Below are positions 1 through 64,000 of a stretch of DNA of 64,000 nucleotides, piece after piece. The stretch is from Calcarisporiella thermophila CBS 279.70 (taxonomy: Eukaryota; Fungi; Calcarisporiellomycota): contig NW_027192193.1 of NCBI RefSeq assembly GCF_041956535.1, positions 1,107,192-1,171,191 of the forward strand, read 5' to 3'. Position 1 is the stretch's first letter, and every line of letters starts with the position of its first letter. Position numbers and translations under genes: made by a program. The notes under the pieces were generated by a model. That model was not told the DNA's origin and searched no databases. It saw only the letters and a list, made by a program, of their open reading frames with translations.

Positions 1-1292
1 TTGAACTTAGCGAACGCGAAGCCATGCTTAAAGATTCCTCTCTAAGACGACGGAAGGAGGAGGAAGCAGCCGTATTTGCGGAGCAAGCGCGCAGCGAACA
101 AGAAAAGAAATCATCCCAGCAACAGTCGCAGCCTCAGGACTCGACAAACGATTCTCTCCTCTTTGATATCTCCGATTCTCAGCCTGTCCCCTTGAACACA
201 CCATCACATTTCATGATGCCACAGCCCCATAATATTAGCTCTAATTACGGCGTCCCAACCCCACTATCGATCAATACTGCTGGAGGGTACGGACTTAACT
301 CACCCGGCCCCCTGAGCGCTCAACCGTCGCCCTATATTGGTGCTCTTCCTGGACAAAACCAGTTCTCGGCGTCCATTCCCTACACACAGTTCTCTTCCTC
401 CGCTTCGAATAATCCTTTTGCTGTATCAAACAATACGAACAATGGTGGGTTCGCTTCGGGGCAAAATTTCAGCAATATGGGATCAGCTGTGGCTGGCACG
501 AGTGGACAAGGGAATGGCTTCATGCCCTCAATTTCAACTTCCTATGGAGAGGCTGTACCGGGATCCCAAAGCCAGGTAAGATTTCATTCATTTTTCCATT
601 ATTTGAGAATTGGAACTAATGCTTTAGATATACAGCCTTATGGCAATAATACCCTTAGACTGGCCGACAAACGACATGAAAATCTTGCCAATTTGCTGGC
701 CAACAAGGGTGAAGGCGTCGACACTTTTGGGAACGTAGGAAACCTTCGCATTCCTAGGTGAGGGATAACTGCATTCATCGGTTGCCCATTTGAATTTTAT
801 AATGTACTCAAGTAAAAATAGTGGCACTGGTTTCAATTCAAGAATTGCGTCCAAAGAGGATAACATTCATGCTGAGAATCACGCTAATAATCCTTTCAGC
901 CTTTCAGTCGGAACAGGTGCATTTCAGCAGAATAATAGCGCTGGATCGGATTATATGGGAACTTCTAGCGAGTACCAGGGCGTAAGTGTCCATTCGAATG
1001 GGGTGGATTTTTGTAATAACAAATTTTCTGTTATTCGCAGATCACTAGCCCTGCCACTTTACCATCCTCTCACACTCCTTATAGCAGTATGAATCTTAAT
1101 CCTTCGATTGGCTTTGACCAACCGTCTCCTCAGTCCAACAACCCATTTCAGAGTTCCTCTTGGTCGAACAAGGGACTGGACACACCGGCAGATGCACAAG
1201 GAAATCGCCCGCTGGGAATCATGCCCAACTCGCAAAACATTCAAAGCTCGAATATGAGGCAATATGGTGGCACATCTGAGCCATTTTTTTAA
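1..1292 (+). CDS. Epsin (Ent1/Ent2-like) endocytic adaptor, 3' part; introns approx. 576-635, 758-821, 982-1040
   Basis: Several NPF motifs, Q/N/S-rich low complexity, and the fungal epsin signature GVDTFGNVGNLRIP; the ENTH domain lies upstream of the window. Confidence 0.8.
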
Positions 1293-1581
1293 TAGGTTGC
1301 TTAAGTGGCCTATTTTCCATCCCACTTTAATTACTTCCAGCTCGCAATTCCACTATCTGAGCGGGCTTTCTCTACACTCCCCTATTCTCTACATTCCTGG
1401 CCCTCATTATTGTACTAGTCGCGTTAATTGTATATATTCTATTTTTCCTCATTGTTGCCATGAATGAATTACATTCAATTACACCAATAGAATGAAAAGC
1501 CACTTAGAAAAAAAAGAATTCAACGCGCTTATTTACAACCCTGGACTAGTGCGATTCTCTCTCTCTCTTTTTTATTTTAAC

Positions 1582-1959
1582 TTAATGCCGTACTTCAAAA
1601 TCCTCATACTCGAGCTCTTCTATTTCTTTCTCCTCAAATTTAGCATCAGTTACCTCGCTCTTCGGACTGCCTTCGTATCGTAGCCAATGCTTATATTCCT
1701 GTATTTTTTTGTGCTCGCCTTGGGCCACTCCTTCGACGGTGTCCCGAGAGGTATTCCGCACCCAACCCACCAGTTTGTAGCCGCGTGCTTTGCCGACGGC
1801 GTACTTACGGAAGAAAACCCCTAATTTCAGAAATTGGGGATTAACAATGATTAGATGCCGGTGTTGAGCTAACCGAACATTGGCATCACAAAGGGGATTC
1901 GAAGGGATACCTTGGACACGGCCAAAAACTTCAAATTTGAGCGACACGAGCTTTGTCAT
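1582..1959 (-). CDS. Acylphosphatase (intron 1821-1910)
   Basis: Spliced FEVFGRVQG|VFFR, GWVRN and GSPKS motifs. Confidence 0.93.
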   Translation of the reverse strand: MTKLVSLKFEVFGRVQGIPSNPLCDANVRLAQHRHLIIVNPQFLKLGVFFRKYAVGKARGYKLVGWVRNTSRDTVEGVAQGEHKKIQEYKHWLRYEGSPKSEVTDAKFEEKEIEELEYEDFEVRH

Positions 1960-2227
1960 GGAGAGAGAGAACAAAATTGGGCTACAGGTTTGCGACGAGA
2001 CTGCTTTTATGGAATCGATTTTCATTTAGGGTTCAGGAGCTGGGAAGGGAATAATTCTGTATTTTTCACGCTGCATCTATTGTCCAGGTGTAAATATCAT
2101 ATGTACATTGCAAAAGAGACAGCATCTCTCAGACAAAGATGGGTCGGAAAAGGGGGAAAAACCGATGGGTATAGAAAAGGGGAAATAGCGATCTATGGGC
2201 ACGCAATACCAAAGCTCCTCTCGCATA

Positions 2228-2942
2228 TTAGCTTATCAGTCCTCTTGACTTCCAGAAGCTTTTTCCATAAGTGACCAGTAACTCTTCGCCCTTTTTGATC
2301 TTCTCACCTAGCACAAACACACCGATCCGAACGTGTCCCGTCCGCTCATCCAGATAGTTGAGAAATTGGACGTTTGGTTTAGGTCCGCATCCCCGGTAGT
2401 CGTTCACGAAGCGCCCCTCGTTTCCGATCTTTTCTGCGTCGATTGAGAGATTGGGCCCTAGCATAACCATAGCAAATAGAAATAAAAAGCCGTCAACATA
2501 GATGGATGAAAACAGCGTCCGGCAAGGGGAAGGGGGATGTATAATTACCGAATCGCAGTACATAGTCGGAGGTTTTGGAGTAGGAATCCTCATGCTCAAC
2601 TACTCCAATATAATCGAGTACAAATGATTTAGGCGGAAGAACGGTAGTCGCAAACAGGCCATAAGCGCCCTGACAAGGATGCTGGGGGTCAGTAATCTGG
2701 CGGATGCGTACTCTCTTCCTGGTTTGTTTCGTGTCGATACATCCGGCCACCTCACTACTACGAATGTTCACGTTCCGGGCAAAGAAGTCATTACGGTCCA
2801 GCGGCGATTTCATGGGCAGTGTGTATAGATCCTGGAGAGATTTCGGGACCGCTTTAGACCAAACCAGGCGAGACGTGTAAACGACCCCTTGGGGCCAGCC
2901 CGGAGGAGGATCCTCGCGTTTGTCGTTCAAATAGTTTGACAT
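2228..2942 (-). CDS. Small SET-domain protein (putative lysine methyltransferase), one intron approx. 2458-2546
   Basis: GAYGLFA, IDAEKIGNEGRFVNDYRG..PN and GEELLVTYG SET motifs; no post-SET cysteines. Confidence 0.85.
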
Positions 2943-3395
2943 GGCGGCATCCACATTTCACGGGTTTAGCGACGAATGAACATGGACAAAAATAAATAGA
3001 CCATGTGGCTCGTGTGACTGCGTATAGTGAGTGGAGGCCGATTGAGAGATCGCCCTAGTTAGATACTTTTTCTAGACCGAATTCTTGCTTCGAACAATGC
3101 AGGGGAGATAAGCGTTGAAACAAAGCAAGAGGGCCAATTTTTGGACTCTAGTTTGCAAAAGAGGCGGGAAAAGCTTCTTGTTCTAAAACTTTGGGCATTG
3201 CTGCTCCATCATTCACCCGCGCCTTTTGCATTAAACTTGTTCTTTCAAGGCATTTCAAACTTAAAGTAATCCACCGTTTCGGAATAGAGTTTTCACTCTC
3301 AGTCAAAGGAACGCTCTTGAAATAAAAGAAAAAAAAGCACCCCCTAGCTTCCATATAAATAGTGTATCATTCTCAGAGCATCGCCATTCTCCACC

Positions 3396-5035
3396 ATGAT
3401 GTCCTCCATTAGCAAAACCTTTCGGCGTAGCAAGAAAAGCCGCAAAAATAAAGAGGGGAAGGGAGAGCTCTCGAAAACCTTCGCCGACGCAGCGAAACAG
3501 CCTCAAGCGCCCGAGGTGGGGACTGCCATGAACGGAGTGGGCGAGCGGGGCCAGCTCTTGGACGGGTCTGTTCCTCAGCAGGCCCCGAACGCCCGGCCCA
3601 ATGGGGTTCCCAACGCGTTCCCAGATGCTTCGCCCAAAAAACAGGGCGACTCGAAGGGAAAAGGAGACGGGGCGGAGCGGCGCCGTTCCAGCGATAAGAA
3701 GCGGTCCCTTGTCAACCACTCTAGAGAGACGGAGCAGGCTGCGAAGGAAAGGAGACAGAGCGAAGGGAGGGGTAGGGAACAGCCAAGTTTGAGTCTCCAA
3801 GTGTTTTATTTAAAGTAGGCCATCTGACCAGTTTTCCCTTCTCTTCTCCCCACTAACAGAGGCAAACCACCATCAGCACAAGTCGTTCGCCAGCGCAGCA
3901 GCCTCCAACCTGGAGTCGCTTCCTCCCGCCCCCTGCCCAAAGCCAATCGAGCGGCCTCTCGAATCCGAATCTCCAGCACCTCAGCGTATCAATGGTATGA
4001 CGCCGGAGAAATATGAATCCATTCAATACGAGAGAAACCAAAAGGAGGTCGTGCTTGATCGCCGCCCGAGGAAAGTGAGCGTGGGAGACTTCCTCCAAGA
4101 AGAGAGAACGACTAGCAACGGAACCGAGGGCGCTAAACCCAACATTCTCCATAAGCACTTGGCCTACTTCGACAGGGATGGCGATGGAAAATTCACCATC
4201 TATGACACCTATAGGTGTAAGTGCCTTAATACTCCACATTCCCGTCCATCCTGTCCCTCACTGTCTATATATTGGGTATAGCACTTCGGGCACTGGGAGC
4301 CAACTTCATGCTCGCGGCCCCGGCAGCCCTTCTTCTCCATGTACGATATTCTCCCCCAACCGCTCCATGGTACCTACTCAGCTATCTTAATCCTTGGCGC
4401 CTCATCACCCTGCCAATCTATGTGAAATATCTCAACAGCAACCATATCACCCACTCGCAAGCCAATGGGTCGCACGCGAATAATCACACGCACAAAAATG
4501 GTACGAGCTTCCACCCCTCCTCCCAGCAACAACGTCGTCGTTCGTCCCATGGGAAAGCTAGGCATGACGCTGATGTGGAGCATCACGTAAGAGAGGTGCT
4601 ACGAAGATATGGAACCACGCTGACGGTGGGCGAGGGCAGGTCGCGAACGACGATCCGCGGAGTCACCTTTATGAATGGGTTACAGATGATCAGCGAGCAC
4701 TGTAAGTGGTGGGATATCTCGGGAATGTGAGTACCCATGTTTCTCTTCCACTCTTTCTTTCTTTTTTTTTTTGCATCGTTTCCTCAAATAACTAAAAGAA
4801 AACCATTGGGATCTCTGTTATGAATAGATTCACATCCAAGTTCATGTGGATCCTCACTTATTGGTTACTCCACGATCATGCCTCAGGCCTAGTGACCGAC
4901 GAGGCTCTCCGCTCTTGCATCGACGGGAGCCTCTTCTATCGGATGGAGGCGGAGCGCCAAAAGAACACTAAGCAGGGGAGGAGAAAATCCATCCTACAGC
5001 CAGAGAGGGTAGAGGTTCAAGGCGGCGTCCACTGA
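3396..5035 (+). CDS. Caleosin-like EF-hand protein with long charged N-terminal extension (4 exons)
   Basis: LHKHLAYFDRDGDGKFTIYDTYR|ALRALGAN, a hydrophobic Pro-rich hairpin, and C-terminal LRSCIDGSLFYRM match the caleosin family. Confidence 0.8.
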
Positions 5036-7217
5036 ATGCTCTGGGGTTGCTCGGCCGCGATCTGTTAGATAGCTGTCGAATCCCGAGTACGAGATTCGTT
5101 AACGCACTGTATTTTATGTATTTTTTGTGTATTGAATGATTGTTATTGACCCATGAAGCATGGGATGGAAATGAAGTGTCTTGATCCAACTGCACTGTGT
5201 GCATTTTCGTCATCCTCAACTCAACCGACTTTTAATATTTCCCATTCTATCGTGGGAGACTTTTCAGTCATACGGAAGGTCTGAATGAACCTTGTCGCAC
5301 TGAGGAAATTCAAGAATTTGGTTCATAGAATAACTCCATACTTCAGTAAACTAGTGCATATTAAGTGGATGGATAACCGCTACTTTTCAATCCCCCGTCG
5401 GGGGTTTCTACTGGCCTCCTCATCCACCACAAGGTTTATTTTGTTCGCATTACAATTTTAGATTCTTCTGCCTGGAAATTCCTAAAATAATAATGAGAAA
5501 ACTCTAAAGCTAAGGGCTAGCTTGCTAAGGTGTGCCCATCATATCTGACATCTCAGACTGGATCCGGATGGAATTGGGCTGATTCGAATTGGCTCTCACC
5601 ACCATCTTTGACCGTGCCATACTGCTTCCGTACTGAGGAGACATTAAGCAAGATCGCCTGATGCCCTATCGCACCCACTAGATTATCTGGGCTAGAATCG
5701 CCCCTTCAAACCGCCACGTTTCTCATGCTGCGGGGCCTTGCGCGTCGTTACGTACGCACCATCGGTAGATCGGATGAGGCGCAAGCGGCCAGGATACCGT
5801 CCCATGGCCAGCAGAAAACTTAACCGAAGCTTAGGCCGCAGACACATTAGGCGGCCGTTATTGTCCACCAAAAATGATCTCTGCCTCCGGCCTATGAGCA
5901 GACTGAATCGTGAGAATATGGCTCCTCACTCGATTGTTTCCAACACCGGTCCCGAGCAATACCCCCATTGCGAATTCTGTCTTTGAAACGGCGCATTGCT
6001 TGTTACTGATCATGCGCTAAATATCTAGTGGTGGGGAGTTTTGGCGGAGTCTGCCGATAAGGCCTGCCGAGCTGAGGAGAAGCCATGAGTTGAGTTGGAG
6101 GCATTGTCAGCATACAAGGTTAGGCCACGGCCCCATCCTATTGAGGCCACCCGTCTCCTCCCTCACCCCACCCCGGCTGCCGTGGGGTAGAGCCACAACG
6201 TGCCCTCTGAATTCTAACCATATCTTTAGCCCGGATCCGACGAATGCGAGAATTTATTTCCATGCGGGGTTTCTTTTAGACGAATCAGTAAGCTTAAGGC
6301 CAAGGGTTGACTAATTTGGAAAATTCGCAAACCTAGTGTTCTGAGATGCGGATGCATCAGCGAAGAATCCACGCGCGGGATTGGCCGACAGCAGTTCTAT
6401 TTCTGTCTCCACGCCTTAAGACCATATTAACAGCCTGTTATGGCGTCGTCAGCTAAGAAAAAGAGCGCGATACAGCGGCCATGGAGCTGAGCGCATGGGC
6501 AGGTGGAATCGGTCCCATCCATCCGACTGGCCCCCCGGCCAAAAGGCGCTGAGCGCGGCGCACAGGGCCGCGATGGACGAGCACCCCGGTTAAGCTCTGG
6601 GTGGAGACTCTATTTGGCGCGTATAGCCAGCCAGAGCCATCTCGCTCGCAGCCGAGCAGAGGCGACGGGTTTGGGAAAAGAAACTTCGGGAACGTCGGGC
6701 TGGAGCTTGTGCCCAACTCCGTCACCCTCCCACAGCGGGCGATTGTCCCCACGATATGCACGATTCGAGGCGAGCCAGCCTGTGCTTGTGCCATCGCATC
6801 GGCGCCATATATGGCTTATTTCGGGTTGAGCGACGGGCGTTCGGTCATGGCCGAGCGGTTTGCATCAGGAAACAGCAAGTCTGCAGCGGGGGTGATTGGC
6901 GGAACACAAAATCGCAACAATAAGCGTGGCCGTTGTGGTGCGGTACCAAGGGTTTCGAATTGAACACAAGAGCTTTTTCTCTCTTCTCGGCTTTCCGGGC
7001 AAAATCCTCTACGGACTTCCTTTTTTGGCGGCTGCGGACTTGGACGACTCAGGTCAAGCACCGAATCCGAGATTTCTTATAAAAGTTCAGCTGGAGAGCT
7101 TCTGGGTCGAGGATGAACTCTCGCGAATTTCCCGTTTAATCTTGTTTCCCCAGGCCCGCTCCCCCGCCCTAAAAAGAGCATCTCTTCCCCTTGTTTGCAC
7201 CCCCCCCCCCCGCCGCG

Positions 7218-8283
7218 ATGTTCATGCAACTCCATTACCCCGATAGCGACTTGGTGATGCCGCGTCCGCCCGAGTCAACATGGGAGCCAGAACCCGAGTC
7301 CTTTGCTAGCGCTCTCACAGAGGCCTTACCCAAAGACGCCTCCGCGCTGAACCACCAGTATAGCATCTCCCCTGCTCTTAGCTTCGAAGATGTCTCATTT
7401 TCATCTGACATTGCAAGCTTGTCATTTAATATGGAGTTGGGCCCTTGTCCGCAGTCACTACAGGAGAACCCCTATCCAAGCCCACCCCTGAATTCCCATC
7501 GCTTGGAATTCCCTAAACATCAAGTCCCACTTCCGGAGCCTTCATCATGTGGGGACTTCAATCCCTCTTTTTTGCCCTACTTTTCCGAGCTCGAGGCATT
7601 GGCAATGACGGAAATGCCATTGAATTCTGAGCTATTCTCCATGCCTCCCACCTCTTCCCTATACGAACCCAAGCTTGGGTGCATGGGCGACGGTCTGAAT
7701 TTTGGGTGGCCGATAGACCAGGCCGAAAGAGAGGGTGACTTAAGTCGGTCCGTCGCGGGAGAGCGAGGAATCGAGTCACAGGATGAGAGAGAAGAAAGGA
7801 CTAGGGTAAAAGCGACCGAATTCTTTCAAACTGTGAGCATCCGATCGGATGGCCATAATACAAAGACAGCGGGAGGCGGGAGGATACACACCAGGCGAAG
7901 AAGAATCGCCCAGGAAAGCTTTCGCTGCGAATTCCCAGGGTGTGGCAAAGTATTTACTCGCCCATACAACCTGAAATCCCATCAACGCACGCACACCAGC
8001 GACCGGCCCTTCATATGCCCCTTCCCTGGCTGTGAAAAAGCCTTCGCTCGGCAACATGACCGGAATCGCCATGCGAAGCTACACCTTGGGATCAAACCCT
8101 ACGTGTGCCCCACCTGCATGAAGGTACAGTAAGCGCGACTGCAAGCGTGTAGTTCCCATATTCCATATAGTAATGCGTTGTAATCTTATATTCTAGGCTT
8201 TCGCACGCCAGGACGCATTATCAAGGCATCAAAAGGTGGAAAACAGCCCTTGTACTCTTGCAGCACTAGCGGCTGGTCTATAG
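7218..8283 (+). CDS. C2H2 zinc-finger transcription factor with Crz1-type fingers (intron approx. 8124-8196)
   Basis: [24 protein letters not shown] and [10 protein letters not shown] recognition helices resemble Crz1/CrzA. Confidence 0.85.
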
Positions 8284-9552
8284 ATTGCTTTAGTTATTTG
8301 TATGTTGCATTCTTCCATTTTCTCAATGTTTCTTTGTTAAATTTGCTGGCATCGCACCTTCTTTCTCCCTCTACTCAAAGATTTTAATGGATTGTTATTA
8401 CTATATAGTTTCTATTCCTTTAAGTTTTCCACTTCTTTTATTTTTTTATTTATATATACCATGTACTTGTATTCGTTCATGCCGTTCTATATATACCACC
8501 TGTTCCCATCCATTCTATTAAGATGTATAGTGAGGCGAATAGAAAATTGGAATTATCAAGTAGATTGCAGCCTAACGTTACATAGATGGAACCTCGTGGG
8601 GCAGTGCCACGGATGGACCATGTCTTGCACCGAACACGTGGGAGGCTTCCCTCTTTGGCGGAAAAGAGAGAGGTCAATGATGCTAGTAGGACTCATCCCA
8701 TCCCAACGGCTTAACCTGAATATTCCAAGCACTTTCTTTTACATATAATGAATGCCCTGCATGCTGTCGAAGATGACTGGCGGATAGCCGCTGAGAAGGT
8801 GACTGCATATGCAGGTCCTTTAAAGAGGGCAGGTGGAGGGGGGGGGGGGGAAGGATGAACACCATTTCAGGTAAGGGCACCTGGGTCATCCTGACCCTTG
8901 AATGGGGACAAAAGATGGCGGGAGAGGACGTGCATTCATTTGTGCTTACATTCAGGCCGATCACCACGATGTATTGGCCAAGTATAGATAGACGGCCTCT
9001 TTCGGCCTGGAGTCCGTTCTTGCGGGGGAGTAGCCAGAGGACCCAGAGACATTGTCAATGCTGTACCTCCGTTTAGTTTCAATCTACTCTCCTTGCGGCG
9101 GTGGGGCTCCTCTCAAGTGTTTGTGGGGTTGACGAGGCCGTCCTCTGTGGATTCCCTAAACAAGGCGATTCGTATTTCCCAATGGGGCCGAATCTCATCG
9201 CACTCTAATTCGAGTAGCCTCTTTTTGATTTAATGAAGACCAAAATCGGACGAAATGAAAATACAATGCTGAAAAATGCGGGGGACGATCTTCACCTTCC
9301 TCGCCCCTCTTTGGAAGCCTACAAACACTTTAAAAACCTGGAAGCGAGGCAAGAAATATAAAAAAATCCGCGCGGGACTTTTTTTTTCTAGCTATTTTGT
9401 CTCTGTTCTTCTCTCTAAGAATTTTTTTCCCTTCTTCTTGTCCCCAGTCCGTTCCTTTTGCGTGTTTTTTTTCTTGCTTACTCTTCTCCCACCGCTGTTT
9501 GCTCTGAATACAACTGCTGTACTTGTTTAGTAGCTGAACATAAACAACAAGA

Positions 9553-10446
9553 ATGGTCTTTGGCTACGACACAAAACCTCTTGTCTCCAAGATTCATCCC
9601 GCCTCCAACATCTCTCTTACCCAGCGCATTAAACGAGTCCAGTTTCTTGAATCTCTTCTCCGCGTTAGCCGCTGTCTCCGGGTCTGTGAGCTCCTCGTCT
9701 CCACCGTGGTGTTAGTGACGTCGTTCTACCTCTCTTTCCAAACCACCCAGCCCGCCATCTACATCTCCGCCGGATCCTCCCTCCTCACAGTTGTGTTGCT
9801 CTTGTTTCTCCAGCTAGTCCGCGTGCTGTATGTACGTTCCATTGTGGTGTCCACCGCAGTGGCTAGGAATTTCGTGTTTTCACGAACCGAGTTGCTCGTG
9901 ACGGCTACCCTCACCATCGTATGGACGCTGGTGGCTGCAAGCATGACGGCCTACATGGTTGGGAACAAATTCCTCTGCACGGCAACAGACGGTACGTGCA
10001 CGCTCACATCCTTGACGACGGCAATCTCATGGGTCGAATGTCTCCTATCCCTTGCTTCCTGCTGGCTCGTGGCTCGCCTTTGGGCGGAGGACGCCCGCAC
10101 TTACATTCTCCGTGGGGATCTCTTTCCACCGCTTCCCCAGTCGTTCGACGAGATCCTCTCGTATTATACTGAGCCGAAGAAACGAGAAGTGCCCAGTCTG
10201 ATATTACCCCACGACATGATCAACATCACCGCCCCGCCCCCGTACCGCTCCCGCACACCCTCGCCCATTTTCCCGTCCTCTGTCTACTCCACACCATCGC
10301 GGACATCTTCTCAGTCCGAGTTGAGCTCATATAATCCAATGCGAATCGAATGCGATACTCCGTTGGCACGGCAACTTCCCGCTTATCTTCCAGAGATTGG
10401 TCATATGCGGCTCTCAATTGATTTGGATTTTAATCAGAGAGTCTAA
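9553..10446 (+). CDS. Four-TM (MARVEL-like) membrane protein with Ser/Pro-rich tail
   Basis: Four hydrophobic segments, a Cys pair in the last loop, PPPY and LPAY motifs in the tail; intronless ORF. Confidence 0.6.
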   Translation: MVFGYDTKPLVSKIHPASNISLTQRIKRVQFLESLLRVSRCLRVCELLVSTVVLVTSFYLSFQTTQPAIYISAGSSLLTVVLLLFLQLVRVLYVRSIVVSTAVARNFVFSRTELLVTATLTIVWTLVAASMTAYMVGNKFLCTATDGTCTLTSLTTAISWVECLLSLASCWLVARLWAEDARTYILRGDLFPPLPQSFDEILSYYTEPKKREVPSLILPHDMINITAPPPYRSRTPSPIFPSSVYSTPSRTSSQSELSSYNPMRIECDTPLARQLPAYLPEIGHMRLSIDLDFNQRV

Positions 10447-10937
10447 CGAGGAAGCGTTCAAGCATTGCATTTTCTGTTCCTTTCCCTCTCCGCGCACTTT
10501 ATCACTGATTTCTTTATCTCCCTTTTAATGTTGTTTGTATTTCTTGATTGCCTTTTTTTTGTTAACTTTTTTTGCTACCCAATTAATTGATTTGCATTGC
10601 TAGTTTTGTTGTCTTTTTTTTCTATTCTTTTCTTGCTTTCACTTCGATTTTGCATGTTGTTTCCACTATCTAAGCCATGATCATATTTAACAATAACCAC
10701 TTCTCGTCATCTCTTCCGGTTCCCATGTCTTATCTCTCCCACTTCCGCTGACCACCATTGGAGGAGGAGGTCAATCCTCCACCCTAATACACGTTCTGTA
10801 TATTCTAGTGAAACATTTACACAAAACAGAAAATAAAGCGAACAAGAAAAAGAAACAAGAGTGGCAACTAGTTACAAATAAGGTAGAAAAAGGAAAGTGA
10901 ACAGTATCAACAGCAGGTAACAAAACCCGATTCCAGC

Positions 10938-18094
<7,157 letters not shown>

Positions 18095-18366
18095 GATGCT
18101 AAGAACATGCAATTTCGATGTGAATCTGAAATAATATAGATCAGGTGGTAACAATGATTATCTGGCGTTATTTGGCCACCGCAGTCTTTTTTTTTTTTCA
18201 ACTGCTCTTCAAATATCTTTATCATATTTTTATTCGGGTTCACAGTGAGAGTTCGTTAGACTATTTATTCTACGCTATATTACTACCACTCTGTATCATA
18301 CTTTACTTTATTTTTTTGCTAGTATCTTATATTTAATGTTTTCCTGTTCTTCTTTTACTCATACTT

Positions 18367-18427
18367 TTACGTAACGTGTTATTAATCTGACTCATATATA
18401 TTCATGTTGTATGCTCAGGGTATAAAT
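18367..18427 (+). promoter_or_regulatory. bZIP sites (TTACGTAA 18367-18374; Gcn4/AP-1-type TGACTCA 18388-18394) and TATA box (18421-18427) in the BEACH/GLY1 divergent promoter
   Basis: Exact consensus matches upstream of an amino-acid metabolic gene. Confidence 0.5.
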
Positions 18428-19738
18428 ATCTCTAAGAGTTATTGCCGGGTTCCTTTTCTTCGTACTCTAAAACTATATTCACTTCGAACCATGTCGCACA
18501 CCAGCTCGGCTCGACCTCATATCTATGGGGCTGATAAAAAACCCGACGATAAAATAAGTGAAGGAATCTACGACTTCAGGAGCGACACTCGTAAATTTCA
18601 TTTCGGTGTTGAAGTTTTATAAAATGGTTCTAATTTCGCTGTATTTTGGTAATCAGTCACGAAGCCAACCGATGAAATGTTCGAAGCTATGCGCAATGCC
18701 TCACGTGGGGATGATGTTTATGGAGTAATTGCACTATATTTCGCTCTCTAACAACTTTTAGTAATCAGCCTATTTTCTCTCCCTACCTCTTTCTTCCTAT
18801 AGGAAGACAAGACTACTAATGATTTCGAACAACATATTGCAAAACTGTGCGGCCATGAAGCAGCGCTCCTCTGTCTTAGCTGCACTCTTGCTAACCAGCT
18901 TGCACTCCGTGCACACCTCCACCAGCCCCCTCACTCAGTCCTCTGTGATCGTCGCTCACACGTATTCAACTACGAAGCGGGAGGGATGTCTTCTCACTCG
19001 CAGGCAATCGCCTTGCCCGTTCAACCCAGTGGAAACTTCCTGACGGCAAAAGAGGTGGAGGAGAATTTGATCCTGGGGGATGACTTCCATGTGGCACCTA
19101 CGCGGGTCGTGTGCTTGGAAAATACCCTCAATGGGATGGTTCATCCCTTCGAAGGGCTTGAGGAGATCTCCAAAGTGGTGCACAAACATGGGATTCGCCT
19201 TCATCTGGATGGAGCGCGCCTTTGGAACGCTTCTACCGCAACCTCCATTCCACTCTCCCAGTATTGCAAACTCTTTGACTCTGTTTCACTCTGCTTCTCA
19301 AAGGGACTAGGAGCTCCATTTGGTGCAGTTTTGGTAGGGAACCAAGAGTTCATCAAGAAAGCCCGACATCTCCGCAAAGTATTTGGAGGAGCGTGGAGGC
19401 AATCCGGTCTAGTCGCTGGAGCAGCTTGGTATTGCCTTAACAATATGCTGCCAAAACTCGAGCGCACCCATCAGCTAGCGGCTCAACTGGCTCATGGATT
19501 GGAAAAACTCGGGGTGCAGCTCACTCTCCCCGTTGATACTAACATGGTCTGGATAGATGTAAAGGATGCAGCGTTTTCAATCGAGGAGTTACAAAAGGCT
19601 TTATTAGAGAATGGAATCAAGATAGAGGGGTGGGGGACTGCGGCGCGATTAGTGGTGCATTACCAGATCTCAGAGGATGCGGTTCAACAATTTTTGGCAG
19701 TTGCCGAGCAATTGGCACAGGAGAAAAAGAAACTTTAA
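18404..19738 (+). CDS. GLY1: Low-specificity L-threonine aldolase (in-frame ATGs at 18404 and 18491; two introns)
   Basis: DFRSDT.TKPT, GDDVYGED, HLDGARLWNA and SLCFSKGLGAP (PLP lysine). Confidence 0.93.
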
Positions 19739-20023
19739 GTCTAATAAAGATGTAAGGGTAGGGTGGGAGGGATATCGCAATAGTTTCCTATTAGTGAAAA
19801 AGCACACCAAACTGTACAACAACCTAAAGTTGACGAAACGAAACGAAAAGCCAAATGCAGAAGAGGCGAAGAAGGTTCGACTGCGAAAGAGAAAATCGAA
19901 TACAGACAAAATAAAAGCCTAGCAAGCAAACGTTATAATTGAACGGAAAATAATTACAAAACTAGAAGTTCAGGAGCTGAAATAAAGAAAAAGGGGGAAA
20001 AGGGGGAGGGGGGAGCACACGAC

Positions 20024-20837
20024 CTAGCGAGTCAAGCGCCTCATAAATTCTAACACATTCCCGGTCCACAAAGACTCGCCTTCAGGAGATGGAGCAACCC
20101 CGCTCTCTTTATTTAAGTGTAAAAGTATGGGAGTGATGAAGTGCCGAAGCTCGTTAATCTGGCGTTCCATTTGTTGGTTCTGTTCACGCAGCTGACGCAG
20201 CAGCTCACGTTGTGTCTCCACCTCGCCACGGCCACCTTCCACCTCCTGCTCCAACTCTGCCTTTTGTATTTGCAGATCTTTCTCAAGTGTGTCGAGCCGC
20301 AAGAGTTCTTCCTCTCTTTCTATAATGGACATTTACACGTAAGCATAAGGCGGTAATAGAGTTGAAGAATCGTCATGGATACCTTGGTGATTCCGCTTAA
20401 AATTTTCGTTAAATATTGGGAAATATCGAGACGTGTCTAACTTATGTAATGGTTTGTCTATGTACCCGGCAAAGAATAAGAGTTAACACGGATGTAATGG
20501 GCCTGAACTAGTTGCACCAAGTAACACACTTACCAAAGGTATTGATACTTGAAGACGAAACCTGTTTATTGGAAAAATAAAAAATAAAAGATTTTAAGCT
20601 TGGGCCAAATGCTAACAGTGAATAGAATATTTTCGCACGCCCTACCTCAACCTCATTGCTTGTATCATTTACCTCATCAAGAGCCATCTCTGCATCTCCA
20701 TCTTCATTTTCTTCGCCATCAGATGAGTATGATAATGGAGAGGCAGATCTAGACGATACTGTCGTTTCAGGGACAAAATCAGCATCGCTGTCAGTGTCCG
20801 GCAGATCTTCTTGAAGAAAATTTGATATCTCGTTCAT
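20024..20837 (-). CDS. Hypothetical protein with acidic N-terminus and C-terminal coiled coil (4 coding exons; start uncertain)
   Basis: Exons join in frame via GT-AG introns; E/Q/L heptad-rich C-terminus; family not recognised. Confidence 0.55.
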
Positions 20838-21357
20838 TATTTTAGATAATGCTGTTCGTAATGTTGAGTGAATTGGCTCAACACTGACGTTTTCAAGGCT
20901 ATATGAAAAACAAAAAAGACATTTATTTTTATTTAGACAATTGACATAATGGAAAATAGGGGGCCAATTGGAGAAGTCCAAGGTGAAGCATATTCAAGCC
21001 TTATTCGGAAAATTGAAATCGGCTGCAGATGGAGCTAGAAGAAAGAAAGCTTAGCAATGTTGGTGTTTTCGAGACAACTATGAATGCGGTAGTATGGGTA
21101 ACTGTGGCAATATACATGAGCTCTCAGCCCAAAGGCAAGCTGGCCAAGAGAAGCTGGATGAAAACTTGACACTGCTGTGTAATGGAGGTACTGCCTAATG
21201 CATAAACTAGATCGATATGCAATACAGATTTTGGCTTCCATCCTTAGTAATCGTCTGATGGAATAAGAAAGCTTTGCTCTAAATCCGAGTTTATCATTAA
21301 TATAAAAGATTTGCAGGTGGTTTAGCGGTTTGCTTATTTTATGTATTGGCCGCGGAT

Positions 21358-21379
21358 ATACAGTAGTGATACAGTAGTG
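21358..21379. repeat. Exact 11-bp tandem duplication ATACAGTAGTG x2
   Basis: Directly visible in the sequence. Confidence 0.8.
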
Positions 21380-22115
21380 GTCCTGGTTTATCCGGTTGGA
21401 ATTACCCTATTCTAACAATAATTTGTCACTGTAGATTGATATTATTATCATTCAATAGCCAAACATTGACAGGTATTGAATTATGGAAAACAAGGCTAAC
21501 TAAAGATGCAATAGGATTGCTAAGAGGAGCTTGCGTTGGAAAAGAATACATCCCATATATTGTTTCTGATCCGCATGGAATATGCCAAAGGCAATTTTGC
21601 TACACAATGCGACTATATGGAGTTGAGATGATGCGGAATACGTTCTCTTGACGACATCTGCAAAAATCCATGGCCGCAATAACAACCCATGGCATAATAG
21701 CGGATTATTTGTCACGGAAAATAACGTCTATCCAAAATGGGACTCAGGACTACGTTCTAAATTCCAATCAACCAGCATGAACTTATTTTATTTACTGCAG
21801 TGTGCTCTATCTTCGACTCGGCTTGTCCTAGATTCTGGGACGATGGTTGCGTAATCTCGTAGTTTATTTGTTATAAGAGAGCAACTTAGATGAAGATTTT
21901 CCTATTTTTCTTGCAAGTTTGGCCATGTGATTTGAGCTATATAAATTACACATGCTTCTCTTTTGAGAAAACAAAAGGGTCAGGCTTCCGTATCCTCACG
22001 AGGGATTCGCATCGAAACTAAAAAAACGGGAGCTAACATGAAAACAAGAAGCATTTAAATCGAGGCGGTGCAAAAAGCTGCAGCCTTTCCATTGCCAGAA
22101 AGATCGAGTTCAAGA

Positions 22116-24644
22116 ATGAGAGTTCAGTCGCTGCCTCTATTACATGTCATCCTTCTCACTGCCTCTATGCTTCGCTTAGGATTAGCACAACCATTGAGAG
22201 AGGACGATCATAATCACGTCCCGATCGATCTTCTTGCTCCTTTCTCGTCCGATCCTCCTCCTTCGCAAATTCCTCACTTTTCGCACCCCTCCCCTCCACA
22301 ACATTATTCAGTTCGATCACTTCCGATTCCTACAAACAAGTTTTACGAGAACTTGTTGCTTCCTAACGAGGGGGCCGCACTTCCGGTTTGGACGCATCCT
22401 TACGTAGTTCGCCGAGCCAAAAATGGAATAGGCGTCTGTCATACAGATGAAGATGGGAGAGTTTATGGGCCAAACGAAAATGATATCCCAGTCAAATATT
22501 TTTATAGCCCCTATCGCGATAACCTAGTGGTTGGGGCAAAGGAGCTGAATACGGCGAAGCTATCTATTACAGACCCAAGCAGTTTCAGTGTGAGGGTGTG
22601 GCTGCACCCCGAGAATGGATTCGGATCATTAACCAGCTCACTAGTTAGAGGGATGGCATTCCTCACCATAGAGTACGACTTACTAACCCCAGTTCTATCT
22701 TCCGAATTCACGTTTGAAATTTTGAGGAAAACAACGCTAAATGCCAATATAGATAGATATTATATTGAGCTCGGCAATAAGAGCCGGTGGGTGCTCTATG
22801 TAATTCCTAACTCAAATGGTAGTGCACCTGAGTTGGTAAGGGATGGGAATAGCTGGGCAGCCACGAGACCATGGAGTGGTGTGATGCAAGCGGCCAAATT
22901 GCCTTTGGGTGTAAACGAAGAAGCCTATGATAAGTTAATGGGAGTGTGGACAACAGCAATCGAATTGTCAGTCTCTTCAGTAGCAAGGTGCAATGACTTG
23001 AGAAACCAAACTTGACTAGATATCGAGCAAACCTAATTTAACTGATTTTATCCTCATATTTGACCTTCTATATTAGGCAGGGCAGTTACACATTTGATTT
23101 CAAACTCGCGGGAGATACTTCTCGACCCCTCCTGCATTTCACGTTGCCCCATCATCGCGCCGTGCTTTCAGGTCCAATGCGCACAGACATAGCGCTTCTC
23201 TCAACGACCATGGGCGATTGTGTAGCATATGTCGGCAACAAATGGACGCTCACCGAATCCAATATGCCCTCCGTGGAGTTCCTACCGGATAGCTATATGC
23301 GGAAACTAACCCCTGATATATTAAATACCTTACGAGAACAGGCGCGGAAAGATATATATGAAAACTGGAATGCGGTGAATCAAGGAAGTATATACTTTTC
23401 CGGGAAAGCCCTACAAAAATATGCGCTATTGTGCCTAGTGACAAAAGAGGTTCTGAACGATAAACAAATGTCTGAGAATTGTATTAGCAAATTGAAGGTA
23501 AATATAGAGAATAAAAGTAAACAAACCATCGTCATTATCCCTGTTGTTATTGGCATATTCGAAATCTAGGCAGCTTTTCAACTTTTCGTTGACAATAAGC
23601 AAACAGCATCCTTGGCGTATGATACTACCTGGAAGGGAGTTGTGAGAAGAGATGGAATCGAGAAGAATCTGCCCAACGACGACTTTGGAAACAGTTGGTA
23701 TAAGTAATGAGCTTGACCAAGTTATTTTAAAGTCCATCTACCTGCCTGATATATGATTTGCTTTTCTAATTCTTTCATTCTAGCGACCACCATTTCCATT
23801 ACAGTCACCTTGTCTACACGTCTGCTCTCTTACTCTATTTAGATCCCTCCACACCAACTTCGCATATAACCTATACTCTTACCCTTATACGCGACGTTGC
23901 TAACCCCTCCTCTGCGGATCCATATTTCCCTGTGTTCCGTAACTTCGACTGGTGGGTTGGGCATTCGTGGGCCTCCGGCCTCTTCCCCTCTGCTGACGGG
24001 ATGAACGAGGAGTCTACCTCAGAGGACATTAACTTCTTATATGCAATGAAGCTTTTTGGAACTGTTTTGCATGACAGAAGGATGCGGGAGTTAGGGGATA
24101 TCATGCTAGCTGTTCAAAAGAGGAGCCTAGAAGCTTATGTGATGATAGGGAGGGAGAATACGAACATGCCTGTGAAATTTCGAGGAAATAGGATTGCAGG
24201 GATTACATTTGAGAACAAGGTGGACTATGCGACCTATTTCTCACCGAGAAGAGGCATGTAGATGTCTAGTTCTTCTTACGCGTAATTTGAAGTGATTTAC
24301 TTTTAACGTAATTAGAATGCATTCACGGGATCCATATGCTGCCGATGACTCCTATTATGACCTATATGCGCTCCAAAGAGTTTGTGAGTTCACTCTTGTT
24401 TGAATTGCTTATACTTGATAAAGGTTTATTCTAGTCTTTCACCTAGGTGAATTCAGAGTGGGATGAGCGCATTGCAGCCATCATTGATAGTGTTTCTGAT
24501 GGCTGGAAATCTATTCTCTATTTAAATTTGGCCCTTGCAAACACTGAGAAACCACTCAGCTACTTCTTACATAATCCCAATGCTCCTTTAGATGATGGGT
24601 TGTCGAGAACATGGGCTCTTTTCTGGGCAGCCGTCGCGAGTTGA
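22116..24644 (+). CDS. Secreted GH81 endo-1,3(4)-beta-glucanase (multi-exon)
   Basis: Signal peptide; PIPTNKFYENL, YFSGKAL, YNDHHFHY, FRNFDWWVGHSWASGL, NEESTSED and IHGIHMLP motifs. Confidence 0.93.
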
Positions 24645-25298
24645 AATAATATTGACAAAGGCTAAGCGCTGTCGTTGGCCATTGCTATTATTTGCCCCAA
24701 TGCTATGTATTGCTTCCTATCCTATTGCAACAATACTGCTTGTACTAAGTAAAAGCACTTGCGCATATGTATTTAGTAGTACAATTAAACGTGGTGGGTT
24801 CTGTGGAGAAAAATAGAGTTAGCAAGACATTTTGAGCATTTCCGAAATTTAATATTTTTCCACGGATAGAGTTACATATGAGTTTACTGGATTACGTGAC
24901 TGGCTTTTCCCCCCAACATTCAGGGGAACACTGTGTATCGAAGCTGTCAAGGTAGAAAAATCGCCCACTACAACTATAATTTTTGTCAGGAAGATTGGCC
25001 CGAGGGGAATATGGAGGGACGGCTTCATTTGGAGACTTACGCCGGCCAGGAGAGGTCCGCCCTTTCCCACCGGCCTCTATTTTGCAATGGTCCAGCAAAA
25101 CAATCGGCCAAGGATTAGGGGTAGTTTTGAAGTTGGGGGAAGGGCGAATTTTCGTGAAACCCTAAACACGCGAGCAGAAAAGAAAATCGTGGAGAGGCCT
25201 ATTCAGTCGCGTCAGTTCCCCATCCATTTTCTTTTCGTCAGCCTCCATTCACCTGTGCTTTGTTCCTTACTCCTCATTCTCCCGCGCAAGCTAAGAGA

Positions 25299-26618
25299 AT
25301 GCTCTCTCTGCTGCCACAGCCCATATTATATCTTGCTCTCCACAATCTCCAAAAACTTGAAACTATTGACGCAGATGGCTTGCGAGCCCTCTGGACAGGT
25401 AATTCTACTTTTCCCAATTAATATATTCCAAGATAGTTATGGCTAGTCACCGTTCCCTCTTGCAACTCGGCTTATTTTTTGTTTTCCTTTTCAGTTTTCT
25501 CAAAGTCAAAGCACGCGATTGAAGCTAACATGGGCAGGCGCCTAGAAAACATAAGCTGGCGCCTGTGGTGGCGTGAAATGATCCATGCAAATGGCGAGTC
25601 CGCCTCGTCGCTCCATCAACTTCTAAACTCTTTGGGAAACTATAACAATCCCAATAATTCCACTCTGGATTCCTCTCTATCAACCAGAATGCAGGAGGAC
25701 ATTTGTATCCTTGATGCACCAATGGCACCTCCTGCGAGTTCTGAAATGCATGAGGTAGCCGAGACCCAATGTATGGAACACTCAGGTGAGACAGTTCATG
25801 ACCCAGCACGTAAGATTTTCTTCATACAATCAGACGATGAATTCGAAGATGACGATGATGAACTCGAGTACGGGAACTCGGGATATGAAAGAAATTCTCC
25901 TTATGCAGAGCTACACCCTCTAAATCATTTCACCTCCGATGACCCACTAGACACTCCACCTGTAATTCCTCCTTCGCTGCGCACTTCATATCTTCCCGAC
26001 AGTTTCATGAGCAATTCTGAGGATGACTATGAAAGTGATACCGAAAGTGAAACAATTCCAGAACTCCCCGCCTTCCATCTGGAGCTCTGCCATGATACCA
26101 TTGCAAACACCGACTTATCAGGCTTAAAGTTCTGTTCTGCCCCTGAGCAGAACGAGCTGAGCAAACAAACCAGTATTGTGACTCTTAAAGAGAATGAATG
26201 GATATTCAAGAAGACCGTGAATAGCCCGGGTCAAGGGCCATTGGCTGGAGGGCGATCACTACTATCAAGCTTGGTTGAGGAGTATCGCAAGCGACAACTT
26301 TTTCTTAGTCAAGCAAAGCAGAATAGTCGGGCGGAGATAAGAAGAGATACTCGTAAGCGCTTTCCGCAGAAGGGTCCAAATGCTCTCGATCTTTCAACGC
26401 GACTCGCCCCCACTACAATAACCTCGAGCGAGATGGCTATCCCACACCTCTCGAGCCGATGCCCGCAATCCCCTGGCGAGTTGCCGGACAGCTTGCGAAG
26501 GCTTGTAGGACAACGTGAGGGTCGTAATCTGTTCTCGTGGGCAGGCACCCTGGAGCGATGGGAAGGGCGATTTTGGGAATGGAAGGAAAACTCTAGCGGC
26601 CCATGGTTTAGATGGTGA
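25299..26618 (+). CDS. DUF1752 (GRRLENxSWRxW) regulatory protein with a DUF3295-like C-terminal motif; intron approx. 25399-25494
   Basis: Spliced LWT|VFSK...GRRLENISWRLW; C-terminal ELPDSLRR; acidic/Ser-rich middle. Confidence 0.75.
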
Positions 26619-27161
26619 ACCTGATACTCATTATTTCTCGGACAGCCAGTATCCTATTCCATCTATATTTTCCCCCTTATATATACACTGATTTTTAGGC
26701 GATGATATATTCCATTTGTTTTGTAACATTACTATTTGCCTCTCTCCTCTCTTCTTCCCTTTTTTTGAGATTTATTGTGACATGACGCTATTTTAATATC
26801 CTCTCTTGTTGTGTATTTATCATAGCATCATTAGTGCTATTAATCGCCTTGTTTTGAACTTGTGTTGTAAAAATTGTGTTTTCATAATAATAATATTGAA
26901 GTCGTTTTATAATCATACGTCATTCTCGTCGGAAAGGAGAGAGAAAAAAAATAGAGAGTGTAAAGAAGAATATTACAAGGCGGAGAGTGGTGTCTAGTAA
27001 AATAAAATAGAATAAATAACTGCAGGTAATAAACCCCTATTGAAAAGAAAAACTGAAGAACGCAGATAACATTGATGAATCGCAAGAAGAAGAAAATATA
27101 TATATAGACTATAGAGTGTATTCATATAAAATGTCGAGGTAAGTTCAGTATATATATAAAG

Positions 27162-28407
27162 TCACGCCATCATTCCGTTTTCCACCTTTTGAGGTTGAGT
27201 CTGTTGCTGTTGCTGCTTACGGCGCCATTCCACATACTCATCGAATAATACGGGCCACGCATTCGTCTCGTCCCACTCCGCAAAATTATCGTCCACGGTG
27301 GCGACAAACTCCAGAAAACTGACCCACTGGTCACGGTTGACGACTCTAATAGGCGCCTGCTCCTAACGCAAGACAGAATGGGTTAAGGTTTGAAAGATAT
27401 GAAAAGAAGAAACCTTAAATTGGCTGATAAAATAGCGCCAAGCTTTAGCGATGATCTCACCTCCAGAAATTGAATGAAGAAATGGACATGCGGGTACTTG
27501 TCACCGAGCAGCAGCTGCCAGAGCGCAATTGCGGTCTATTGTAGGAAGAAAGGCATTGAGCGCAAAGTAAGAACGAGGGATGAAGTGCTTTGGTATGTAC
27601 CTCGACAGACATGTTCTTCTGGCCTTGGTTTTTGGCAAACCCAAACACAAATTTGTAGAGTTCCTTGAACTGATCTGGATAAGATAAGGCATGCTCTAGT
27701 TGTGGGAGCTTGTCCTTGAGTTTCGAGGTGGAGTCGACACCAAGGCCACGCATTCCCGTTATCCACTCCTGTTGCGTAAATTGGCCTAGGGGAAAGAGAA
27801 AATATTTATCCAGTCCACTTCATGTGATAGCGAAAGTGGTCTTACCCATAGTGGAAGCTTGCAATTTCCAGGCAATTACCAGGGCAATAGGCTGCGAAAC
27901 GAGGGACCATTTATGAGTATATAATAGATGGCTTAGAGAGAAAGAAAACAAGATAATACCGATTCCAGAGAGAGATCGAGATCAGATAGAAACTGTTCAA
28001 TCCCGTCGGGGCCCATGATTTCCGGATTTTCTTTATCTGGATTTAGATGGAAATTTAACCCTGAAAATCGAACAAAAGATAGCATGTTGCTTCACATTAC
28101 CATGATATTGATTGAACCATGCAATGCAAGCGCGCTCATTGAAGTTCGATGCAGATGGAGTCAAAGAATCGGGACACCTGGCTACTGGTGACTCTCTGGA
28201 GTAAAAAGAAAGAAGGATGTTTTAAGCAATCCGGGACTTATAAAACTCTCCCTCCTCTGCTCACCTCCTCACGCCACCGCTTGCCCTCCCAATAACTGCG
28301 CTCGAATGGTTTAACGCTTTCCTAGATTTCGATGTTGTCTTGGAGGAACTTTGTTTCGCCCCCATGGTGTTGATCGGGTCGTCTTGAGTGCGCTTTCTCT
28401 TTAGCAT
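27162..28407 (-). CDS. DCN1-like cullin neddylation co-E3 (DCUN1D4/5-like, no UBA domain; 7 exons)
   Basis: MGPDGIEQFLSDL, IAWKLQASTMGQFT, FKELYKFVFGFAK, NRDQW and AWPVLFDEYVEW; N-terminal KRKR. Confidence 0.9.
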
Positions 28408-28793
28408 CAAGCCAGGCAAGTCAGCGCTCTCTGGCTATTAGTTACCTTGAAATCGCGGAGGCACGTAGCGAAAATTAAAATCCAGTTGTATTTTGAAGGG
28501 GTGGAGAAGAGGTAAACCTGATTGTGGAACCTTTATAAACGAAAAGGATAAGGTGGAATGGGGCATAAAAATAGGTCAGCCTGTGAGTGGATTTGGCCAA
28601 AATAGAAGAGGACCTCGCAGGGTCACGAAGGAAGAAAAGGAAAGTTTCTTTACAAATTATCGTTAGTTTATCCTCATTAACTGAATGAAATACAAGCCAC
28701 CCTATCTTACGCAACTCTCGAGGTGAAATAGAGACGCGCAAACGAAGTTGCTCTTACAAACCATTTTGTGTAAACCAGCTAACATAGATTCCA

Positions 28794-31700
28794 ATGGCAA
28801 ACGAAAAATCTATGAGAAAAGAGCAGCAGGAACAGCAAAAACAACAGAACCAACAGGGAGAAAATGATAAGACGAAGAATATAGCCGATGGAAAGAAGAA
28901 GGAGGACGAGAAGAAGGAAGAGGAGATTGTAAGTCAATTAACGCGCGTTTGAATTGAGTGAGGACCCGGCTGATCTGCTAACGACGGATGCTTTTGATTA
29001 GTCGGAAGAAGATCTGCAATTGAAAAATGAACTTGAACTCTTGGTTGAGCGACTAAAGGTTTGATTTACATTATATATATAATTTTTCTCCCTGATCTTA
29101 TCAGTACTTACCCTCAATCCAACCCAATCTATAGGAGGGAAATGCTGATCTCCACCGCCCAGCATTAGAGAGTCTACGTTCTATTATCCGCACCTCCACA
29201 AGTTCCATGACGTCGGTCCCTAAACCTCTTAAATTCCTGAGACCACATTATCCTGAATTATTAGAAGTGTATGAGAACTGGATGGAATCTGACAACAAAG
29301 TAAATACATAATTTTAATTATCGAATGTCATTTGCATGGACATCGCCTCACGTGCTCTTTTTTTTTCAGCGTTTCCTGGCAGATATCCTCTCTGTGCTTG
29401 CCATGACATACTCGGAAGAGGGCAAGCGCGACTCATTAAAGTTCAGACTAATTGGATCTTCAGGCGATCCCGGGTTGTGGGGCCACGAATACGTGCGGTA
29501 AATTATACCTTTTGAACCACTTTATTCAAGCTCCATGCTCATCAATTTCGCTCTATAGTCATCTTGCCGGAGAAATTGGTTCAGAGTACAATCAGAGAGT
29601 ATATGACGAGCAGCCTGTCGATGATATTATGAAGCTTGCTCTAGAAATCGTGCCTTTCTTCCTCAAGCATAATGCTGAAGCCGATGCCGTGGACCTGCTC
29701 CTCGAGCTCGAGGCCATTGATAAATTACCCTCCTTTGTCGACAAGAACACTTACGCACGCGTATGCCTTTACATGGTAAGCTGCGTGAATCTTCTCGTTC
29801 CTCCCGATGACATTGCGTTCCTTGAGACAGCCCACACTATTTATCGCCAACACAACCGTCTGCCCGAGGCATTGCATCTAGCGCTGCGTCTGGGAAATCA
29901 GGAGCTCATTCAGGAAGATTTTGATGCCGCGGCAGAAGACCCGTTGGTACAGAAACAACTAGCATATATTCTGGCCAGACAGAGGATATTGGTCCAAACT
30001 GAGGATGAAGAGTTGCTAAGATGTTTACACAATACTGACTTGTCGGAACATTTCATCGCGTTGGCACGGGAGCTCGATATTATGGAATCGAAGACCCCCG
30101 AGGATATTTATAAGAGCCATTTAGAAAACATCCGTAAGCTATCCCTACATAGACAGAGCCATGCCAATATCTGCTATGCACTTTTACTGACCTTTTGATT
30201 GCTACTCAAGGCTCTGGATTTGGAAGCACCCACGTCGACTCTGCAAGACAAAATCTTGCATCCACTTTTGTAAACGCCTTTGTGAACGCCGGATTCGGCA
30301 ACGACAAGTTGATGGTTGGAGCCGAAGGAAACAATGCTTGGATCTACAAGAATAAGGAGCACGGTATGATTAGTGCGGCGGCGTCGATTGGTATGATCAT
30401 GCAGTGGAACGTGGATGTAGGTTTATCGGAGATCGACAAATACTTGTATTCGAGCGAAGAATACATCAAGGTATGCCATCCCCATCTAATTTGCTTACAA
30501 ACGTGGGGTTGTTTAATCTATATTTCTCCCGCCCTTGCTCCTCGCTGGATAATTAGGCCGGTGCGCTATTGGCAATTGGTATTGTTAACGCGGGTGTGCA
30601 CAACGAATCGGATCCCGCCATGGCACTTCTTTCAGAGCATCTCGTGGAGAGCAAGAGCAGCGTGATGCGCAATTGTGCTATTTTAGGCCTCGGAATCGCT
30701 TATGCTGGAACCGGACGCCTTGAGATCGTCGAGCCTTTGCTTCCACTCGTGAATGATACTGCGATCAGCATGGAGGTTGCGTCACTTGCGGCGCTTGCAG
30801 TCGGCATGATCATGGTCGGGACAGCAGACGGTGATCTGACAAGCACCATGTTGCAGACCATGATGGAGCGAGATGAGGCACAGCTCAAAGAGGGCTGGTC
30901 ACGATTCATGGCACTCGGGCTTGCCCTTCTTTACCTAGGCAAGCAAGAAGCATCGGACGCAGCCTTGGAAACATTGCGTGCGATTGAACACCCTCTTGGG
31001 AAACAGGCGGCCGTCCTTGTGGAGATTGCGTCCTATGCTGGAACCGGCAACGTGTTGAAAGTCCAGAAGATGCTGCATCTTTGCAATGATCATTTGGACA
31101 AAGAGAAGGAAGATGACTTACACCAAGCATTCGCCGTACTAGGTGTCGCCCTTATCTCGATGGGAGAGGACATTGGAGCAGAGATGTGCCTGCGGATGTT
31201 CAACCACTTGGTAGAGTTTCATTTTCTGCTTATAGCCAACCATGTTTGGCGATAAATTTATGCCGGCACTGATATGCTTTATTTTCTTCAACCCATCCTA
31301 GATGCATTATGGTGAGCCCGTCATCCGCCGGTCCGTCCCGCTCGCTCTCGGCCTCCTTTGTGCCTCCAATCCTCTCCTAACTGTACTTGACACTCTAAGC
31401 AAATACTCGCACGACTCAGACTCGGACGTAGCCATCAACGCTATCTTCGCGATGGGTATTGTTGGTGCTGGAACCAACAACGCTCGCCTTGCACAAATGC
31501 TCCGTCAACTTGCCTCCTATTACCACAAAGAGCCTAGCTGCTTGTTCATGGTGCGCATTGCACAAGGCCTGCTGCATATGGGCAAGGGCACCATGTCGAT
31601 CAATCCTTACCACTCGGATCGGCAGATCATGTCTTCGACGGCACTTGCTGGACTCTGGGCGACTATCCTTGCCTTCACAGATACAAAGACCTGTAAGTGC

Positions 31701-32072
31701 TGGCCCTTATCTGGCACGCTTAATGCTTTCCCTCCTAATGTTTCTGCGATTGCCTCCTTAGTTATCCTCGGTCGTTCTCACTACCTCCTCTACCTCCTCG
31801 CCAACGCCATGTATCCTCGATTCCTCATCACTCTTGACGAAAACCTGAACTCGCTTCCAGTGAGTGTGCGTGTTGGTCAGGCGGTCGACGTGGTGGGACA
31901 AGCCGGAAGGCCCAAGACCATCACTGGTTTCCAGACACACTCCACTCCGGTGCTATTGGCCCATTCCGAACGTGCGGAACTTGCCACCGAGGAGTATGTG
32001 GCGTTAACGCATGCATTGGAGGGCTTTGTGATCTTGAGGAAGAACCCAGACTATATGGAGGAAATGCATTAG
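28794..32072 (+). CDS. RPN1: 26S proteasome regulatory subunit Rpn1/PSMD2 (multi-exon)
   Basis: [29 protein letters not shown] and [25 protein letters not shown]. Confidence 0.97.
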
Positions 32073-32546
32073 AAATGGCATCGTCTCTTCCCAACTCCAC
32101 TATCTAAACCCGCTTACAATTTCTATTTTCGAATAGCTATTTTCTTTTACATTTTTTTTTATTGGGGGAGGTATGGGTGTTTGTGTGAATAAATAAAGTA
32201 CGTTTTACACTGTTATTGGAGTGAATTGTTACCCTTTAGCTCTAGATGTGACCAACCATGTCAAGATTCGTCGCCATGATGAAAGAGTCTAAGAGCAAAC
32301 GTTCAAACTTTAATATATATATATATTTGAGGAAATCAAGGGTAAAGGGCCCCAAAGCATTAGAGGGATAAAGCACAATGGATATATTCCAAGGTTTTGA
32401 AATAATAAAAAAGTTACAGCGAAAACGAAGATCAAGACTAATATTACAAAGGATACAAGACATGATGGGTTAGATGAAAGAGTAGTGTTTTTTTCCAGGT
32501 GCCACGATCATCCCTCCCCTTTCCTGCAAATATGCCGTGAATGTGT

Positions 32547-34075
32547 TTAATGCAAACCTCCTCCTCCAGCGCCACCCTGAACGGCCGAGATTAAGCCCTT
32601 CACTGCGTCAATACTGCCAATGATTGCGCCGGCGACACCCACTACCACCGCCAGCACACACCAGAGCAACTCATACCACCGGAAGCTTCTCCAGCCATAG
32701 AGCTTCACGTAGAAGAGAATCGGGAAGATGAAGACCACAGCGCCCTGCCCCGCAGAGCCCAGCAAAGACATAACGTTGTCGAAGTACGGAACGACAACAG
32801 CAATCACTGCGCAAACGCCAATGGTGGTGATCCGAACGGCCGCCCGCAGAAGGAACTCCATCTTGGCGGAGCGGTGGACTAGGTCAATTTTGAACATCTT
32901 CTCGATTTCAAGCGCAAAGGAGGTTAGATATAGCGGGGTTGCGAGCAAGACGTGCACCGTGATGAAGATGATGGCCACGGTGCGGGGGGCCTCGTGCGGG
33001 AGGTTGTTATAGATGGGCGAGACGGTGTTTTGGCCAAAAACATAGTAGGCCGGGATGCCCACCAAGAGATAGAGCAACGTGACACTAGCAAGGCCGAAGT
33101 TGAAGGTTGCGTTCCAGTGCGAGGGTTTTTTCATGGTCCCTTCGACATGAGGATAGACAACGTTGCCGCCATAACCGAAAGCAAAGGTTGCCAGGGCGAT
33201 GGGAAGGTTCTCAGGGATGATGCGCTCGTGATAGATATTGGCCGGAGGATTTGTAACTTGGATGTGAAGCGCGACCACGACGACAATGATGATGGTGACA
33301 GTGGTGGTCAGAGCACCGAAGATACTAAATGGGGGGAAATGAGAGGTCAGTCCTCGACGACGCAACCGGAGCAGAATCAATAAAGGCTGACATACCTGAG
33401 AATAGCGACTTCCTTCATGGTCTTTGTAAGGACGAAGGGAGCAGCCATAATGGCGGCGAGAATGAAAGTCCACGCCTTCATGCCCAAATTGACGCCCAAA
33501 GGAAACAAGAGCTGCTGGAAGTTGTCGCCGGCAAGGATCAGGTAAAGAATAGGGGTCCCAAGCAGGATGATAAAGTAGAAGAAGGTGACGAGGTATTTGC
33601 CCACTTTGCCGAACGCATGCTCACCGGCATCCATATAGCTGCTCAACCGATGCTCTGCCCCTTTATAGTAGAGACACTTGATCAGTGCAACGCCGGAGTA
33701 GGCTGCCATAAGATGTGCCAAGATCAGAAGTCCGAAGCCAGCCAAGCCGCTCTGCTTCACGGCGTGTGGAACACCCAGAGAACCGCTACCCGCCACTGCG
33801 CATACGATGTTGACGTATGCGGTCCAAGAGGAGGCGTTCCGCTCCACATGGTGTCCATGGTGCTCGATCTTTTCGCCCTGCTCGGCGGAGCCATCGTCGC
33901 TGACTGCCTTCAGGGACTCGATATGAACCTGACTCGCATAATGATCTAATACCGGGGCGCCCCCATAGGAGAATCAATATCAGCAAAGGGGCCAGGCTTC
34001 GGGGGCCTCTAGGATGCTCTTACCTGTATTAGCTTTTTCACTAGTAGGTGTTGTTAATGAGTTTATGGTTGTCAT
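32547..34075 (-). CDS. Amino-acid transporter, Aa_trans/AVT1-like (copy 1; 3 exons)
   Basis: AYVNIVCAVAGSGSLGVP and FAFGYGGNVVYPHVE motifs; many TM helices. Confidence 0.9.
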
Positions 34076-34683
34076 GTTGGAATTAGATTCTTTTTTTTGG
34101 AACCGACTTAATTTTTGTTGGGAGGGGGGAGTCAGTAAACAAGGGGGGATGGGTATAAGAGGAAGGTTTTTAATAGGGAAACAAAAAGCAGGGGAAGGGA
34201 AACCGGGAACGTCGCCTTCCTTTAAATAACAATGAGTGGAATCAAAAGGAAGCCTTTTTGGGTTCCATTGCACTCCTCTTCAAACTAAGCATCCCTCCCC
34301 TTGTCGACCGTGCAACGAATCTTTATGAACCTGAGTTCGGATCGGAATGCCAAATGCGAGGGGGAGGAAACCAAGGCCTGCTTTTCAAGATTAGAGTTGA
34401 CGGGCACAAGCACACCTTGAACGCTAGATGCCTCATCATGCCGGCGCAGGCAGGGATCCTTGCGCCATCCCGAGTCGCGACGGTGCGCCGGCAAGGCGCA
34501 GGACGGAGGCTGGCGCTTATCGCCCCCCATCACCTAGAGACACCAAGAGTCGCACGAGGTTGAGCGCACCCAGTGACCCGCAACCGCTCCTGAGTATCAA
34601 AAGGCCCTCGAAATAATTCTCCGACCTCTTTAATTTTTTTTCCACACACAACAACTCCTCTCCTTTCCACTCGAAATACCCCT

Positions 34684-34690
34684 TGACTCA
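34684..34690. promoter_or_regulatory. Gcn4/AP-1-type site TGACTCA upstream of amino-acid transporter copy 1
   Basis: Exact consensus about 600 bp upstream of ATG 34075. Confidence 0.35.
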
Positions 34691-35144
34691 TTGTCGTGCG
34701 TTCATAGCGCAGCGCGGAGTGGTACTAGCTCTGCGCAATGAGATCAAAAGGAAGGAGCTAGATACAAAGCCTTGTGATGTGATTTTTAAGCAGCAACCAA
34801 AAGGAGATTATTAATGCAGTATTTAGTAAAAGATCGTAGCCTCTGTCTCCTTTTGTATGTATGGATGTCACGGCTCGTTTTAGGCCCCTGCGAGGCCCTT
34901 TTGCCTCGACTGCACTAAGGGTGCAGGTCGAATTCCCCAAAAATACAACCCTGCTTGCTGGGCAGGGCCTCGCACCCGTGGCTTGCCTTTATTTTTGTTT
35001 GTGTATACTTTTTTCGTTACAAAGCGCTTACTAAGACCCGCCTCAAAGTGTCAACAAATGCAAGCCACCGCTTTCGTCATCGACGAAGCCTCTGGAATAC
35101 GCATTTGCAAGTCACCAAGCGAGAACAAGGTCACGGAAGCCATT

Positions 35145-35464
35145 ATGTCAACAAGGGCCAAGCTAACCTTCGTGGGGGCGACACTTATCACGGGAGGCAT
35201 CGTCTGGAGTGTGCATCACCAGCAGGAGGTGGAGCGTGAGGTGAGTCTACAAGAAGCAAATCATGGTATATATTGTGTTTTTATGTTCTTTACTCAATCA
35301 TTCCGGTTTGCTCGTAGAACATGCACAAAGGCATTCTCCGCGATGAAGAACGGAGGGCTCGCAAGCTACAACAGGAGCAGAATCGACTAGATCTGGCGGT
35401 GCAGAAGGCCCTGCAGGAAAAACTCGAGAAATTGGATCCAGTGGACCACAAATCATCCGATTGA
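35145..35464 (+). CDS. PET117: Cytochrome c oxidase assembly factor Pet117 (intron 35241-35317)
   Basis: MSTRAKLTF..TM..VHHQQEVERE|NMHKGILRDEER. Confidence 0.85.
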
Positions 35465-35619
35465 GCCCCTCGTATAGATATTCCTCTGTACAATACCATT
35501 TTCCACTTCCTCTTTTCCCCTGTTAAATAGAACTCTTTTTTTATTATTGTTATATGGCTTTTGGTGCTATATACAGTCTCTAAAAGAGCAATGGAAGCGA
35601 AAACAAAATAAGTACAAAA

Positions 35620-36991
35620 TTAATGTCCAAATTTATCAAACACCTTCTCTACAAGCTGGGAGTACTCCTCAATCTCCATTCTTGCACTCGACTTGAGCTC
35701 GCTCTGAAGCCAAGACTTTAAATCCGAGCCAGATGAGCATTGCTGAGGGTGTTTTGTGCGAACACTCAGGTAAGCCCGCAGCACTTTTTCGCGCAAATCT
35801 AGCCCAATGCCTTGATCGGTTCCCCCCGCCTTGAAAAGAGTCCCCTCCAATTTTTGGCACCACTCAGAAGGCCACTCATCCTCTCCCCCAGGCACTATCT
35901 CGCCCCAGGGATCTGCCTTCTGGAAGATCAGGCCCTCCGTGGTGTTCTTCTTCTCCGGCGGCTGAGTCACCATATCAGGGTTGCACACGTCGGCTACCAT
36001 GACTACACATTTAGCACGCAACTCGTCGCTCTTCGCGTGAGAGTACACTTGAGCTAGTCGCTGCATTCCTTGTTCATGGAAGAAAATGTCCAGCGCCTTT
36101 CGATTTCCACGCACCAAATTAGAAAGAGCGTAGACGAGATATCGCTGTACATGTTCATCTTCCTCCTTGCTTAAACAGTCGAGCAACTTATGGAGAAGAT
36201 GCAGATCTAGGGCAGTTTGCTGCGCAACCGGGTTGTTCTGGCACGCAACCCCCATGACAAGAGCAGCTTTGCTGCGAAGTTCCGATTTTGGACTTTTCAA
36301 CAACTCCATGAGCACCTTCATGGCTGAATCTTCCGTGAGCCGCACCCCGAAATCCAGTTCATGGCTAAGCTCCTCCAGTCCATCCAGCGCAACAATTAGT
36401 TCGTCGTGGGAAGCGGGAGTCGGAGTATAGAGTGTTCGCAGTGTTTTGATATATTGATCAAATGCTTCGCGATCGCTCTGAGGAATATGCGGGTTGGGTT
36501 TATTTGGATTCAAAGCGGGAGAGAGAATCGGATTCTCGTCATTCTTCACAATCTCGTCGAGCTCTGATGGCTTGTGGAGGATGGCCGGACGGCTATTTTC
36601 GTCTTTGTTTTCTTCTGGTTTGACCAAAACGATACTCGATGTCCCCTCAGAAAAAGGTTCGTTGTCCAATTTTGCATATTTCTTGCCGGTGCCGAAATCA
36701 AGCTTTACATGAAGTCCTATTGATATTCATAAAGTTAAAAACTAGTGGTACTAAAAGAAAACTATAATATTCACCTGCTGGAATTTCCTGTCCTTCCAAC
36801 ACCTCTTTGAAGTCCTCTTCAGGTTTAAAGATACGTGGGTAACATGGTCCTCCTGATTCAGGGCAGATCACATCGTCGCTAGCCTGTGTTGAAGCATCCG
36901 ATGCCGCCACCAAGAGTAGAAAAAGAAAGATTGCGGTATAATAAAGAAGAGATGATCTTAATAAACGTCTTAGCCGGTGCGTTTTTAACAT
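35620..36991 (-). CDS. SIL1: ER Hsp70 (BiP) nucleotide exchange factor Sil1 (one intron)
   Basis: Signal peptide; CYPRIFKP..F..V..GQEIPAGLHVKLDF.TG.K.AKL; ARM repeats with QNNP. Confidence 0.88.
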
Positions 36992-37689
36992 GTTGACCAA
37001 TGCTATATTTCTATTGAAATTCCTGTGGGATCTTATATACACAGAATTTCAAATTACTTCTTCGTGTTCAAATATGATAGGTTTGAGATCTAGAATAGTT
37101 ATCTGACACAGTCTAACCTAACCTATCACATCTAACCTAATATATCTAAACCTGGATTGGAAAGATCAAGGACACACTTCTGAAGAATATTCAAAAAAAG
37201 TCTTTACATATTCTTTGCAATATAATAAATCTTAAATAAATTCACTATACTTTGTTTGGAATATATTCCTAGCATGATATGTGATATTGGACGTCTTTCA
37301 AATAGAGTTGATACTTAGTCGAACAGCCCAATCCTTTGTTGAGCAGTTAATATAACTTATAGAAAATGCTCTCTAATACATTGCAAGTTTTATTCTGAAT
37401 ATTTCGTGTAAAATTTTGACAAGAGTGTTCTGCCGTGAACGGTTGTAACGCATTCACCAACAATAGGCAATCTATACCTTACACACACATAAATATGGTA
37501 AGTATACATGTATCGAGGTTTGTTCTATTCAGTCAACTCAAAATCGAATATTGTTATGGAACTATTTTTCTTAGTGCATAATAAGACAGGTTTATTTTTG
37601 AAATAAGCATGGTAAACGTACAGAGTGGTCAAGGTGTCTAGATTACAAGAATACAATGCATAGCTGATATACATGATGCCAAAAAATTT

Positions 37690-39222
37690 TTAATGCGCGC
37701 CACTAGTCGTTGGCGTTCCTCCATTGACGGCCACAATCAACCCTTTCACTGCATCCACACTCCCAATCACGGCGCCAGCCAGTCCGATGAGCAATGCCAA
37801 CGCACACCACACCAACTCATACCACCGGATGTTCCTCCAACCATAGAGCTTCACGTAGAATAGAATCGGGAAGATAAAGACCACTGCACCCTGCCCGGCA
37901 GCGCCCAGCAATGACATAACATTATCGAAATACGGGACAACAGCCGCAATGACCGCACAAACCACAATGGTCACGGTGCGAACGGCTGCGCGTAGAAGGA
38001 ATTCCAATTTCGCGGTACGGTGAACGCGGTCGATTTTGAAGATACGCTCAATCTCAAGGGCGAAGGAGGTAAGATACAATGGGGTGGCTAGCAAAACATG
38101 CATCGTGATGAATATAACGGCAACCGTGCGAGGAGCTTGTTCAGGGAGGTTATTGTAAACAGGCGAACGAGTCGTCTGGCCATACACGTAGTAGGAAGGA
38201 ATGCCGACCAAGAGATAAAGAATGGTAACGGTCACCAAACTAATATTGAAGGTAGCTGCCCAATGGGAGGGTTTCCTCATGGTTCCTTCGATATGGGGAT
38301 AGACAACGTTGCCACCATAACCGAAGGCAAAGGTTGCCAGGGCAATGGGAAGATTCGAAGGAACAATACGCTCGTGCGAAATATTGGCCGGAGGATCCGT
38401 GATTTGGGTCTGAATGGCAACCACAACGACGATAACGATGGTGACAGTAGTGGTCAATACTCCAAAAATACTACCACCACCCAAAAAATAATAAATTACT
38501 AATGAAAGATTGACAGAAAAGCCAAACTACTTACCTTAATACAGCCACCTCCTTCATGGTCTTTGTGAGAATAAAAGGCACAGCCATGACGGCGGCCAGA
38601 ATGAAAGTCCACGCCTTTTCACTTAAGCCGACTCCGACATGGGAAAGTAGCTGAGCGAAATTACCACCCGCCAAAATCAGATATAGTGTGGGTGTTCCAA
38701 TCAAAATGATGAAGTAGAAAAATGTGACGAGATATTTGCCAATTTTGCCAAACGCATGCTCTCCAACCTCCATATAGCTCCCTAATCTGAACTCGGCGCC
38801 CTTGTAATAGAGGCACCTGATTAATGCTACACCAGAGTAAGCTGCCATAGCATGCGCAAGTATTAACAATGCAAATCCGGCCCATCCACTTTGCTCGACT
38901 GCATGCGGTACACCAAGAGCGCCACTTCCCGCTACCGCACAAACTATGTTGACATAAGCAGTCCAAGTGGAGGCATCCCGGACAGTTTCTTCACCGGTCC
39001 TCGGCAATTTTCGACCATGCTCAGCATCACCATCGTCACTTATGATGGACGAGCGCTTCTTCTGATCGAGATTCTCGATGAAATCCTGGCTTGCATGCTT
39101 TTCTAGGGCTAAATGAGGATATTGTTTATGTTAATGCCTGCTCAGACCAAAGGTAAAAAGCAAATCCATCTTTATTTACATGCAGGTTCAAGTTCCGTTC
39201 TAAGAGAATTCAGTTCAGACAT
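37690..39222 (-). CDS. Amino-acid transporter, Aa_trans/AVT1-like (copy 2; 3 exons)
   Basis: Paralog of 32547-34075 with the same intron positions and very similar protein. Confidence 0.9.
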
Positions 39223-40899
39223 ACCAAATATGGAAACGACGTTGCAAACAACAATAGGGAAGAAGAGGAAGGAGGAAGCGTGGGTATCTTGTTATTGAAT
39301 ACAAACTAAAGATTAGAAATCAGAGGAAAGCAAGGCCGAAACCTTTCCTTTAAATAAACAAACCCTTAGCCCTCTTGCCCAACAGAAGACGTCATAGGCC
39401 TCACTGGTGTTGGTTCCTGAGTTAAGATCGGAACATGAAATACAAAAGGAATCAAAGTAAGATTTCGGGAACAGGTGCACACAAACCCTCTCCCAAGACA
39501 TCCATATAGGTGCGAGGCCGTCTGTCCCTTGTTTCAAGCTACTCATCCTCACTTGACGAGTTCAAGATTCCTAGTGAGAACGTGAGAAAAAAATATATAT
39601 ATATCTATAGCTATCTGCTGGCGAGTTTGTCTATCTCCATTAGATTTCATTGGTGTTTGATTGAAATTTGACATTATTTGCCCCGCAAGTGTTGTATCTA
39701 ATAACGCTGCCTCTACTCCTCCTCACTGAATCTTAGAGGAACCTAGGGCTAACTTTATCACTAGTGCCCCACATGAGATCGCAATAGGCTGTATAGTTTG
39801 GCAGAACCGACAATAAGAAATTAGGCTTTAGATATTGAGGGAAACTTGATTGTATCTGTATCTGTGCTGATGCGGGATTTCATCAAGTCGTCGCTGCTTG
39901 TCTATTGAGGAAGAGAATGGGTGAAAAGAACAAGTGAAATGAGCATTATGGAGGCATTTGACCAACCTGGGTAATAATGGTATAAGCATTTTATTTTTTT
40001 TTTTGTTGGGGTAGGAGGATGAATTTGGTCCCATCACAGTAGCTGAAATTATTTCTATACCACAATTTCCTCTAAGTCGCTAATATTTGACCTCAGCTCT
40101 ATTACAACTAATGAAATCTGCACATTAATTAGTACACGTATGTATGGTGAGCAGAAGACCAGGATCATTTGAGGCAGAATATACTAAAACAGGCAACTTC
40201 AATAACTGCGTAATTTTTGAACGTTTTTCCGGACTTTTCGATTTTACTCGAATAACTTCGAAGCTACAGAGTGTCATCAAACGAGGAAAAAAAATGAACA
40301 TATACGTACAGTATACAAAAAACAGCTATTAAGATATTTTGGTATTCAAAGTAGGATAATTGGAGTATAATTCTTGTCATCAATATTTTTTATCGTTGCA
40401 ATATTCACTATAATCGATTCTTCGAACTATTTCTACAGAAAAAAAAGCGCCTCGCTGAGGTAGTGCTATATCAGGATGCTCTGATCCAAGTAAAGCAGAA
40501 ACTACGACTTATTTTTATCAAATGGTAGTTTTACTTTGCATATTGTTTACGGTAGGTTCGAATAGTGGTGCAATAAGTTTGCAATCTATCCCACCAGCGA
40601 AGTGGATATAGGGCTTTTTTTAAGTACTCTTGTATTACCAATGTCTGGTATCAGCTCTTGCATTGCAGTTTTTAGCGGATAGGTATATTTTATTTATACA
40701 GCTAGGGGATACTATCTGTAATAAAGAATTATTTTTGTTTAACTGAGAATTCGAAAAGATTGTCACTCATTCGCTCCAATACTAAAATATCTCCACATAT
40801 ATCCCAAGTGACGCCACATATCCCAATATTATTTACGAGTTCTCCAAAATAATATTTTCGGCAAAGATCGCGGATCTATACACGAAAAGTGGGAGCAAA

Positions 40900-42090
40900 A
40901 TGAGATTAACCGCGGATCTTATCCAGAGATCGCCCAATTACATCAATGCAGTAAAAGATAGAGAGTTGGACTTACGAGGTATCCTTTAATGAATGGTAAT
41001 TTGGATAGTGGTTTTTTTTCTGAAAGCTGAACATTAGATGAGTAGCCTTGCGATGGTTAGGCTATTGATCTGTGATGCAGCTTTTACTTTCAATATTGGA
41101 ATCTGGCAAGTGATCTCTTGAGACACTGCCAGACTTTCAGATGATTTATCATTTTTTTGAAACACCTTAATTCGTTATCCTTGCTACATTACTTTTCTTG
41201 ATTATAGGCAATAAAATCCCCACGATCGAGAATTTGGGTGTTACAAAGGTAAGGCCTTCTGTTCAAGAAACAACTGCCGAAACAAAGGCTTGATGTATAA
41301 TATTTAATCATCAGGATCTCAACGACACCATTGATTTCACCGATAATGATATTCGTCATCTAACTAATTTCCCGCTCCTTCGGCGATTGCGCTGTCTTCT
41401 TCTCTCAAACAACCGCATTTCTCGTTTAGATTCATCAGTTGCACAATTCCTCCCCAATCTCGAAGCGCTCATTCTCACCAATAATACCATCCAGGAACTA
41501 GGAGATTTGGAACCACTTGGAGCATTTAAAAAACTTCAATATGTAAGCTTACTTGATAACCCAGTGACTCGCAAGAAGCATTACCGACACTTTGTGATCT
41601 GGAAATGTCCAAACTTGAGAGTATTGGATTTTCAGCGGGTGCGGGACGCAGTAAGTTGGATATTATGATTCCCATTTCACCCGCCATTTTAGCTCATATC
41701 TCATGTTTAACCAGGAGAGGAAAGAGGCAAGAAAACTATTTCAAGCGAAAGAGGGGATCACATCGCTGGCCCAATCTATCATTGATACAAAAACGAAGAC
41801 CTTTGAGCCCGGAGCTGGATTGGAGGAGATGAAATCCAGTGTGCCCAAATTAGTTGCTAACCCCGAAGAACAAGAAAAAATCAGGGTATTTTCATATTTG
41901 TTTATGTACTGAGCACTTCAAAACGAGATCCAATATTTATATTTATATCTTTCTTTAGGAGGCAATTAAGAATGCAAAATCACTGGATGAGGTTGCTCGA
42001 CTCGAAAACTTACTCAGAACCGGACGACTTCCCGGGGATGGCCCGGCCGCTCAAGGAAACGCAGATATGGAGGTTGAGGAGGATGAGTGA
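40900..42090 (+). CDS. LEA1: U2 snRNP protein A' (LRR protein); 5 exons
   Basis: MRLTADLI...KDRELDLRG|NKIPTIENLG, IDFTDNDI, LLLSNNRI, LLDNPV...YR..VI and LRVLDFQRV; C-terminal AIKNAKSLDEVARLE. Confidence 0.95.
40979..41207 (+). other. Long, structured first intron of U2A' with U12-type donor
   Basis: Donor GTATCCTTT; CCTTAAT at 41165-41171; nested inverted repeats found by eye. Confidence 0.6.
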
Positions 42091-42390
42091 GGGGGAAAGA
42101 TGGACTTTCTTTTTCGTTTTTCTTTGATCCATTTAAGATATGAGTGGATTTGAACGCAACATTTTTAATATTATAATCAATATATTTTCATAATCAAAAC
42201 GCTTAAGCTATTATTTCGTAAGAGATTGACAGTTGAATGAAACAAAATCAAGTTATCAAAAATCACTCTCAACAAGCCTTGTACTAATCAGGAGTCGATT
42301 TTATTTTGGATTTAAGTTGCTCATGCCATCGATGACACAAATAACTATGGGGTGATGTAGAAGAGGCTATTTTCGGAGGATGGCATCCCA

Positions 42391-42403
42391 CTATGAGTCA
42401 TAG
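42391..42403. promoter_or_regulatory. Extended palindromic bZIP site CTATGAGTCATAG
   Basis: Contains the optimal Gcn4-type ATGAGTCAT; intergenic. Confidence 0.35.
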
Positions 42404-43170
42404 ACAAAGAGATGTGCGCGAAAATCAGCTCTAAATTGATAGCATTTTGCGTATATGAGATAATGTATCCCATGTTTATTTCTTCTTGAATACCAAAGAA
42501 AAAATCCACTACTCAACCCCCAGTGTCCGTTCCTTTTCAGAAATATGTTACCAATTTTAAGCATATATCCATAACGGCGTGTTTAGGCCATTTCATTAAA
42601 GCTTATCTCTATGTTTCTATCTCTCATTTCTTCAATTTCAGCCACGATTCGTGTGGCGCAACGTTAGGAGCTCTATTTTGATCTGGTCCAGATGGGGCCA
42701 AGTTTCATTCTCACTTGGATAAATTCTAATTGATTTAGAATGGATTTAATTTCTTCAGGAAATTAGTATACACTCGGATTAAGCAATGTATAAAAAAGTA
42801 AGAAATCCAACACGCCAGTTCGTTAGAGGAGAGGCGAAGAATTTGTCGAGTCTTCCATAGCCTACTGGATTTCAACTTAGCCTCTGCCTGATGCACCAAA
42901 GAAAGAACCCTCGTCTGTTCCCTGGAGGGGGCCGACGCAGCTCGCAGCGCCCTTGCACGGTATTTTTGATTTAAATTGCAAGGCATGGCTGACCATTGGA
43001 GGATTTCTAAGAAGGGTTGCAGCAAATTTGCACAGTATGGGCATATTGAAATGAGGGTATACTTCACACACATGAGTTTATGGAAAACAGGTTTGAGGAG
43101 GAGGAAGAGCGCGTACTCTATGATTTTAGTTGTAGTGCTACTGGCGTAGAAAAGTTTTCATTCATCTGAA

Positions 43171-45074
43171 ATGCCGCATCAAAACAAAAATCAAAGCAGC
43201 GATGCCCCACAGCCCTCTGCACTAGAGCATTGCCAAGGAACTCAGATCGGATTTTATTCTTACCTACCTAGCGTAAAATCTCCCCCAAAGCGCGTGGAAG
43301 AAGTCTCCTACTTTGTTCATTACGTGGCGAGAGATTACAAACTCAGAGTCCGGATTCCTCGGGGCCTTACGGTGGGGGCGGCCAAAGAAAGATGCTTGCG
43401 TGCTCTTCGAGTAACCGCACAGCAGACTGCTGGTATAACGGGCGCGTTATTGTTACTGAACGCACACAACCCAACCTTCACACTGCCCAACCCTATTTCG
43501 GCAAGGGCACAGACTCCTCCGCCTGCTCACACGCTTGTCAGACTGGGAAGTAAAGTGTATAAGCGCGCGGGAAGTTTGCGGCGCGGGGAGCGGGGTCGAG
43601 CAAGACACGAGGATATTTTTGCACCCGAGAATACAAGAGAGGTGGAGGAGGAATGTGAGTTTTGTCACGAAGCAAAAGAAATGTGTGAGAGCTTAGGTTG
43701 CTGGTCAAAGGAGTGGGGGCTGTTTTGGGTGGACGCAGTAAGTGTTGTTTTTTCTCCCCTGTCTTCTTGCCAATGTTGAAGGCCGTGTTCTTTGTAATAG
43801 GGCCATTGGTTAGACGATTCGAGGGGATTCGACTCATACCATATTCAATCCAAGGAAACGCTTCAGCTCCAACATAGAAGGAATTATGTTCAGCTCTATA
43901 CGCCTTATGACCTTGTTCAGCGGCCGGTGCGGATGCATTTTGCTCATGGGACGGTTTTCCAACACGTATCCAAGGGCATCTATTACCGGTGGATGGTTGT
44001 TTCCGGGTGGATGGCTACTTGGTCACGAAGTAAAATGGTAAGGAGCCGGGAAATTTACGCTTGCATTCATTTCGACATTAAGCAAACTTATTTTGCCCTT
44101 AGGATTCCGAGCACTATAACACTCTCGACCTAACCAACCCATTCATCATCACCAATAACAATGAACACCACTTAGAGCGCTCCACCACTCTCCACCCGAA
44201 ATATGACCACCTCACATGGACCATCAGAACACTCACGCCAGTTGAGATGTCCTTCACTTTTCGTGCGCTTGACTCGGATGATTATGGCCACTGGACCCGG
44301 ATTTTCCTCTCCATCCAGCGAGAATTGCATCCTCAACTTGTCCCATCTTCAGAAACAATAGATGATCGCCAAGCAATGAGCAACAAAATTAATAACAAAA
44401 AATCACAAGAAAGTAGCAAGAGGGGGAAAAGCAAAACGACCATGCCCATTTCATTAAGTTCCCTTGCGGAATCGCTACCCACAGAAGAGCTCAGCTTTGT
44501 TAGGCACGTGGATTCTCCACAGCATCGAGCTACTGTTGGCAAAAATAACCTTGCCAACAAGAGTGTTAGTTCGCTTGACATTCTCAGGAAGAGTACGCAA
44601 AAGTCAATTTGTGTTGATTGATTCATAAAGACACCACGAGGATCATGGGTTAACCCTTATCTTTTGATTTTGAAAATAGAAAAACTGGAGGAGGGGAAAG
44701 TTGAGCAATCTCATCACTCATATCGTCGTCCCCATCCCACCAAGCGTCATTTCACCATAAGCCACCTTCACTTGTCCCCTATCGCGCCAGATGTGCGCCC
44801 GCCACGACGTCCATCTCTACCATCTCATACACATAGCAAGCCGATATCTCCGGTGCTCGAATGTGCGCCCCCAATGCCTCTGTTTCCCTACCGCCTGCCC
44901 CCCAAAAATTTATGGAATTCGGAGAAGTTAGAGGCCGAGGAAGATGGGAGTGATGAACTTTCGTTCTGGGGAGAGAGCACTGAAAGTGAAGCGAGCTCTT
45001 TCGACATAGCGAGGGATGAAGGTATACCAGTCTTGACGCTGGATGGCTCGGGCGTTCGCGCAGGAAATTTCTAA
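43171..45074 (+). CDS. Hypothetical protein: ubiquitin-like (talin F0-like) domain, PH-like domain and disordered tail
   Basis: Spliced EWGLFWVDA|GHWLDDSRGFDSYHIQSKETLQL; FTFRALDSDDYGHWTRIF resembles the PH C-terminal helix. Confidence 0.55.
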
Positions 45075-45877
45075 CAATTTACCGTAGGGGCAAATTGAAA
45101 TCCTGTCATGTTTAGTCTATTTAACCTGCCGTTTTGCGTGACAAATAAAACTGCAATTCCCTTTGTAGATATTTTTGCCAATATGAATTACCACTACGAA
45201 TATTGGATTAATGAATGACCGACGTCTATTTTTAATTTATTGAAAAAAAAAAAAACAAAAACGGCAATAGGGCTGTAGAAATATTCAAGAGAGAAGTATT
45301 TATTTAATAGCTGATTGCTATCTATTTTTCAATAAACAAAAAGTTATGGCTGGCCACAAAATATTCAGGTGCCTGATACGTTCACACTCGGAGTTTTCTC
45401 ATCTGCTAACATGCATTCGTATTTATTCAAATAGCTTATTGAGAGCTCTTCTTATATCCATAAACTCGAAACAAAGCCAGGTGGATATGGTATATAGTGA
45501 GGTGGAGCTTTGTATTGGCTCATGTAGTCGACACTGCTGAATCTTTGGCACGGAAAATAAGAGATTCTTTGATTTTGCCGGAATCTCCGGCACTGATCGG
45601 TCGGTGAAAGGGGCTATCCAAAAGGGGCAGAATTAAGGTTACAATTGATCAGAAATTTACCGGTTGCGCATTGAGAGGGGGTTTTCCTCTTCGGGCAACG
45701 CTGGCCAGAGCTTACATTTCTCCCCTTCGACGCGTTATTATTTCCCCTTCTCTTATTCTCCTCTGTTCTCGCCGCTTTCTTGCAATCTGTTTTATTTTTC
45801 TGTGTTTTCGTCCGCGGAGGGCTTTCATTCCTTTTCCCATCATTGCTCTTCGATTCGTTGCCCATTCCTTCTGAAGT

Positions 45878-47947
45878 ATGATGCGTCTTTGGCCTTTCCT
45901 CTCATTTGCATCTGTTCTTTTAGCTGGTATCGTCTCGCCTGTCCTCGGTCATGGCAAGCACGCTCACCATGTGCAGAAGTTCTCTGAAGTTGGCCACTTC
46001 CCACATAACAACACCCATCTCAAGATAGCCCACCACGAGTCGCATCCGAAACACAGTATGCGTTATAAACACCCAGAACTGTGTGATAAGAATGTGAAGC
46101 AAATTTCCGGATATATCGACACTCCAGACGACAAACACTTTTTCTTTTGGTTTTTTGAGGCACGACATAGCCCCAATAAAAAACCCCTCGTCCTATGGTT
46201 GAACGGAGGACCTGGATGTAGTTCAATGACAGGTTTGCTGATGGAACTTGGGTAAGAATCAGAATTTGCCAACAAAATCTTTTTAAATTATCTAACTGGA
46301 CTTCTAATCTACGTTAGACCCTGTCAAGCTAAGGAGGATGGCTCAGACGTCATCTATAACAAGTACGGGTGGAACGAGGACGCAAACATGTTGTTTTTAG
46401 ACCAGGTTTGTGGCTTCGAGGATTACAACCTTCAGTGAGGTCTATAAGGAATATAAATGGCTCCTATTAATTTTTTAGCCCATCAATACCGGCTTCTCCT
46501 ATGGCCCGCAAAATATAACTGACACCTTCATGGCTATGGAGGATATGTACGCTTTTCTCCAACTCTTCTACAAGGAATTCCCAGAATATGGTGATCTTCC
46601 GTTTCATATTGCCGGTAGGTTAATCTAAGTAGTTATTGCAGTTGTCTGTGATAACATCCTGAGCCAGCTTTTGCTGGCAACGAATTGTGAATTAATAATT
46701 TTTTTTCTGTGATTTATTACTCGCACACCTAGCACGGATATACCTTATTAACCTATCGTATTGTTTTTTATTAACCAAAAGGGGAATCGTATGCCGGCCA
46801 CTATATACCGTATGCGGGATATATGATCAATCGAATGAACCAGGGCAAATATCTTGAGAGATTCGAGCATCATCAGCATCTCAAAAAAATTCCACTTCAG
46901 TCGCTCCTCATCGGAAACGGGTTAACAGAAGAGATTTCAACGTATCAGTATTATCATAAACAGGCTTGTGATGGCACATATGGCCGTGTGCTTCCGGAAA
47001 AGAATTGTACTGCTCTCGAGGAAAAAATGCCTGCGATGATCGACCTCATAAAAAAGTGTTATGAGACGAACAGCGATGAGGATTGCGGACATGCATCCAA
47101 TACCGCTCCAGAAACTGTTTTCACGTAAGAAGTTCATTAATGGGTTACTTAATATGGACGTTGAGCTTATGAATGCTGGCCTCGTTTATTAATTCTCAAA
47201 TGAAAGGTACTATCAACTAAATGCATATGATGTTCGCAAGAGTTGTGTCGATACCTCGGGTGGTCTATGCTACAAGATCTTGGACGGAATTTCTACTTTC
47301 CTCAACAAGAAAGAGGTCCAGGAGCAGATTGGTGTGGATCGAGTTTTCAAAAGCTGTACATATGATATCTATAATTATTTTGTTGTAAGTATGCGTATAT
47401 TGAAATTTCATTTCAAAACCCGTTCTCAACTCATTTTGCTTGAATTTCCAGAATGCCGGCGACTATATGCGCCGTTTCGACATATATTTGCCTGAAGTCC
47501 TCGAATCTAATATCCGCGTCTTGATATATGTAAGTAGCTAGTCTTTTTCATTTTTTATTTTAAGCTTGCTCGACATCTCACTATCGAATTTTCCCTCTAT
47601 TTGTATATATTATAGGCCGGAGATGCAGATTTTATCTGTAAATTGTCTTTAAGATGTTAGAAATTTCGTGAAAATAACCTTTTTTTTGTTACTACTTATC
47701 AGGCCACTGGTATGGAAATAAGGCATGGTCACTAAGACTCGACTGGGAAGGCCACGAGGAGTTTAAAAGGGCAAAAGACCGAAAATGGTATGTCAATGGC
47801 AGGGCCGCCGGGGAAGTACGCGCCACGAATGATAACCGCTTTTCTTTCGTGCGGGTTTATCGTGCCGGCCACATGGTTCCATATGACCAGCCTAAGAATT
47901 CCCTTAGCATGTTCTCTCGCTGGATCAAAAATAAGCCTCTATATTAA
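45878..47947 (+). CDS. Secreted serine carboxypeptidase, S10 (CPY-like); multi-exon
   Basis: Signal peptide; [12 protein letters not shown]|[15 protein letters not shown] and [10 protein letters not shown] (catalytic triad). Confidence 0.95.
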
Positions 47948-48581
47948 GATAGAAACTGCGTTATAGAAAATATATTGTTGACATAATTCATTATTTTATC
48001 TTATATTCTATATTTACTATTGCGTAATCCTTTGAAATGCTTTCTTTGTTATTTCCTTTATCTGGCTTCTCCGTTATCTTCCTCCTGATTTGAATGAACC
48101 ATTTTACTTTAAATTTAAATGGAGATATAACAAACTGGAATGTAATCTTTTATATTTAAAATATAATCAATAAACTGATGTTATAATCAATCAAGACATT
48201 TGCGATATAAAAATCAAAGTGGACTATCTCGTGTGCTTTAAGATGGTGGGCTCTTTCTTTTTTTCGTTACACTCCTCTCGGAATATAGATGAACAATTAC
48301 TTAATGAGTAGGCTCTAGATTGGAAAATGGCTACGCCACTTTCTTGGTTTCGAACTCCTCTACTGCTTCTCCCTTCATCGGGTCCATTCATCTCATCACG
48401 CGCTTTGTAGTATCCTACGCTTAATTAAAGGGTGATGACAAGTGTTTGACCTGTTGCATCAATTACGAACTAATCCATTTTGTTTCACAGGTATTTATTT
48501 ATTCATAATTCGCTTTCCTTTTTTCGCTTGTGCTGGGATAATACCTTTGAATTGTATACCGAGTCAATTTAATTCGTTAAC

Positions 48582-51500
48582 ATGAGCTATATAAAGAAAG
48601 ATGAAGATGGTGGTAAGATGAACTTTTCTTTTTATTATAAAATTTCAATGTTTATAGGTTTGAAAACGGTGTAGGTGATGTTGGGATCTTTTACCATCTC
48701 GATAAGACGACAGTACTCCAAGAAGCTCGTGTTTTCAACGAGTCTCCAATTAATCCGCGTAAATGTCGTTTACTCCTCACAAAAGTTCTCTACCTTATGT
48801 ATCTTGGAGAGACATTTACCACGACTGAGTCAACTGAGCTATTTTTTGGAGTAACAAAGCTGTTCCAGTCAATGGATGTGAGTAACATATGGTGAATTTT
48901 GGATGTTTTTCGGCTAACATTATTATCTATATTCTGATGCATAAATCCCATTAGGCTCCATTACGGCAGATGGTCTGTGTTATGATTAAGGAGCTTTCGG
49001 CCATTTCCGACGATGTCATCATGGTTCGAAATAGTTTAATGAAGGATATGCAGGCCAAGTCAGACGTTATCTATCGATCCAATGCCATCCGAGCTCTATA
49101 TAAAATCACAGACGTTAGTGTTGTTTATGATCGAGGATATAAATCTATTTTTATGTTTATTGTATCATTTTGGTAGGCCACTATGTTCCAAGGGGTTGAG
49201 CGCTTTTTGAAGGCCGCTATCGTGGATAAAACATCGGCTGTTTCCTCGTCAGCACTTCTTTTCAGCTATCATCTCTTTCCTATTGCAAAAGATGTCATTC
49301 GGCGATGGTCAAACGAAGTCCAAGAGGCAGTCAACGCTGGTCGTCCCGGATTTACTGCTACTGCTTCGGCATTTATGACCTCATTTACATCGGGCAGTGC
49401 TCAACAGCCCCCTGCCAAGTCCACCAGCCATATCACCCAATATCACGCGCTAGGCCTGTTATATCTGATAAAACAGCATGATCGAATGGCCCTTATTAAG
49501 CTGGTTCAGACTCTAGTGGGTGGCGGTAAAAGCAGCTATGGATCTCCCTCGGGAGTTCTGAAGAACCCATTCGCGATATGCTTAATTATCCGATACACCG
49601 CCAAAATAATCGAAGAAGATCCAAGGTAGCATATAAAATTCCCTAGATGAATCCTTTTCTGTGACTAACTCAGTCATTATGACAGCACCGCAAAACAGTT
49701 GGGTGAAATGCTAGAGGGATTTTTACACCATAAAAATGATACAGTGAGCCTTGAGGCAGCAAGGGTTATTTGCGACATAGTGGAGCTCACTGGAAAAGAT
49801 TTGCATTCAGCTATCTCTGGTATGCTTAGTACTCCTAGTTGTTCTTTTTTTCGTGATTTTGAATGGAAGTATAATCGTGCATCATTTGATAGTTTTACAA
49901 CTTTTCCTCGCCTCTCCTAAACCCACCCTTCGATTCGCAGCCATCCGAACCTTAAACAAACTCGCGATGACGCATCCTTCAGCAGTAGCTTCATGCAATG
50001 TAGATATGGAAAATCTTATCACTGACAGCAATCGAAGCATTGCTACTTTTGCCATCACGACTCTTCTTAAGGTATTTTAGAAAAAGCGTTTGGCCAGTCC
50101 ACATGCTTTTGCATCCATTCTAATTTGCTATCTTCTCTAACCTTTCAAGACCGGCAACGAAGCCAGCGTCGATCGCCTTATGAAACAAATCTCGGGCTTT
50201 ATGTCCGAAATATCCGATGAGTTTAAGATCATCGTTGTGGAAGCGGTGCGCTCTCTTTGCCTCAAGTTTCCACAGAAACAAGCTTCCGTGCTCTCTTTCT
50301 TGAGCGGTCTGCTGCGCGATGAGGGCGGATACGAATTTAAGAAGGCTGTTGTCGAGGCGATATTTGACCTGATCAAATTCATTCCTGAATGCAAAGAGAC
50401 AGCACTGGCACACTTGTGCGAGTTTATTGAGGACTGTGAGTTCACCAAGTTATCGGTACGAGTACTGCACCTCTTGGGCGAGGAAGGTCCTTGTTCAGCT
50501 AAGCCGACCAACTTCATTCGCTTCATCTACAACCGCGTCATCTTGGAAAATTCTGTGGTTAGGGCAGCAGCGGTGAGCGCCCTTGCTAAGTTTGGTGTGA
50601 ACTGTAACGATGAGGATGTGAAGAAAAATATTCGTGTGCTTTTAACACGGTAATTTTTTTTTATCGTTTCTCCTCTTTCTTATCTCGCTACTTCTCTTCT
50701 CCATTACTGAGCATTGGGTTTTATCTAACGTTTGCATTAATTTATAGGTGCCTTGATGATTCTGAGGACGAGGTTCGTGACCGATCGACCTTGTTCCTAA
50801 AAGTCATGGCAGGCGATGCTTCAGCTGAGCATTTCGTTCGTGAAGGTACGGATACTTCTCTACGAGAATCGTGTTCTGTTTGTAGCATAGGGTATTGATT
50901 TCTGTTCATTTAGATTCTACTCTTGCGCTCGGAACTCTTGAACGGCAACTCTTGAATTATTGCAACAATCCCGAGGCTGCCAATAAACCCTTCGATTTCT
51001 CTGATATCCCACGCATATCCAAATCCCAAGAAGAATCTGATAGACTGCAGCTCAAGAATGCCGTGATGACGCAGACTCTAGGAATTCCTGTAAACAACAC
51101 ATCAGCGGCCTCAACCAATTCCTCTACTTCCATGGCTGCCAACAGCCTCTCTCTTAACCTTTCCGATGTGTCTCAGCACGAGATGTACGTCGCGCAACTG
51201 GAAAAAATTCCAGAGTTTGAAGAGTATGGCCCTCTATTTAAGAGCTCATCAAAGCCGATAGAGTTGACCGAGAAAGAGACCGAATATGTGGTGACATGCA
51301 TCAAGCACTGTTTCCACGAGCATATTGTGTTCCAAGTAAGTGCCCACTTCTTAGACGTTATTTTTTAAAAAATAGTTCGGCTGACGACTTGTTTTTAATA
51401 ATTTTTAGTTTAACATAACCAATACGCTTCAAGAATATTTGCTTCAAAATGTATATATGTTGATGCAGCCGGAGAGCGATGAGTACGGAGTCGAAGAGGT

Positions 51501-52132
51501 GGCAAGTATTCCTGCTGAGGCGATTGCGTGTGATCAAACTGGGGTTGCATATGTGTCCTTTAGACGGAAAGACGTCTCCGAGTATTCTCTGGGTAAATTC
51601 GTTAAGATAGAATTCGACGGATATTTGTTCATACTAATACTTCTCTTTCCATTTCTCAGCCTCGTTTATTAATACTCTCAAGTTTGTCGTTAAGGAGTGC
51701 GATCCTACCTCAGGGGATCTAATTGATGAAGACGATGAGGGCTATGAGGATGAATATCAGGTGGAAGACATCGAGTTGCTTACAGGCGACTACATGAAAC
51801 CTACGTACGAGCCAAGCTTTGTCAAGGCGTGGGATCAGCTAGAGGCTGAAGTGGTTGAGACATTTTTCCTTGACCCGGAGCGTGCAAGCAACATTAAGAC
51901 GGCTTGCAGCTCACTTATAGATCTGCTAGGTATGCAGCCTCTGGAAGACACCGCGAATCCCAAATCGTCTACTGCACATAGCTTGATTATGAGTGGTGAA
52001 CTGTTAGAAGGGGGCAAAGTTCTTGCACGGTGTCGAATGACTCATGTTGCTGATGAAGGTGTCGCGTTGGAATTGACAGTACGCAGCGAAAATGAGGAGA
52101 CAAGCCAAGTGGTGCTTGGAGCCATTGCGTAG
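48582..52132 (+). CDS. SEC21: Coatomer gamma subunit (multi-exon)
   Basis: [54 protein letters not shown] and [10 protein letters not shown]. Confidence 0.95.
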
Positions 52133-52229
52133 TTTTTTTATTTTTTAAATAAATAGGGAAGATTGTGTCTTGGGTGTCATTTTATATATTCTGGGAATAT
52201 ACTTTGCACTTAGAAATGATTAAATTATA

Positions 52230-53876
52230 AAGTAACACCGGAAAGTTTTAGGGCACCTTAAAATTTTTACTTTTACCTAAATATTTCTCTACAAACAACG
52301 TCCATATAAAAAAACAATTAAATATTTGAAAATCCCACTTACGCCGTTACCATTACATATACAACTGAATATCCTTTGCTAATTCTCTTCAAGTGAAATA
52401 TTAATATATTTCGGAAAATTTCTTAAATCCAGATATAGAGATTTTACATGGTGCCAACCTTTAATTATCTTTCTTTACAGGGGCATTATAATGAATACTC
52501 AATAATTTGTATGAATAAAGTGCTCTCCGACTACCACTTAGTATATCCTACTTTTGCCTTAATAACAGCTTGGATCCGTTCTGGCATCGTGCGGATCAAC
52601 TTCATACAATCCTCCTGAGTGAATGACTCCCAGATAATATTCACCTTTTCCCACAGATCATCCTGACTCGTTATCTTTGGGAGTCTGCTCCTCAGACGTC
52701 CCTTTAGCTCAGCCCATAAATTTTCGATGGTGTTGAGATCTGGTGATTGTGAAGGCCAATCGAGAAATTGGACTTGGTTGTTTTCAAACCATTGATCAAT
52801 GAGTTTGGCTTTGTGCTTGGGGTCGTTGTCGTGTTGAAATACTATTTCTTGTTTGCTGAGATTATTCAGTTGAAGCGTGGCTATCATCTCTTGGTTGAGG
52901 ATTCTTGAATATATTTCAGCGTTAAGATTTTCTATTATACGACATGCCCTTCCAATGCCGTATGAAGTCATGCATCCCCACATCATAATACTCCCGCCAC
53001 CGTGTTTGATCGTTGGCTGTATATGACGCTCTTGTAGTGGTCCATTACGCTCTTCCAGAACCACTCTCGCCTTTCATTGCCAAAGATGCGTATTTAGCGC
53101 TCGTCCGAAAATATGACGCGGCTCCAATCTTCAACGGTCCAACTATTGTATTTCTGTGCAAATGCCAGTCTCTTAAGGCGATGCCTTTTCGATAGAAAAG
53201 GTTTTTTCTCTTGATCCTAGCTACATAATCATTACGATGGAGTGCTTCACGAACAGTGTTCACGGAAATAACCTCCTCAGTTGTCTCGTTCCAAAGTTCT
53301 TGCGCCTTGACTGCGTTCTTACACTCTCCCGTCGCCAAGCTTCTATATAATCTATTTTCACCACGGCTGGATAATTTTCGAGGGAGACTCATTTTCTTTC
53401 TTGGAGGATTGTTTGATGTATTCTCTTTATTCTAGAGTATTCTCGCCACGCTACTTTTTCCAATGCCTTCTCGGGCGGCAATTTCGCGTGTTGAGTATCC
53501 CATTCGAGGGGGACGGATACGCGAGCACGTTTACTTGGAGTGATTCGAGGCATAGGGCTTGTTTTATAAAATAAATAGGAGTATGATTAGCAGAAAATAT
53601 GGAGCAACTTTTGAGCCGTAGTCACCTTTAGATATCGAGCTACAAGGGTACAAGTCTACCCCGGTTTATATCGGTCAAAACTGTCCCACTTCATTTTTCA
53701 TAATAAATCGGTATATCCATGTAAAGTTGCAACTAGTCCATATTGTGAACATCGTGAAAGCAGGCACAGATAGTTTTTAAAAAATAAATAGTATTTATTT
53801 GAAATAGAAATTTTTCAGGAAATATGATCAATTTATTAAAAATAAAGAGGTGCCCCAAAACTTTCCGGAGGTACTT
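52230..53876 (-). mobile_element. Tc1/mariner DNA transposon (DD34E), full length, TA target duplication
   Basis: TIRs AAGTAACACCGGAAAGTTTTAGGGCACCT (52230-52258) and the reverse complement of 53848-53876, 3 mismatches, each flanked by TA. Confidence 0.92.
52531..53552 (-). pseudogene. Decayed Tc1 transposase
   Basis: WSRVIFSDE followed by in-frame TAA (53094-53096) and frameshifts; KHGGGSIMMWGC, FQHDNDPKH and WPSQSPDLNTIE (D-34-E spacing counted). Confidence 0.9.
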
Positions 53877-54206
53877 TATATCTTATATTACCGAGGACTT
53901 AATTATCCATTGAGAACTCTACAATACAATCTTATATTTATAGAAGTTGAAGCCGGATTTGGCCATGGGTAGGATTCCTTTGACTTTCGCTTCTATACCT
54001 TTCAGATGATTTTCATTTAACTTGGTATATATTTATGCACTGTAAAATATTGGTATAATCATATCACATTAAGGGAAAGTTTATTCGAACTGTCGTCTTC
54101 CATAAGACATTTTGTGACTGGTATTTTCCATACTTGTAATATATATCCAACTTCTCATTTTATATCCTATAGACCTCATTGTGTATCAGTTTATAATGCT
54201 GCTCCA

Positions 54207-57200
54207 ATGTCAACTGTAAAAAAATTAAATGACAAAGTGATCAGACAATTAAGAGCGTAAGTTATTAATCTTTTTCAGCTTTCTGTATTCTTTAATTTAG
54301 CAACCCATGCTAATCCGAATAATTACATTTGCCACACTTTGTTGCTTATCATTTCTACCAGATCTTTGACAATTACTTCAGTCAAGCAATGTATTATAGA
54401 GCTTGTTCAAAATGGTAAATAGTCATAACTTTTTTTCTCTTATTAGAGTTATAGAATTAATATGAGCTTCTATCATTAGCGCTGGACGCCAATGCCACCA
54501 CCATTGAAATTCTTGTTGATTTAAGTAGCTATGTCGTGCAAGTAACTGATAATGGTGACGGGATCACACCAATAGATCTGAGACGTATTGGAGAGAGATA
54601 TGGTAAGTTTGTTTTGTAAATTTGGGCCTCCATTTCTAAATTTATCTCTGCTATGACATTTAGTTACGTCTAAACTCTCCTCTATGGAGGAGTTACTCCA
54701 AATACGCACACTTGGGTTTCGAGGTGAAGGTAGTCAGCTCCGGGTGGATTGCTAGTGAGTTGCTTATATTCTAACAATTATTTTTTTCGTTTAGCCTTGG
54801 CAAGTATTTCGGATGTGGCCTTACTAGAGGTTTCAAGCAAGCATAAAGGGTCATATACGGCCTACATGTCTATTGTAAAAGTAAATATTTTTTGCATGGC
54901 TCGTGCTTTCATGATTGAGATTTATTGACCTTTTCAATATATTTTTTATGGATTAGAATGGAAACGTTTTAGAGTATGGTCCTGCGCGTGCTTGGGGGCA
55001 ACCCAAGTCTGGTACACGAGTGATTGTGCGGGACTTATTCTATAAGGTAGACTTTTATGAACTACACTGAATCCAAAAACTGCGCTCAATGTCTTTTGTG
55101 ATGAATTGGGTTAGTTTCCTATCCGTCGGAAAAAGCTTTCCTCCTCTGGCCTCTCTCTAGAAAACGAGATCAATAGTATTCGACGGGCTCTTGAAACACT
55201 TGCATTGGCCTTTCCATCCGTCACCTTCACATTAGAAGATCAAACACGAAATACTAGATTGTTGAAAACGCAAAAGGTAGATATTTCCATTATTAAACCA
55301 AGTTAGTTTTTGTGCTAATATATGATTATACTGCAGTCAGATTCGATGCTTACCACATTCTGTCAAATTTTTGGCGCACCACTCGCCAAAGGAATGAAGA
55401 GAGTAGAGCTGGAGCGAGATGATATACGAATCCATGGATTTATGTCAACCAGAGGATATTACACAAAGGTATGCAATCGATTTCGGAATGTTGCTTTTTC
55501 AGAATCTTTCCTTCCTTGAACTAATTGATATTATACTTTTAGTACCATCAATATTTATGTATGTATTTTCATTTTGATATATCCATATAGTCTATTTTCG
55601 ACAAACTGCTTCCATTCCATAGATATTAATTATCGACATGTCGCTCATACCAGCTTCCATAAGCTTATCAACCAGCTTTTTGCACAGAGTTTGTTTTTGA
55701 AGCAGGTAGGAAATTTTGTTTGTTGCAGTCATACCATTTACAGAGCATTTGGCATATCTAGTATTTATGTGGACACGTACTTTTTTTAGCCAACTAAGTC
55801 ATGGTTCTCTGAGAACTGCCATCCGAACATTGCCTATGAATCCGATCAAACGAAAAAGATTCAAGAGAGATATCCAATCTTTATCTTGAATGTGATATGC
55901 CCTCCATCTGAATACGATTTATGTAGGGACCCTACTAAAACAATTATAGAATTTGAGGTTCAAGTGCATTCTTCAGTAATATTGTGTGTTTCCCTTCTAA
56001 AACTATTATTATATTTATTATAGAATATTGCAAAATTTCTTTCCATATTCCAGCACCTCGTTGCTGGTTTCCTGTTAGAGAATGATTACTTGACACAATC
56101 GCAGTATAAAGCCATGTGCTCGCTGGATGGCAATTTTTCTGATAAAATTAATGTAGTTGGAGGGCAAACACAAACACCTGGTGTTGAACCATTAGAAGAG
56201 AGTAAAAAAGTAAGTGATGGTCATTTTCGTGATTCCTTTCGGCACTCCATACTAAAAAAGTGTTTTTTTTTTTAGACAAGGGCTCTCCAAACGCTATGTC
56301 CAACGGCTTTTGAACGTGGGCTTTTCCAAACACCCCCGCCGAGTTCTCAAGAGGAAGACTACAAACTTTCTGTGCCAATGTTGGGGTATCAGCCGTCTAT
56401 TGTCTCGACCAGTTCGGACGAAAAGGACTCTCACCATGACTCCAATCCGAATTTCGATATCTCTACCACTAGCTTAAAATCATTCACAGGTGGTGCTGGA
56501 TCTATTACAACAAGCAAATTTTTTCAGCAAAAGGAAGCACAGATCTCAAATCCTTTGCCCATACGTCTCAATAAGGAAGCTCTGGAGCAGGCAGAGGTCA
56601 TTGCTCAAATAGATTCTAAATTCATTGCTTGCCTTCTACCAGATTCGATTGTAGTCCTCGTGGATCAGCATGCTGCTGATGAACGAATCCGAGTTGAGAA
56701 TTTGCTGGAGGAGTTAGCCGCTCCCAGGCGGGTTAGACTCGAGCCCTCACTCGAAATTAGTATGACAGCACGGGAGGCTAGTTTGGTGGAGAGCTATATC
56801 GGCCAATTTTGGGAGTTTGGAATTGGACTCGAGGTGAAGGAGAAACACGCAGTAGAGCGCTCCACTTCGCGGCATTTCTCACAGAAAGATGCCGATTTGC
56901 TATTGCGGGGAGATGCAATTGTATCAATAACACATTTACCGTCATTGATAATTGATCGATGCGTAGTAGAGCCACGGTTGGTATATGATCTCGTGAGACA
57001 GCATATCCATTGGTTAGAGGAGGCGAGTGAATATTTGGCACCCGTTGGTTCAAGTGATAAAACTATCAATGCCGACAACTTAGCCTGGGTTAGTCGATTG
57101 CATGATTGCCCGCGAGGGATTTTGGATTTGGCGAATTCCAAAGCCTGTCGTAGTGCTATCATGTTTAACGACTTGCTCACACCAGGACAATGCAGAACTC

Positions 57201-57413
57201 TTATAGCTGCCCTTGCTAAATGTGTATTTCCGTTTCAATGTGCACATGGGAGGTAAAATAACCCATTTTTATACAGAACCAAGGGAATTTAAAGAAAATT
57301 AATCGGCTATTTTTCTCTATGTTCTTGCTATAAGACCCTCCATGATACCTATCATTACACTCCCTCCTCGTTTCCCCCGCCGGCGACCTTCCCTCTCCCG
57401 CTGGCGTAGATAA
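54207..57413 (+). CDS. MLH3: MutL-gamma subunit Mlh3 (many short exons)
   Basis: ELVQNALDA, DNGDGI and GFRGEAL ATPase motifs; DQHAADERIRVE, ACRSAIMFND and FPFQCAHGRPS endonuclease motifs. Confidence 0.93.
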
Positions 57414-58565
57414 TATAACTAAAAGTTGAACTACTAAGCCACCAGATATATTATTTATTGAATATCCCATAAATTCGGCACCAAATTGTTTTTTGCAATA
57501 AATTGAAAATAGTATGCATTGACTGTCCCTTATCCTGGACCGCTTTGGTCGTGTTGCTCACAAATTGCTCGGTATAGAGGTCGATTTGGCTAGAGCGTCA
57601 TCCAAAGCGAAGAACAATGTTGTGCGGCGCCGAATCTGACCCTCTTGAATTCCCCTTTCCACTAGGAAACTCTCAGGGATTTAGGATTTATATAATGGTT
57701 TGGACATGTATTTAAAAAAAAAAAGACATTAATAATATATAATCGCTTGGATGGGGCTTTATATTGTTCCTCCAGATAATAAGTGTCAAAATGGGTGGAC
57801 AAAACACTCTGGCTCTCCCCATTCGAGGGAACATACCCCCTTGCCATCTGCAGTCTGTTCTCGGCAGCGGGCTGCATGGTGGACAAACTGTCAGAAATTC
57901 TTGGGAACCGACGGTGCAAGGCCCGCTCCTGCTCTTATAATAGAGGGGCGTGGATTGGGCAAAGAAAAACAGAAAAACTAAGAATTCAGAAAAGTAATCA
58001 AGCCTTGCTCTGCGAGCCAATCCCTTTGCTCAACTTCCGCTTTTCAAAAGGCAAAATGGTTCACCCTTTTCTTTTTTAACCCCGAGTTTCACCTGCAGCA
58101 TTTCTTGCCTAAAGTCGACGTCAGCAGAAATTCACACTTTACTCTATACTATTATATAGCTCTACTTCCGATATTTATGGAGCACTATACCGCACACATC
58201 GAATGCCCCTATTGATTCCCATTGTTCTTTCCTGATCGAATTCCGCACCCATAACCTTGTTCTCCACACCATCTCCGCAAACATCGGTGTGCATACGAGC
58301 ACGATATATCTTTAGATCCCCCCCTTCTTTATTATCCTCTGCTACATCAAATTCCATTGCTCCACCTTGTGGTGCCTTTAACTTCTTCGATTTCTCGCTT
58401 GCTACTCCCCCTGAATCGTACTCCTTTAAATTTATAAACTGTAATTATTCATGTAACCGATCGAAATCAATTCTAATTTTAACCAAGGTGAAGCATTAGT
58501 TTTCAATGGATGGTGTTGGTTTGATCGAGTTACTGCCAGCAAACTAACCTTTGAATCCTTTAGCT

Positions 58566-61500
58566 ATGCGATTTACTCAGTCCCTTTCAAAAAGAATAGA
58601 CCATCTCTCGCTGCTTTTTTACAATTATGGAAAAACATGTGCATCACACCAAGCCCTCATCGTCGTCAGCTCTGTTGTTGTCATTGTGCTCATGTTTTGG
58701 CCAGCCATAACTACCTACTGGTTTGATACAACTAGTGGAGCAGCATATCTATGGCCGTTTCCTACATGGCAGGTCACTGGGCGCCCATCAGACACCCATC
58801 TAGACAATTATTCAAAACTTTTGCGGGTGGAGCAGTTGGTGCTTAAAGTACATGAAGATATGACGCCCAAGGAGATTATGCTAGAAACATGGCAGATATA
58901 TGATGCTTTAAGCCATATTCGAATATATGATGAGGACGATGAACTGTCGTTGGAATCCATTTGTTATCGCACCCCTTCGCAACAGTGTCTAGTGCTTTCG
59001 CCCCTTGCTTATTGGAACTATGACCCGGATCGAATACAATCGGATACGAACGTCATGGAAACCTTGAGCTCAGCTCTGGAAAACTGTCAGGACGAGAAGT
59101 CTGATATGTCTTGTTTTCCCCTGTGGTACGTGTTGGGAGGGATCTCCGAGGGAGCGACAAAAATACCCCCAAGAATAGAGGATGTCAGAATGAGCTTCTT
59201 CTTGAACGGAACATATCCTCAAGTAGACGAGATCTGGAATGATATATTAGAGCAAGTCGGGGAGTTTAATATGAGTATTAGGCTGCCAGAAAGAATACTG
59301 GAAGAAGATGACATTAGCTATTTTTGGTTTACCAAGGTGAATATTATGTTTGCACGATTCATTATCTCGATATTTTATCGTCTGATATCCAGTTTGCTCA
59401 CTGACTTATGCACTTTTCAGATAAAACTGCCTAGTCGCATGTCTTTCGACTTTGCCGTATTGATTTTTAGCTATGGAGCAGTTTTTTCCTATACCTCACG
59501 AGCACTCGGAGCACGTGCCCATCTCGTCAAATCTAAGCTCGGACTTGGGTGCATGGCGGTAGCTGTAATTTTTGCGGCTTCTATTATTGCTATCTCCATC
59601 TGTTCTATGGTGGGAATTCGTCTCATTTATGTGCCATGGTAAACACTTTTTTCAACATATAGTCATAGGGTTCCAATTTTAACACTAACTTTATTTTTGT
59701 GTTTAATAGGGAATGTTTCTTGATATTTACAATTGTCGTTGGAGTGGAGAATATGTTTATCCTGACAAATGCAATTGTGGCTACTTCGGTGGATTTGCCA
59801 GTGAAGGAGCGCGTTGGACTTGGTAAGCATTTTTACCTGCACTCTCCATTTTTTTATTTATGGCTCAAACTTATTTTTGCGCACCACTTTACCTTAGGCG
59901 TAAAAAATGTTGGAGTGCCGATCTCAACCACCCTAATATTTGAGCTTATTGTACTCATGCTTGGAGCTATGATCGGGCTACCTAGCGTGCGCGAGTTTTG
60001 CTTTTTGGCCTCTGCAGCGCTGGTTACTGATTTCGCGCTACAAATGACCTTTTTCCTTACTGTCTTATCAGTTGATATACGTCGCCTTGAGCTGTCCGAT
60101 TTGCATGATCGTCGGGTTGCTAAAAATATTCAGGAGGCATCCACCAAGCGCGCTGAGGATGAGCAGACTGAAAGGAACGGTGGATCAGCGGAAATGGAGA
60201 AGCGTCGTGCTTCAGCTGCTGAGCAAGAGAGGCTAATCGGGTTTCGAAATGTGTGGATGGCACGCATGGTGAGCCTGCTAGTGGTATGTTTTTGATTTAA
60301 GGACTCTATGATTTGAGTATTTTTCCATTATTTTTCTTATGTTTTATCTTGGCTTGTAGATTGTTTCTTTGATCATTTTTGTCGCCATCATTCACAGCAT
60401 GTCTAATGGGGAGCCTTCCTCCTCCATTAACCGCTGGATTCAATCTGTCAAGTTGCTAATCAACATTCCGCCACGAAATCGCGAGAAAATCGCAACCCAA
60501 TTTTGGCAGCACATGGGACTGCACCATTCTGACGAGTTGCGAATCCTGGCTGTGCCGCCTCCTGTAGAAGTTTCTTTGCACGATGTGGGGATAGAGTCTA
60601 GGGAGATTGAACTTGCGTTAACGTCCTACGCATGGTTAGCACGGGTATGGCGAATCTATGGTCCCGTAATGATTGCAGGATTCGTGGTCACATTCGTCCT
60701 GTATCGGATTTTTCTTATGAGAAATAAAACGAAGCCGAGCAAACAGAATGGAAAAGCTGGAGAGCCGCGCAAAAGGTCGAACAAATGGTTTACATGGCCC
60801 ACATCCGGCACTTTAGAGCCAGATACTTTCCATCCATCGGTGCGTGTTATCACTTTAAAGGGGCGACATTTTGCAGATGTTGAGTGTTTGGAGGCAAGTA
60901 GCGATGCTGCAGCGATAGTGTCGTGCGGACTGGATGGACAGATAGTAGCGTGGGATTCTCTGGCTGGAAAATGGATGAGAAGGTTGGATAGAATGGTAGA
61001 AATGGGATGCCCAAGGGGCTGCGGGCGTGCGAACTGGATTGGTTGCGCAAACGAGGTAGTGTCGCGGATTAGCAAGCAAATTTCCCCTTCCAGTTCGCTA
61101 TCTCTCAACTCGGCCTCCTCTTTATTGCGGCAGCATCGACAGCTGGACCGCTCTTCTGTTCGCTGTGCAAAAGTCGATCGCTATGGAAAATGGTTTGCTG
61201 CAGGATTTGATGATGGAGTGATTCGAATCTGGGGTCTGCGTACTGGTGTTCTCTTTCGCGAACTGAATACCTCTGTACTGGAGGGAGCTGATAGCGACCG
61301 CCGAGTCACATTCATGTCCTTTGCTAGCTCGTGGAAATCTGCGACTTCCTCATCGGGGCGAACTCTTTGGCCAATGAATCATCTCATCTGTGCGGATCGA
61401 GCAGGGTGGATCCGGGAATGGGACCTGAATACTGGCGAATGTGTCTACGAAGAAAGAAGAGAAGGGGGTGTCAATGCGCTGTGTGTAGTGGAGCAGACCT

Positions 61501-63053
61501 CCTCGCTACGCTTACGCAGTTGGGTCCTGATTGGAGGAAAAGAAGGAACGCTCACGTGCTGGGAACGAACTTACTCCTCGGATGAACCTTTCTCAGAGAA
61601 CAAATCCGCCTGGAAAGAGCTCTACTCGATACCCTCCATTAGCACAGTCCCGATCACTTGCTTGAGCGGGATCGCTCCTACTTCAAACTGTGGTGAAGCA
61701 TTTGGTGGGCTAGGAATGACCTTGGGATTGGTGGTGATAGGCACCATGGACGGCTCGGTGCGAGCGATGCATCTTGAAAGTGGAGAAACGCTCTCAGTGC
61801 TGAGTCAAGGTGGCGTGCGGAAGCCAAAATGCGCGGATTTATTTCCGGCGTTTTATGGGCACTCGACCACCGTCTCTGGGAAGACTCCAGAGTCAGAGGC
61901 TAACAGGGAAGCAGGTTCGGCTGAGAGTGGCAAAGGAGATGTAAAAGACGAAAATCCCATTGAGGATCGAAGGGGACATCGAGGTGCCATTACCGAGATC
62001 GTCATCACGCGATTCACTCCCTACCATAGCAAGCAAAAATACCCATCACGGCAAAATACTCACGGCAATGATGAGAGCGGTGGATCCCATTGGCTCGTTG
62101 CATCAAGCTCCATGGATGAAACCGTAAGAATATGGCGCATCCAAAGTACCGAGGATGATGAGCGCGCGGGAAATCGTGATTTCCAGCGAAGACAATATCA
62201 GCGCCGTCGAAAAGCGAGCGCTGCAGCCTCTAATTTCCCAAGTGAGATTGGCATGAGCACAGCAGTTTCAGCATCCATTGCTTCTACAACGACCTCTTCT
62301 GTGACCGACCCTCCGCCAAAATCGACCCCACCCGCATCGCCAGCTTCTAGTTCTATTGCAAATAAAAATGGAGCATGCACAGTGCCTCAACGCTTAAAAT
62401 TGGATGTGGTTTTTTTAGGAGTAGTTGAGCAGCACGGTGCACGATCCATTGCTCTATGCCAAAATGCTTCGATGTTGTGTGGAGCAAGGCGGACGAAGCA
62501 GGGAGTCGTCCAGAAAGGGGTGCCATTTTTCGAGTGGGAATTCTGGATGGTTGACTTTCGGCTCCCAGATATTCACGTGCATGTCATTCCTATTACCGGC
62601 TCGGAGGATAAGCTCTATCATTCTCGTGCGGGGATTCAGCGAGGGCCAAAGGTTTTGTGGCGCTGGAGGTCGATATGGCCATTTCCGTCACGGGAGAGAC
62701 ACCAAGCAAAAAAGGGTAGTAGGTACACGAATGCTTCGATACGTGCACACAAGCGAATGCGCACCATTACCCCTCCTTTGCCATCGCCTACCTCCACCCC
62801 TACAACAATGGCTCCGTTTTCCTTGCTGAGTATCCCTACCTCATCATGGATAAGCACCGAAGACTTGGATGCAAAGCATATGCTACCTTTCTCCTTCGTT
62901 CGGCGCGTAGTGTCTGTGGGCCACAACGGCATTGCATTTGATTTTGGCAATTTTGTGAAGGTAGTGTGGATTGGTCAATTGGGCGAAGGTGAAAGACTGG
63001 GAAGAAAAGTGCATGGATCGGCAGAAGTGGGATGCCGATATTGCTTCGTTTGA
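58566..63053 (+). CDS. SCAP: SREBP cleavage-activating protein (sterol-sensing domain + WD40)
   Basis: FYNYGKTCASH, VGVENMFILTNAI, EFC..A..ALVTDFALQMTFF..VLSVDIRRLELSDL (MELADL-equivalent), then WD repeats. Confidence 0.9.
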
Positions 63054-63387
63054 GGCGAATTTCCCAACTTTTGTCCACAATTTTCGAGTGTGTTTGTTAT
63101 ATTACCTGTTTTTTGAAATTTTTGATATTTTTTCCCCCCTCTGTTCCCTTTGTGGGATTCAAATTGCATGTAAATAAACTGTGTTCTTTGTCTTTTTCCC
63201 CACCAAAAATCAACCCATTTTAGATCGCTGTTCTAAGATTTGAGCTCTAAGAACTCGATCGCCAAGGCAGGTTGTGACTGTCTTCACAAGCTTTATGATC
63301 GTATTGCCAAATTTGTTGAAAAATCCTGGCGAAAACCCTTTAAGTTACCACCTGACATTGGTTCTCTGCAAAGTAGTAATAGAAAAG

Positions 63388-64000
63388 ATGTCTGAGGGCA
63401 CCTCTAAAAATCAAACCGGAGCTCAGGGGAATCTTTTTGAGCCTATGCCCCTTGAGCTCCTCATCCATATCCTCTGCTTCCTCTCTCCTGCCGACATTGC
63501 AGTTGTTGCGAGCACTTGCAAGATTCTTCGGGAAGTAGTGCGCATGGATCTGTTGTGGCATGAGATGATTCTACGGAGATTTGGCCAGGCTGCATTGCCA
63601 GACAAAAACGATCTAGAGAGCAAGAGTTGTCTGGAAATATTTAAAGAGAAATGTAATTTGGGCAAGGATTTGCATTTGTGTTTTGTAAAATGCATTCTAA
63701 CTTTTATTTTCGATAGCAAAACTAGAATTGTCAATAGCAGAACATTTTACAATAGCTCATCTGGATGGATACTACTGGCGAATCGTTGACGAATCTGACA
63801 GTAATTATAACAAGGTTGCTCAGTTGAACACCGTGTGCTGGCTTGATGTAAAACTTTTTCGAAGCATTGGTTAGATGCCACAGGAGACTGAAATACAATC
63901 CCTTATTTAGGTGCAAGGCTGTATGAAACGAGTTCCTCCAGGAAAATACGAAATTATCTGGCGGATGCGAGTGCACAGCATATTTTCAATTGTCGAAGAT
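63388..64000 (+). CDS. F-box protein with PP2-like C-terminal domain (runs off the window)
   Basis: MPLELLIHILCFLSP..I..VASTCK F-box; spliced YYWR...VAQLNTVCWLD|VQG...VPPGKYEIIWR. Confidence 0.75.

Follow-up and report, generated by a model that had tools for sequence, protein, structure and literature searches.

A predicted U12-type first intron with two stable tandem hairpins in the U2A' gene of Calcarisporiella thermophila

The U2A' gene and its first intron

The window analysed here, a 64-kb stretch of genomic DNA, comes from Calcarisporiella thermophila, the only species that the NCBI taxonomy lists in its genus (phylum Calcarisporiellomycota). It carries the gene for U2A' (SNRPA1/LEA1) on its forward strand (Table 1). 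P0092, a 252-aa protein of this species, was used as the full-length U2A' model, and exon 3 served as the search query. This public protein model contains exactly the same splice at intron 1. The preliminary description of the locus had called the intron unusually long, and its 229 nt are indeed about three times the length of the other introns of the gene (66, 64, and 73 nt). When intron 1 is retained, the reading frame continues as GGT ATC CTT TAA, so that translation stops after three codons.

Table 1 Features of the U2A' locus in the window and the orthologous U12-type introns
Feature	Position	Strand	Description
U2A' (SNRPA1/LEA1) exon 1	40900-40978	+	ATG at 40900; 26 codons plus 1 nt; translation equals the N-terminus of P0092 (VTP21DRAFT_7366)
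Intron 1	40979-41207	+	229 nt, predicted U12-type GT-AG; splice confirmed by P0092
U12-type 5' splice site	40979-40987	+	GTATCCTTT, read directly from the sequence
Basal stem, 5' arm	40987-41011	+	UAAUG-AA-UGGUAA-UUU-GGAUAGUGG
Structured core	41019-41141	+	123 nt, -50.2 kcal/mol, z -6.25
Inner stem	41019-26/41134-41	+	8 bp, exact complementarity in the sequence
Hairpin 1	41021-41086	+	9-bp lower stem, 5x5 internal loop, 13-bp upper stem, loop UGCGAUGGUU
Hairpin 2	41098-41138	+	predicted fold; no internal loop
Upstream branch-site-like motif (BPS1)	41164-41171	+	ACCTTAAT, 36 nt before the intron 3' end
Basal stem, 3' arm	41172-41191	+	overlaps the preferred branch site
Preferred branch site (BPS2)	41174-41191	+	GUUAUCCUUGCU[A41186]CAUUA
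Intron 1 3' splice site	41206-41207	+	AG; exon 2 starts at 41208
Exon 2	41208-41248	+	G|GC AAT AAA ATC = G-N-K-I, as in P0092
Intron 2	41249-41314	+	66 nt
Exon 3	41315-41650	+	100% identity to P0092
Introns 3 and 4		+	64 and 73 nt
Orthologous intron, Basidiobolus ranarum			U12-type, GTATCCTTT, 273 nt
Orthologous intron, Basidiobolus meristosporus			U12-type, GTATCCTTT, 270 nt
Orthologous intron, Ambispora gerdemannii			U12-type, GTATCCTTT, 249 nt
Orthologous intron, Rhizophagus irregularis			U12-type, GTATCCTTT, 372 nt
Orthologous intron, Rhizophlyctis rosea (chytrid)			U12-type, GTATCCTTT, 413 nt
Orthologous intron, metagenome contig L045 (Rhizophagus-like glomeromycete)			U12-type, GTATCCTTT, 286 nt

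The 5' end of intron 1 agrees with the U12-type 5' splice-site pattern /RTATCCTT, and it does so at the splice junction that the protein model confirms. Genome-wide, this 5' splice-site motif alone was not enriched (60 occurrences vs 74 in the control). The genome encodes the snRNAs of a minor spliceosome: U11 (53.1 bits) and U6atac (47.6 bits) were both found above the Rfam cut-offs, and a U12 candidate with a canonical 5' end, which reads UGCCUCAAUCUAAUGAGUAAGGAUAAUAUC, scored 44.4 bits and thus fell below its cut-off of 53 bits. About 40 further U12 introns were counted in the genome above the control count, and 30 other U12 introns recovered from it formed the comparison set for this species. 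Judged by its sequence, U2A' intron 1 is a U12-type intron. The preliminary description did not contain this identity, which changes what the stems flanking the hairpins touch.

Stability and significance of the intron fold

Nearly the whole of intron 1 had been proposed to fold into a multi-branch RNA. The fold of 40987-41191 was confirmed as real when its energy was compared with that of shuffled sequences: the plus strand had a minimum free energy (MFE) of -62.5 kcal/mol (z -5.46), which none of 200 shuffles equalled. The minus strand folded less well (z -3.32), in agreement with a structure at the RNA level. For the whole intron, the z-score against shuffles was -4.7. Among 3190 native segments of 205 nt from the window, regressed on composition, 40987-41191 ranked second with a residual z of -3.5. 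The stretch 20681-20885 of the same 64 kb was equally structured (z -4.4), and stable folds of this kind are not rare in this genome. The MFE of intron 1 amounted to -0.28 kcal/mol per nt, compared to -0.09 ± 0.05 in the 30 other U12 introns, a comparison that is partly confounded by intron length. When folded alone, neither the 40 nt at the start of the intron nor the 66 nt at its end were structured.

The significance of the fold came almost wholly from two hairpins, 41021-41086 and 41098-41138. Hairpin 1, folded as 41019-41088, reached -31.1 kcal/mol (z -6.1), and hairpin 2, folded as 41098-41141, reached -18.2 kcal/mol (z -4.1). For the core that contains them there are two alternatives, closure by the 8-bp inner stem or folding into two extended hairpins. 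Two potential cryptic splice sites, an internal CAG (41078-80) and a GT (41110-11), lie within the hairpin stems.

Every pairing listed in the preliminary description exists in the sequence, including that of the basal stem, which contains five G-U pairs and has a duplex energy of -11.1 to -11.6 kcal/mol. The basal stem was not significant (p about 0.06-0.08), its energy being matched by 6% of shuffled 5' arms and by 8% of native 31-mers. The MFE structure of the full intron has the basal stem in another register and extended hairpins 1 and 2 in place of the inner stem, and the multi-branch form was one of several near-equal folds. The robust feature is a pair of tandem hairpins and not a defined multi-branch fold. 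The motif AUUUUUUUG, which had been likened to an Sm site, is present in the intron, but nothing supports an Sm site there.

Branch site and orthologous introns

An exact TCCTTRAY branch motif was not found in intron 1. The 5' end of U12 can pair with 41174-41191 through 12 bp, a bulged A41186, and a further 5 bp, with a predicted energy of -18.8 to -19.4 kcal/mol. This duplex energy was also reached by 8% of shuffled introns, and the pairing is supportive rather than decisive. Within it, around the bulged A41186, lies TTATCCTTGCTAC (41175-87), and the site carries the species-specific TTATCCTT. In 12 of the 30 other U12 introns TA stands directly before TCCTT, and in 20 of the 30 an A does, a preference in keeping with the unusual U that the GGAUAA segment of U12 contains. 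The site, which reads TTATCCTTG.., fits this species-specific consensus. A41186 is located 21 nt from the 3' splice site, which fits the branch-to-3' splice site distance of 11-30 nt that was read by eye for nine of the other U12 introns.

A second candidate, ACCTTAAT (BPS1), was aligned by MAFFT with TCCTTAAC of the orthologous introns and is single-stranded in the predicted fold, with a probability of being unpaired of 0.80. The same probability was 0.37 for BPS2, compared to a mean of 0.68 and a minimum of 0.36 in the 30 other U12 introns. However, BPS1 pairs with U12 more weakly than BPS2 does, and it is farther from the 3' splice site than the ~11-30 nt of the nine introns read by eye. 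By these sequence criteria, 41174-41191 is the preferred branch site over 41164-71.

Orthologous U12-type introns were identified in six fungal sequences, one of which is a single contig from a metagenome scan with a degenerate exon-1/5' splice-site pattern. All six have the intron at the identical phase-1 position after DLR-G and begin with the identical 9-mer (Table 1). In Cunninghamella, Absidia, Bifiguratus, Umbelopsis, Mortierella, and the Logan contig L009, this position holds a U2-type intron. This distribution points to a minor intron that was present no later than in the common ancestor of the fungal lineages concerned, and to several later conversions from U12 to U2 type, in Mucorales, Umbelopsis, Mortierella, and Bifiguratus. 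That U2A' intron 1 appears to be a minor intron kept from chytrids to Glomeromycotina and Calcarisporiella is a firmer by-product of the analysis, and it would make this intron a clean case for studying U12-to-U2 conversion.

The structure did not follow the same pattern. None of the six U12-type orthologous introns, which represent four fungal lineages, was significantly structured (z -0.4 to -2.1), and their branch sites were mostly unpaired (0.71-0.86 in the four tested, including both Basidiobolus species and Ambispora). The U12-type orthologues shared no k-mers beyond chance, and their alignment contained nothing in common beyond the splice signals. A covariance model of the 123-nt core matched none of nine orthologous loci and nothing elsewhere in the C. 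thermophila genome. The nearest relatives in this conservation comparison have only about 70% protein identity, and a search for closer ones found no genome above about that level. The preliminary description had made conservation in orthologous introns a test of its proposal. Since the six U12-type orthologues are unstructured, and share neither k-mers nor a match to the core model, such conservation is largely absent. By these comparisons the intron is ancient and its hairpin structure lineage-specific.

An Rfam search of the orthologous loci gave no above-threshold match inside the introns. The intron of the metagenome contig L045 had a sub-threshold SNORD107-like match (28 bits, cut-off 50). 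UGAUGA was present in three of the U12-type orthologues, but this was not significant and no D box followed.

Possible roles of the two hairpins

To place the length of intron 1 within its genome, we counted pairs of TATCCTT and TCCTTRAY by the gap between them. Compared to a reversed-pattern control, these pairs were in excess at gaps of 30-60 nt (31 vs 13) and 61-91 nt (29 vs 7), with no excess at 92-122 nt (11 vs 16) and hardly any at 160-190 nt (16 vs 10). The other U12 introns of this genome have 30-91 nt separating their 5' splice site from their branch site. In U2A' intron 1 the corresponding distance is 178-191 nt, and it is 55-68 nt after removal of the 123-nt core. As the excess over the control is confined to short gaps, the gap of this intron stands out as exceptional, and subtraction of the core brings it into the normal range.

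In the minor spliceosome, one di-snRNP binds the 5' splice site and the branch site together. We tentatively favour, as a reading with somewhat less than an even chance of being right, a lineage-specific zipper-like compaction inside this ancient U12-type intron. The two very stable hairpins would form a self-contained core of 123 nt in the middle of the intron and would remain stable at the growth temperatures of the thermophile. With the core folded out, the U11/U12 di-snRNP would meet the normal spacing of the U12 introns of this genome, and the core would act as zipper stems do in long introns of yeast. The weaker flanking pairing between the segment after the 5' splice site and the branch-site region may slow the binding of U12, and may also mask cryptic U2-type sites. 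On this model, we infer that compaction would matter for the splicing of intron 1.

Several findings favour compaction: the significance of the fold sits in the two hairpins and the element is a top outlier among native segments, the plus strand folds better than the minus strand, the intron has U12-type signals, its energy per nt is well below that of the 30 other U12 introns, the core is single-copy and matches no RNA family, subtraction of the core restores a normal gap, and the total linker length lies inside the zipper window. A zipper stem in S. cerevisiae is defined as a stem of 6 bp or more lying after the 5' splice site and before the branch point, with a total linker of 42-85 nt (PMC12350175). 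The linkers of the inner stem here measure 31 and 29-45 nt, giving 60-76 nt in silico, with the caveat that the full-intron MFE uses extended hairpins in place of this inner stem. [quoted passage not shown] This was 1.4 sd lower and not significant, and the measure is uninformative because any RNA of such length brings its ends together in silico. Against compaction stand the six orthologous U12-type introns, which have lengths of 249-413 nt and are unstructured, suggesting that long versions are spliced without such a structure in other fungi. The equally structured stretch 20681-20885 in the same 64 kb also speaks against it. Of the earlier proposal that the element controls splicing, a cis-acting structural role remains plausible and is the part that we prefer, but its versions as a sensor and as a host of a small RNA are unsupported.

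A neutral origin was nearly as likely as compaction. The hairpins may have arisen by local inverted duplication, or by drift in a long and weakly constrained intron, and may have no role, persisting only because splicing is not disturbed by them. Such an origin agrees with the lack of conservation of both fold and sequence in the six orthologous U12 introns and in the U2-type versions, with comparable z-scores elsewhere in the window, with the non-significance of both the basal stem and the distance from 5' splice site to branch site, and with the core being a singleton in the genome. It sits less easily with a core z of -6 made up of two independent stable hairpins side by side, with the better folding of the plus strand than of the minus strand, and with stems that cover the possible cryptic splice sites CAG (41078-80) and GT (41110-11). 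In addition, the intron is the outlier in length among the genome's U12 introns, with an excess that the fold exactly offsets. The flanking pairing could also have a regulatory function. The 5' arm 40987-41011 resembles the 5' end of U12 (UAAUGAGUAAGGAUAAU), because both pair with the branch site, and as a look-alike this segment after the 5' splice site might mask the branch site in competition with the U12 snRNP. Splicing of U2A' would then depend on minor-spliceosome activity or on temperature, with an immediate stop upon retention. We consider such a mask unlikely. The 3' arm 41172-41191 does coincide with the 17-bp target of U12, the branch site is nearly as closed (0.37) as the most closed of the 30 other U12 introns (mean 0.68, minimum 0.36), and the duplex of 5' arm and branch site (-11.1 kcal/mol) is stronger than in all 30 (mean -3.8, minimum -10.8). 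Between 37 and 50 °C the stem would weaken from -11.6 to -7.0 kcal/mol, and cross-talk between the two spliceosomes is conceivable given that U2A' is a U2-specific protein that U11/U12 lacks (PMC3584512). However, the stem was non-significant against shuffled or native partners (p 0.06-0.08) and has two competing registers, the U12 duplex is much stronger (-18.8 to -19.4 kcal/mol), 8% of shuffled introns match the energy of that duplex, an accessible alternative branch-like motif lies 8 nt upstream, and the orthologues keep their branch sites open. The low probability given to the mask reflects a stem that is both statistically marginal and unconserved. It is likewise improbable, and slightly more so, that the segment after the 5' splice site acts as a built-in decoy of the 5' end of U12, keeps the branch site of this ancient minor intron shut, and jointly with the two hairpins ties U2A' production to minor-spliceosome activity or temperature; if true, it would be a structural link between two spliceosomes in a thermophilic fungus.

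The preliminary description had also considered a small RNA hosted by the intron, and a sensor for the U2B''-U2A' complex. An intron three times longer than its neighbours, with two stable hairpins followed by a U-run, could release a small RNA after splicing, such as an orphan RNA of snoRNA-like type, a substrate of Dicer, or a stable RNA of intronic origin, which we regard as quite improbable. The element had no Rfam match at E<=10, and no match at gathering score in this position when the whole window was searched. A tRNA search of the element found neither a tRNA nor a tRNA-like fold. The geometry of a box H/ACA snoRNA is lacking: the hinge UUUUACUUUCAAUAUUGGAA has no ANANNA H box, the nearest ACA (41162-64) does not adjoin hairpin 2 but lies 23 nt past it, when a distance of 3 nt to the 3' end is required, and hairpin 2 lacks both an internal loop and a guide pocket. 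A box C/D snoRNA requires a 5' C box (RUGAUGA) and a 3' D box (CUGA) joined by a terminal stem. The CUGA motifs here (41020, 41027) are upstream of the UGAUG-like motifs (41072, 41139) and none is downstream, which makes the terminal motif impossible. Neither a paralogue of the core elsewhere in the genome nor a match to it in the orthologous introns was found. As for the sensor, the U1A protein with its PIE element offers an analogue, in that hairpin 1 might mimic stem-loop IV of U2 and bind U2B''-U2A' to control the splicing of its own pre-mRNA. We rate this as very improbable. Hairpin 1 does have UUGCG in its loop, which is near the (A)UUGCA core of U1 and U2 loops. However, the stem-loop IV loop of U2 in this species is UAUCGCACUACCU and the loop of hairpin 1 is UUGCGAUGGUU; only about 3-4 contiguous bases agree, there is no matching 3' half, and the orthologous introns conserve no loop of this kind. 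Neither the AUUGCAC/AUUGCAG heptamer of U1A/U2B''-binding loops nor the stem-loop IV loop of the species itself occurs in hairpin 1. On its sequence features, the element is best read as not being a gene for a separate RNA, and as a candidate for a new RNA or sensor it is weak, being an unconserved singleton.

Some further candidates were rejected on simple grounds. A MITE or other repeat was discarded after a DNA search and the covariance model returned only the self-match, i.e. a single copy. The CUGA/GUGAUG loop of hairpin 1 is symmetric (5x5), and pairing in the register of a K-turn would abolish the lower stem. If hairpin 1 contained Pol III A and B boxes, they would stand only 12 nt apart.

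Several known systems resemble the intron in part. Intron-hosted H/ACA and C/D snoRNAs share with it an over-long intron in a housekeeping gene, and its tandem hairpins are superficially H/ACA-like; it differs from them in having no H/ACA boxes in register, no pocket in hairpin 2, no terminal C...D motif, and no Rfam match. Splice signals are masked by the autoregulatory structures of yeast RPL30 and RPS14B and by the APE2 thermosensor, which lies after the branch point and ahead of the 3' splice site. As in these, a local helix over a splice signal could make splicing conditional in U2A' intron 1, but those structures are conserved or bind proteins, whereas the masking stem here is marginal and absent from the orthologues. 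The slow or regulated switch introns of U12 type, and the autoregulation of U11-48K and 65K through the USSE, likewise involve minor introns in genes of the splicing machinery whose retention leads to a premature stop. TATCCTT occurs twice in intron 1, at the 5' splice site and at the branch site. In the USSE, tandem U12-type 5' splice-site motifs are a few nt apart and conserved from plants to animals, whereas the two motifs here are 196 nt apart, on which ground a USSE was rejected, and the second fits the branch-site consensus of the species.

The closest parallel to the preferred compaction is with the zipper stems of S. cerevisiae (RPS17B/RP51B; PMC12350175), whose linker range of 42-85 nt includes the 60-76 nt predicted here, and which are likewise found at the species level and unconserved in sequence. 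In yeast, U1 plus U2 are involved and one long stem is formed. In C. thermophila, the intron is predicted to be U12-type and to be bound by the U11/U12 di-snRNP, the predicted core consists of two hairpins, and the flanking stem, unlike a classical zipper stem, overlaps the branch site. If the hairpins compact the intron, this U12-type intron would have a structure of the zipper type, which would extend a principle of yeast U2-type introns to the minor spliceosome.

Intron 1 of the U2A' gene across fungi

Chytridiomycota, Basidiobolus, Glomeromycotina, and Calcarisporiella all carry a U12-type first intron in the U2A' gene, inserted at one and the same phase-1 site. Mucorales, Umbelopsis, Mortierella, and Bifiguratus have a U2-type intron there instead. 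In C. thermophila, intron 1 is the longest of the gene, with a length of 229 nt versus 64–73 nt for the three other introns. Elsewhere its length ranged from 76 nt, in Bifiguratus, to 413 nt.

Between the two Basidiobolus species, intron 1 showed ~80–85% identity by eye over ~70 nt at its 5' end and ~50 nt at its 3' end (L008:1778-1850 versus L044:1580-1650), while their intron 2 sequences were barely alignable, which hints that the ends of intron 1 may be under constraint beyond the splice motifs.

A U2-type-looking donor, GGTAAT (window 40995-41000), lies 17 nt inside the C. thermophila intron, and splicing from it would bring an in-frame TAA into the mRNA. An internal CAG (41078-80) is buried in the stem of hairpin 1 and a GT (41110-11) in that of hairpin 2.

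Coordinates of the U2A' introns and snRNA genes (G000, C. thermophila genome)
Feature	Coordinates	Strand	Type
U2A' intron 1, C. thermophila	window 40979-41207		U12-type
Orthologue, Basidiobolus ranarum	L008:1778-2050		U12-type
Orthologue, Basidiobolus meristosporus	L044:1580-1849		U12-type
Orthologue, Ambispora gerdemannii	L042:1580-1828		U12-type
Orthologue, Rhizophagus irregularis	L087:680-1051		U12-type
Orthologue, Rhizophlyctis rosea	L088:683-1095		U12-type
Orthologue, glomeromycete-like metagenome contig	L045:495-780	-	U12-type
U12 snRNA	L002:1501-1600 = G000:C1:926673-926772	-	
U2 snRNA gene	L046:1501-1697	-	
U2 snRNA gene	L047		
U2 snRNA gene	G000:C16:551888-552083		

Minor introns and U12 snRNA of C. 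thermophila

Across the genome, 34 loci (L051-L084) yielded 30 likely U12 introns with overall lengths of ~75–135 nt. Because 20 of these began with ATATCC and ten with GTATCC under a search pattern blind to the first base, the minor introns of C. thermophila are biased to the ATATCC (AT-AC-type) class.

The U12 snRNA reads GGAUAA where human U12 has GGAAAA. Directly 5' of TCCTT, the introns carried A in 20/30 cases and TA in 12/30. Given this match to GGAUAA, the snRNA and the branch-site consensus (TATCCTTAAC) apparently co-vary in this species.

Other structured stretches and U2 stem-loop IV

Compared with the native background, 20681-20885 (+) was more structured than any other 205-nt stretch in the window, with an MFE of -66.2 kcal/mol and a shuffle z of -4.4; comparison with Rfam gave no match. 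On the metagenome contig, L045:2006-2118 (+) resembled the precursor of plant MIR7504 at 75 bits, where the gathering score of the model is 83; the match probably reflects an inverted repeat.

The stem-loop IV loop of the three C. thermophila U2 snRNA genes was UAUCGCACUACCU, i.e. AUCGCAC, which differs from the usual AUUGCAC/G.
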